Positions 1-62,961 are shown, counted from the whole stretch's first letter. The stretch: 62,961 bases of DNA, filler included, from Globobulimina sp. (GCA_003354225.1; 23 parts of 23 records of this genome joined end to end with filler, not necessarily neighbours in it), one strand, 5' to 3'. Notes: generated by a model not told the origin, from the sequence alone. A program made the numbers and translations.

Positions 1-74
1 TACTCAATAAATATGAATAGAACACCAAACACAACGCGTTATAATAACAAGTTGCTGTACAACGGAGTGTGAAC

Positions 75-82
75 TATGTACA
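75..82 (-). promoter_or_regulatory. Candidate Pumilio response element (UGUACAUA) in the putative 3' UTR of the PUF gene
   Basis: Plus-strand TATGTACA reads TGTACATA on the gene's strand and matches UGUANAUA, about 230 nt past the stop codon. Confidence 0.4.
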
Positions 83-313
83 GAGGGATTTATAATATAT
101 CAAAATGAAAATATAATTGAGGGCAGAACTAAGGTGTGAGAGTATGTAATAAAAATAAAAAAAAAACAAAAAAAAAATAAATTAAAAATCGAGTGAGTAG
201 TCATTGAGTATATAACATGTAATATTTAATATAAATTAAAGTATAAAAAAAAAGTGAGTGAGTAAGTGTATTGATATTAATTAAAACTGAACTGTATAAG
301 TATAAGACTAGTA

Positions 314-2645
314 TTACTGTACTGTTTTACCAGTGATCTTCTCAATTTTCGCAATAATATGTTTACCAAACATTAACTTTCTCAAATTGGGGACTAATTC
401 CATCACATTCTTAATGAGTCGGTTTCTCTGCGCCACGTTGGTCACTTCCAACAACTTCTGAATCACATAATTGCCGTATTGGTCCCGCACCATTTGCACC
501 ATCGGCGAGTTTTCCTGCGTAGTCCCAATCACACATTCTAATAAATGATCCCTTTCGTCGTCGTTCCCGAACATGAAGCATTTCTCCACCACATTGCTCG
601 AAAACTTGTGCTTACTCATCGCCAACACGTTGCTCGCCACCTCTCTGATGATCCGATTGCGGGCCTGATCCGGTCCGTGTTTCAGCACATGTTGCACCAC
701 ATAGTTGCCGTAAGAGTCCTTACTCAAAGCTAATATACTCCCAATCAACTCGTTCAACAACGGATCTTTCTGAGTCTCGTCGCAATGCTCCAACAACCGC
801 TGAATCACTCTGCAGCCATACGGATGCGTACTGAAATGGTACACTTTGCCTTTAAACGTGTCAATGATGAACGCGATGTGCAACGAGGGCACCTCGGCAA
901 TCACCTTCTGGATCACATGGTTGCCGTTCTGATCACGCACGCAATCTTCCACATGGTCCTTCAACTCGGAGACTAGGGTTATTTTGAGATGGTCGTGGAC
1001 GTACTCGAAGGCTTTCTGGATGACACGGCAGCCATACATCGATTTGGTGAGCGGCAGCACGCGGCCACGGATGATCTGCGCCAACTCGATGCGATGAGTA
1101 TCGGTGCCGTGCTCGAAGAACTTCTGAATCACATAATTGCCAAATGCATCCTCACACAGCGCCAGCGCATTGCGTTGGATTTGGCGAAAAACGCCTTCTT
1201 TGTCCTGCAAGGAGGCGGTTTCTAAGCGTTGCTGGATAAAGCGACTGCCGTTCTGATCGCGCGCTAATTTTTCCACCACGCCGGCTTCGATTAACTGCGA
1301 TAACGAGATGTTGCTACGGGTTAATTGCCGCGGGTCCATATTGGCGATATCTGCTATGGACGGATTATCATTGCCGCCGCCATTGCCGTTGCTATTACCA
1401 CCGCCACCTCCACCGCCGCCGGGGGTATATTCTCGCTGTTTGTTGTTGTTATTTTTGTTGTATCCCTGGCGTTGTTGCCGTGGGGGCACGTTTTTGCTCA
1501 TATTATTGTCGTTATTTGCATACTTATTCTGATTCATATTGTTGTTGTTATAGGGACTGCGGTTATAATTATTGCCGCCGCCGCCATTGTTGTTGTTGTT
1601 GTTGAAATTATTATAATTGCTGTTGTTAGTATTCCTGTTGTAATTATTTTGATTCATATTGTTATTTTTGTTGAAAAATCGGTTATTGTTATTAGTGCTG
1701 TTTGGGTTGTTATTATTTTGTTTATTATTTTGATTCCACCGCTGATTATTTATAGGGTCATTGGGCGGACTGTTCAGCGAATTATTCATCGAATTGTTGA
1801 TGCTGTTCATGGGATTATTCACTGAATTGTTCACGGAGTTATTCATGGGATTCCCCACCGAGTTATTCATGCTATTCATGGAATTGTTCATGCCGCTGTT
1901 CATCGGGTTGTTTACCGGATTGTTCATGCTGTTCATCATCGGGTTGTTCATTTGCCATTGGTTCATTTGGTTCATTTGATGCATTTGGTTGTATTGGTTC
2001 ATCGTCATCGGGTTCATCGGGTTCATGGGGTTCATGCCGTTCATGTTGGTGTTGTAGCCGCCCATTTGCTGCATTTGGTTGTATTGATTCATGCCCATCT
2101 GATGGTGGCCATAGCTGTGTTGAGCCCACGCCGGTGACATCATGCCATTGTTGGGATTCATCATCATCTGGTTCATCATCATCGGGTTATAGCCACCCAT
2201 GGCATTGCCCCCTGCTCCTCCTCCATTGGCACCATTCACGTTGTTCCTCATATTCACACCGCCGACGCCGCCGCCCATGCCATTGGCGTTAAATCCATTG
2301 ATTTGCGGCGATATACCACCACCACCTCCCCCACCACCACCGCTATTGTTGTTATTTATCGCGCCACTTTGCGCACCGCCGCCCGTCAAACTATTCAAAT
2401 TCATTAAGTTCGGGGTTATAATCACTTGCTCGTCCACTTCCTCACTGGTTTCTGTGTTCAAATCCAATCGCAATCCTTTTGGATTCTTGATCACCGCATT
2501 TAAGTTATTATTCCTGGCGTTGGCCGCATTGTTGAGATTGCCATTGGACGCCGCTATGCTCTCTGTACCCGAAGTTACGGTGATTTTGCCTTCCGCTATC
2601 AAGGTCAATTCGTTTTTATTCTTATTCCCTTTTTTCTTCCCTTTC
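314..2645 (-). CDS. PUM: Pumilio/PUF RNA-binding protein, 5'-partial, with a long N/M/G/Q-rich low-complexity region and 8 PUF repeats
   Basis: Eight repeats with recognition motifs SRFIQ, NYVIQ, CRVIQ, NHVIQ, CRVIQ, NYVVQ, SNVVE, NYVIQ, which is the classical PUM1/2 code. The frame stays open upstream of the TTG at 2608 to the contig end. Confidence 0.95.
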
Positions 2646-2745
2646 NNNNNNNNNNNNNNNNNNNNNNNNNNNNNNNNNNNNNNNNNNNNTTAATTAATTA
2701 ANNNNNNNNNNNNNNNNNNNNNNNNNNNNNNNNNNNNNNNNNNNN
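2646..2745. other. Artificial contig-joining spacer, first of 22
   Basis: 44 N + TTAATTAATTAA (stops in all six frames) + 44 N. Identical spacers start at 5390, 8134, 10878, 13622, 16365, 19108, 21851, 24594, 27337, 30080, 32822, 35563, 38304, 41045, 43785, 46525, 49265, 52005, 54745, 57484 and 60223. Contig length falls from 2645 to 2639 bp. Confidence 0.99.
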
Positions 2746-2747
2746 TG

Positions 2748-5381
2748 GCACAAATACCACAACCATGCCATCTTAATCATTGTTCAGAAATTCAAAATCC
2801 AACTCAGAATCCTACAACAGATCCCACTATCGACCCTACATCGGATACAACAAAGCAGCCAACAATGAAACCAACAATAGATGTTACATTTGATCCGACG
2901 TTTGATCCGCCACAACCTCCTACATCCCACCCAACAAATGATCCAACAATAAAACTTACAGTGAATCCTACATCCGATACAACAGAACATCCAACATTTC
3001 ACCCAACCATAGATCCAACCAAATCAGATTCTAATTCAGATGCAACATCTGACCCAACCGCAAGAAACCTCCTCTCAATAAACCCTACAATTGATCCAGT
3101 CGATGAACCGACCATTGATCCCACGATATATCTCACAAATGATCCAACAAATGAGCCAACAAATGATCCAACAAATACTCCAACAAATACTCCAACAAAT
3201 GATTCAACAAATGATCCAACAATAAAACTTACAGTGAATCCTACATCCGATACAACAGAACAGCCAACATTTCACCCAACAATAGAGCTTACATTTACGC
3301 CATCACAACATCCAACCAAATCAGATGCAACATCTGATCCAACCGCAATAAACCATACAATTGATCCAGTCGATCAACCAACCATTGATCCCACGATATA
3401 TCTTACAAATGAACCAACAAATGCGCCAACAAATAAACCAATAAATGAGCCAACAAACGATCCAATAAATGGACCAACAGATGTTCCATCAAATGAAAAT
3501 CCGTCTCATGCGCCTACCTTGAATCCAACAATTGATCTAACAAGAGATCCTGCGATTGATCCAACAGCAGAACCAACAAACGATCCCAATATTGAACCAA
3601 CAACAGTCCCTATATTTGATCCTACACAAAATACAACTAATCCAACATCAAATTCCCCCACAAAAGTTCCTACTGTGGCGCCAACAATATATAATCGCAC
3701 TGCACAGATAGAGATATTGAAGGAGCTTTTGAGGAATGTAACAACAGCACCATCACCATCACCATCACCTTCACCAACATCTCTTCCAACATTATCACCG
3801 ACATCAAATCTTCCCGCCGCTTTACGATCGTATGATTCATTCTTTCTCATCAAGTATTTAATAAAAGATTTAGACACTCAATATATTGAAATGTTGGTCA
3901 AGCAGATATCTTTGATTAGTGGTCATATTTCTGAAATTATTCAAGAAGCATATGTTGAATCAACAGGATTGGAGCTTGGATTGTTTCTGTTAAAAATTGA
4001 GAAAATGTTAGGTTTCGAAATAAAAGATATCAATGAAACAAAATATTCGCATTTTTTAAATTCAACAGATGAAATATCTTTAGATTATAGGATTCAATGT
4101 AACGCAGCAGATTGCTATGTGTTATTAAATCGTGATTTTGAAAAACAATTTGAATCAATGGCACAGACTAAACTAAGAAAATATTTTCCAGATTTTATGT
4201 TTGATGCAAATGCAATTACAAATGAAGTCTCCCAATTAATATTTGAAATTGCAAGACCTGATCCATCCGATAGACCAATATTAAAAGTTACTGACCACAC
4301 AGTACTGGTTATTTTATGCAGTATTATGTCGATAATGTTTATGATTTCGTTTTTAGCATTTTGTCATTCAAAAGGAAAATGTGGTGTTCCTGGTGGAATC
4401 CCAATGGATAATACTTTATGGAATGCACCAATTATTTATGGATTACAATTTATAGTTTTTGCAAATGATATTAATGTATGTTTTGAAATGATATTTAATA
4501 AAGATTTCGAAACGGGTTTAAGGGTCGCAATGTGCTGCGTTTCTATCGTATTTATATTAATTCCATATGTCACAAATTTATATTTTGGAACCAAAATTAT
4601 ATTACAAATCTCGAAAGAAAACCAAACTGCAATTTCGTTTTTCCGCCAACGAAAATTGATTTTTGTCGTTTCAACTCTAATTTGTGGTGGTTGCTATCCT
4701 GCGGTTTATCTATTATCGTCGGGGATATTTGGTTTACAAATATTTTGTTCGGGATTGACAGATTATGAAATTAAAAAAATGAATCATATTAAAATATTCT
4801 CAACTATTTTTATGCAGCATTTGCCACAACTATGTGTTCAATGCGTTTATATTGCGGCTATACATCAAATATCAATGAATGTGATATTGGCATTTATCGC
4901 ATGTATTTTATCGATTATTTGTACAGTTTTGCCATATACGATTCGTTCAAAATATCCAATCACATATTATCTCTTTATAAAGATAATGAGTGCAAATGAT
5001 GAGGATAACAGTGATAAATTTATATTAAACAAAGGTAAAATAAATAAAATATCACAGATACTTTCTCAAGCATTGGAATGTGCGGCAAATAGAATTCAAA
5101 TATCTCGTGAAGGCCCAGTGTTTTTTTCCGTAAATGCATCGCAAACACGCAATGGATGTGGAGTGACATTGTATGTTCTGCATTTTGTAAATGATCTCAA
5201 TAAAGATATTCATTTGCACGAAATAATGAAAATATATCTAGAAAGAGAACATTTTTTAAAATATCGGTTCAAAGAACATTTTGGTTTCAATGGAGAAGAT
5301 ATATGTTTGCTAAAATTGAATAATATTATAATTGATAACAGTGAACCGGATGCCATGTCGTTGTGGACATCGCCTGTGTAG
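2748..5381 (+). CDS. Surface membrane protein, 5'-partial: PT-repeat mucin-like stalk followed by a multi-pass TM domain
   Basis: The frame is open from the contig start (AQIPQPCHLNHCSE...). About 300 aa of (D/E/N)PTx repeats are followed by several hydrophobic helices, including FMQHLPQLCVQCVY, which resembles the ExxPQLxxQ motif of XK-related proteins. Confidence 0.8.
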   Translation, partial: AQIPQPCHLNHCSEIQNPTQNPTTDPTIDPTSDTTKQPTMKPTIDVTFDPTFDPPQPPTSHPTNDPTIKLTVNPTSDTTEHPTFHPTIDPTKSDSNSDATSDPTARNLLSINPTIDPVDEPTIDPTIYLTNDPTNEPTNDPTNTPTNTPTNDSTNDPTIKLTVNPTSDTTEQPTFHPTIELTFTPSQHPTKSDATSDPTAINHTIDPVDQPTIDPTIYLTNEPTNAPTNKPINEPTNDPINGPTDVPSNENPSHAPTLNPTIDLTRDPAIDPTAEPTNDPNIEPTTVPIFDPTQNTTNPTSNSPTKVPTVAPTIYNRTAQIEILKELLRNVTTAPSPSPSPSPTSLPTLSPTSNLPAALRSYDSFFLIKYLIKDLDTQYIEMLVKQISLISGHISEIIQEAYVESTGLELGLFLLKIEKMLGFEIKDINETKYSHFLNSTDEISLDYRIQCNAADCYVLLNRDFEKQFESMAQTKLRKYFPDFMFDANAITNEVSQLIFEIARPDPSDRPILKVTDHTVLVILCSIMSIMFMISFLAFCHSKGKCGVPGGIPMDNTLWNAPIIYGLQFIVFANDINVCFEMIFNKDFETGLRVAMCCVSIVFILIPYVTNLYFGTKIILQISKENQTAISFFRQRKLIFVVSTLICGGCYPAVYLLSSGIFGLQIFCSGLTDYEIKKMNHIKIFSTIFMQHLPQLCVQCVYIAAIHQISMNVILAFIACILSIICTVLPYTIRSKYPITYYLFIKIMSANDEDNSDKFILNKGKINKISQILSQALECAANRIQISREGPVFFSVNASQTRNGCGVTLYVLHFVNDLNKDIHLHEIMKIYLEREHFLKYRFKEHFGFNGEDICLLKLNNIIIDNSEPDAMSLWTSPV
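2934..3412 (+). repeat. Imperfect internal tandem duplication (period about 270 bp) in the PT stalk; ends approximate
   Basis: ACAAATGATCCAACAATAAAACTTACAGTGAATCCTACATCCGATACAACAGAACA occurs near 2934 and near 3207. TACAATTGATCCAGTCGAT...ACCATTGATCCCACGATATATCT also occurs twice. Confidence 0.85.
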
Positions 5382-5489
5382 TCACTGTANNNNNNNNNNN
5401 NNNNNNNNNNNNNNNNNNNNNNNNNNNNNNNNNTTAATTAATTAANNNNNNNNNNNNNNNNNNNNNNNNNNNNNNNNNNNNNNNNNNNN

Positions 5490-5698
5490 TTTAAACCTGA
5501 TTTTAATTGCGACTGATGTCTATTTATCATTTCTTCAAATGATTCCTTTTTTGAATTGTTGTTATGATTTGAATGTTGAGTGTTTTTTCGTTTGTTGTTT
5601 CGATTTTGTTTGTTCGCATTGGATGTTACACTCGATTGTCTTGATTTGGATTTGTTACTTTTCTTATTTCCACCTTTCCGTGATTGCTTTTTTGACAT
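5490..5698 (-). CDS. Hypothetical K/N/S-rich protein, 3'-partial
   Basis: ATG at 5698, open to the contig edge, divergent from the gene at 5907. Confidence 0.6.
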
Positions 5699-5906
5699 TG
5701 GGGGCGACGTTGTAATGACTTGGAGCCGTCAATAAACATTCACAAAAAACAATGCTTACTAACAACTAGTAACAAGGAACAATGTCACACTTGAAAGTAC
5801 TATGCAAGGCACACAATACCATGTACAGTAGTATTTTACCCATATTCAGTAATGTCGAGAGTTTCTAAAAACAAAGTTTTTTACGTCGAGGGGGCGCGTC
5901 GATCTA

Positions 5907-6659
5907 ATGGCCGAACAGTTACATGATCAGAAAGATGATGTTCGAGAATCATGGAAAGTCGGTTCAAAAGTCGAAGTATATTCCGCTTCATCGAAGCAAT
6001 GGTACAAAGGTGCCATAGTGCGCATATTGATGGACGAAGAAGGCGAATGGCTTGAAGTGCAATATAAAGTGGATAAGTTTACGAGAGTCAAAGAAGTGCC
6101 ACGCGAAGATGTGTCATCAATACGAGCAATAAAAGAGGAACAGAAAGAGAATTCGAAAGAGCAAATTACATTAAATATAAAAACAATGTCAAATAAACGA
6201 TATACAGTCTGTGTAGAAAGTGATTGTACCGTTGGAAATTTAAAAAAAGAAATAGAGAAAGTCTGTCCTGACAAAATCAATCCATTGTTGCAAAAATTAC
6301 TTTATAATGGCATTCAATTAGAAGACGATAATAAAAAAATAAACGACAAATCATTGGATATAAAAAACCAAAGAACTGTCATTTTAGTGCGAGAATCGCC
6401 AAAACAAATTGTTTTAACATTTAAAACATTACAAAGCAAGTTCCATGATTTAGAAGTCTCTTCGATCGATACTGTATTACAAATCAAACGAGCAATACAT
6501 CAGAAATTAAAAATTGCCCCACCAAAAGATTTGAATTTAATTTATCAGGGCGTAATTTTAGAAAATGACGAAACTGCTAAATCTGCCAAATTAAAAGAGA
6601 AAGATTATATTCTTGTTTTGGTGAAAAATCTGCCAAATTATATAAAATCTGCTCCATGA
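5907..6659 (+). CDS. Tudor/Agenet-like beta-barrel followed by two ubiquitin-like domains
   Basis: N-terminal WKVGSKVEVYS..SKQWYKG.I...WLEVQY. UBL1: ITLNIKT...TVGNLKKEI...QKLLYNGIQLED. UBL2: IVLTFKTLQ...TVLQIKRAI...LIYQGVILEN. No C-terminal GG. Confidence 0.8.
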   Translation: MAEQLHDQKDDVRESWKVGSKVEVYSASSKQWYKGAIVRILMDEEGEWLEVQYKVDKFTRVKEVPREDVSSIRAIKEEQKENSKEQITLNIKTMSNKRYTVCVESDCTVGNLKKEIEKVCPDKINPLLQKLLYNGIQLEDDNKKINDKSLDIKNQRTVILVRESPKQIVLTFKTLQSKFHDLEVSSIDTVLQIKRAIHQKLKIAPPKDLNLIYQGVILENDETAKSAKLKEKDYILVLVKNLPNYIKSAP

Positions 6660-6772
6660 CAATAATTTTTGCGACCAGTATGTAACTAATTTGTGTGGTA
6701 CAAAATCCAGATTTGATTTATGTTTTTCGATCTAACATTTTCGCGCACAAACATTTGGTCATTAAAGTTTAA

Positions 6773-7950
6773 CTAAAAAAGCCTTGAAGTTTTCTGCGGT
6801 AAATCCCGGGCAAACTTAAATTCCTTAAACTCATCATCAACAATCCACGCATCGTTGGGCAAGAGCACCGTCAACCTCCCCACAGACTCATCCGCGTGCA
6901 TCTCATGCATAGTTATCTTATGTCGCTCCAAATCAACTCCAACAAACTTGTGCTCAAACCTCTGTTCAATTCCTTCCATATGATCCATGCCAACCACTGC
7001 CACCACCAAATCGCCTTCGCAATCCCTTATGGCCAATGCTATCAAATCGTTCCTTTCCTCCATTACACCATTCTGCAACACAGAGGCCTTCGCATTCATA
7101 TATTCCAATCTCTCCTTCATTCGGGCTCTGTTTTTTAATTTTTCAATCCATTTTTCTCGATTCCATTTGAGTCCAAACCATTGCGACCATGCAATGCAGC
7201 CAGCTTTCAATTTTAACCTATCATTCCATGACAATGCTGGATTTTGCAATGCCTTTTTAAGCCCAAATTTGAACTTTTCAGCCAAGTTATATTGGTCCAT
7301 ATCGCCATAAATGAGCTTTGCGTCGATCTTCTGTCCCTCAATCAGCGCAGTGCGGAATTCACCGCCAATCAACAACTGTTTTTGATGGAATTTAGTGATT
7401 TTGCCGCCATTTCGAACATGATTTTTCCATTTCTTTATCTCGCCCAATAAATGGGTTGCACGTTCCTGACAAATTTCTAATACGATTGTGCGTGGTTGCA
7501 CCTCTTCTATCACCTCGCGCACTTTCTATATATATATAGTATGTTTATTTAATTTGTAGGTGTTTGGGGGATATGATATTTCGGGAAAATTCACGGTTTA
7601 ACTTGTGCACATTTGAGGCTTCCGTGACTTGTGCCGATGAGGAATATCTTTTTTTCACCGTATTGGATGAGAGATAATGTGTCTTCTAACAATTGAATGG
7701 TTACTTCGGTGTTGTTGTCATTCTTTGAATTTGAAGTTGTTTGCTCGACCTCTACTTTTTGTTGTATATTTCTGCAATGATTGAATATGTATTGGTTGGT
7801 AACTATGTGACGGTTGATGGTGCTACGGCAATGAAAATAGGAAGATGCGGTGATGAGGTACTTGGATGGGTCACAATGGAGTGTTTTGATGTGTTTTGTG
7901 TGATAAGTGACATTTTTAAAGATATGGATGAACCGATTTGATGGGAGCAT
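6773..7950 (-). CDS. TRABD: TraB-domain protein, 2 exons (7950-7603, 7525-6773), probable mitochondrial presequence
   Basis: Splicing a 77-nt GT-AG intron (7526-7602) gives IFLIGTSHGS...KVREVIEEVQPRTIVLEIC. Further motifs: GGEFRTA, YGD, EERN, VVAVVGMDHMEGI. Confidence 0.88.
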
Positions 7951-8233
7951 GCTGACGAACTTAATGACTGAAAAAAAAACTCTTAAATTATTTGGATTAA
8001 AATGCAAGTTAACGTTTCCATATCAATGAATATCAATACTACGGAACTAAACTGGCTGTCAAACATTATTTATATATGCGTACAAAGGAAAATCACATCT
8101 AGAAAAAAGAAAAAACAAAAAAAAAATAACATTNNNNNNNNNNNNNNNNNNNNNNNNNNNNNNNNNNNNNNNNNNNNTTAATTAATTAANNNNNNNNNNN
8201 NNNNNNNNNNNNNNNNNNNNNNNNNNNNNNNNN

Positions 8234-10647
8234 GGAAATCATAGTGGATGGGTTGGAGTTATTCAGCGCATTGCCAAAGGTCATCGACGTGCTGCCGACA
8301 TTGGGGTCGACCATCGGCGAATACGGATGCATGGCAGAGGGGTTCATGCTGTTCATGGTGGTGTTGCTCATCCCGCTCATGGTGCCGGATAAGGAATTGC
8401 TTACGCTCGAACTCACCGGCTGCTGCATCATCTGCGTCTGGCCCAAAATGGACTGGATATTGGCCGTATTGGTATGCAGCATCGGCGATGAGCTGGGAGG
8501 AGGGCCTTGAGCGTACACGTTGGTGTTCAGCATTTGCGACTGCGGCTGCGGATTGTTCATATTGGCCGGGGGACATCGGGAAGGTGTTGGCGTTGAGGTT
8601 GTTGGGCGCGGTCAGACTCGCCACGTTGATGTTGGCCTGGTATTGGTGAGAGGGGTTGCTGGGGTTTGGAAGGGGCGCGGATTGGTGCTGGATTTGCGGA
8701 GAGTTTACGAGTTGATACTGGGCGTATTGCGAAGGGTTGATGGCCTGCAACGCGGTGGGAGTGGTTACGGTGATGACGGCGTTCTGAGAGGGAGTGGTGG
8801 GCAGAATCTGTTGCTGAGGGTGTTGGTGTTGGTGTTGGTGTTGGTGGACGGAGACTGGCTGAGGCCCGGTCGGAGTGTTTGACACTGTATATTTGGCTGT
8901 AAATATTTCAGGGAAAGTGCAGTTTGAAAGGGAACATACCCATTTTGGCGATATTCATAGGCGAGATTTGCTGTGGCTGCGCTTGCGGCGGCTGCTGAGG
9001 AGACAGTGTGCGCACCGCTTGGGCGATAATCTGCGCCGTGGCACTGTGCGAAGGTGGGGCCATAGGCATAGGCATAATCGGTGTGGTGGTTTGAGGCGGA
9101 ATGGGAATGGGAATGGGAATGGGAACGGGAATTGGAACGGGAAGGGGCGGCTGGGTTTGGCTGTCGTTGTTGGCGTTGTTGACCACGCCAAAGGTGGGCG
9201 ATAAGGTCGGTGTGGATTGTTTGACCACGAAATCGAAGCGAATGGCCACCAATTTGTAGCGGTAATAGACTGCGCCGGTTTGGCTTTGCAAATTGCTGAC
9301 TGGCTCTTTTTGTAAATAGAATTTGTAGGAGCTGTTGGTGTTTGGCTCAATGTGTTCTAACAAGATGCCGCCATTCCAATTGCTCTCGTTTTGCTTCAAC
9401 ACGGAAGCCGTCGAAGATTTGGACAGATCGTACGAGAAATTCATCTGATATTTGGATTTGCTGTTTAAATCTTGCAAGTTTGCGATGACGCGGCCTCGCA
9501 CAAAACGCAAATACGTGCTTTCTTGCGCATTGTTGACGTAATGGTAAGAAGTGGAGTTTTTGTATGGAGACAGTTTGTGGTCGTAATACAATAAGACATA
9601 TTCCGACGAATTCTGGTCGTCCGTGACAGACTGGACTTGCTCGGGAATGTACATATTATCGGCACAAACATCGGATAATAAATGGAAAAATTTCAACTCG
9701 ATTTTGAAGCGTCGCTTTGGCCGAATGTTGTGCCCATTGCTGGCCGCAAAGGCCAAGGATTTGAGCGATTTGAAGGAGATGGGCTTAAATTCGGAGTCGT
9801 GGAACGTGCGGAATGTGTTAGATACGACTTGTTTGGCGGCAGCTAACCGGATAACATGCTGACAATTTAATAATCGGCATTTTAAGATGGCAAATCCCAA
9901 CGAATTGTCATACTGCCCACAATCTGCACTTTCGTCGCGATCGCAATCCATATTCGAATTCTCTTCGTTTAAGCGGTCATAGCCAGTCACGGACAGCGGA
10001 CACTTTTCTTCGTTTAATATGTTTCGTAATTTGAGCTCCAAATCTTGTGTAAAGGTCACTTGGTAATAATTGTCGTATAAATTGCGAATGTTTGCCATTA
10101 TTCTTTGAATCTGCTTCGCCAAAATCTGGTCTTGTTTGCCTGCACAAAGATACATAAAAATAAAATAAAAAAAATAAATTTATTAAAAAATACCTTTGCG
10201 TGCGGGTTGAATGGGTCTCATTTTATTTTTATGCTCATTCTCAATTTGGGTCTGACTCGGTCCAAATCGAAGTTGTGTCGGTTTCTTTAAGCCAGGCGGC
10301 CCGCTGCCGGCCACTACGTTGCATTGCACCCTTTGTTGCTGCTGTTGATATAAAATGGATTCTCGCTGCAACTCGCTCCATTGTACGCTGTGGAGGTCAG
10401 CGGGCATTACGCCGCTCCCTTTGTTGTGTTTGCAGTTGAATGCATCTGTAAAATTGTACAAAGTCACTGGTTTTTTGAAGTCGTTCACCGCCGATTTCCT
10501 CGCTGAGGCTAGCATTTGTTCTCCATTTCCATGCGAATAATAGCCAATGGTCAAAATGTCGTCGTTTGTGAAATATTTGCCTAAATTATCGGTGATGCTC
10601 TTTCCCCCTTCGATTTCGCACCAAATCGACACTTTAATCTCAGTCAT
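8234..10647 (-). CDS. Unknown multi-exon protein with a globular core and a long P/Q/S/N/M-rich tail, 3'-partial, one apparent frameshift
   Basis: ATG at 10647. GT-AG introns 10140-10193 (54 nt) and 8885-8939 (55 nt) join three ORFs in frame. Removing one base from the G5 run at 8568-8572 continues the frame into MNNPQPQSQM. Confidence 0.7.
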
Positions 10648-10977
10648 GCAACGACGTAAAATCACTGCATTCTGTTTAAAAAACAGTGAAAGGATACAAT
10701 TTAAAAAAGAATACGCAAAAACGCAACATACCACATCGGTGCCTAATAATTCACAGCAAACCAACAAGCACAATTTCAGAAATTTATCGCTCAGTGAGCT
10801 CCCTTTTGACGTTAAACCAATATCCCAACTCCCTGCTGCATCTATGTATGGTTTGCAATTTGGTTTTGTTTAATTTTNNNNNNNNNNNNNNNNNNNNNNN
10901 NNNNNNNNNNNNNNNNNNNNNTTAATTAATTAANNNNNNNNNNNNNNNNNNNNNNNNNNNNNNNNNNNNNNNNNNNN

Positions 10978-12953
10978 CTATTTTTCATGAGCGAAGTGAG
11001 TTTGATAAAACTGTGGCAATCCGCACAAATCCTTAAATTCTTATTAATAACTAACAGATAATGGTTTGGAGTGGTCAATAATCCATAGAGCAGAGCTAAT
11101 TTCTCGCCATGTCTCAACAATCTGTCTTGTGCGGTTTCGTTGTCATTCAATTGTCTCGTTATTAAACTCAAATCGTGTTGGAAATTATAATTAGTTTGCA
11201 AAGCAACGGCAAGTTGTTGCAAATGGCGATCAATGATTCGGTATTCCCTTATTTTCCTATATTCGTAGCCTGCATAAAACTGATGGATTTTGCCATAAAT
11301 ATCAATTTGCGAGATAGCAGGTTCTTTTTTCCATCCTTTTCTTTTCATTTCATTCCAAATATTCTCCGATTTCTCATATTCGCCAAATGAAGAATGCAGA
11401 TTTGACAACAACACCGAGGAAGAAACCAAATACCTTTCATTCTTTGGAAACCTTTTTTTTATTTCTCTATGAATTTGTTGCGCAAATATCAAATCTTTAT
11501 ATTTCTTGCATGCGCTCAACAGTGACATCCACATACTTTGATGATAATTGTTATTGCTGTAACTCTCATATTTGTCAATTAACTCTTTTGCTTTTCGCAG
11601 CTCTCCCTTTCTCGACAAAGTATCCACCATTGCTGTCACCACATATTTGTCATATTTCACATTCTCATCAACAATCTCATTGTTCCAAATATCGTTTGCA
11701 TCGCAAAGATGCCCCGAATGACTGCAGCAATGTATCAATGATAAATAAGTGTAGGCACTGCAAGCGATGTTATATTCATATTTCATTTTATTGAATGTTT
11801 CTTTGGCTTTAATAATATCACCATTGCGGCCGTACGACTTTATCATACAAAGCCAAATCCATTCTTCTTTGCGATATTTCTCATTCTCATTCATCTCAAT
11901 CTCGCAAAATATCTCCTCGCATTTGCCCATCATTCCACATTTGCCATATAATAAAATCAAACTAATTTGGATTCTCAATTCCGACAACATCCATTTATTA
12001 CCACCTATATTGTTCAATAATTGATTGTGAATTTTATGGCCAAACTGCAAGGCGGTCGCTTTAGCGCAACATCTTAACACTACAATAAAGCATAAGATGT
12101 CTGCTCGCAATTTGTTATTAATTGACTGCATATTTGCAAATAAATGGATGCATTCTGTGTTCATATTTGCATTGCAATAAACCTGCAGCATGGCGCCAAC
12201 ACAGACGATGTCCATCTTATTATTGTCAATGGATTGGAATATTTTCAATGCGTTGAAAACATCATTCTGATAATAATGAATTAGCATTCCTTTGATGTAG
12301 ATATCATTTGTCAATAAGCTCTCATATTTGTTATATATTTGCATTGCTTCTTTGTATTTGCAACATTTCATAAATGCCCTCATCATCGCACCGATGGTTA
12401 CATCTGTTTTGACAGAATCTGCAATGCCATCAAATATATTCAATGCATTCTCCTCATCACCAAAATAGCCATACATATCAATCAAAGAATTTTGGATTTT
12501 CAGATCTTTCTTTGTTGACTCCACACTTTGTAGGATATGGTGAATATGTTTGCCTTTGTCAAACTTTTTAGATTTTATGCAACATTTTATCAACAATGGA
12601 TATCCAATGTTCGCAGTGCCACTATTTTTGTGTTTCAAGCATTCTGTTTCAATGTCCTTCCAAATGGTGAATACAAAGGAAGTTAATTCAAAATGAACAC
12701 ACAATTTCACCAACGAATTGATTACCAAATGATTTAAATTTGATCCATTCACATTATGGTAGATTTCAAATGCTTTCTTGACAATTTCTTTGTGTTTGTA
12801 TGAGTCGTATTTATCATACATTTTATCACCATCATTAATATAAAGTTGTTTGATCATTTGAGCTGCAGCGGATGAGGTCAGATTGTTTATAGTTCCAGTG
12901 CTTGAAAAATACAAATTAGAAATTTTAAGAATTTTCATACATCCATATTTCAT
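10978..12953 (-). CDS. PLS-class PPR protein with E1, E2 and DYW deaminase domain (RNA-editing factor type), 3'-partial
   Basis: S: NSLIDMYGYFGDEENALNIFD. L: CFIVVLRCCAKATALQFGHKIH. L2: TYLSLIHCCSHSG. S2: AMVDTLSRKGEL. E1: WMSLLSACK. E2: VLLSNLHS. PG-box equivalent: KKEPAISQIDIYGKIHQFYAG. Active site: HGEKLA...KNLRICADCH, which is HxE(x25)CxxC. Confidence 0.95.
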
Positions 12954-13013
12954 TTAATTTAATTTACTTTGCTGCTGTTCACATCTTTTCTCTTCACTTT
13001 AGTTTAGTTTAAT

Positions 13014-13621
13014 ATGACTAGGTTTTTTGTGCGTTACATTTCTCAAGCAACCAACAAGAGAATACTTTATGAAACAAAGGAGAAATCGCATTATATCAAA
13101 GCCACCCAATTATTACACCAATTACAAGCAAACAAAAACTACCAATCCAATCAACAAGAATTAATTAAGGATGCATTCAAAATCTACGATAAAATAAGTG
13201 CCACTGCAGATTACCTGGCTATTAATCCATTGCTGGAACTTTGTCTAAAATGTAGATATCCTGAAAAAGCATTATTAATTTGGACAGATATTAAAGAGAA
13301 GGCTTTGAATAAAAGCACATATTTATTGTTAATCCAATGTTGTGCCAAAACTTTAAATGTTGATAAGAATAAAAGTAAATGCATAGATATTTTAGAAACA
13401 ATTCATCCGATTATTATGAATGATGCTGATGTTTATAGCAAAACATGTTTAATAAATGTTTATAGTCAATATTCCAAAAATAGTACAAATAAAATGAGGA
13501 AAGCACTGCAAATATTTGATTCAATCCATGATGATAACAAATCTGTGGTGTGTATTGGTGCAATGCTTAAATGCTGCATCAATTGCAATGATAACGAGAT
13601 GGCATTGTCAATCTATGACAA
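13014..13621 (+). CDS. PPR protein (PLS-like), 3'-partial, head-to-head with the DYW gene
   Basis: Presequence-like N-terminus (MTRFFVRYISQ). Repeats KTCLINVYSQ...ALQIFDSI and VVCIGAMLKCCINCNDNEMALSIYD parallel those of the neighbouring gene. Confidence 0.85.
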
Positions 13622-13721
13622 NNNNNNNNNNNNNNNNNNNNNNNNNNNNNNNNNNNNNNNNNNNNTTAATTAATTAANNNNNNNNNNNNNNNNNNNNNNN
13701 NNNNNNNNNNNNNNNNNNNNN

Positions 13722-14171
13722 GCGCATTCGGTGGGCGGCGGCGGCAGATTAACGATGTCTGTTTGCAATGAGGTTTATGGAAAGAATGAATTTGACCAAG
13801 CTTTCTTGGATATGGCCATGCAATTAGGTACTTTTTGACATTTTGTTCCGAAATGAGATAGATAATAAATACAAAAAACAGGGGAAGAGAAGAAATGGCA
13901 TGATTTGGAGAGGAGGCATTTGCGGATTGGTCAGTTGGATTTGTATGTCGGTCGCAACAATGCCAAGAACAAGACGTTGATATTTAGTATGAGTGGCGAT
14001 TTGGACAATATTTACCATTCGTTGGGCTATCCCGATTTGGCGGAAGGCTGTGCCTTTGAAATGCAGCCACAACAATGTGCGATTTTTGGTGTACAGGTTA
14101 TGATTAATCCAAAGGAACCGGGCTCTTCGGCGTATAAATTTGGCTTAAAATCAAAACCATACACTGGTTAG
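13722..14171 (+). CDS. Hypothetical protein, 5'-partial, 2 exons
   Basis: Open from the contig start (AHSVGGGGRLTMSVC...). A 54-nt GT-AG intron at 13828-13881 joins it in frame to the 13905 ORF. Confidence 0.65.
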
Positions 14172-14482
14172 CCAGCATTTGCATGTTTAGATAGTTGTTG
14201 TTATTTTAATGTTGATAAATTATTTTGTTTTTGTATTATACATTTATACTCCTTTTTGTTTTCAATGATTTGTTATGATCTTATCTCTATTCTTCTGAGT
14301 TTTTTGTTTGACTTTTTTTGCAATTTTGTTTGAAGTTTGTTGATTAATTTTGCCTTTTTTTTTGTATTGTAAATATTAAATATTTCATTGCAAACAATTA
14401 AAATCTATTATCTCTGTAGCTAAATTCGTAGTGTTTAAGATGTTTTTTTCAAATATCTGTGTAATATTAACTCTCCCAAATC

Positions 14483-15927
14483 ATGGCAACTATAAGGAAC
14501 CCAAATATCATTACACCCGGAACCACAGATGACAATACAACATTGAATGCAGAGCCAGATGTCGAAAACAATGACATTGTTGCTCAAGAAAATGATGAAT
14601 ATAAATTAATGGATGGGGATGAAGAGTTTGAATCAGGCGAAGAAGGATATGATATGAAACACGATGACTGTGATGAAAAAATAGATTTTGAGATATCAAA
14701 TGTAAAACCGTTTGGTGGCTATAAAGTGCAAGAAAAAAATAACAATATCAATGGTGCATTTCGAAAGTCTGAAATCATATTTGATGCAATCAAGAAAATG
14801 GAACGTGATATAAATTTCGGTGTGTTTGAAAGACAAGAAAACGAAAAATTAATTGATGACCATTTTAATAAATTATTTAATCAGTTAAACAGCAAAAAAT
14901 TACAATTATTGGCTTCCTTAAGCAATTATTACGATTTTCATAAACGAGAAGCAAACCAAACCATTAACGAATTAAAAGTTGAATATAATCGGCAAATGGA
15001 GGTGGAAAAAGATATAAATTACAATGAAATTGAGCAGAAATTGCATTCACTGAAAATGGAACAAGAAAATGAGAATATATTTAAACGGCAACTAACAAAA
15101 TTAAAATCGAAAAAAAATGTGGATAACAAAAACGTTAACAAACCCAAAATAAAAACGCACGATAAATTGCGTATATTTTTTCCAACAAAACCGTTATACA
15201 AATTAGTGGCGGAAGATATTCGTATTGGGAATGATTGGTGGAATGCGTTGAAAATTGACCACAATGAATTTAGTTTCCATGATTCCAAGATATGGCGCAT
15301 TAAATCTGGTGGCTGGTTCAATGCATTTGCTTCCTCAAAAGTTGGTTATCCACAGAAAAAACGGTATGTATACCCCGCTGTTTTAAGTTTGAAAAAGCAA
15401 ATTTTGAGTTGTATAATTTGTACAGATGGAATATCAAAGTATTTGCGAGGCAGAATTGTGATTTATCGCAACCCGCAGATATTGTAATTGGTATTGTTGA
15501 TTATTTAAAAGTGGATAAACTATTTAATAAAAACAAAGGAAGGGGACAGAAAGCAAATGGTTTTTGGTGTAAATGGTCGAATGGGTTTGGTTTTTATGGG
15601 TGGAATGGCAAAATATTCCACAAACAAAAAAGAGGAATTGTTTATGGCAAAGCATGCCATGTTAAGAATGTTATCGGTGTTGAATTGGATATGGGCTTGA
15701 AATTAGAGAATGGAAATGATAAAAAAAAGAAATCCAAAGCCAAAGCAAAAACAAATAGTATTAAAAACATTAAAAACGGCATCATGGTTGCGAGTGGTGC
15801 TACGATTTCATTTTATGTTAATAATAAGAATATTGGTGTTGCATTTTATGATATTGACATTACAAAAGAATATGTGTTAGCTGTTTCTTTGAGAAGGAGT
15901 AATTATATTTTACAATTGATGGATTAG
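14483..15927 (+). CDS. Coiled-coil plus SPRY/B30.2-like domain protein, 2 exons
   Basis: A 62-nt GTATGT...TACAG intron at 15364-15425 restores the frame. SPRY motifs: RWNIKV, IVIGIV, GFYGWNG, YG...VIGVELDM, ISFYVNNKNIGVAF, YVLAVSL. Confidence 0.85.
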
Positions 15928-16146
15928 TCCGCTTTCACATAAATGTACGTATACATGTTTTTTTTTTGTAGTTAATTAGTTCCATAATTATAAATTTGTG
16001 TGTTGTTTTTTTTAGTGTGTAATTGACGATATTAGTATCGCGATTTTTGTGTTTAATTATTTATTTTTATGATCGAATCTAAATCAGCTGATTTGTTAAT
16101 GTTTTTGAAGTACTATCATATACAAACCAACACAAACAAGAAAAAC

Positions 16147-16364
16147 ATGGATAAGGACAGACAAAAAGTACGCAAACAATACACTGCTAAACAGACACAA
16201 GAAAGCAAAGCAAATTCAAGACCAACAACACAATCAAACGATGATGCATCCAAACCATCGATTGATTTTGATATTTTTTTAGAGAATAAAGCAGATGAAA
16301 CAGATAATGAGAGTGATAAATGTATGCATAAAGTCAATGACTGCCAACCAATAAAACGAGTGAT
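16147..16364 (+). CDS. Hypothetical protein, 3'-partial
   Basis: ATG at 16147 (alternative 16069), open to the contig end. Confidence 0.5.
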
Positions 16365-16464
16365 NNNNNNNNNNNNNNNNNNNNNNNNNNNNNNNNNNNN
16401 NNNNNNNNTTAATTAATTAANNNNNNNNNNNNNNNNNNNNNNNNNNNNNNNNNNNNNNNNNNNN

Positions 16465-17034
16465 AATATTGATCATTATTTTCCTCATTTTATATGTAAA
16501 AATAGCCAAAATGAATACGTTGAGCAATAAATCGTTGATTAACAATGGTGGTATGATGTATTGGTTCCATTTTATCCAAGTTGCATTTGAAAGTAACAAT
16601 GAATAACAATATAAGCCCGAGAATACCACAGAAATTACCATCAGTGCCACTAAACTATAAAATACACATTTATTCAACGAAAATGGTTTATAAATACTTA
16701 AAATTATAAGAGTGTAAAGTGTAAAATTCGCACAAAAATAAATTGCATCAACTATCAATTCTACAATAACTTCGGTTCCATCCTCCTGTTTTCTATAAGG
16801 AAAGTACAAATATTTTGCCATTAAATGAATAAAATCTCCAATGCTGCTCAATATGCACAAAACCATTGTTGTTATGGTTAAATTTCTAGATGTTTTATCA
16901 ATAAATGCTGATGCATCCTTAATACACAATCGATAAAATGATAAAACAGCGATACATAAAGCAATGATAATGAACAGACCAATAAGTATGATAGGTATCA
17001 ATAATTCTGCGTGCTGTAACTGCTGTTGTGCCAT
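16465..17034 (-). CDS. Multi-pass, GPCR-like 7TM membrane protein, 3'-partial
   Basis: Five consecutive hydrophobic helices in about 190 aa before the contig edge. Confidence 0.7.
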
Positions 17035-17081
17035 GACTACCGACACCGCAGTTTTCTATATAGAAAACATCTTTATTACAA

Positions 17082-18454
17082 TTAGAACTTCCGTGATGTG
17101 CACGTAGAGCTATAACAACATTTGTTTTGTATTCTGAGATTTGGCACAAAGTCAAATACTATTGATTTCAATGATTTGTAATTAACTTTCCAATTTGACT
17201 TACAGTGGCGTTTATGTTTCAATTTCCAGTGTTTCTTTTGATGCGAACGGCAACAATATACATAGTTTCCATGCAACCGGTACACACTTTTAATCTCGAT
17301 TGGCTTTGATTTTTACAAAATGCACAAAACATTTGTCTCATTTTCCGTAGAATTGCACTGCTTTGCTTATGATATTCATAATTCACAAATGATGGAGTTA
17401 TAACAATATCCAATCCTTGTCCAATATGACATATTTTATATGCAGCTTTCAATAACTTCAATGCAATCAAATATTCCCCAAAATATTGACAAATTTTACT
17501 TAGATGCCTTAAGCATACTGATCTGATATAAAATGACGTTGCATTACAAGCAGCTGCGATATAATGAGTCTTTGCTGATTCATACTCTTTATCCATATAA
17601 AACAATTTAGCGAAAATAAAATATAAATTGGTACTCCCTGCTATTCTGCAATACGCATCAGACTCATACGCAAATTCGATATAACTCCGACCAACTTTTT
17701 CTATGTTACCTCTGAAACTCTGCAGTCTGTGGTCAATCTCATGATTTTCTAACTGAATTGAAATATATTTTGGTCGCAATGCTCCGGTTGTATTCAATAA
17801 AGAAAGTCTTGACTGAATAATTTTAATTAGTTCGGCATTAGTTTTGCTTTGGAACATTTTTGAAATAGGTTTTGCATAAAATACCATTAATGCTCCTAAA
17901 TCGGATAAAGAGTCACAATCAGAAACAGATAAAATAAACAGTTGAATGAATATAGTCTCTATAGTGTTGCTTGAAATTATTTTTTGAAAGTGTATGTTAT
18001 TCACATTTTCTATCAATATCAGTATATTGCATGAGGTTACATTGGCGATATAAAACATGGATGATGGAGGCATCCATATTTCAAATGAAGCAGATAACAG
18101 AATAAAATTTTGTGTAAAAATGGCACAAATATTTCGATTGAACCAATGTGAATTTTGCAATGCAAAGACTGAGGCCCTCTGATTGCCAAAAAATATTGAT
18201 TTCAGAAAAAAGCTTTTCCATTTTGATTGATTGGAGCGTAAAAAATTGCCATCAAATAGTTGTTGTGCAAATACAGCAAACACCTTTCTTGACTTTGTAT
18301 TCATTACAGAAATACTTGGTTGTGTTTTCACTGCATATCTTGGGAAATATGGTGCAATGTCTCTCAATGTAATGTTGACATCGGTCCTTTCTGATGGCCC
18401 GTTGATCACATTCAGCAAAAAAGAAATCGACGCTATCAACAGCTCCTGTGACAT
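17082..18454 (-). pseudogene. MYND zinc-finger protein with a TPR-like region, frameshifted within the MYND finger
   Basis: CAFC...LKVCTGCMETM continues as YCCRSHQKKHWKLKHKRHC only if 2 nt (TA, about 17257-17260) are removed. This could be an assembly error rather than a true pseudogene. Confidence 0.7.
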
Positions 18455-18689
18455 TACAGAAGGAAAAACCTTATCCACTTCGTTGTTTTACCATTTTAAC
18501 GATTATGTATTGTTTCATTTATCTGAAAAGGCCGTAAATTTTGTTGTTTGTCGTTTTGTTGTTTATGTTTCTGTACATTTGTATCTGACCATAGTGTAGA
18601 ATTCAACGTATCATTTTTGTTAGGTATATACATAAAAATATAGTAATATTACTTATGGTATATTATTTATAGAAACATGTTTTTAATAT

Positions 18690-19107
18690 TTATATATAAG
18701 CTGTTCCTTCTTTTGCATTTTTATTTGATTTATACTTTGTTATTGCTTTGAACAATCTAACCCGATGACCTTTGGTCTTGACACCAATTTCTTGCAATCC
18801 ATTATCATTCAAATCAACAACAGCATCCATTGAATCATATCCAGATTGTTTGAAGTTCCCTAAATATTGTGGTAAACAAACAGTATTATTTAACCAATAA
18901 TAAAATTTTGCATAAACTGGATCAAATACAACTTCGTTTGCTTCATTATAATTAGCTTTATTATCATCATTATTCACCATATTACTCGACATATTATTTA
19001 ATGTTCTTTCGATTGAACTTAATTTATTTTTTAATGCATTATTATTGCTATCTGATTTGTTGGCAATTGCACTTAATGTATTTTTGAGCGCATTCAATGT
19101 GCTCATC
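18690..19107 (-). CDS. SAM-domain protein C-terminus, 5'-partial
   Basis: WLNNTVCLPQYLGNFKQSGYDSMDAVVDLNDNGLQEIGVKTKGHRVRLFKAI fits the SAM consensus. Confidence 0.85.
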
Positions 19108-19342
19108 NNNNNNNNNNNNNNNNNNNNNNNNNNNNNNNNNNNNNNNNNNNNTTAATTAATTAANNNNNNNNNNNNNNNNNNNNNNNNNNNNNNNNNNNNN
19201 NNNNNNNAATTGTCAGCAATTTAAATAAGGGGCCATGTACTGCGCAGCTCATCAGTACAACCCTCACATTGACCTGCCTCGAGTTACACTCTGATATAGT
19301 GAGCTCCCGTGATATTAATTTTAGTAAATTCTATCATATTCC

Positions 19343-21532
19343 ATGCAAATTTTATACGGACAACAACTCAATAAAAATCATCAATCGCTATTAAACGAAG
19401 GATCAGAAATCAATATATTGAATACCTTATTACAGTTTGAAGATGTCATCGCAAATAATAACAACAACAATACTGCCAATATGGCCAATGAACTAAACGA
19501 ATTGAACAATTTACACGAATACCTAACTACATCGGACATCGATTATAAACATATTTGGCATGACGTTAAAACCAATGTTATTCAAATCAATGAACATAAC
19601 GCCATTGCCAAATATGCCTCCAATTACATGGCACATAATAGCATTCATCAGAGCTTATTTGGCAAATGCAATAAGAAAAATGTTCAAAATAAAAATAAAA
19701 ATGATCAAATAGCCTGGAAACAGATATCAGAAATGATTGAACAATCGCATTTTATTCGGGATTGGAAGCTATATCATATTGATGGTATCATCCAGCAGCA
19801 AATAGACATTTTGCAGGCCTTAATAGCGCAGCATGCGACGCCTAAAAATAATTTAGCTAAGAACTGCAATGTGTTGACACCGGGCGATTTGCGCATAAAT
19901 GAATGGAAAAGGCATATATTGAAATTGCGCAAGATTCGGATTTCAGCCAATATTGGCTTGGAATTCCCAATGAATGTATTAAAGTATGATCGTACTGAGA
20001 TTGATCATATTGCAAAGATATCGGCGATTAATGGCATTCAGCACTTATTGAGCGAGACTAATAAGAATAAGCCACCCTTACCGCCGTCCAATGTATCCCC
20101 GCCGCCATTGCTCAGATTGCGCGATTTGTTGCCACCAACAAATAAAAATTATGCCACTCCCATTGCCAATCCGCAACAACAAATCATATACACTGCGAAT
20201 CAAAGTCACTCTGAAAAACAGAAACAAAGCAAACAAATACAACAACAGCCACCGCCACCACAGCAACACAAACCAGTTTATCTCCCACATACTATAAAAC
20301 AGAGAATAAATACAAACAACAGTTTGAAGATTGACGTGAATCGGCTGGTCAATGTGCTCTCCAATCCCAACAATAATATCAGTCCGGTTTTGAATCACAT
20401 TGCGGTGGTTTTGGCCAAACGGAGTAATATTTTCCATCCCATCATAAATAACAATGTGCCACAAATAAAAATCAACCGAATGCCACCAATTTACAACAAC
20501 AACAATAATAATATGCGTGCAATGATCAATAAGCCGCCACATATGATACCGAGCGATGACGATTCGAGCGACATCGAGATCATTAAAGTGAACATTCCGA
20601 ATCTAAATACCAATAATAACGTAAATATATGCAATAATATCCCGAAATTAAAAGAATTCCCAGTCACAATGGCGAGAGTTGAAAATAACACTCCCGCCAT
20701 TGATCTGACTATGAACTCTCCGCCGCCTACGTTTGCACCTACACCGAGCAAAAAGGTGTCACCGCCCATCGATACGCATAGACTAAGACAGGTGTACTCT
20801 GACAAGAAGTATTGGGACCAATTTCATCGTCAAACTGAGGAACATTTCGAATGGTTTTGTAATTACGATGATATCTCACATATATTGGACCAGCATATCA
20901 ATAATAAAAATGCAAAGATATTGGAGATTGGCTGCGGTTTATCCTCAATGGCATCCCGCATGGTTTTGGACAATGGATATAAGGATGTTTTGTGTCTGGA
21001 TTGGTGCGAATCTGCCATTGATAAAATAAAAACTATATTGGATAAACAGTATGTGGCACACAGCAAAGAGAGGGAGATCATGGATAAGTGCATGCATTAT
21101 ACTGTGCAGGATATCCGAAGCATGACCTTCCAACGACGGACCTTTGATGTTGTGATTGATAAAGGGACTATGGATGCGATTGATTGCGGCGTTTCATTGC
21201 CCTGCGACTTGCAAAAGCAATCAAAACTATGTGGCTCAGGCATTGAGAATTTGTCTGACAATTTTGAAGAAGTTGTGGCGATTTGCTCGCGCATTCATGA
21301 GATATTGAAGCCAAACGGATTATTTATCATTGTTACCTCCAGAAGTATTGTAAAACGGATTGAGTTTGTTGATGAGTTGAAAACGTCCCACAAAAGACAT
21401 TTTAAAAAGTTATACGCGGAAAATATTAATACGCAATTAAAAGATTGGAGGGATGGCGACTCAAAAACTCCGAAATTGATCATATTGAAAGCTGATAAAA
21501 ATTCGAGAAAACATAAACATAAAAAAACATAA
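19343..21532 (+). CDS. Class I SAM-dependent protein-lysine methyltransferase (EEF1AKMT4/METTL13-N-like) with a long N-terminal extension
   Basis: Motifs Y.DKKYWD.F....FEWF, ILEIGCG, TFDVVIDKGTMDAI and ILKPNGLFI. Start codon uncertain. Confidence 0.85.
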   Translation: MQILYGQQLNKNHQSLLNEGSEINILNTLLQFEDVIANNNNNNTANMANELNELNNLHEYLTTSDIDYKHIWHDVKTNVIQINEHNAIAKYASNYMAHNSIHQSLFGKCNKKNVQNKNKNDQIAWKQISEMIEQSHFIRDWKLYHIDGIIQQQIDILQALIAQHATPKNNLAKNCNVLTPGDLRINEWKRHILKLRKIRISANIGLEFPMNVLKYDRTEIDHIAKISAINGIQHLLSETNKNKPPLPPSNVSPPPLLRLRDLLPPTNKNYATPIANPQQQIIYTANQSHSEKQKQSKQIQQQPPPPQQHKPVYLPHTIKQRINTNNSLKIDVNRLVNVLSNPNNNISPVLNHIAVVLAKRSNIFHPIINNNVPQIKINRMPPIYNNNNNNMRAMINKPPHMIPSDDDSSDIEIIKVNIPNLNTNNNVNICNNIPKLKEFPVTMARVENNTPAIDLTMNSPPPTFAPTPSKKVSPPIDTHRLRQVYSDKKYWDQFHRQTEEHFEWFCNYDDISHILDQHINNKNAKILEIGCGLSSMASRMVLDNGYKDVLCLDWCESAIDKIKTILDKQYVAHSKEREIMDKCMHYTVQDIRSMTFQRRTFDVVIDKGTMDAIDCGVSLPCDLQKQSKLCGSGIENLSDNFEEVVAICSRIHEILKPNGLFIIVTSRSIVKRIEFVDELKTSHKRHFKKLYAENINTQLKDWRDGDSKTPKLIILKADKNSRKHKHKKT

Positions 21533-21650
21533 TTATTATATTTTTTTGATTGTATTGTATTATATATACTTTTTTTGTTTGTTCTATTGTTTAAAAAGTG
21601 ATTTTTGTGCAAAGTGTTCACTCTAAAGACTAAATCTGTAATCATTATCA

Positions 21651-21850
21651 ATGTCAACTTTTGCAGTTGAAGAGCCACCACAGAAAAAACAGAAAATCTC
21701 ACCAAATAAAAGTATTACAAGAAATTGTGAGGAAGAAAAAGACGAACGGAAAACATCAGAGGAGCCATATTATTACAATTTACACATAAACCCAGACGTA
21801 ATTTTAGTGTCAACCGACCCAGACATTCCATGCAACACTAATTTTGATAT
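21651..21850 (+). CDS. Hypothetical protein, 3'-partial
   Basis: ATG at 21651, NLS-like EPPQKKQK, open to the contig end. Confidence 0.55.
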
Positions 21851-21950
21851 NNNNNNNNNNNNNNNNNNNNNNNNNNNNNNNNNNNNNNNNNNNNTTAATT
21901 AATTAANNNNNNNNNNNNNNNNNNNNNNNNNNNNNNNNNNNNNNNNNNNN

Positions 21951-24026
21951 AACTATGTATTTTCAGATAAAACATGCACATTAACTCAAAATGAAATGTC
22001 ATTCAAAAAATTACAATTACAGCCACCATTGTTATATGAAAAAGGAAATTTGGAGTTATTAAAAAAAAATATTAAATATGGATTTTCCTGCTATGGACGA
22101 AGGACATTACCACACTCAAACTCTGTGAGTACTGAGAATGGATCGAATGCATTTGACGGTGAATTAAAATCAAACAATAATTCATCAACCTCCATATGGA
22201 GCGATTTAAGTAGAACCACTATCAATTATACTTCAAAGAGAATATCAGCCATATCGCAAATTGTAGATATTATGGAAGGATTAGCTTTATGTCACAACGT
22301 AACGCCAATGGTCAGCGAGAATGGGAGCATCGATTACCAGGCATCCAGTCCAGATGAAATTGCATTGGTTAAGTTTAGTGAAGAATGTGGTGTGACATTA
22401 ATCTCTCGAAATGACAAAAAAATTAAGTTACGAATCAATACCGGTGATGATAGCGATAATGAATATGTATATTTTGAATATGAGATATTAAATATATTTC
22501 CATTTACATCGGAAAGCAGACGAATGGGCATTATATTGAAGAATGAGAGCGATGACATAATATTCTTGGCAAAAGGTGCAGACAGTATCATGAAATCAAA
22601 ACTATTGAATTGCGAATGGATGGAGGAAGAAGTTGAGAACTTATCGCGTGAAGGTTTAAGAACATTAGTTTTCAGTAAGAAAATCTTATCAGCACAGGAA
22701 TACTTAGAATTTCGAGAAAGGTATGCCACCGCATCCGCTGCAATGACAAACAACAGGGCACAACTAATGGAATCTGTGCGTGAAAGATTAGAACAAGAAA
22801 TGAAATTAATTGGTATTTCGGGCGTTGAAGATAAGTTACAATCAGAAGTGCAATACACATTGGAAGTGTTAAGAAACGCACATATTAAAATATGGATGTT
22901 GACTGGTGATAAAGTGGAGACTGCCAAAGTTATTGCCAGGTCCTCCAAGTTGGTTGCTTATGGACAAGAATTTTTCTCTTTAATTGTCAAAAATACGCGC
23001 GAAGCAATGCACAGATTAGATTTGTTGCGTGCAAATACAGCGATTGTGATTGATGGGAAATCGTTGGAGATTTATTTAAAATTTTGTAGAAAAGAATTTA
23101 TCGAAAACGTAATTGAATCGTCTGTGGTTATATGTTGTCGTTGTACGCCAACGCAAAAGGCAGAAATGGTTGAATTGGTTCAAAGTTATACACAGAAAAT
23201 ATGCGCAGCCATCGGTGATGGCGGTAATGATGTCGCTATGATCCAAACAGCAAATATTGGCATTGGAATAAAAGGCAAAGAAGGACAGCAAGCTTCATTA
23301 GCATCGGATATATCGATTAATAAATTTGAATATTTGTCACGTTTATTTTTATGGCATGGCCGAATCTCATACAAAAATACAGCAAAAATGGCACAATTTA
23401 TAATGCATCGGGGCGCCATCATAGCGTTGATCCAATGTTTATTTAGTTGCATATTTTATTATTCTGCAATACCATTATTTACGGGGTTGGTCGCCGTTGG
23501 ATATGTCTGTATTTATACAGTGGCGCCGGTGTGTACATTGGTGTTAGATTTGGATGTCCAGCCCTATGTTGCCTTATATTATCCGGAATTATACCACGAC
23601 CTACAAAATGGGCTATCGTTAAACAACAAAACGATGTTATTATGGTTATTGCGGTCTGTATTCCAAGCTGGCATTATTATGCTATTTAGTATGATATTAT
23701 TTAATGGCGCCTTTCATAATATTATGACCATCTCGTTCACGGCACTTATTATTACGGAGTTATTTAACATTATCATTGAAATTAAAAATTGGCACTGGGC
23801 AATGATTATTGCTGAAATACTTTCGTTGGCACTTTATTTTCTTTCCATGTATGTTCCGCTTCCAATGATACAGAATTTCTTTGATTTTACATTTGTTTCA
23901 TCCGTTGATTTCTGGTGCAAATCATTACTAACTGGCGCGGTCTCAGTTGCTCCGGCAGCGATTATCAAAATCATTTCAACCAAAGTTAATCCCGCTGCTC
24001 ATGCCAAATTAAGAAGAGTTTTCTGA
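21951..24026 (+). CDS. ATP9: P4-type ATPase (phospholipid flippase), ATP9/Neo1 subfamily, 5'-partial
   Basis: Motifs LALCHNVTP, YQASSPDEIALV, FPFTSESRRMG, EGLRTLV, GVEDKLQ, WMLTGDKVETA, CRCTPTQKA, AIGDGGNDV and WHGR.SYK. The phosphorylation motif reads DKTCTLT. Confidence 0.95.
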   Translation, partial: NYVFSDKTCTLTQNEMSFKKLQLQPPLLYEKGNLELLKKNIKYGFSCYGRRTLPHSNSVSTENGSNAFDGELKSNNNSSTSIWSDLSRTTINYTSKRISAISQIVDIMEGLALCHNVTPMVSENGSIDYQASSPDEIALVKFSEECGVTLISRNDKKIKLRINTGDDSDNEYVYFEYEILNIFPFTSESRRMGIILKNESDDIIFLAKGADSIMKSKLLNCEWMEEEVENLSREGLRTLVFSKKILSAQEYLEFRERYATASAAMTNNRAQLMESVRERLEQEMKLIGISGVEDKLQSEVQYTLEVLRNAHIKIWMLTGDKVETAKVIARSSKLVAYGQEFFSLIVKNTREAMHRLDLLRANTAIVIDGKSLEIYLKFCRKEFIENVIESSVVICCRCTPTQKAEMVELVQSYTQKICAAIGDGGNDVAMIQTANIGIGIKGKEGQQASLASDISINKFEYLSRLFLWHGRISYKNTAKMAQFIMHRGAIIALIQCLFSCIFYYSAIPLFTGLVAVGYVCIYTVAPVCTLVLDLDVQPYVALYYPELYHDLQNGLSLNNKTMLLWLLRSVFQAGIIMLFSMILFNGAFHNIMTISFTALIITELFNIIIEIKNWHWAMIIAEILSLALYFLSMYVPLPMIQNFFDFTFVSSVDFWCKSLLTGAVSVAPAAIIKIISTKVNPAAHAKLRRVF

Positions 24027-24693
24027 TTGGGTCATATTCATTTTTCTATTTAATTTTGTATTTTTTATTTTTTATTTAATGGTACCATCACTTGGTATTG
24101 TTTTAGTTGGTATTGGTTTATATGAATTTTTATAACACCATTTTCAAATAATTGCCCATTCTCAGATTGTGCAACAATAATCTTACACTTTCTACTCCAT
24201 CCAACTCGCAATAAACCACATAAAATGCATGTATTTAAACCAGCAACGCTATGTCTAGAAATAACGAAGAGAAACAGAAACGTTATGAACACTAAAAAGG
24301 AAATGAAATAAATTTGTTTGACACAGACGCACTGATGCAAGTCATGTAACAATTACTGTGATATTTTTGCAATTTCTAGGTAGCTCATCTGATGGCCGAA
24401 CCCCTATGTGACAATTGCACCGAGTTAAAAAAGTCAACAGGTTCTTTGCTTTGGAATATCCCGTTATATGGATTGATAACCTGATTCACACTGTATACTT
24501 TTCAGCATCAATAGAATTAATGAATAGATACTGGCTTTACTTGATTTGACAGTCCGGTTAATTTTGAACCTGATTATACACCGATCACATTATNNNNNNN
24601 NNNNNNNNNNNNNNNNNNNNNNNNNNNNNNNNNNNNNTTAATTAATTAANNNNNNNNNNNNNNNNNNNNNNNNNNNNNNNNNNNNNNNNNNNN

Positions 24694-25772
24694 TTTCTTA
24701 TTTTTTCTAATCTTTTTTCCTTTGTTAATAATACATGCAAACCATTGATATCATGTTTATTGTCATTTTTTAATGAAATATATTTATTATAAACAGTCCA
24801 CATTTTGTCCAATTCATTTATATTTGCAAAAGCGGTCAATATTTGACGCAGATAAATCTTATTATTTATTTCATGCATTTTATTGAACTCAATCTCATTC
24901 AACAAATCCTGCGCTTTTGTTTGATAAATATCCGTTTTAATCTGTGAAAAGGCAATAACTGCCATACAATAACAAGCAAAATCAGGTTTAATTCTTCTTT
25001 CTTCAACAATAACGTTCCAAATATTTATCAATAATTCCTCATTTATCAATATATGTCCTTTCGATTTATGAATGCAAACAATAAATAATTGTAAAACAAA
25101 TGAATCAAATAATTGTGTATATTTTTTTGTATTGATAGTTTGCCAAATATCTGCCACAAAATGTGTCTCTTTGCAACGTATTAAACATTGCAATATTGTG
25201 GACAAAATATAATTATTCAATGTAATATTTTTATATTCATTTATCATTAATTTGTATTCAAACAACATATTATTTACATCGGATAATAAAGCAAATGAAT
25301 GAATAATTGACCACCAATCTTTTACTGTAAAATCCGCGCAATCATATTTATATTTTAATTCATTTATTAATTTATATACATTCTGTTTTGTGTCATCATG
25401 GCCAGATTCATGCACATGTTTTGCCAATATAGTGATCATAAAACAATATGATTTAATTGATGGTGAAACTCCCTCTTTAATCACCAGCTTATTCCATATT
25501 GTTTCACTAATATTTGATGAATATTTATCATTTGTTTTAATTCTTTGGCATCCAAAAAGTAATGTTTTCAGTGTATCATCGCTGAGAAACCTATTATTAT
25601 TATTATTCATCAATAAACTAAAAGCCGACGAGACTTCTCCTTTTTTGCACAAATCAAAGATATTTCCATTAATTTCGTGTTGTGTACGGGATAAATAAAA
25701 TTTGGTATGCAGCACAACCATGTGCTTGAATCGTTGTGTGAGGTATTTGTTTGACAGTACTGGACCAACCAT
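24694..25772 (-). CDS. Divergent PPR-like protein, 3'-partial
   Basis: Helical repeats of about 35 aa: GVSPSIKSYCFMITILAK, WWSIIHSFALLSDV, IKPDFACYCMAVIAFSQ, ILTAFANINELDKMWTVY. Basic presequence-like N-terminus. Confidence 0.7.
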
Positions 25773-25891
25773 TAAAAATAACTAACTATGGCTTGTTTCT
25801 GACATGTAACTCTGTTTCTGACACACAACTCTATTCAATTTTAATTCAGTGAAGATCCTGTTTTATCTCACCTTTCATAACTCACATAAAG

Positions 25892-27127
25892 ATGTCACAT
25901 GCGTTGGATGAAGGCAACACAAACAAAAATGGAGAACGGAACGGATCATTTTGTTTTGAAGAATGGATACTCAAATATAATTTATCAGAGATTAAGGCTT
26001 GTTTTGTTGGAAATGATATGAACAGTTTAAATACACTAAATATGGATAATTGTAATTTTAAGAAATTAATGGCAGATCAACGGGTATTGACGAAATCATA
26101 TTTGATCCCTAAAATCATTGAAGGGATACAATCATTGAAGGAATTAAGACCAACGTTACCGGAAAACAAAGAGAACCATAATGACATAAATAAATTAGTA
26201 TTTATGACAGAAAAAGAGAACAATGTTTTTATTAAAATACAAGATTATGTAAATGAATTAAATGAGTTTGAAAATGAATGGGAAAAAGTAATAAAAAATA
26301 ATTTCGAAACCAAGAAAAACAAAGATTCAAAAAAATTAAAAATATACAAACAATTAAATACAGAAAATCTGGATAAAATGGATAAAAATATTGAAAAATT
26401 ATTTGAAAAATTGCATAATGTATTAGCAGAAAAAGAGAAATTATTAAAACTAAAAATTAAAGAATATAAAACAGAATTTGTTGATATTGAAGACAAATAT
26501 AATGAAAAAATACATCAACTCACAAAGACCGTAAACAGTGCGTTTATTTTAATAGATAATGACAAGAAATATTATAATAATTCAATTAAATTATGTAAAG
26601 AGATAATAAATAAACACCACAATGAATCAAAAATTGGTTTTCAATTTAAATCTAAAAATGAAGAAAGAGAGAAAGAGATTATTGAAATTGGAAAGATAAT
26701 CGATGGAAATTATGATATAAAACATTCAAAATTAATACAAAATAAAAATAGTATGAAGATGTTTATTGAAAAGGATTTAAACGTCAAAATAAGTGAGGAA
26801 AATGGAATATATTTATTGGATATAAATAGACAAATATATGAGCGTATTGTGAGTGATTTAAATGGATGGATATCGATAAAGATTTGTAAGGATAATTTAA
26901 GAAAATGTGTTGATGAAATATTAATTCATGATGATGATGTTAAACAGGACAATGTCGACAGGACAATGATGTTAAACAGGATCAATAATTGGAGCCAATT
27001 CAGCCAAAAAGGTAGAACCCGTGGAATCTCAGGAAGAAGAGGAGGCAGATTGAGAGGAAGCAGAAGAGGCAGAGGGAGGGGGAGAGGCATGCCTCTAATT
27101 TCTCCCTTTCTTGTTGAAAAGGACTAA
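25892..27127 (+). CDS. Hypothetical protein: SAM-like N-terminus, coiled coil, RG-rich tail
   Basis: 411-aa ORF with FEEWILKYNLSEIKACF, K/E-rich heptads and C-terminal GRRGGRLRGSRRGRGRGRG. Confidence 0.7.
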   Translation: MSHALDEGNTNKNGERNGSFCFEEWILKYNLSEIKACFVGNDMNSLNTLNMDNCNFKKLMADQRVLTKSYLIPKIIEGIQSLKELRPTLPENKENHNDINKLVFMTEKENNVFIKIQDYVNELNEFENEWEKVIKNNFETKKNKDSKKLKIYKQLNTENLDKMDKNIEKLFEKLHNVLAEKEKLLKLKIKEYKTEFVDIEDKYNEKIHQLTKTVNSAFILIDNDKKYYNNSIKLCKEIINKHHNESKIGFQFKSKNEEREKEIIEIGKIIDGNYDIKHSKLIQNKNSMKMFIEKDLNVKISEENGIYLLDINRQIYERIVSDLNGWISIKICKDNLRKCVDEILIHDDDVKQDNVDRTMMLNRINNWSQFSQKGRTRGISGRRGGRLRGSRRGRGRGRGMPLISPFLVEKD

Positions 27128-27436
27128 TTCCGTAATTCGAAGCTCTTTATTTTTTTGTGTGTTAAATATTATATTAGCAATGTGACATATTTTTGCAATT
27201 AAAAACAGCTTAAATAAATCAGATTTATTTTAAGGATTATAGTTTGTAGCTGCCTGAGCCTCTGAGGAAAGCACAACATGAACCGAAAGTATGTTTGGTT
27301 TGTTTCAATATCATTCTAACCTACTTTGCAATGGTTNNNNNNNNNNNNNNNNNNNNNNNNNNNNNNNNNNNNNNNNNNNNTTAATTAATTAANNNNNNNN
27401 NNNNNNNNNNNNNNNNNNNNNNNNNNNNNNNNNNNN

Positions 27437-30079
27437 AATGACAGTGCCTCAGAGAACAAGAAGACGAATAAAAACCCGGTGCTAAAACATCTGAATGACA
27501 GTGTGAAGCCCAACGTGCTTATAAATGAGAGCATGGCCAAAGCAAATCTTGTAAATAACGGATCGGATTTAGTCAGTGTCAGTTCTGAGTTTCTGTTATT
27601 TAATCGCAACAAATCTAAATCTGCGAAATCACCCAAACGAAGCTATCGCTCTTCGCCCAAATCCCCGCCACATTCGCCACTTTCGCCACGTTCGCCACAT
27701 ACACCGTCCTCTCCGTATACGCCACGCGGCAAACAATTGAAAACCAAGCGGAAATTGGGCGTGAATACGCGATATATCCATGGCAGCAATTCATCCGATT
27801 CCTCTTCCTCGAGGTCCACAGTGACAGTGTCCAGTACTGGCAGTGCCGTCGCCGTCGCCGTGGCCAACGCCATCACAGTGTCGGTGGCGCAGAATGGCAG
27901 CGTTTACAATGATAATTTCAGCGATTTATACAGCGGCGATGGCAGTGATTTGCAAAGTATATTTGGCGAAGACGCGAGTCCGACCGATGACGCTCCGAAA
28001 TGGCGCAGTGAGCCGTTAGCGTGGTGTCGTTTGCCAGTGGTCGACCATCGACATTGTGTTCGCAAAGGCAATTTCCAATTACATTTATGGAGTGTGCCGA
28101 TATATAAGTACAAGAAAGGTGGCCCCAAAGTGGATCCGTACACCACTGGCTTTTGGAAGAAATTTGGGACGACACGCGACCGCGGCTTGAAAAAGTATGT
28201 CAAGCACAAACTGAAAGGCAGCAGGAAGAAAAAAGCAGATTGGAAGTTTGGCCTCGAAGCCGAGGACAACGAGGATATCATATTAAACATCGAGTTTCCG
28301 CATTTTGTGTTCGATGTTGTGGCGCCTTTGGTCAATCCCCGGCGGCCGGAATACATCGCGCGAAGCATAAAGGCGTATAAACGGCGCGAATTTCCAGGTA
28401 TTGGTGTATGATTTGCGTGAATTATTGTGCAGAAATGCGATGTTGTACATAGGCAAACAAGTGTTGCTGCAAATTGTGGAACAGGATGGCATCACGCCGT
28501 TGGATGACAAGGATAAGATGTTGATCTATAGCAATAAGGAGAAATTGATGCGTTATCCGTCGGCCATCCCGACGTTTTTGCGCAGTGTGGATTGGTTGGA
28601 CTGTGAGCTGCGAATGGAAGCTTACGATTATTTGGAAAGGTGGAAGAAGCCCAGTGATAATCCGGAGGATATGATCGAATTATTACGCTATGAGTTTTGC
28701 GATACTCGCATCCGATTATATGCCATAAACTGCTTGAACCAGCTGGACGATTACACGCTGAATAGGTATTTGTTGCAATTGGTGCAAGCTCTGAAGAATG
28801 AGTTGCATCACAATTCCTTTTTAAGCCGCTTTTTGATGTTCCGCGCGCTGCGCAATCCGCTGCAAATCGGACATTATCTGTTTTGGGCTCTGAAGTCGGA
28901 GTACGATTATTCCAAAGGATGGTGCGAGCGGTTTGGCGTTTTGTTGGAAGAGTATTTGTTGCATTTACCCAATAATTTGGAGAATATCGGCATTCATTAC
29001 AGCAAAGAGATTCTGTATCAAAATAATTTCCTGAAACGGCTGACTTTCTTGTCGCAGCGCATCCAAATGGGCAAGAAACAGAAGATCGGCTCCAATAAGT
29101 TGCACATGTTTTTGTTGCACGAATTGTCGATTTTGAATCAAGAGTTGGGTCACAAGAACAAGTCGTTGACGTTGCCGCTAAATCCCTGCCTTCGGATTAT
29201 CAAATTGAATGTGTCCAAATGTAAGTTCATGTCCTCTGCGAAGGCGCCGCTGTGGCTGGTATTCACCAATGCGGATTCGTACAGTTATTTGTATCCGACC
29301 AACATCGGCATTTCGCGCAACTTCCAGCAAATCGAGCAAGACACATTGGACAAGATCAACGAGTACAAGAAGAAGAAGAAGAAGAAGAAGGGCAAGAAAC
29401 ACGGCAATAACTACAATTATCTGACCGATGAGCAAAACAATAACATCGCCATCAAGCACGACATCCAAGTCATGTACAAATATGGCGACGATCTGCGGCA
29501 AGACATCCTGACCTTGCAGCTGATAGCGGTGATGGACGCGTTTTGGCTGTGCAAGAACTCGGATTTGCGGATGAAGCCATACCAAGTGATCCAGACTGGG
29601 AATCAGAGCGGAATGGTCGAGTTGGTGTTGAATGCAAAGACTACGAACGAGATCCACACCAAACACGGCACGATCAGAGGCGCCTTCAACCACAAAGCGC
29701 ATTTATTGTATCTCAAATCCAACATCAATGCCCGGAACAAGAAGAACCAGAACGGCTACGACATCCTCAAATTGCAAGAAAACTATGCCCGTTCTTGTGC
29801 GGGCTACTCTGTGGCGACCTGGGTCTTAGGGATCGGAGACCGCCATCCCGACAACATCATGATTGATGAGAATGGCGTGATCTTTCACATCGATTTTGGG
29901 CATTTTCTGGGCAATTTCAAGCACAAACAAGTGGGCGGCGGCCTGATCAAATGGAACCGGGAGCGGTCGCCCTTTGTGTTTACGTCGCTGATGAAGTATG
30001 CCATCGACTGTGGCGTGCAAGACGCGCAATTGTACCGCGAATTTGTGCAGTGGATATTCAAGGCGTACTCGGAGATCCG
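27437..30079 (+). CDS. Phosphoinositide 3-kinase catalytic subunit (C2, helical and kinase domains), partial at both ends, 2 exons
   Basis: A 55-nt GT-AG intron at 28398-28452 joins the two ORFs. Motifs YLLQLVQALK.E, IGHYLFW.LKSE, MSSAKAPLWL, K.GDDLRQD, LGIGDRH.DNIM, FHIDFGHFLG and RER.PFV. Confidence 0.95.
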
Positions 30080-30333
30080 NNNNNNNNNNNNNNNNNNNNN
30101 NNNNNNNNNNNNNNNNNNNNNNNTTAATTAATTAANNNNNNNNNNNNNNNNNNNNNNNNNNNNNNNNNNNNNNNNNNNNCATTGCCTGGTTGAGTAAGAA
30201 TGACTTTGCCAAAAACTTTTCAAATAACCAATGACTAGTCATCATTACACACATAATTCTCTTTTAGTGCAAGGATAAAAATGCTACAAACAACAAAAAG
30301 ACTGAACAAAAAAAAAGCAAACAAATGACACTC

Positions 30334-31620
30334 TTAACAAACAAAAAAACCGAATAAAACAAAGAATATAGCAATCATTGCATTGCTTGTGATGGCTGAA
30401 TCGATAATGGCTTCCGTGGTATTACCCGCTTCTGTGGCAACTGGCATTGTAGTATATATTAAATCATTTGCCAATGTATTGGTTGCATCATATTTTAAAT
30501 ATAAAAAATATGTATCCACATCAAAATCTCCATTATCATTTATAGCAACCAAATTTATCACATTTTCATCATCATAAACTGAACCATCATCACCATACAA
30601 AATACTCAACACTTCAAAATTTAAATACTTTACATTCTGAGCCAATGTGCCATTTCCTGTCTCGCTGCCAAATGAAAACAATAATGTTTTCCCGATTGCT
30701 TCCACATTCTTACAGACATCCTCCGACAAAGAATAACATTCCTTTACATAGCTATATGCATCGCTTAAGTCCACCAAATATATTTTATTATCAAAGGGCA
30801 ATGATCCCGCCATCGTAGACGCCCGTTCTAACACTAAACCATACAATTTATCGTTTTTATTCTGAAATATCACCAAATCTGATAATCCAATAAATGCGTC
30901 GGGTGAGGTATATAACGCAGTATCAATTGTATCCAAATCATATCGCAATTCATATAATTCGTTTAAACCAATCTGATTATTATTTGAGTTGACTGCCAAT
31001 GTGTTGACAGATAATCGGATACAATTTGCGCAGAATGATGTATCTGATATCAATGGTTGTTCTGAGCTGTACACAATATAGGTCTGCGTCTCATCAATGG
31101 CTAGTCCTTCCACTCCACGATTACTCTCTGTATTATTTATGTTATATTTTACCGCTAATTCGCTTGACATGGTACTAATATATGTTCCATCCGTTGCATA
31201 TAAATATAATTCGTTTGCGGTACTATACGTATGGTGTCCTTCTTGACCAACAATATAAAATGATTCGGCTTCGTTTTCCGGGTTTTTAATAAATATAATG
31301 GATTCTGAATCCATTGTAGTTAATGATTGCTCATTGCTTGGATCCATTTGATATCCAACACCGGTACTATATGATACTGAGCCTGTTACGTTATTTACGT
31401 CGAAATTAAAGCCATAAAACCCTTTATTGTCCACTAAATCATCGCTAACTGCATAATATGAACCATCCACAGAATTATATGTGATGCCAGATATCTCGTC
31501 CACTTTTAGACCATCAATTAATGCACCTTTTGCTATGGATTCAAATCCATTAAATACCATTTCATCACCTAATACCCCGACAAAATATGATGTGGCTAAC
31601 AGCCAAAAAATGGGACACAT
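30334..31620 (-). CDS. Secreted, membrane- or GPI-anchored phytase-like esterase beta-propeller protein
   Basis: Signal peptide MCPIFWLLATSYFVGVLG. Motifs EISGITY...YYAVSDD, DSESI, NRGVEGL, GLSDL, LVLER, NFE, INDN. T-rich spacer and hydrophobic C-terminal tail. Confidence 0.75.
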   Translation of the reverse strand: MCPIFWLLATSYFVGVLGDEMVFNGFESIAKGALIDGLKVDEISGITYNSVDGSYYAVSDDLVDNKGFYGFNFDVNNVTGSVSYSTGVGYQMDPSNEQSLTTMDSESIIFIKNPENEAESFYIVGQEGHHTYSTANELYLYATDGTYISTMSSELAVKYNINNTESNRGVEGLAIDETQTYIVYSSEQPLISDTSFCANCIRLSVNTLAVNSNNNQIGLNELYELRYDLDTIDTALYTSPDAFIGLSDLVIFQNKNDKLYGLVLERASTMAGSLPFDNKIYLVDLSDAYSYVKECYSLSEDVCKNVEAIGKTLLFSFGSETGNGTLAQNVKYLNFEVLSILYGDDGSVYDDENVINLVAINDNGDFDVDTYFLYLKYDATNTLANDLIYTTMPVATEAGNTTEAIIDSAITSNAMIAIFFVLFGFFVC

Positions 31621-31775
31621 GTTTGAAATATCCTTGAGGCCGCAGGGATGGTATGGATTGGAAAAAAACAGTGAAGAAACACGGTGTGACGAAAAATTCT
31701 CTACGGATTCTTGGAGCAGGGGCCCGCTCCGCCTAGGTATGTAAAAATGCAACTTTTCACTTGGATGCAAATTAG

Positions 31776-32821
31776 CTAATTAAAACTTGAATAAACAGCG
31801 TAGAAGAATGACCAAATCTGACACATTACAGTCATAAACGTCCCATTCATATTTCCATAACAAATTTCAGTCCACATAAATCCCCATATAGCACACGGTG
31901 GAATCATATATAAAATAAATATAAACACAACAAGAATCCATGGTACCTTATTATTCAATTTCCAAACAGTCGCTTGTGCCAATAACCAAAACGGTGCTGC
32001 CAACAAACAAAACACAATAATTGGCAATAAAAACAATACAACGCAAACAAAACCAACTGCAATCCCCATACAAACACCAGCTCCATCACCACCGCCACCG
32101 CCACCATCACAATCACAACAGCCATCACATGAGCCGCCCTGACAACATCCACCACAAATCCCCCCACAAGAACGACAACACTCGGCGCAGTCACCAACAT
32201 TATCTGTATGATACACCAAACAACAAAAACACCCATCACAATGTGCGCCATTACAACAATATCCAATGCCTTTACAAATGTCACCAATACATTCACCACA
32301 TCCACGGCAAACCTCTCGACACTCACAAAATTGACAGCAACCTCTGCAGCAATCAGCATTGCTATCATGTCTATGCACTGACATACTGTCACAATAACAA
32401 CAACATTGGTCACGTCGATAAATCGGTGCATACACAACATCCACAGACGAGCCTCGAACAGCTTTATATTTCTCATTTTCTTTTTTTTCTTCAGCAGCAT
32501 TTTTACCTTCGTCCATTAAGGGATCATCCATTGACGAATATGAGTGTAACTCATCAATCGATACTTGCAAACTACTTTGGTTTTGCTGTTTGGGATTCCA
32601 TGTTTTGGAAGAATTACGGCGACATTTTCTAAACCAACATGAACAATACAATACGTCCGCTATTCGCAAGCCAGTGTATCTCGAAATTATTCGTCGAAAC
32701 GTTTTCCAGCCTTTTAGGAATCGGTACATATGTTTGTGACAAACACGGTTAAAAAATCGAGATTCATATTCCAAAGTATACTCTCGTAAGTTACTGATAA
32801 TTATGACCAAATTGGCAATGC
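31776..32821 (-). CDS. Cysteine-rich membrane protein, 5'-partial
   Basis: Open to the contig edge. A CC/CxxC/Gly-rich tract of about 110 aa is followed by 2-3 hydrophobic helices. Confidence 0.7.
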
Positions 32822-32974
32822 NNNNNNNNNNNNNNNNNNNNNNNNNNNNNNNNNNNNNNNNNNNNTTAATTAATTAANNNNNNNNNNNNNNNNNNNNNNN
32901 NNNNNNNNNNNNNNNNNNNNNTAAATAACCCCCCCCCCCCCCCCCCCACCCTTTTGTAGACATTTGGATCGAGA

Positions 32975-35080
32975 ATGAGCTTTTTTGTTAACAAACTTTA
33001 TCAAAGCATGGCACCTTTCGCAAAAGCAAACAAACATAATACCATACACCACACAATGTACATGTGTACGGTGGCATATTACAACAACTCGAATGGAGCT
33101 GCAACAATAAAAAAGATGTATCAACTGAAGAATGCGAATAATGCAGAGATTCTTAACAAAGCAATGGAAATTTATGGAAATATTTACGATAAAAAAGAGA
33201 ATATTTTAATAAATACAATGCTTAAATTATTAATACACTTAAAAGAATATAATTATATCAACTTAATGTGGAATGATATTGAACAAATTCAGCGTAAAAA
33301 CACAATCTCATGTCCAATTATTATAAAATGTTTTGTTTTCTCATCAGCTGAAAATAAAAACGATATTCTTTCCAAATGTATTCACGTTTTAAAATGGATG
33401 CAATATTGTAAATATAATATAAAATATTATGAAATGAATGATTTCTCAATGTCAGTCTGTAAATTATTAGCAATTTGTAGCGAGTTAAATGATATTAAAC
33501 ACATCCAACAAATTCATTTTTTGATTGATGAACTTATAAAAAAAGACGATGTTTTTATTAAAACCGCATTAATAAATTGCTACGGCAATTATTCACTTAT
33601 TCAAAATGCATTAAATGTATTTGATTCTGTTTCAAATAAACATAAAGACAATGTAATGGTTGCCTGCTTAATGAAAATATTAATAAATAACAATTGCAAT
33701 CATAAAGCATTGAATATCTTTGATGAAAATATAAAAATTATAAATTTAAAAACAAATGATTTTGTTTGTCATATGTTAGCCATCAAAGCGTTGATAAATA
33801 TTTCCGATTTGCACAGTTTTGAGAAAGGAAAACAAATTTATTTAACCATTACAAATAACAAAGTCATTGAAAACATTAAGCTCAGCAACATTTTCATTGA
33901 TTTTTTTGGTCATTTCGGAGATTTGAACAATGCGTTGAATATTTTTAATTCAATTCAATGTGATATAATTTCAATTGCATCCATGATGAAAACATTTGCA
34001 ATCAATCAAGAAAATGAAAAAGCTTTGCAATTATATAATGAATGTGATATGATTAAAGACGATATAATGAATGTGATAGCCATTAAATCGTGTATACATT
34101 CAGCAAATAAACAAAATGGATTTGAAATTATAAACAATGAAAAGCTACAAACCAAAGACGATATATTTATTAAAGCCGTTTTGATTGAATTTTATGGCAA
34201 ATTTCAAGATATAAACAATGCCGTAAATATATTTAATTCCGTTCAAAATCATAATAAAAATATTGTGATTATTGGCGTGATGATGGAAATGTATTTTAGT
34301 TGTAATTTATTTAATGAATGTATTGATTTGTTCAAAAATATTACATTTATTAATAACAAATTGAAACCAAATGCGATTTGTGTGGTTATTGCATTGAAAG
34401 CATGCACTCAATGCACATTATATCATTTTGGAAAATATTTATTTAATGATATTATACAAAATGATAAAGAATTGTTCTGTGATATATCCGTGCAAATTAA
34501 TTTGATAAATTTTTATGGAAAAATTGGTGAAATGGGGGTTTGTGAAAACATATTTAAAACTATAAAAATGAAAGAAAGTGATAAATTTTGTTGTGAAATA
34601 TCGATTTGGAATGCAATGTTTCAAGGATTTGCGCGAAATGCAGATATTGAAAATTGCATCAATTTATTGAATACAATGGAAATTGAAACAAATTATAAGT
34701 TGAAACCAGACAGAAAAACATATATTTTGTTAATAAATGCTTGTTCGCATTGTGGCGATTTGGAAAACGCATCAAATATTTGGAATAATTGTATCATTGA
34801 TCAAGATATAAAATATGATAGTTATGTCATTACTGCTTTGGTTGATTGTTATGCAAGAAAAGGAAAATTGGAGCAATCAATCAATTTCATCAAAGAGTAT
34901 GAAAAATATTCCAATCTGCAATCGTTTCCAATGTGGATATGTTTATTGAGCGGCTTTGTAAATAATAACACTAAAAACAAAGAGATTGCCATGGATATTT
35001 ACAAAGAAATGGAAATACGGTTTGGGACAGAGAGTGAAACAATGATTCCCGCTACAATTATTATTTCAAATGTTTATTGA
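32975..35080 (+). CDS. PLS-class PPR protein ending within E2, no DYW domain, complete ORF
   Basis: S: KTALINCYGNY..IQNALNVFD. P2: IWNAMFQGFARN. L2: KPDRKTYILLINACSHCG. S2: ALVDCYARKGKL. E1: WICLLSG. Ends IIISNVY-stop. Confidence 0.92.
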   Translation: MSFFVNKLYQSMAPFAKANKHNTIHHTMYMCTVAYYNNSNGAATIKKMYQLKNANNAEILNKAMEIYGNIYDKKENILINTMLKLLIHLKEYNYINLMWNDIEQIQRKNTISCPIIIKCFVFSSAENKNDILSKCIHVLKWMQYCKYNIKYYEMNDFSMSVCKLLAICSELNDIKHIQQIHFLIDELIKKDDVFIKTALINCYGNYSLIQNALNVFDSVSNKHKDNVMVACLMKILINNNCNHKALNIFDENIKIINLKTNDFVCHMLAIKALINISDLHSFEKGKQIYLTITNNKVIENIKLSNIFIDFFGHFGDLNNALNIFNSIQCDIISIASMMKTFAINQENEKALQLYNECDMIKDDIMNVIAIKSCIHSANKQNGFEIINNEKLQTKDDIFIKAVLIEFYGKFQDINNAVNIFNSVQNHNKNIVIIGVMMEMYFSCNLFNECIDLFKNITFINNKLKPNAICVVIALKACTQCTLYHFGKYLFNDIIQNDKELFCDISVQINLINFYGKIGEMGVCENIFKTIKMKESDKFCCEISIWNAMFQGFARNADIENCINLLNTMEIETNYKLKPDRKTYILLINACSHCGDLENASNIWNNCIIDQDIKYDSYVITALVDCYARKGKLEQSINFIKEYEKYSNLQSFPMWICLLSGFVNNNTKNKEIAMDIYKEMEIRFGTESETMIPATIIISNVY

Positions 35081-35175
35081 AAAGCAATTGGCTGAGGTAC
35101 CGGTTTATTTTACACCGTAACAATTACAATTTTGCTATTTGTTTAGAGTTTTTTTAAAAAATTGAGAAGGTACAA

Positions 35176-35562
35176 ATGGCAACTGAAGTAGACGCTGACT
35201 TAGACGTTGAGAAGCAACAATTTCTATCATTATCAGAATATCGTCCGTCGTCAACAACGGCACAAATCCAAGACAATAATAATATAAATAAGAGTAATAA
35301 TATTGAGGATGATGTGTCTTTATCAGACTCTCATAAACATCCCAAAGCAGCATTTTTCACAATATTTTTTAAAGGACTTGCAATCGCAGCATATGTATTT
35401 GGTTCATTTATTTCATCAAATTTCATATTAATATTTGTATTTGTAATATTAAGCCTAGCCTGCGATTTTTGGACAGTTAAAAATGTGACAGGCCGATTAT
35501 TAGTGGGTTTGAGATGGTGGAATCAAGTAAAACAAGACGGCACTTTCGAGTGGAAGTATAAC
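35176..35562 (+). CDS. TVP23: Golgi membrane protein TVP23, 3'-partial
   Basis: Family signature HP.AAFF.IFFK and DFWTVKNVTGRLLVGLRWWN. Confidence 0.93.
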
Positions 35563-35796
35563 NNNNNNNNNNNNNNNNNNNNNNNNNNNNNNNNNNNNNN
35601 NNNNNNTTAATTAATTAANNNNNNNNNNNNNNNNNNNNNNNNNNNNNNNNNNNNNNNNNNNNCTTAAAATTAAATATAAGCACAGACAAAAAGACAAACA
35701 CAAAAACAAAAAGAAAAAAGCGAGAAAATCGAAAATAAAAAACTCAAAACTTGTCTGAATTGAAGTCATATTTTCTTTTTTTTTATATTGATTGTT

Positions 35797-37392
35797 TTAA
35801 CATTTATCGTTAGTTTTATGTAATAACAAATCGACTTCCAACGTAAATATTTTGTTACATCGATTACATTTTATTATGTCTTGATTTATATTCATTGAAA
35901 TATCATTCAATTTTTGTCTTTTGTTTTGCGGCTCGCCCTCTTTATGATTATTATTGTGGTTCCTTTTCTTATTCTTATTGATTCCTAAAAACTGTACATC
36001 CACATCGATGTCCTCGACCTCGACCTCGTGGTCAGTGCTCGTAATCGTATCTGTTTCATTTGTGTCGTCATGACCATCGTAGCTGTAATTGCTAGTATAG
36101 CAATAATTGAAATTATAATTGTTAACATTGTAATTATTGTGTTGCTGTTGCTGTTGCTGTTGCTGTTGCATAATATTAATGTACGCCGTATGGTTTATGA
36201 AGTGATCAAAGCCAATGCTTTTCAACGTATTTTTTATTTCATTCATTTTTGGATTCCTCATTTTTTGAATATCTTCGCGAATCTCTAAGCGGCTCAATTC
36301 GTCGCAGGGCGCACAGTATTTTTTGGCTTTTTTGTAGTTTTGTTTGTAATTGAAATTGTCCCGATGCTCCCGATTAATATTCGCCTTCTCATTGTGCTCA
36401 TTCTCATTCTCATTCTCGTTGTGCTCATTCTCGTTGTTATCAATATATTTGTTTGCGATCTCCTGAGGTTCCAACAGAATGCCGCCGATCGCATCATTTC
36501 TCTGATAATACGTCGAGAACTTATTAGTGACCGGATTGTTATTATCATTATTTTCATCATTTTTATATGAGCCCATTTTTTCCATCAAACATTCAATTTT
36601 ATCGGTTCGAACCACATTGTTTCCAATCAGCTTAAAACTATCCAAACATAGACGCGATGCTTCATTTATTACATTATTTACATTTACGAGCTGTTTAATA
36701 TTGCAATTTACAAAAACAATTCGCATTTTCGCATATTTAACAAATTGCATACCTTCTTATTACTATTCGTATAATCATCATTTGAAGTTATTATTTTATT
36801 TATACATTGTCCAATAACAATGGCCGTGGATTTATCATCATTTTCTCCATTTCCATTCATTACAACAAATGCTTTATATTTTTCATTTTCTGCTTTCTCC
36901 TCTTTAGTATTTTCAGTATGTCTCTCCGTCCCTGTCATTGTCGTATATTTATCTCCCATATTTTCATTCATATCTTGCATGAAATTGGACAAATTATCTT
37001 GAAAATTGGATGTCAACTCAGAGCATGAAATATTATCTATTTAAGGAGCAGCGAACACAAAGTTTTTTTTTTTGAGAAAGTTTTTATTTAAGAAAGCAAA
37101 ACAAAGTTTCGTAATGTTTACATTAGTTAAACTTTGAAAAGAATGGAACCTGAATTTACTTGCCTGAATCAACTGAAAATTCATCGTCATCATTATGCAA
37201 TTTGTTATTGGTGTAATTAGTTTTGTTAATTGTTGGATGTTGAATAAATTGATTATTGCTTGATTTTGTTTTACAAACAGTTACAGTATGAATAATCTTG
37301 TTATTTTTTGCTTGAATTTTGATCATGGGATGTTTATCTCTTTTTGGTTTTGTCATTGCTTGAAGCGGTGGAATATTTGCCATATTTGCCAT
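35797..37392 (-). CDS. Low-complexity nuclear-type protein with a C-terminal zinc-finger-like motif, 3 predicted exons
   Basis: A 62-nt GT-AG intron at 36691-36752 is in frame. A putative first intron at 37037-37163 is GC-AG. NLS-like EPQNKRQK and terminal CNRCNKIF...LLLHKTNDKC. Confidence 0.65.
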
Positions 37393-37502
37393 TTTAGCTC
37401 ACTTAACTTTACTTCAACTCAACTCAGCTTAGCTTTTTCAAATATATCATCAAGTCAAGTCAGGTCAACATACCGCTTATTCCAATCAGCTCCAAGTCGG
37501 CA

Positions 37503-38303
37503 ATGACTTCCGTGGAACCAATTCGAACGCGCGTCTTAGCATTGATTAGAAAACATGAGCCGGATAAGACGGAGTCAGTTGACGTCTTAATGAAAAAATG
37601 GAAAGGAAAAGAAAATGATTTATTAAAAACATTGTGTGAAAAATATAAGGAGAGATATACGAAATTGCCGCCAATCCAAATTAAAAAGGTGTATTCGATT
37701 GGAAGTAAATTAGGGACGGGAGGCTTTGCCGTGGTTCGTAAATGTAAGAGACGCGCTGACGGCGTGGTATTTGCCTTAAAAGTGATCAATAAAAAGAATT
37801 TGGATAAGGACGACTTAGTTATATTAGAGTCTGAAGTGAATATTATGCGACAAATCTCGCATCCAAATATTGTGAAATTGTATGATATCTTTGATAGTCG
37901 CTCGAAAATGTGTTTAGTGTTAGATTTATTGGAAGGGGGCGAGTTATTTGACCGTATTATCGAGAAAGGACATTTCAGTGAGAAAGATGCCTCGACTTCT
38001 TTTTGCGAAATGTGTACGGCTTTGGCCTATTTGCATAGCCAATCCATCGTCCATCGAGACCTCAAGCCCGAAAATCTCTTATTTGCCACCAAAGACAACA
38101 ACTCTGCCATTAAATTGATCGATTTCGGGCTAGCCGGCTCGTGCAAGACTGGCGAGTTAAAGACGCCGTGCGGTACTCCCAATTATGTGGCACCCGAAAT
38201 ATTACGGCGCTCAAAGTATGGCACCCAGGCCGATATGTGGTCGATTGGCGTGATTTTGTACATCATTTTGTGCGGTTTCCCTCCTTTTTATGATGAAAAT
38301 GCA
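37503..38303 (+). CDS. Ca2+/calmodulin-dependent-type Ser/Thr kinase (CAMK1-like), 3'-partial
   Basis: Motifs LGTGGFAVV, ALKVI, GGELFDRI, HRDLKPENLL, DFG, CGTPNYVAPE, DMWSIGVI.YIILCGFPPF. Confidence 0.93.
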
Positions 38304-38506
38304 NNNNNNNNNNNNNNNNNNNNNNNNNNNNNNNNNNNNNNNNNNNNTTAATTAATTAANNNNNNNNNNNNNNNNNNNNNNNNNNNNNNNNNNNNNNNNN
38401 NNNCAAATAATGAAATGCAATACACATAACAATACAAAATAGAATAATAAAATAAGTTTAGCAATAAAATAAAATAATATTAACAGCAATATTTATAAAA
38501 GTATGT

Positions 38507-40478
38507 TTAATGTTTATTTAAAAATAATTTGCTCCCTGAAGTATACACAGAAGACTCAAGCTTCGCTAAATCATATTTCTTTTGATGTTTTTGTAGGTTT
38601 CTTTCATGCGATCTCGCCCAATCACTCACGTTATCTCTATCTAAAATTTGACTCAAAAACCACATTTTATGTTTTTGTGCTACAGCAATTCCAAATGATT
38701 TTAATTCTTTTAGCAAATGCATATATGGTATATTCCATTGTAATACACCTCTGGCGACAGCATGTTGATATGAAAGTGGTCCCAGAAATCGTTTTTTATT
38801 GGCATATCCATTAATAACTTTATTACATGCCTCATTCAAAGATGTACATCCAGGACGTAATAATATTGTAATCAAATCATCATTCAATATCTCATCATAT
38901 AAATATTCTGTAAACAATGGTCCAATACCGATCGGTAAAACAGTTTTTAAGGCAGCAGACTTATTATTTGCAGTACCAAATGCTGTTTTGCACCAATGAT
39001 ATTCATTCAAAAAACAATCTGAATGATATTTATCATTTGGCATATAATGTGTTATTACTTTCTCAATCGCAGCTTTTGCAGCATCGATTGTGGTTATTTT
39101 ATTATTATGGAATGAAAATTGAAACAATTTATCTGTGAATAGCCGGGAAAATTTCACAGTGAAACCAGTAACATTATATTGAGGAGCATTGGTCCATTTA
39201 TATTGTTTTTTAAATTTCAAAACTTTTGGAGAGAAATTTTTTTTAACATGAGCTTTATCGGCAAGTAATCGAATGGAATTACCAACAATATTATTATTTT
39301 GATTGATTTCTTCACATAATTTAGCTATTTTAGAGTCACCATCCACGGAAATATTACTTACAAATATACCACGTGACTGTAAATAAGCAATACCAGATGA
39401 TAACATTACTGGTTCCATATTTCCAGATGCAACGTTCATTGGATAATTAAACCCTTTGCATCTGGTATCAAACAATATAACTTTACCAGTATTACTATCT
39501 ATAAATGTAACCAATCCATTTCTTGAGCTTCTGGAATAAATTTTATTATGCCAAGATCCATCGAAGCCAAGTGCACAACATTTATATTTTATAGGTTTTG
39601 GAGTGGGATTAATATTGGATTTTGTTGAAATTGAATCGGATTTATAGCAATGTTGGTGAGATTTGAGAATGACTCCGATTTCATTTTCATTTTGCCTTTT
39701 TGCCTGGAATATTTTACATTTTGCTACGACTTTATCAACTCTGTATTTGGAATCAAGCAATTTGTGACATATATTGTAGCAGAAATATTATTTAGGAAAA
39801 TAAAATTACAAACTTTGAAAATGTTTCACCACTAATCAATGGTAAACATAAGATAGATTGCAGTTTATTAATAGGACGACGTTTCACACTCAATTCATTG
39901 GCCGATATCACAAAAGATATATCCATTTTATTCAATGTATATTTTTCATCATCAACAAACACATCAACATTTTCATGACATAACTCCGACGCTAACACAC
40001 AATCACAAACACCACAATAAAATTCAGAATATCTGCCGGTATGTTTCTTCTTATATTTACATCGGATTTTTATGTACGGAGTTGATTGTTGATGCATTGC
40101 AGCATGATTTCTTAGATGTAAAGCAAAATTGATTTGAGCAGTCTGGAATAGCGAATTAAGACCGCCTATATTTAATATTTCATTATGACTTTGAGCGTTG
40201 TTGGTATCTGATCTATGTATGCGTTTCTCTACCAATTGTATATTTGTTAATGTATGGTTCGTGTTTGTGTTTGAATCATTTCTATTTTTTTCAGCAAACT
40301 CAGTTTGTTCTGGACGTCCTCTGCCATGCCATGATTTCAAAGCTTTCAAAGAATTTGGGTGCACTTTGCGCTTTTTACGTGTTTTTCGTTTTTTTGGAGT
40401 CGGTGGGCTGCGTATATTGATGGAGATCTGTGTTTCTCCGCCATCATTTAAATGTGCATCTACAAATGTGCGTTTCAT
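38507..40478 (-). mobile_element. Mutator-superfamily (Phantom-type) DDE transposase gene, 2 exons, 632 aa when spliced
   Basis: A 73-nt GT-AG intron at 39741-39813 fuses the two ORFs. Motifs FDGSW...SRNG.VTFID..TGKVI, SGNME, VDGDSK, AHVKK, H..C.....WC, T..NE..N and terminal YTSG. N-terminal NLS and GRGRP. No TIR or TSD is visible within the contig. Confidence 0.85.
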
Positions 40479-40556
40479 CACTAACTAGCAAAAAAAAACA
40501 CTAAACTATTTTCCACCTAAACCTAATTCATACACTCTTAATTCTCACACACAATT

Positions 40557-41044
40557 ATGGCTGCTGAACCAGTAAAAAGATCAACGATTTTAATGGCTAT
40601 TGCCAAAGGTGCAGGAAATGCAGCAGATGGAACCACTAAGGTTCAAGTTGTAAGCTGGATTGTTGCGAACACAGAACATAAGAAAAATCCAGCCTTACGT
40701 ACGCAGGTAGATAAATTATTGAAAGCTGCAAAAAAATCAGGCGTTTTAGTGCGTGGAAAAAATAATTCGCGGTTCAAATTGGCAAACCCTACATCCAAAG
40801 AGAATCAATCATTAATTACATCGAAAGTTAAATCTATTTCACCGGCGCCAAAAGCTGTAGCGGCAAATAAAAATAATAACAAAAACACCAAAATTTCCAC
40901 TCCAATATCACCACCAAAATCTAAACCAACCCTCAAAAAATCTCCTAAATGGTATGATCCTTTTAATTGCCACGATGAAGCTCATCCAGATTATGATCCA
41001 AATAAATGTAATCCTAAAATTGCCGGTGATTTTAGTGTCGCTAT
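40557..41044 (+). CDS. Linker histone H1/H15-like winged-helix protein with a K/S/P/A-rich tail, 3'-partial
   Basis: ILMAI...GTT..QVVSWI...VDKLLK...KSGVLVR.K..SRFKLA follows the H15 pattern (MIxxAI...GSS..AI..YI...LK..V..G.L....FKL). A basic tail contains SP motifs. Confidence 0.65.
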
Positions 41045-41144
41045 NNNNNNNNNNNNNNNNNNNNNNNNNNNNNNNNNNNNNNNNNNNNTTAATTAATTAA
41101 NNNNNNNNNNNNNNNNNNNNNNNNNNNNNNNNNNNNNNNNNNNN

Positions 41145-42059
41145 TTTCGCCATTGTCCGTAAATCTGAACCTACCCTATTTTCTGCATATTGCATGATGA
41201 GTTGTTCCTGATTCTGCTTCTCCATTTTACTTTTTTTAATCAAATAAACAGGATACAGTGTAGTCAAAATAGAGCATGGGAATGCCACCAAATCCATAAT
41301 AAATATATTCACCAATGCTGAGGCTCTATTCCATGTTACACTGTCTGTCCTCGATCCGTCCACATAACGCACTGAAAACACCACCATATACACAACGAAC
41401 GAAACGCAGATCATCGACATTGCCACGAACACTTCATTCCTAATCTGATAGATATCGTTCACCAATCTCAATTTGAATAAGATAACCGAGCCAAATAAAA
41501 TAGGAATCAATACCTCCACCAAATGGATCAAATCAGCCTCCCACATATCGCCATAAACATTCGGTGTCTTGTCGAGCATTGAGGGGATTATGGCATCCAT
41601 GAATGCAAAAAAAAAATAGGGAAATAATATTATTTTCATCAAATAGGTCATGTCACCAAAACTAGTTTTATGCTCAATATACCACGAATTGATGTTTTCT
41701 TTCCATATGCCGGCCAGTGCCAAATTATATTGTTGCAGGAAGTAAAGGTAATAAATTTTGGCGACGAGGAGATACATTAAGCCATGCCATGTGAGAGCAA
41801 ATAGGAAATGTAAAGACCAGGCTGGGACCACAGCAATACCGAATACTGCAGCCACTAAAATGTACATTCTTTCAATCAGTAAACCAAAAATAACAATGCC
41901 GTTCATCAATGTGACTGCCAATGGGTTGCGATAAATGATTAGGTCATTCTCTTTGTGCTGATGGAAGGCATATAGTCCATATAAAATTAGAGGAATGAAT
42001 ATGAAATAATTAAACACTGTGATTGAGGTTCCAAGTATATTGATGCCGTCCCATTCCAT
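41145..42059 (-). CDS. 7TM membrane protein, possibly 7TM-RGS type, 3'-partial
   Basis: About seven hydrophobic helices. R.P after TM1 and DIYQIRNE before TM6 recall 7TM-RGS proteins. Any RGS domain would lie beyond the contig end. Confidence 0.7.
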
Positions 42060-42571
42060 TTCTGGTTTTTTTAAGTAAAATGTATTGACGATAGAAACAA
42101 ACCGCCAGTCGTATTTAACGGTGATCCAATAATGTGAGGATGCGTTAGAGGACAATGGTTACCACTAAAATACAGAAGGCAGAAAATACTGCGCAAAGAT
42201 TTGAGTGAAACATCAAAACATGTCACGTTTGTAAGAATTTATAAGACAATCTCTTCCAATTCACATTTCCGTGTTTATGACAGCAACGTCGCTCTTGTAA
42301 ATTCCATACCTTCAAATATTGTGCTGATCACAGTGTCATCACACTTTGGTAACATCTAAAAAAGCAACAATCGATCCGTAATATTTTACAATAAATGTAG
42401 ACCACGATCAATGCATTCAACTCGATACCATAAAATAAGAAATATTTCCCCGCATTATCTGGGAATGGGATTAATAATTTGAATGAAGCGGCTCTATGAT
42501 ACAACACACCATCATCATCTGATTAAAATTAGAACTTTCTGAAATATTAATTGGCAGTCAATCAAATAATA

Positions 42572-43216
42572 TCAATCTAAACAAACAACATCAATATGTT
42601 TGCCGTCTTGAGTAATTATTGAATCTTTCTGCAAATTATCGTATTCCTTTCGGATTTGTTTATTATAACGTTTTCGAATCTTTTTTGAGTTTCTTGTTCT
42701 TTGGCTAATGCTCCATGGTTTATGTCCATGTATACGGCCTGCATTCCCCCCATCTTTTGTATTTTTTTTGCGATCTATTTTACTTTTCCTCTTTGTATTT
42801 ATTTTGTGATCTATTTTGCTCTCATAATGATCGGATAGCATATTTTCCTCATCTTTTGCATTTATTTTGTGGAACGAAGTTAGTATATTTTCATTACTTT
42901 GACACTTTTCATCCTTAAATAATGATTTCTTCCTTTTGTAAATATCCGTATGGTGGCCATCCAAATGATGAGTTTCATAGAGCTTCATTCTTTTATTTGG
43001 CCTTTCATCAAATTGTGATAAATCTATTTTCCTTTTTCCGCATTGATACACATTTAGTTTTTGTGGCGATTCCTGATCAGAATCGCTAAAAAGCATAGTA
43101 AACCTATTTTGTTGTGTATTGTTTGCGAACTTATCCTGTTTCTTATAAATATTGCCATCATCATCTTTTTCTAGTTTTGGAATTGAATATGTTGTATAAT
43201 CAAACGAATAAGACAT
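42572..43216 (-). CDS. Hypothetical K-rich ORF, possibly part of a decayed gene or element
   Basis: 214-aa ATG-started ORF with no recognisable domain; flanking frames are broken. Confidence 0.45.
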   Translation of the reverse strand: MSYSFDYTTYSIPKLEKDDDGNIYKKQDKFANNTQQNRFTMLFSDSDQESPQKLNVYQCGKRKIDLSQFDERPNKRMKLYETHHLDGHHTDIYKRKKSLFKDEKCQSNENILTSFHKINAKDEENMLSDHYESKIDHKINTKRKSKIDRKKNTKDGGNAGRIHGHKPWSISQRTRNSKKIRKRYNKQIRKEYDNLQKDSIITQDGKHIDVVCLD

Positions 43217-43697
43217 TTAGTACAGATACAAACGTTTCTATTGTAATTATATTGACATCAAACAACGTCAAAATCTTATAAATTATGGAATTGTATTCAG
43301 TGAATAAAATGCATTTATCATATGGTGCAGATCTTGAATATAAATACTTTGTAAACCGATATAGCAGAGACAAAATGCATGGCTTCTCCAAATTCAGTTA
43401 AGAACATGAATACATTATCCACATTTTGATACGAACAGAAAACTTTCTTTTTATCTCAAACATGGCAGAAACCCTCAGATTCACGGACAGATGGATAAAT
43501 CTCAACAAACCCTGTTACAAATGACGACCCATGCATCTGCTGCTGCATTATCCAAATTCGTTTCTAAAAATTATCAACCACTGTACGTATCAGTTTATAT
43601 TGCGTTTATATTTAACATCATTGAGGACATCAAACTACAATAAAAATGACGGATATTAGTATTTTATCAGAAGTCAATAAAATCGTGCCTGTGAACG

Positions 43698-43784
43698 TGT
43701 TTCTAAAAATAAAGTTTTTGAGTGGGGGCGCATCTTTGGCGCGTAGCGCCGCGCCCCCACTCAAAAACTTTATTTTTAGAAACA
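43698..43784. repeat. Perfect 34-bp inverted repeat with an internal GGCGC-GTA-GCGCC mini-hairpin, cut by the contig end
   Basis: 43698-43731 (TGTTTCTAAAAATAAAGTTTTTGAGTGGGGGCGC) is the exact reverse complement of 43751-43784, with a 19-nt spacer. Confidence 0.95.
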
Positions 43785-43884
43785 NNNNNNNNNNNNNNNN
43801 NNNNNNNNNNNNNNNNNNNNNNNNNNNNTTAATTAATTAANNNNNNNNNNNNNNNNNNNNNNNNNNNNNNNNNNNNNNNNNNNN

Positions 43885-44943
43885 TCCGTAATGATTTAAT
43901 ATTATATTCATTGTTATTCCTCGGTACATAGACAGACTTCCAATCCAACTTTTCATCATCTTTCATATCATCAGTACTTTCAACATATTCTATTTTATAT
44001 CCAACACATTCTTTTCCATCGCCTTTTAGATAAAATTCAAACAATTTGTGACATTTCTAACGATGTATTTATTGCATATAAAAATATCACAAACTATTTG
44101 GATTTGTTCTAATTGTTATTTTTGCCGAATTACACGTCACTTTTGTCACGGTAACGGATGGGGGCAATGCAATATTTCCATCTGAAACAATACCAATTTG
44201 CGATAACAAACTCTGTAAATCATTAACTTCAAAATAAACAGCAATTTTATCATTTGTCACTGGATTTATTTCCATCTTTTCAGCAAATAATACCTGAGTT
44301 TGTGACAATATTTTTCTTTTTCTTTCGACACTGTCCATATTAATATCTTTCATCATATTTTGTGTTTCATCATAGATTTCATCCAATTTCTGCACTTTAT
44401 CTGTACATAATTTCTGTTGGTCTTTTAATTGCATATCTTTTTTATTTGTGATATCCTTTAATTGTTCCAACAATATATTCCTTCTCTCATTTGCATTGAC
44501 AACAATATTATCAAAAACTGCATTGATTTTTGTTTCTAACTCTTGCGAATTTGCGTTTAGATCCTCTCGAATTTTGGTTATATTTGAAATGGCTGCGGTT
44601 ATTTTAACACTTTCTTTTTGAATTTGTTCCGCTGCTTTCTGTTCTTCAATGGATACAATTGACACTTTAGTTACATTCAACATTTTATACATTACAGATT
44701 GCGGAAACTGTCGAATTGCTTTCATAATTTTAGCAATTTGAATGGATGACAATTTACATTCTTTTAACATGTCTCTGATTTCTTGCTCGGCACTTTCCAT
44801 TAAAAGGTCATAATCTATGTCCTTCGCAACTAATTTATGATACCATTCCAGTTTTAATTTGCTATTTTCTTCAAATAATTGGCGTAATGGATCACTGCCT
44901 TCTGAACCTTCGGCAGTAACTGAGGTCTGTGCAAGTAGGCCAT
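43885..44943 (-). CDS. SAM-like, coiled-coil and fibronectin type III protein, 3'-partial, apparent 1-nt deletion just after the ATG
   Basis: A 72-nt GT-AG intron at 44023-44094 gives PPSVTVTKVTCNSAKITI...GYKIEY...W...YNIKSL (FN3). The frame is open upstream of 44800 to about 44947, but the ATG at 44943 is out of frame by one base. Confidence 0.7.
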
Positions 44944-45008
44944 TCTCTCAAGAACTAACCAGTTAAAACTATATAAAAAACACCGCGCATAGCTCAAATC
45001 AAACGGCA

Positions 45009-46256
45009 ATGTCCAACTTGAGTATTGCTAAAAAAGCGAGATTATTTGAAATATCATTGGTAAGCGGTTATTTCCTGATCAATTTCCCTTTGTACGCACC
45101 AACAGAAATCATCCAAACATGCATTTTGTATTGTTTCTTATTGGAAGGGTTTGATAAAGATTTGCACTCTGAAAATATACAAATCCAAGGCTTGAACCAT
45201 ACCATTTGCGAATTCAAACAATTATCGAAATCTGTGGAATATAGTATTGGTCGCAATATATTCGCCAAACATACACATAACTCAGACACTGCAGATCTGG
45301 AACCTTTACATAATTGCAATCCATTCGATAAAAATGTTCATTGGAGATTTGCAATCCAACATTTAATGGGTCCCAGCAGTGGAGGTATCATATTTGGCTT
45401 CGTTGAGAATGATCCACAGTGCTTTTCAAAACGGCTAAAAATCGCCGCTTCGTTGGCTTCATCATCGGTAAAACCAGGTTAACGACACAAAAATTGTGTA
45501 TTTTTTGAATAACGTTGCTATGAAATATTGATATTTTGCGTTGCTATTCAGGCGATTATGTGGATTTATATTTGGATATGAACGAAAGAGCGATGATGTT
45601 CATCAGAAACGGCTGGGATTTCATGGGAAGCATAAAACTGAAATCCACCAATGTTGGCTACCGATTTTGCATTCAGTTCTTTGATGCTTTTGGCAAAATT
45701 GAGTTGATTGAATATCATGAGTCAAATTGGTATATGCACAGATTGACAAACACCAAATTGAAAGATGCGACATTTGATATCAACAGAAACGAAGCAATAT
45801 GCCATGCTGGCTTAGCTTTGACGCGCCCACTGTTTGAATTAAATCATTTCGTGATCGCACTCTCATTGTTCCCCACTGTGCAGCGTTGGGTCGATGGCTT
45901 AATATTTAGTGCCATCTGCGGAGATCGCACAAATTACGAATTAAGCTTCGAATTCGCTTTAAGATACCAACCGAAAGGAAAAGGTGGGGAAAGTGGGTTA
46001 TTTAGCAAAAATATTTTATAACCAAGGAATGTATGACAAAGCTCTGCTTTTATTGGTGTTGTTGCAGCCGCAATATGTGAGAGAAAATAAGTTAAGTGAC
46101 ACCTTTGCAATGTGTTTAGCTGTGGTGGGAAACGAAAAAGAAGTGGTAAAACGTTTCAATTGCGATTTGCAGAGTGAGAATATGCAAATAATGTCCATAT
46201 TTATGACTTTAATGACATATTTCCTCCAATTAATTTGTTTTCTCTTATTTCATTAA
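45009..46256 (+). pseudogene. SPRY-like plus TPR-like protein with a frameshift; 3' end appears disrupted
   Basis: A 74-nt GT-AG intron at 45478-45551 gives KPGDYVDLYLDM...F.RNG. A frame change near 45975 is needed to reach YLAKIFYNQGMYDKAL. Confidence 0.55.
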
Positions 46257-46624
46257 TTGATTTTTGTTTCTAACTTTTGCGAATTTGCGTTTAAACTTAA
46301 TTTTGTTTACTTTTGAAGTGGTTACCTCCATTAATGGAATGACAATATTACATTATACGTTATAAGGCAAATCTGACCATGCACTTGTAAATACAAATAA
46401 CTGTTATTATCACTTTTTTAAATAAATTAGCGAAAAGTGAAGAACATTTAGTAGTTACAGTTGGTTGTTTAAATGTATTTCCTTGCGCTGTTAATGTACC
46501 ATTAAAAGTTACATTTAACAAACANNNNNNNNNNNNNNNNNNNNNNNNNNNNNNNNNNNNNNNNNNNNTTAATTAATTAANNNNNNNNNNNNNNNNNNNN
46601 NNNNNNNNNNNNNNNNNNNNNNNN

Positions 46625-47627
46625 GGCTATAATTTATTAAAAATTGGAATGGAAAGTAATGAGCGGTATTCCAACTGGTTAAGGTTGAGCCAATTCGGGT
46701 TATCGGCTTTCTGATCGATAAAATATATCTATATTTATTGCATAATGTCGGTTTAAAACTTATTTGATGTCCACTCATTGGACTTTCCTGTGCTATGAAT
46801 TGCAAATTGCTCTCATTATTATAATAATTACGTATAATATCTTCAATATCGCCGCATGACTTTGCTTGATATTGAGGTGTTTTTATAGGTGTTCCCATTC
46901 CAGGAATGTTACAATTTTCTTTGGTTGCTCGTTTCCCGGCATTTTTCACCGCAGTGTCACAAATTGTGGTTCCTCCACTTTTGCTGATGTGAATATTATA
47001 AAATATTGACGGATATTCTTTATTTTGTTGCAGTGTTTTCAAGTATAATTGATGTATTTTAATAAATATTTGAATGCTTTTATTGTAAGATATATGGTCA
47101 TGGTTTTGGTGGGGAATCAGTAATAATTTCTTGTGTAACATGATGATGTAACGACGAATAGAAATGATTTTATGTTGATTTGTCATTATAAATGGAATTG
47201 AATTGGAACTTGCATTGGAAAAGAAACTGATTGTAATATCCAATAATTTGTGATAGCATTTGATGGCAGTTTGTTTATTACTAAATTGTTGATGTTTTGA
47301 TAGTAAATTACTGATTGAAGATGAATATAATTTGTTTTGTGATAAAGTTGGGAGTAATTCATCTTTTACAAATATATAAAAGAATAATATTTGCCATTTT
47401 TCTTTTAATATTTTGATTGTATTAATTGTAAGCAGATTATCATCAAAATCAAAAGTCAAATATGATGGTGCTTCAATTCCAATTGATTGTGTAATACCGA
47501 TTGGATACTTTTGCGTTATATTACTGATATTATGCCAGTGGTAATGATCCAGTAAAATATAGAAAATGGTTAATATTGCAATAATAACGAGGCAGCCAAT
47601 GAAAAAAGTGATTTTCAGGAACTTCAT
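46625..47627 (-). CDS. Type II membrane (Golgi-type) sulfotransferase-like protein, 3'-partial
   Basis: N-terminal signal anchor, 5'-PSB-like HISKSGGTT and 3'-PB-like SIRKPITRIGS. Confidence 0.78.
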
Positions 47628-47809
47628 AGTTTAATTTTTTGAACTGTCAAAAAACTTTTCAACTTTCAACATGTCAACGTGACACTGAACTTGAAACAAA
47701 CATATTTAAAACAGTATCGGTGAGCTCAAACATTAATTGTCAAATACTATAAACACTCTGTAAATCGATATATATATATTGAAATTTCAAGAAAGTTCCA
47801 AAACACAAA

Positions 47810-49264
47810 ATGTTCTCAAAACTAGCACGCCGCCTTTCCCCAATACACAACAAACCAACACACACGCACTGGCACCACCCATTCCGTCATATACCACGGC
47901 CTCTATTCCTCCACACCACTCACTTCCAGACACACAACAAAGTGAACAAACTCAGCCCCATAACCAGTACACACAACAAACGACACTTCGCAAACCAATC
48001 GACCCCGCACCAAAACCAAAAGCCAACATATTGGATCAATCCATCTAACATTCCCAGCGGTGACCATCTCAAAAAGTACTGCCAAGACTTAACCGAATAC
48101 GCCAAAGATGGCAAACTCGACCCAGTCATCGGTCGCGACGACGAAATCAGACGAACCATCCGTGTCTTATCCAGACGAACCAAAAACAACCCGGTGCTTA
48201 TAGGCGACCCCGGTGTCGGGAAAACCGCCATCGCCGAAGGTTTGGCCCAAGCCATTGTGAAAGGGGAGGTTCCCGACAGTATAAAAAACACAAAGTTGAT
48301 GGCCTTGGACTTGGCTTCGCTGGTCGCCGGCGCCAAATATCGAGGCGAATTTGAGGAGCGCTTCAAAGGCGTTTTGAAGGATTTGGAAGAAAGCAATGGC
48401 ACTGTCATCATATTCGTGGACGAGCTGCATATGCTTGTCGGTGCCGGCAAGACTGAGGGCAGTATGGACGCGGCGAATATGTTAAAGCCGGCCTTGGCCA
48501 GAGGGGAGATAAAATTTGTCGGTGCTACGACACTGAACGAGTATAGGAAGTATATTGAAAATGACGGGGCGTTGGCGAGGCGGTTCCAGACTGTCTATGT
48601 GGATGAACCGTCGGTGCAGGACAGTGTTAGTATTTTGCGTGGAATTAAACATAAGTATGAGATCCATCATGGTGTGAAGGTACTGGATAACGCAGTGATT
48701 GGGTCGGTGAACTATGCGAAGCGGTACTTGACTGAACGGAAACTACCCGATTCGGCCATTGACTTGTTGGACGAAGCATGCTCGCATTTAAGGTTAAGTA
48801 TTGAAGTAAAAAGTTTTTTGTGATGTTTTATTTTGATTATGTGTGTGTGTTGAAGGTTAATGCAAGAGTCTCAACCGGAGGAGATTGAGAACTTGAATCG
48901 TGAAATTATAACTTTGCAAATTGAACAACAGGCTTTGTTGAAAGAACCAGAGGCCACCAATGTGAAAGATCGCTTGCTTAAAATCGACCGTGATTTAAGT
49001 GAAAAGCAAACTGTTTTATCCACCTTAACTTCGCAATGGAACAAAGAAAAAAATAAACGTAAAAATGAACAAAACTTAAAAGAAGAGTTGGATAAAAAAT
49101 ATAAACAATTAAGCGATGCGCAACGTGAAGGACAGTTTGAAGTTGCCGGAGAATTAAAATATAAAATAATCCCATCCATCGAGTCGGACTTAAATGACAT
49201 CCATACCTCCAGCTCGATGGTAGCAGACAGTGTGACCGATATGGACATCGCCGCGGAGCGCATC
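47810..49264 (+). CDS. clpB: Organellar (mitochondrial-type) ClpB/Hsp78 disaggregase, 3'-partial, 2 exons
   Basis: R/H-rich presequence and no Clp N-domain. Motifs [53 protein letters not shown] 63-nt intron at 48793-48855 precedes the M-domain coiled coil. Confidence 0.95.
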
Positions 49265-49364
49265 NNNNNNNNNNNNNNNNNNNNNNNNNNNNNNNNNNNN
49301 NNNNNNNNTTAATTAATTAANNNNNNNNNNNNNNNNNNNNNNNNNNNNNNNNNNNNNNNNNNNN

Positions 49365-49503
49365 ACTCTGCCACTTTCCTAAAACGAATGTTTTCAGGAT
49401 TTAAATATTTGTTTACTAATTCATTGGATGTTAACCATTGATAGATGTGACTTAATAAATCATCTGAACCTATTAATCTGCTCTTGTTACTGCAGGAACT
49501 CAT
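49365..49503 (-). CDS. Possible F-box-like protein N-terminus, 3'-partial
   Basis: DDLLSHIYQWLTSNELV is F-box-like, but the fragment is very short. Confidence 0.35.
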
Positions 49504-49709
49504 TGACAAAATGTTTAAGATCATTATAATAATACAGTTAGTTAACATTGCATTGAGTGAGGTATAGGTACCAAATTTTAATGTTCGACGTGAAAAAAAT
49601 CTTTGTTAAACACCCTTTTTGCTACGACCCTCAATACTCAATATATACCAAAAAACGCTATGATACTAAACACAAAATTAGCAAACACCAAAATGAGTCA
49701 CCACATTTA

Positions 49710-52004
49710 TCAATTAAATCCCAACAAACCACCCAATTTACGAAGTGATTTCCTCCTCCTTTGCTTCCGTTTCTCCTTTGCTCTCAATTTCTTCCCTTTC
49801 CCACCAGTCGATGTTATTTTAAACGTAGTTGTCTGTCGACTAAACCCCGGCTCCTTCCTATCCATATCCGCTTCCTCAATCCCAAGCAGTTTCTCTTGTT
49901 TCCCCTGTTTCTTTTTGTGCACTCCTCCCGCACCCACAGTAAATCGCGATTTCCGCCTTTGTTGTATAGCAGCCCCAATATTATCGATACTCATCAAATC
50001 CAACATATTCTCTGCACCGAGCGCCGATAGCTTCGCATCCATCTTTTGCTGCACACTCTTCTTTCCCTTGACTCTTTTCTTTGTCTTCACCGTAAAATCG
50101 TCAATATTCAATCCAACCGCGCCAGAAAACAATCCTTCCAATTTGCGTTCCAAAGTAACCGCAGCATTGCCCGGCAATGCGCCGTCAGCCAAGCTCTCCA
50201 TTTGCTTCTTCCGCGACCCTTTCCGCCGTTTGCTCGCCAGCTCTTTGGATTCCTTTCTCTTTTGTTCTCGCAACTTCTTGGCAGCTTTCCTCCGAAGGTC
50301 AGCCTCCGCCTTTTTGCGCTCCCGCACTGCGATGGCTTCCTGTTTCTGGATCTCTGCCACCACTTTGTTGACTTGCTGGGCGAACTCAAATAAGTAAGCT
50401 ATATATTCAAATTCGGTGTCATTCTTTTGCCCGAAATACACTCCCAACTCAAACAACGCGGTCTGCGAACTCTCGAAAGCAAGCTCCAACTCTTTGTATT
50501 GGCTACTCGCCGTCGTCCAAAATCTACGCATGATCGGCTCGAACATGTCCTCCATGACATCGTCCTTTTTGTCGTCGCTGTCGGCTTTGTCAACGATGAC
50601 GAAACTGTCCGCAATTTGTTTATCCTCCGCGTCTTCTTTAATTTTGCCACGGAGCTCTTGCAAAGTTTTACCGATTTCGGCGATGGCGGCCTGAATGAAC
50701 TCTGCGTCCAACTTGATGGCGGCCGGCAATATTTGGATAAACTCGTTGCGGAATTCCACTGCGACGGGAATGTCCTTCTTGCACTGTTTCACAATGAACG
50801 ACAGCAATGACTCTGTCTTGTCGGCAGACTTATTGTTCCCTAACGCCAATAAGCTCTCTATGCTGAAGCCAGCCACGCCGCCTTTTTTGGTGCCGCTGTT
50901 CATGTAATTACCGACCAACAGCACAAACTGCAACATTTTCTGAAACGAGGTGCTGTGAAACAGCGTATGATGCACTTGCTTGTAGATAGCCACTCTTTGC
51001 TGTTCGTCTGTGCATAATTCGTCAAATTGGAGCTTGAACTCCCAAAATTTGAGTCGGTCGCTGAGGTTCTCAATGTTACGCAAAGCGTAGCAAAATTTAT
51101 CCGCGACGTCTAAATCCCGAGCTTCGCCGTCAAAGTTTTTGAACATTTCCTGTTCTTCGGCAGTAGGCACAATCGGCATTAATTTCTGGATCTTGTCCAA
51201 ATCCAAGTATTCTTCGTTTAGACTCAAAATGGAATCGCAGACGATGGCATTTTGCATTTTTAGGCGCGATAAGGCAATGCACATATTATAAGAACGTTTG
51301 TCGTCTAACAAAGATATTATTTCTCGTTTTTGTTTTTTTGGTTTGGATTTGGAAGACTTTTGTTTGGATTTCTTTTTTCTTTTCACTGGTTTACCAAATA
51401 ACTTCTCCAATTCGTCGATATTTAAATGAATGTGTTGCTTTGAGTCAGCTGCAGTGTCGGTGTCGGCGTCTGCTGTTTTGTCGTCGTCGGCTTCTTTGTC
51501 TGTGGTGGGAGTGTTTGATTGAATGTCAATTTTGATGTTGTCCAAAGAGATATCATTCCATATTGATTCTTTGTTTGTATTTGTTTTGACTTTTTTGATG
51601 GGCTTCCAATGAAAGGGAACCATTTTTTTCCTTGGTGTGGGTACTGGATTGTTCTTGCTTGCTTTGTTGAGTTTACCCAAAGGCGGTGGTGCTAAAACAG
51701 GCGGTGCAAAAGGTAGCGGCGGTAAAGATAGTCCCAAAGGTGGTGGCGCGCATAATGTCGGAGGTATAGGTGCGCCCAATGGGGGCGGTGCGGGTGCATC
51801 TGAGATTGGATTGTGATAATTGATAAGTTAGTAAATGTATGGATGGATATGCATACTTGGAATAGGAGCTGCTGGTAATGGTGCTGCACCTAATAAAAAT
51901 TGTTTTTATCAACATTTAGTTAGTATATCGGTATATCTATATTTGTATATACCTGGTAAGGGAGCTGCTGTTGGTAATGGAGCTGCTGTTGGTAACGGTG
52001 CAGG
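49710..52004 (-). CDS. Formin (FH1-FH2), 5'-partial, with a 33-nt micro-exon
   Basis: FH2 motifs FHWKPI, LLDDKRSYNMCIAL, GNYMN.G...GF.I.SL..L...KS. GT-AG introns 51890-51952 and 51800-51856 flank exon 51857-51889 in the Pro-rich FH1. Confidence 0.92.
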
Positions 52005-52304
52005 NNNNNNNNNNNNNNNNNNNNNNNNNNNNNNNNNNNNNNNNNNNNTTAATTAATTAANNNNNNNNNNNNNNNNNNNNNNNNNNNNNNNNNNNNNNNN
52101 NNNNCTTCTACCTCCGACGACATGATGTAAAAGCAAGTAACTTTAGGTGAAGCTTTTTAGATTAAAAACATCTTTAACTGTAAAAATGTAAAATCAAATG
52201 GATTTATTCTGCGTGAATCCACGGCTGGCGCCAGTAGTACAATAATATGGTATATAAAAATAGCGTACATATTGGCAATATAAATGACAATAATATTATT
52301 TAAA

Positions 52305-53396
52305 TTAGTTGAGAGATGAGGATCTGCTCTGAATCTTCATTTTTATGGATACATTTTGCAATGCGTTGTTTATCATTGATGGCGATAGATTTGACATACT
52401 CCTTCTTATCGATGGTCCTTTTGACGGTGATAACAGGTTTAGAATGGTTGAGCGGTGTTCTTTGTAGTTGGCATTGCAAGGTTCAAATATTGCTTTTAAA
52501 TGGTCCGACGGCTTCCGATACATAAATAATATACAAATTGAAATGAGGATGTAATTAATATTGGAAATCAATTGCCATAACGGAGCATTTAATACCAATA
52601 TTAACACAAATGTGAGTATGTTGAACAATGCTAACAATATCACTGGCTTCAATAAGCGAGAAACCATTTTATTGATTCGTTTATTTCTATTGTTAGTGGA
52701 TGCTGCCTTGCGGCTGTTAGCGGTTTGTGGCACAATGGACGTCTTTGATATTGTTTGTACGATGCTGCGGCATTGGATTAATATGGAAATGAATGTACAC
52801 AAATCGAAACAGTACATTACAGATAACATAATTATTGAGGGTAGAAACGTAGATACAAAATTTTTACTGTATTTATAATCACATTCAAATAACTCCGAAT
52901 CACTCGAATCTGGCCACGGGTCGAAGTTAATCGCAAATAATGCCAATGATATTGCATAGGTTATCAGCGCCAATGTGAGGAGATAGGGATAAAAGTTAAA
53001 TAATCTCGGCAGTTTTATCCAATTCCCAGCGCTTAGCACAAATAAAATTAATCTATTTCGTAAGAAGAGTAATAACATGATGCCACTTAAAAGATAGATG
53101 ACTGTGTTGATGCAAATCCAAGCGATGCAATCTTGTGGGTTTGCAGCCCAATTTGATGTAGATTCGTTTGAAATGATTTTGAGTAAAAGTGAGGTGATGA
53201 TAAACAAGACTCCGCTTGAAATGAAGCCGAGATCGAACCAATTACATAACAATCGGTTTTTGTTTGAGACAACGGAGTGCGAAGTGGATAGTCTTTTGAT
53301 AATATGTAGTGTTCGCGGGAAATTAATCAGACAAAACACAAATAGTATGCATGCTGTAATTGTCAAATCACCGATTTTGGTGGTAACGAATGCCAT
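52305..53396 (-). CDS. 7TM GPCR-like membrane protein
   Basis: Seven hydrophobic segments, Cys at the top of TM3 and in the second extracellular loop, and a Ser-rich C-terminal tail. Confidence 0.75.
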   Translation of the reverse strand: MAFVTTKIGDLTITACILFVFCLINFPRTLHIIKRLSTSHSVVSNKNRLLCNWFDLGFISSGVLFIITSLLLKIISNESTSNWAANPQDCIAWICINTVIYLLSGIMLLLFLRNRLILFVLSAGNWIKLPRLFNFYPYLLTLALITYAISLALFAINFDPWPDSSDSELFECDYKYSKNFVSTFLPSIIMLSVMYCFDLCTFISILIQCRSIVQTISKTSIVPQTANSRKAASTNNRNKRINKMVSRLLKPVILLALFNILTFVLILVLNAPLWQLISNINYILISICILFMYRKPSDHLKAIFEPCNANYKEHRSTILNLLSPSKGPSIRRSMSNLSPSMINNALQNVSIKMKIQSRSSSLN

Positions 53397-53596
53397 TTTA
53401 TATTGCAATTAAAATACTGAGTTGAGTCACGTCATGTTATATTACTATATGACTTTATAAAGTCTTCATTTTGCATTCGTAATACTAGAACATTCCTTGT
53501 TGAGGTGGTTGGAACGCCATGGTTTGTTGCTGATTTTAAGAGAATAACTTTTTTTGGTGTTGGTATATTTGTAATAAAAGACACCTCTTAGACAGC

Positions 53597-54744
53597 ATGG
53601 ATTCGCTAATTTCCCTTCAACCAACACTGACAGATCCAGACAAACTTGGACTATTAATACAATGTAGAATGAAAATGGATAAATTAAATACTGATCAATT
53701 ATACAATTATGCACATTTAGCTCTTAAATTATTATCCATCAAACAATTGAAAAAACTTTTATTTGTTGGTTTTAATGCAATTAGAAATGATGTTGAATAT
53801 AATCAATTATTTAATATGAAATCTGTACTTGACGGAATTATTGAAAATGCAAAAAAATTAAAAAAAAATAAAAATAAATCAAAATCAAAATCAAAACAGA
53901 AACCTAAACCAACAATACCTATTATTCCAAAGAATGCATCATTAACAAAAACAATTCCATTTGATATTATAAGCAATAATATTTGTCCATTTCTTAAAAT
54001 GTCATCCATTACAAATTTAGCTCGATGTGATAGAAAATCAGCAGTAATCTGCCATACACCGACATCAATTAAAAATTTAATGCATAGATATGATCCTTAC
54101 AAATACGCTGAATTTTGTGATGGTGATATTGATGTTGAAATTGATGGGCATTACACCAATATGGAAAATTGGACTGTATCAAATATTCATAAATTTAAAA
54201 ATATTGACAAATTATCAATAAAATTATCAATTTTAAACCGTTTGGAATTATTCAATGTATTTCAGAAAGTAAAACATTTGACATTTCATATCGATCCTCA
54301 AATATGGCCTTCTGATTCAGGTATGGCGAAAATGAAATTAATGCCGCTATTACAAACAATATCGTTCGTAGATTTCAATGATATATGGACTTTATTACAT
54401 TTTCTGGCCATGGATCCAGCTCATTTCAATAAAATTATTCATCAATTGACATCGATTGCGTTTGTTGACTGTGTTTGTGATTCATTTGAAGATAACGGTT
54501 TTGACCCTGATGACGATTATTGTATATATGAAAAATACCAAAATATAGCAAATTTTATATTGCCATCACAACCAAATCGTTTACAAGTACTAAAATTTGA
54601 AAATTCATATTTTGGCAAAAGTACTGATCCACAATGTACTGATACAAATACTGAATTTGCAAATATTGAAAAAATTAAAACTTCATTATCCAATTTAAAA
54701 GGATTTGTTTATGGCAGAGAAACCATGGCGTTTTACAATGACAA
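53597..54744 (+). CDS. F-box-like protein, 3'-partial
   Basis: IPFDIISNNICPFLKMSSITNLARCDRK is F-box-like, with degenerate LxxL repeats downstream. Confidence 0.65.
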
Positions 54745-54844
54745 NNNNNNNNNNNNNNNNNNNNNNNNNNNNNNNNNNNNNNNNNNNNTTAATTAATTAA
54801 NNNNNNNNNNNNNNNNNNNNNNNNNNNNNNNNNNNNNNNNNNNN

Positions 54845-55282
54845 AATTTTGCTGTTTTTAATATAAATGGTTCTCAATGCCGATTTATTTTGATGTCCAA
54901 AATAGTTACGATGCGTTAATACAGCTAAGCCGCCAATTAATGGCTGCTGGATATTGTCATGCTATAATTTTGTTGAATTTTTCGATTTATTGGATAATAA
55001 TATTAATACGGCACATATTCCCCACACTGGTTTCCCTGACGATACATATGATTGTAATGGTTGTATTAAATTATAATCTTTGCATACAACGCCGACTGAT
55101 ATTGATTCGCCGCCCGGTATTAATAAACCATCACATTTTAATAACGTTTTTGCATCGCGGACATCTATTATATTTACACATTTTCCTGTCGTTACATTTA
55201 GTTGTTTTAATATATTCATATTTTCTGTAAAGTCGCCTTGAATGCCAAGCACTCCTATCGTTGGTATTGATGACTGTGTCAT
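54845..55282 (-). pseudogene. PDX2: Pyridoxal 5'-phosphate synthase glutaminase subunit with an in-frame TAG, 3'-partial
   Basis: Motifs IGVLGIQGDF.E, DGLLIPGGES and PVWGICA. After the TAG at 54962-54964 the same frame continues QQPLIGGL.V..HRNYFGHQ..S. Confidence 0.85.
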
Positions 55283-55461
55283 ATTTGGATAAATATTGTT
55301 AGAAATTTCTGGAAGCAAAGCTAAAACTTGAAATTGATGAATAATTTAATATTAATATATCAAAGAGTAATATCAATATGATAGTTCACACAGACATGAC
55401 ATGAGATGACTAGATGTAATATGAGATTTTTAGCACTAAACTAACACTAAATTCTAAAACC

Positions 55462-57417
55462 ATGGATGTTAGTCATGTTACCACTACCAATCACATGCAA
55501 CGCCCTAAAAATCATCTATTGCATGATCTATTCCATGACCTTCTGATTTACGTATTTAATTTCCTTCAAATTGAGTCAATTATTCAATTAAAATTAACAT
55601 CAAAGTATTTGAACAAAATAATCAATGCTAACAATCAAAGTTATCATTATTTGCATATGCAAACATTAGAGACAATATTCAGTAAATCTGATGATGATAA
55701 AAAATACCAATTAATGGAATGTTTCAAATCAATCAAATCATTAGAAACTGTAATAAATTTAAATCGAATCTTTCCAATTGCGGAGTTAAAACAAAATGAT
55801 GAATATAAAAAATCAAAATTATTCCAAGAGTTACCGCCAAAATCATTTTATGAAGATTTTGTCACTCAATTTCTATCTCAATTGCATCGATTAGAAGGAC
55901 TGACTGTGAATGGCTGTTTTGACGATGTTGCCATCAAATTGCCATTCCAGCCCAGATTGAAATCGATGACCGTCAGAAATACAGAATCCTCCTCTTTGTT
56001 ATCTTCATTCTTTCATACTTTATTAACGTCGCAATTCAATATCAACACTTCCACAAACACTGCGTACAATAATTTGAAAAATGATAAAAATCACCTCATT
56101 AACGCTTGGTGTCAGATATTGAATAAAGCGGGAAATCATACATTATGTTCGTTGAAGGTATTAAACTTTGTCGCGTCGCTTAAAACATTATTTAAGTTGT
56201 CACGCTTTGAAAATTTAAGCTCATTACAAATTCAGTACGATTCCATTGATTATGACTCAAATAAAGATATTATGGAAGACAATGCTGACTTGGCGGAAGA
56301 AATTGCATTTTTAAAATCAAAAATACGTATGATTACAGATAGCGATATTGAGTTATTTGTGTGTTTATTATTTAAAAATATTGTATGTCTTGAAAATGTG
56401 TCCATTTCTGGTGAGGAGAGTGCAAATATGCAGTTGTTTGACGGCGACAATAACTCATTGTCGCTATTAATGCTTTATTATGTATTATATTTCCAGGGAA
56501 CTAATTTACATTCACTCAGTGTCCGGATCTGCATTGAGAATGAATTAAAATATCAATATCATTATAAGAATATGCAAATTTATCATAAAATCATAAACTA
56601 TCCATTCAGATTTAACGTAAAATATTTTAATTCAGTGTCAATCGCATTAGTTACGCCAGAAAATGAGGAGAAGAATGATGAGAATACGAATGAAAAGGAG
56701 ATTGATGGAGATATGGATGATATAATTATAAAATATGGAAATGCGACAAAACGAATGGAATATATATCAATATTACCACTGTCGATACAAAGTTTTGTGT
56801 CAATATTTGAGCGATTTAAATGTTGTTTGGATGAATATTATATGGAGGATAATATGGAGAGGTTTCATATCAATAATTTTGACTTAAATTTGGAATCTAC
56901 ATATAAACATTTTGGATATTATTATGGTTTTATGATTGCAAAAGGAATTTATTCATTCCATCCCCGAATGGTTACGATCACATCGAATTTATTAGAGCTT
57001 GACATGAATGATAGCCAATTATTTATAAATACATTACAATCAATTGCAAAATGGCTATGTTTGTTCATTGCCAATTGCAATAAATGTAGTTCTACGGATA
57101 AGAAGAGATTGAAAATAATTCAAACATTAAAAATATCCGTTTCATGCATTCGACAAATAAGTGTTAAAAAATTGAGTGAATTTTGTGTTGGGGATGGAAA
57201 TGATGAAAGGTTAATAAATGCGTTACAAATATTTGCAAAAGATTTATGTGTTGAAAATATTGATTTGCAGATTGAAACAATGAGTCGCAGCGATGATACG
57301 GACAAATTAAGATATTATATAAGAATGCAGAAACATGTCAAATCGATCGGATTTAAAATTGATTTAAAACCAAATGATACTGCACAGTCTCTTGTAATAT
57401 CATACAATGCAAAATAA
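55462..57417 (+). CDS. F-box protein with a degenerate LRR-like C-terminal region
   Basis: LFHDLLIYVFNFLQIESIIQLKLTSKYLNKII at the N-terminus of a 651-aa intronless ORF. Confidence 0.75.
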   Translation: MDVSHVTTTNHMQRPKNHLLHDLFHDLLIYVFNFLQIESIIQLKLTSKYLNKIINANNQSYHYLHMQTLETIFSKSDDDKKYQLMECFKSIKSLETVINLNRIFPIAELKQNDEYKKSKLFQELPPKSFYEDFVTQFLSQLHRLEGLTVNGCFDDVAIKLPFQPRLKSMTVRNTESSSLLSSFFHTLLTSQFNINTSTNTAYNNLKNDKNHLINAWCQILNKAGNHTLCSLKVLNFVASLKTLFKLSRFENLSSLQIQYDSIDYDSNKDIMEDNADLAEEIAFLKSKIRMITDSDIELFVCLLFKNIVCLENVSISGEESANMQLFDGDNNSLSLLMLYYVLYFQGTNLHSLSVRICIENELKYQYHYKNMQIYHKIINYPFRFNVKYFNSVSIALVTPENEEKNDENTNEKEIDGDMDDIIIKYGNATKRMEYISILPLSIQSFVSIFERFKCCLDEYYMEDNMERFHINNFDLNLESTYKHFGYYYGFMIAKGIYSFHPRMVTITSNLLELDMNDSQLFINTLQSIAKWLCLFIANCNKCSSTDKKRLKIIQTLKISVSCIRQISVKKLSEFCVGDGNDERLINALQIFAKDLCVENIDLQIETMSRSDDTDKLRYYIRMQKHVKSIGFKIDLKPNDTAQSLVISYNAK

Positions 57418-57600
57418 GTGGATCACTGATAGGAAAAGTAGCATTTTAAAAACCTGACTTTATTTTTTTTTCTTGAATTTTGTNNNNNNNNNNNNNNNNN
57501 NNNNNNNNNNNNNNNNNNNNNNNNNNNTTAATTAATTAANNNNNNNNNNNNNNNNNNNNNNNNNNNNNNNNNNNNNNNNNNNNATCTTAATTGCCTACAG

Positions 57601-60222
57601 AACAAAGTAATGAATTGGACGAGGTTTTTCATGGATTTCATCGCGCAAAACAATCAATAGCATTAACACATTCATGTTTTGACCAACCACAGGAATATCT
57701 GCTCGATTCTATAAATAGTCCTAAAATAGTAAAGCATCATAAAAAAAGAAAAAAAAAGAATAAGAATAAGGATAAGGATAAATATAAACATCAAAAAGAG
57801 AAAGAAGTGGTTGATGATGAAGCATCCAATGCCAATATGTATTATACTAAACTTGAAATTAGAGAAAAAGGATGGAAAAGGCATCAAAGAATAGCAACAT
57901 TGAATAAAATAGATATTCAGCCACCAATATCACCAAACGTGTCTTCGGCCTCATCCTCTAAGAAAAATAAAAAAAATAAAAAAAGCCATAAAAATCGTAA
58001 AAATCATAAAAAGCATAGTGATTCAGATGAATTTGCTGTATTTGATATTGCGGATTTTGCCAAACAAACTTATAAACACTACAACAATAACATAAAAAAA
58101 AAGAAATTCGAAAAACTAGAAAAAAAGAAAAGAAAAAAAGAAAGAAAACGCAAACTAAAAGAAAAACAGAAAGAAATCGAACGAATTGAACGTAAAATGT
58201 ATTCAACAAAAGACAAAAATATAACAAATAATACAAATGCAAGCAATACAAATGTAAATAAGAAGGGATTCAAATTTAAGTACAAACCCAAATATAGATC
58301 AAATACATCGAATATTAATTTATCAAATAAAATATTAAATAATTCAGAAACTTCCCCAGCAATGGCCATGTCCTCCGCTGTTTTTAATTATCAACAAGAA
58401 CAAAAAATAGAAATAGTTGATACGGATGATTTTCATATTGAAATTGAATCGAATAAAATAAAGATTCCTCCAAAACCAAAGCAAAAAGCAAAGCCAAAAG
58501 CAAAATCAAAACCAATTGCAACCATCTCACGCCATCATAATAATAATAATAATAATAATGCATCACCCACACCCACACCAACAGCAACAGCATCTATACC
58601 AAATATGCCCTCCACTCTGTCTGCACCACCCTCATTGCCGCCATATACGCATCATAACGATTTAAGAGATTCGTCCCCTTCTAGATCCAGCTCATCCTCT
58701 TCAAGTTCCTCATCAACATCCTCTGACGAGATAGAACTTAATATCGATGATCTTGTTATTTCAGAGATGGCGCCCTCGCGGGCCTCGCCATCGCCTGAAC
58801 CACTTCAACCGCATGCATATGAAACGCCATTTAATCACAATGACAATGACAATGGCAATGATGAAGTAAACCGGAGGATACCATCCATGGCTTTATCGTT
58901 AATGGATACAAATGAATATCATGACCCTTCGTTTTGGGGAAACCATGGTAATAATAATGATAACATACACAAGAACAGCAACAGCAGCAACAGTAGTAAT
59001 AGCAACAGCAGTATGAGTATGAGTATGCGTAGTATCTTGACCGAGGATGTGATGGATGAAAAAACTGAGACAAAGGTTAAATTACAGAAATTTGCCAAGA
59101 AACAGATATTTATTCAAGACATTCATGGTATATTTAATCCGAAATATAATAGCCGATGGATAAAGTTCTTACGAAGTGACAATGAGAATGCCGATGTGGT
59201 TGATAATGGTGATCAGAGTGAACATAGTGATCATTGGGAAGGATTAAGTATAAATAAACATATTTCATTGGTGCCTAAACTAATATTTTTAAGTAAATCA
59301 TTTTTTGAATCAAAAGAAGCAATTTTTATATTTAATTTAGTTTGCGAAGGTATAGAAACATTGATAAATTCAAAAGCAATTCGCATTAAAATGATGAAAC
59401 AGTTACATTTTGCATTCGAGAAAGCATTTAATATCGATTTGTATTCTGCAAAAAACTATTCCCAATTACAAGTATTAGAAAAACAAATATTATGGATTGG
59501 CAATGTTGTGGATAAATTAAAGAATAATCCCTTTCTATCCATAAAAGCATTTCATGACTGCCAAAAACAAAATAATTATATAAATGAGTTCAAGTCCCAG
59601 CTGAATGAGGAATTGATGCAATTATACCATCAACATTCCAAGCTAGCTAAACAAGAACAATTTCGCGCCACTGTAAAACTAAAAAAACTGAAAAAAATTC
59701 AAAAAAGAAAAGAAAAAAAAAGATTGTTTGGCTGGTTTAAACCACCACAGCAACAAACACCGCAACAGCCGCCCGAAGAAAAAGAGTATACAAATACAAA
59801 TATCACAGGCAATGGCAATGACAATGGTAATGGCAATACGCCCATGGGCCATTTAGATAATATCGCTGATATAGACATTGATAATTATTCATTGTATTTT
59901 ATTTTGCTATGTTTACTATTACGGCATTATAATAACGGACGTAATTTTTTATTATTTACAATCAGTCGAAGCTCGATTCGAATGACCGAGTTAGGCGATA
60001 AGATATTGGATATATTTGGGATTATCACTAAATGCGGGAATATATATCGTATATTATGTTATTTGAAGATTTGTATGAAAGTGTTATCGACGGAAGCATC
60101 CTATTTCGATGATATATTACAACGCTTATCCGATGTCCAGGAATATTTAATTATATCCAAAGATGAATTAATTAGATTGCGAGAGAAGTTAAATTTAAAA
60201 AAAATAATAAATACACTTAATA
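57601..60222 (+). CDS. Hypothetical low-complexity (K/S/N-rich) protein with a helical C-terminal region, partial at both ends
   Basis: More than 870 open codons. An in-frame TAA at 57588 followed by CTACAG at 57595-57600 suggests an exon starting at 57601. Confidence 0.7.
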
Positions 60223-60443
60223 NNNNNNNNNNNNNNNNNNNNNNNNNNNNNNNNNNNNNNNNNNNNTTAATTAATTAANNNNNNNNNNNNNNNNNNNNNN
60301 NNNNNNNNNNNNNNNNNNNNNNTTAATTTTACGGTTTTTACCTATTTTTGGCGTCTATAATCCAATGCTGACGAGTTGGGGTCATTTATCGTTTATAATC
60401 CAAATAATCGTTTATAAACTTCACTCTTTATTTTGTTTGAGTC

Positions 60444-62961
60444 ATGGCGCCTTCGGATATTATTTCCCAACATCAACAAAACTGGAAACATGTTGCTCCG
60501 ATCCTTATAATGCGTGAATTTTCGGGACCGTGTGCATGTATGACGCTGCAACACAAATGGAAAAGATATGTTGATTGGGTTCAAATCGAAGGCGGTTATA
60601 TCCATCCATGGATAGAACTTAGTTATGTCCATAGATATCAAGACAGCCAACCTTCAAAAGACGAAAACCAATCCAACCAATTAACCAACACCAAACACAA
60701 AAACTAAAAAGAAAGAATGAGAATAAGCCAATTGATTATACAAAAACGATTACAATTGATTATACAAAAAAATGCATTTACATCGCAAGATAATATAACA
60801 GATTATTGTGCCAACTCCACCATTAACAATATCACAATCGGAAATAATAAGGACGCCACGCACAAATAATGCAAATGCACACTGCAACAAATCAAGAGAT
60901 TATCCCTTAACAAAACACTCACGAATTGTTGCCATGGTTCGATGAATTTTTATTGACTGGCACTCGCGCATTGAATGTGGTGCATCAGTTAGAAAGGGAA
61001 TATTCCACAGCAAGGCCCTACATTGAACTGCTAGGCTTGACCGGGATGGACGTCCGCGAAGCTTTTGCGTGGATAAGTTCCCGTTCCTTTGGTATGAGTC
61101 TGGATAAAGTCGGTGGGGTAAAAGGTCACCAGTCATTCCGTGCGGCATTGATTTCTTTAATCATAACATTTTCGGAGACAGTTCGATTTATTACGACAGC
61201 GCGTTTGGAGCACATCGATTTCTGTATGACGGACACGTGCAAAATCAACAGGTGATTGAGAATTTAGTGTTGGAGCATAAACCTGACGGTATTTGACTAT
61301 TTTTGTGCATTTTCTATGACCTTTTTTCTGATTAATTTGTTGAATAAAAAGGTATTATTCGAGAGATTGACTTTGCTTCGAATTTTTTATGGGTGAATGC
61401 AGACATTGCGAATACTACGGAGATATTTGTGAATTATGGCAAACGGCATACGAGTGCATCGAGGCTGGCTTTGTTTGGGTTTATTGACGAGATTCATCCC
61501 TACGATCACTATTCAGTTCGGCTTACTTTGTTGGCACAGGATGAGAATGAATGGTTTAAACAGAAATATTTTAAAACTGAGTGGAATTCGACGTATACTC
61601 AACAAAATAAAACAAAATTAAAACCATACGAGGAAGACATGTGTTATGTGACACAATTTGACAGCTCATCGTGGTATAAATTGGGAAAAACTTTGCGTAA
61701 ACGTCAAAGCATGAAATCGAATTCCAATAAATATAAATTAGAACAACGAGTATATGCACCACCGTTAAAGATGGAGTACTATGGACAGCATATAATTAAA
61801 GTGTATGCCAATTTTCTTAGGTTTTTACGTTTGGCATATTTACCGCCAAAATATTTCGATTCTTTTACGATTTCAGCGATTTTGAATGATTTCGAATATG
61901 ATTATTTGTCTGCGGTGATTGATCCGTATATTGTAGTGACAGTAAATGATATTTGTAAGAATTTATTGGATCAATATCCAAGCAGTTATGGTGCGGATCA
62001 AATGCAATTAAAACAAATTGAACAGGATCGACAGCAAATATTGAAAGAACTGGAATTAAATATGAATAAAAATTTAACTAAAACGCAGCGATTAACGCAA
62101 ATTGTAACATCATTGGATAGACATTCGGTGGTATTACAATATCGAGTGAGAGAGAAATCGTTTTTGGATAAATGTAGTCGTTTAACATTCGAACCGACAC
62201 AAAAGTATTTGAATTCAGTTAAACGAAGGAAAGCTAAATTCAAATCTGCACAAAAAAAGAAGAAACAAATAATGTCAGCTGATCATGAGAATAGTATAGG
62301 TTTTGAAGAATTGCTTTCAACTTTGAACTTTTCGAGTTTCCTGCCGTTTAATTCCAATCCCCGGCAGAACAAAGGAGCAAACACCACAGTCAATGGCGGC
62401 AATAATAGCAATGTTAGCTTTGCCACTCAGTTTTTTAATATATCTCAATATGAAACAAATGGAGCGGATATAAATTATGTTGAATTATTGAAACAAATCG
62501 CAGAGATGTTGGTTGATTCTGATATTGACATTGAAATATTTGCAGACTTTGATGAAACAGCAATGCATAATATCAATAATGCCATACAGCCGAATGTGGA
62601 CAACCATGATGTCGATGATATGTTGGATGAAAGTGAACATATTGGCGGTGACATTGGAGGGGATATGGATGGAACGCCAAGTGTTGTGAGTAAGAGGAAG
62701 TTAGTTATTGGTCATCCAAAAAAGGCAAAACAAGTAATGGCTGAGACATTTGGCTGGAATTCACCCACAGCGGGTCTTGGAAGTAACGTAGAAATGACGT
62801 TTACGAATATTGACGGAGAACCATTCGATTTAACAGCATTGTTTGGTGGGAGGACGTCGTTTACATTGAATGGTGCCAATATACAGGTTAATAATGGACA
62901 GATTGTTAACGTTGGAAATGGTCATAACCAAATTGGAAATAATATTAATGCTAATTTGTTG
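60444..62961 (+). pseudogene. SET-domain protein methyltransferase (Rubisco LSMT/SETD3/SETD6-like); 5' part disrupted, 3' part open
   Basis: Motifs in order: WVQIEGGYIHP, AFAWISSRSF, then a frame change near 61115, IPCGIDFFNH, a 63-nt intron at 61289-61351, EIFVNYG...LFGF...PYD, LRFLRL, YPSSY..D, QYRVREK.FL. In-frame TAAs at 60705 and 60908. 61352-62961 is stop-free and absent from the supplied ORF track. Confidence 0.75.

Follow-up and report, generated by a model that had tools for sequence, protein, structure and literature searches.

A plant-type PLS-E1-E2-DYW pentatricopeptide repeat gene in a probable foraminiferan

DYW-type pentatricopeptide repeat (PPR) proteins are the enzymes of C-to-U editing in plant organelles. 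Plants also have PLS/E proteins that lack a DYW domain of their own and work together with DYW proteins in trans. Among protists, Naegleria gruberi, Acrasis kona and Physarum polycephalum are described, in excerpts of two papers, as having lineage-specific families of DYW-type PPR proteins together with mitochondrial C-to-U editing (PMC4202320, PMC4758236). Naegleria is cited in parts of the latter paper as a PPR-DYW protist with such editing, and the Physarum proteins are characterized there as mostly 'LS-type' (PMC4758236); abstract-level accounts likewise report C-to-U editing in Acrasis kona. Another related system comes from the paradinids (Ascetosporea, Rhizaria), in which, according to sections of the published account, nuclear PPR-DYW proteins keep the conserved residues (H, E and two C) and mitochondrial C-to-U editing has been observed (PMC11946409). 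Paradinid strains were found to carry one and three DYW sequences, which group with fungal DYW domains and have a two-residue deletion in common with them; the same sections state that mitochondrial C-to-U editing goes along with PPR-DYW proteins in the protists that have them (PMC11946409). A further survey, as excerpted, counted 31 DYW domains from Rhizaria in NCBI nr (PMC13386178). DYW-type PPR proteins in Rhizaria are already in print (PMC11946409, PMC13386178, both as excerpted), and the first-pass annotation of the DNA studied here, which listed known non-plant holders of these proteins, had left Rhizaria out.

For the Retaria, the one mitogenome study found, a single-cell genomics work of 2023, describes, in the portions consulted, mitochondrial genomes that encode 14-15 proteins, have their rRNAs in fragments and, in Miliolida, carry a conserved frameshift in cox1. 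Within those portions, C-to-U editing and PPR proteins were not mentioned, and in the text of the study the terms 'pentatricopeptide' and 'PPR' occurred 0 times. Our literature search on DYW proteins in Foraminifera, Reticulomyxa and Retaria and on PPR proteins in Foraminifera found no report of a foraminiferan PPR protein among the papers listed, some of them judged by title or start of abstract, although the species list behind the 31 rhizarian domains (PMC13386178) may include one.

Here, we describe a gene, P0001, whose predicted protein has the same order of parts as the land-plant editing factors (P/L/S repeats, P2-L2-S2, E1, E2, DYW) and the same HxE...CxxCH signature. It differs from them in its low identity to plant proteins (21-28%), in a separate DYW clade, in one missing L motif and in a PG box that reads P-A; moreover, the tails of its orthologues are DYY or EYY, not DYW. 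The paradinids belong to the same supergroup as the proposed host, whereas the P0001 family has PLS triplets and many paralogues, features that set it apart from the paradinid proteins as published. Naegleria, Acrasis and Physarum have DYW-type PPR families like that of P0001 but fall in other supergroups; we compared them by description and outside the DYW tree presented below. The three-motif periodicity of the P0001 family also contrasts with the 'LS-type' architecture given for Physarum in the excerpts.

The window, that is, the whole stretch of DNA analysed, comprises 62,961 bases and consists of 23 contigs of 2639-2645 bp each, joined by 44 N, 12 bases and 44 N. It is a biased sample, having been picked because of P0001. 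The P0001 contig (10978-13621) has a GC content of 0.328. On it, an uninterrupted frame begins with an ATG on the minus strand and stays open up to the contig end, which cuts off its 3' end (Table 1). The first-pass annotation had placed a gene at this location; the frame proved real, and its strand is minus. Elsewhere in the window we found ordinary eukaryotic nuclear genes, encoding Pumilio, a P4-ATPase, a PI3-kinase, a formin and a ClpB-like AAA protein. An Rfam scan of the whole window returned no RNA gene, so the organism cannot be placed by rRNA.

Table 1 Features of the P0001 locus and of other PPR candidates in the window (positions counted from the first base of the window).
Feature	Position	Strand	Basis or remark
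P0001 CDS, PLS-E1-E2-DYW PPR protein	10980..12953	-	658 codons, stop-free; contig end (10978) cuts 3' end
N-terminal leader, weakly conserved, possible mitochondrial presequence	12867..12953	-	residues 1-29; composition
PPR array, ~11 helical-hairpin motifs (P/L/S variants), ending P2-L2-S2	11535..12740	-	residues 72-473; alignment A1, 9kfx, motif HMMs, model
E1 and E2 motifs	11325..11534	-	residues 474-543; Pfam E_motif, 9kfx alignment
DYW deaminase domain, first part only, with PG-box variant P-A at start	10980..11324	-	residues 544-658; PF14432, 7o4e match
HxE zinc-binding/catalytic motif, H615-G616-E617	11103..11111	-	H615 and E617 in invariant columns
CxxCH zinc-binding motif, C643-H647	11013..11027	-	C643, C646 and H647 in invariant columns
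Spacer, 60 bp, between divergent start codons; presumed shared promoter region	12954..13013	.	flanking ATGs
P0002, PLS-class PPR paralogue, 5' part	13014..13621	+	202 codons, cut by contig end; BLASTP, PLS HMMs
P0003, ORF called PPR by the first-pass annotation	24696..25772	-	unconfirmed
P0004, complete paralogue with longer PLS array, without DYW	32975..35080	+	701 aa; BLASTP, Pfam, motif chain

We compared the P0001 protein with domain profiles, solved structures and a structural model, and all of them agreed on its architecture. Pfam recognized PPR repeats (E 3.5e-23, 80.6 bits against a curated cut-off of 25), with PPR_2 matched as well, followed by E_motif at residues 511-550 (E 1.8e-6, 28.5 bits, cut-off 27.3) and DYW_deaminase (PF14432) at residues 591-656 (E 1.8e-15, 57 bits, cut-off 24). 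Residues 230-654 were colinear with 9kfx, a solved 'Synthetic PPR-DYW protein' built on the plant consensus (E 1.2e-55), an alignment that spans the E1 and E2 region between S2 and DYW, where the Pfam E_motif also falls. Residues 548-655 aligned to 7o4e, the DYW domain of OTP86 (At3g63370), with an E value of 1.3e-13. An AlphaFold2 model made with 31 sequences as input (pLDDT 88.3, pTM 0.76) predicted an alpha-solenoid of helix-turn-helix repeats, with helix pairs at residues 75-539, and then a beta hairpin and helices. The best fold match of this model was 9kfx_A (E 5.9e-19 over 630 columns), and its top matches were PPR structures. The PLS-E1-E2-DYW layout of P0001 is thus genuine and far beyond chance, and the earlier reading of it as a plant-type PLS-E1-E2-DYW gene in a non-plant eukaryote is borne out.

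The N-terminus is less conserved. The first 30 residues contain 0 D/E, 3 K and 8 S/T, the first acidic residue lies at position 41, the model falls below a pLDDT of 50 at residues 1-20, and the orthologues do not share this part of the sequence. The first-pass annotation had described the N-termini of all four proposed PPR genes as presequence-like; by its composition, that of P0001 would be compatible with a mitochondrial presequence.

To describe the repeat array, we made PLS-motif HMMs from 18 foraminifer-like proteins, including P0001, P0002 and P0004. Chains of these motifs in the family read S-P-L-S-P-L, with modal spacings of 31 residues before L (n=67), 37 for L (n=69) and 33 after L (n=56), giving a triplet of ~101 residues, close to the 35+35/36+31 of plants. 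Because the P and S HMMs converged in iteration, the P and S labels were set by position relative to L. P0001 itself shows the repeating P/L/S triplets of the PLS class, with one L motif missing after the first P; both orthologues lack it likewise. N, T or S at position 5 with D, N or S at the last position are combinations of the plant PPR code. Such code-like pairs were seen in only ~26 of 56 S-type motifs and were rare in motifs labelled P, which counts against the editing reading favoured below; the motif boundaries behind these counts are approximate.

We then examined the DYW domain. In an alignment (A1) of seven sequences, namely P0001, its two orthologues, a relative of one paralogue and three plant proteins, H615, E617, C643, C646 and H647 were invariant. 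The model places a beta hairpin, with strands at residues 547-552 and 555-560, within the DYW part. The PG box reads P-A in P0001 (residues 545-546) and P-G in both orthologues and in the plant consensus; the box is described as variable among non-plant DYW domains in the excerpted survey (PMC13386178). The profile match covers positions 2-66 of 93, at which point the contig end cuts the domain, and the last 25 residues, with the C-terminal Cys/His group (CxC) and the DYW-type tripeptide, lie outside the window. The first-pass annotation had called the zinc ligands and the catalytic Glu intact; since the DYW domain is broken off by the contig end, this is valid for the catalytic site (HxE and CxxCH), while the second Cys/His group is beyond the contig end. 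The orthologues P0005 and P0006 are full length and continue with CSC and then NDYY (P0005) or NEYY (P0006), and the match of P0005 to 7o4e takes in chain residues 4-137 of 138.

With neither a stop codon nor a DYW tail in the window, P0001 might be taken for a truncated or decaying copy. The cut-off, however, falls precisely where the contig itself stops. Beyond 10978, contigs of run X1 continue for 113 nt and those of run X2 for 341 nt, and 25 codons with a stop would take 78 nt; as other assemblies run on past this point, it marks a break in the assembly and not a truncated gene, and the missing 3' end probably exists. The sequence differences between P0001 and its near-identical relatives are also informative. 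Run X2 (study P2) carries P0001 nearly unchanged (~99% alike), with four of five differences in the coding sequence synonymous. Runs X6 and X7 (study P3), conjecturally RNA although their contigs would say nothing on transcription, carry it in pieces that are 95-99% alike, and among the 22 differences listed within the coding sequence for this relative 15 were synonymous and 7 non-synonymous, with 31 more, unlisted, on the aligned stretch. This pattern points to purifying selection on P0001, judged from the sequences compared, and together with 658 stop-free codons it makes a pseudogene very improbable. P0001 is a genuine and, as far as its sequence can tell, probably functional plant-type PLS-E1-E2-DYW gene.

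P0001 is not the only PPR gene in the window. On the same contig, a divergent neighbour, P0002, begins on the other side of a short spacer; a contig of run X1, which may be the source of the window itself, spans 12831-13202. P0002 matched P0001 by BLASTP (31% over 188 aa, E 9e-20) and the PLS HMMs (E 2.3e-11), and its Pfam PPR_2 score of 28.2 bits was slightly below the cut-off of 30. As a separate observation, contigs of run X2 end near both start codons with unequal depth between the two genes, which is suggestive of cDNA at most. P0004, on another contig, is 32% identical to P0001 over 513 aa (BLASTP, E 9e-77) and scored 48.5 bits with Pfam PPR. Its stop codon falls at the start of E2, and another gene then follows. 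Two relatives, P0008 and P0009, stop there as well, likewise without DYW, so that P0004 represents a DYW-less subclass and not an accident.

Three further PPR genes had been proposed beside P0001, making four on 3 of the 23 contigs. The paralogues P0002 and P0004 hold up; the third proposal, P0003, is doubtful, and the confirmed PLS-class genes thus number three on 2 of 23 contigs, with P0003 on a third. P0003 scored 17.4 bits with Pfam PPR_2 (E 0.0049; cut-off 30) and gave no match with the PLS HMMs, with NCBIfam or among PDB chains at E up to 1. In the Atlas, which uses language-model features, its nearest clusters were PPR (0.96), with a recognition value of 2206 that lies below the reliability mark of 2300. 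At most, P0003 is a divergent P-class helical-repeat protein. Among the 223 ORFs of at least 70 aa in the window, the PLS HMMs matched three, P0001, P0002 and P0004, all of which belong to their training set. One of the other 22 contigs therefore carries a further confirmed PLS gene, which, in a sample biased in this way, is too little for an estimate of family size. These results support the assignment of P0001 to a multi-copy family.

Next, we asked to which lineage the gene belongs. The best of 75 matches to P0001 were P0005 (68% identity, 96% coverage) and P0006 (63%, 99%). Nonionella stella is the source label of P0006 (EukProt), P0007, P0012 and P0014, and Bolivina argentea that of P0034; both are foraminifera, and at least six distinct DYW-type relatives were found in Nonionella stella. 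A word-indexed search, queried with the P0005 DYW region, recovered only 3 proteins out of 74 candidates, which would not have sustained a phylogeny. In its place, we ran phmmer exhaustively with the 119 residues of the DYW part and obtained 1075 representatives at E≤1e-3 and 56 at E≤1e-10, and many of the best matches carry NDYY-like tails. We built a quick maximum-likelihood tree of 132 rows and 142 columns from the partial domain of the window and the 131 of 166 candidates with a near-complete domain; being unrooted and short, it is silent on the direction or number of transfers. P0001, P0005 and P0006 grouped together (SH-aLRT 98) within a 17-row clade (SH-aLRT 95) that contained all six Nonionella rows, interleaved with other relatives, and nine unnamed rows. 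All eight named plant rows were on the opposite side of the tree (88). A wider, internally unresolved group of 30 rows (SH-aLRT 86) added a Bolivina row and rows from the bdelloid rotifers Adineta ricciae and A. steineri, which are animals, not protists, and only ~35% identical in the DYW domain.

The first-pass annotation had named plant or algal contamination as grounds for rejecting its reading and a DYW phylogeny as a way to check it. The domain layout is typical of land plants, which is what such contamination would bring. Against it, the named plant proteins reach less than half the identity of the foraminifer-like ones (63-68%), every named plant DYW row lies across the tree, P0001 is AT-rich like most contigs of the window, and the gene recurs in the runs of studies P2 and P3 described above. 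The plant or algal reading is close to refuted, and we give it almost no weight.

A co-sampled eukaryote, such as prey, a symbiont, a bdelloid rotifer or another protist, would be a more serious source of error, with the Nonionella and Bolivina matches as shared contaminants. GC3 across the genes of the window is bimodal (0.18-0.43 and 0.55-0.69), so more than one organism may be present in the assembly; the Adineta rows fall on the foraminifer-like side; and both named protein sets presumably derive from field-collected cells and could include other eukaryotes. However, the Adineta domains are only ~35% identical, and the six Nonionella paralogues interleave with other relatives in the tree. 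Low GC3 is common to the PPR genes (0.26-0.38) and the P4-ATPase contig (0.34), and the P4-ATPase, on a separate and equally AT-rich contig, has its best match in the same organism, Nonionella stella (72%), with the best named matches, all fungi, at ≤51% and no animal among the best 120. We consider a co-sampled source improbable and a foraminiferan host likely.

By analogy with the plant PLS-DYW factors, on which we model the mechanism, the P0001 protein would be imported into the mitochondrion. A foraminiferan is a rhizarian protist without a plastid of its own, and the mitochondrion is therefore the presumed target. There, the ~11 PPR motifs together with E1 and E2 would bind a single stretch of RNA, each motif contacting one nucleotide, and the zinc-dependent cytidine deaminase of the C-terminal DYW domain (HxE...CxxCH) would convert one particular C, lying a few nucleotides further downstream, to U.

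P0001 could instead bind organellar RNA without editing it and serve to stabilise or process transcripts such as the fragmented mitochondrial rRNAs, or to promote translation, with its DYW domain inert or otherwise used. The P-A form of the PG box and the DYW-less proteins P0004, P0008 and P0009 would fit such a role, as would the gene-poor retarian mitochondrial genomes with their fragmented rRNAs, for which the consulted parts of the literature report no C-to-U editing. Nevertheless, all catalytic-site residues are kept among paralogues with no more than 32-36% overall identity, a pattern that would be difficult to account for if the domain had no deaminase function. Plants, too, have DYW-less PLS/E proteins, and these work with DYW proteins provided in trans. 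We regard a role without editing as unlikely, though less so than any form of contamination. On balance, we favour P0001 as a nuclear PLS-E1-E2-DYW gene from a foraminiferan, or from an organism very closely related to one, that belongs to a multi-copy family diversified in that lineage and is, by homology, a likely editing factor.

The occurrence of DYW proteins outside plants is scattered, and whether it reflects an ancient origin or repeated horizontal transfer has long been debated. A second rhizarian lineage whose family combines PLS periodicity and E motifs with DYW-bearing as well as DYW-less members would add a well-separated data point to this debate. A large PPR editing system with probably extensive mitochondrial editing, as the first-pass annotation had proposed, would go beyond the multi-copy family supported here. 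More tentatively, and less likely than not, Foraminifera, perhaps all Retaria, may possess a large lineage-expanded PLS/E/DYW family and many unnoticed C-to-U edits in a small mitochondrial transcriptome. C-to-U editing in foraminiferan mitochondria is a prediction that is cheap to test, and, if true, it would bear on the annotation of foraminiferan mitochondrial genes and on their use as barcodes. Foraminiferan mitochondrial proteins and COI barcodes derived from DNA would then differ from the mature mRNAs, and part of their apparent 'divergence' would be unedited sequence.

Larger open reading frames (ORFs) across the whole window were bimodal in GC3. The high-GC3 group comprised the genes for the Pumilio-family protein (0.63), PI3K (0.69), a ClpB-like protein (0.57) and formin (0.55), together with the central ORF of a closely spaced minus-strand trio (0.57). 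All other larger ORFs, including the P4-ATPase and PPR genes, fell between 0.18 and 0.43. This bimodality could reflect expression-linked codon bias, or an assembly that mixes two organisms.

Features located in the window
Feature	Position (nt)	Strand	Details
Pumilio-family protein	314-2404	-	PUF repeats, E 6.4e-75
838-aa protein	2865-5381	+	Pfam PT repeat, E 3.6e-14
ORF trio, first	8259-8885	-	22-nt gap to next ORF
ORF trio, second	8908-10155	-	27-nt gap to next ORF
ORF trio, third	10183-10773	-	
P0004, PLS-class PPR paralogue	32975-35080	+	

N-terminal to its PUF repeats, the Pumilio-family protein carries approximately 330 residues of N/G/M/Q-rich low-complexity sequence. The 838-aa protein contains a long stretch of short P-T-rich repeats and, after it, a hydrophobic segment with a multi-pass appearance; a family search returned no match beyond the Pfam PT repeat. 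The ORF trio, with gaps of only the lengths listed, may represent exons separated by very short introns within a single gene; alternatively, a frameshift may have split one gene.

We also observed contigs from two sequencing runs over the divergent PPR genes, P0001 (PLS-E1-E2-DYW) and its paralogue P0002. In run X7, a single 575-nt contig spans both genes in a same-strand join, linking 11716 directly to 13451 and skipping 1734 bases; it is probably chimeric and low-depth. Run X2 contigs break off at 12990 and 13041; the first of these stops lies 37 nt upstream of the start codon of one PPR gene, the second 27 nt into the other gene. Adapter-like letters flank one of these two contigs, and depth was 29 on one gene versus 3-7 on the other. 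This pattern would fit cDNA ends, but the ends of an RNA cannot be read from contigs.

In P0004, which lacks the DYW domain, the stop codon lies exactly where the E2 motif begins. Two relatives, P0008 and P0009, end C-terminally at the same point. Because they share this end point, there appears to be a conserved DYW-less subclass of PLS-class PPR proteins.
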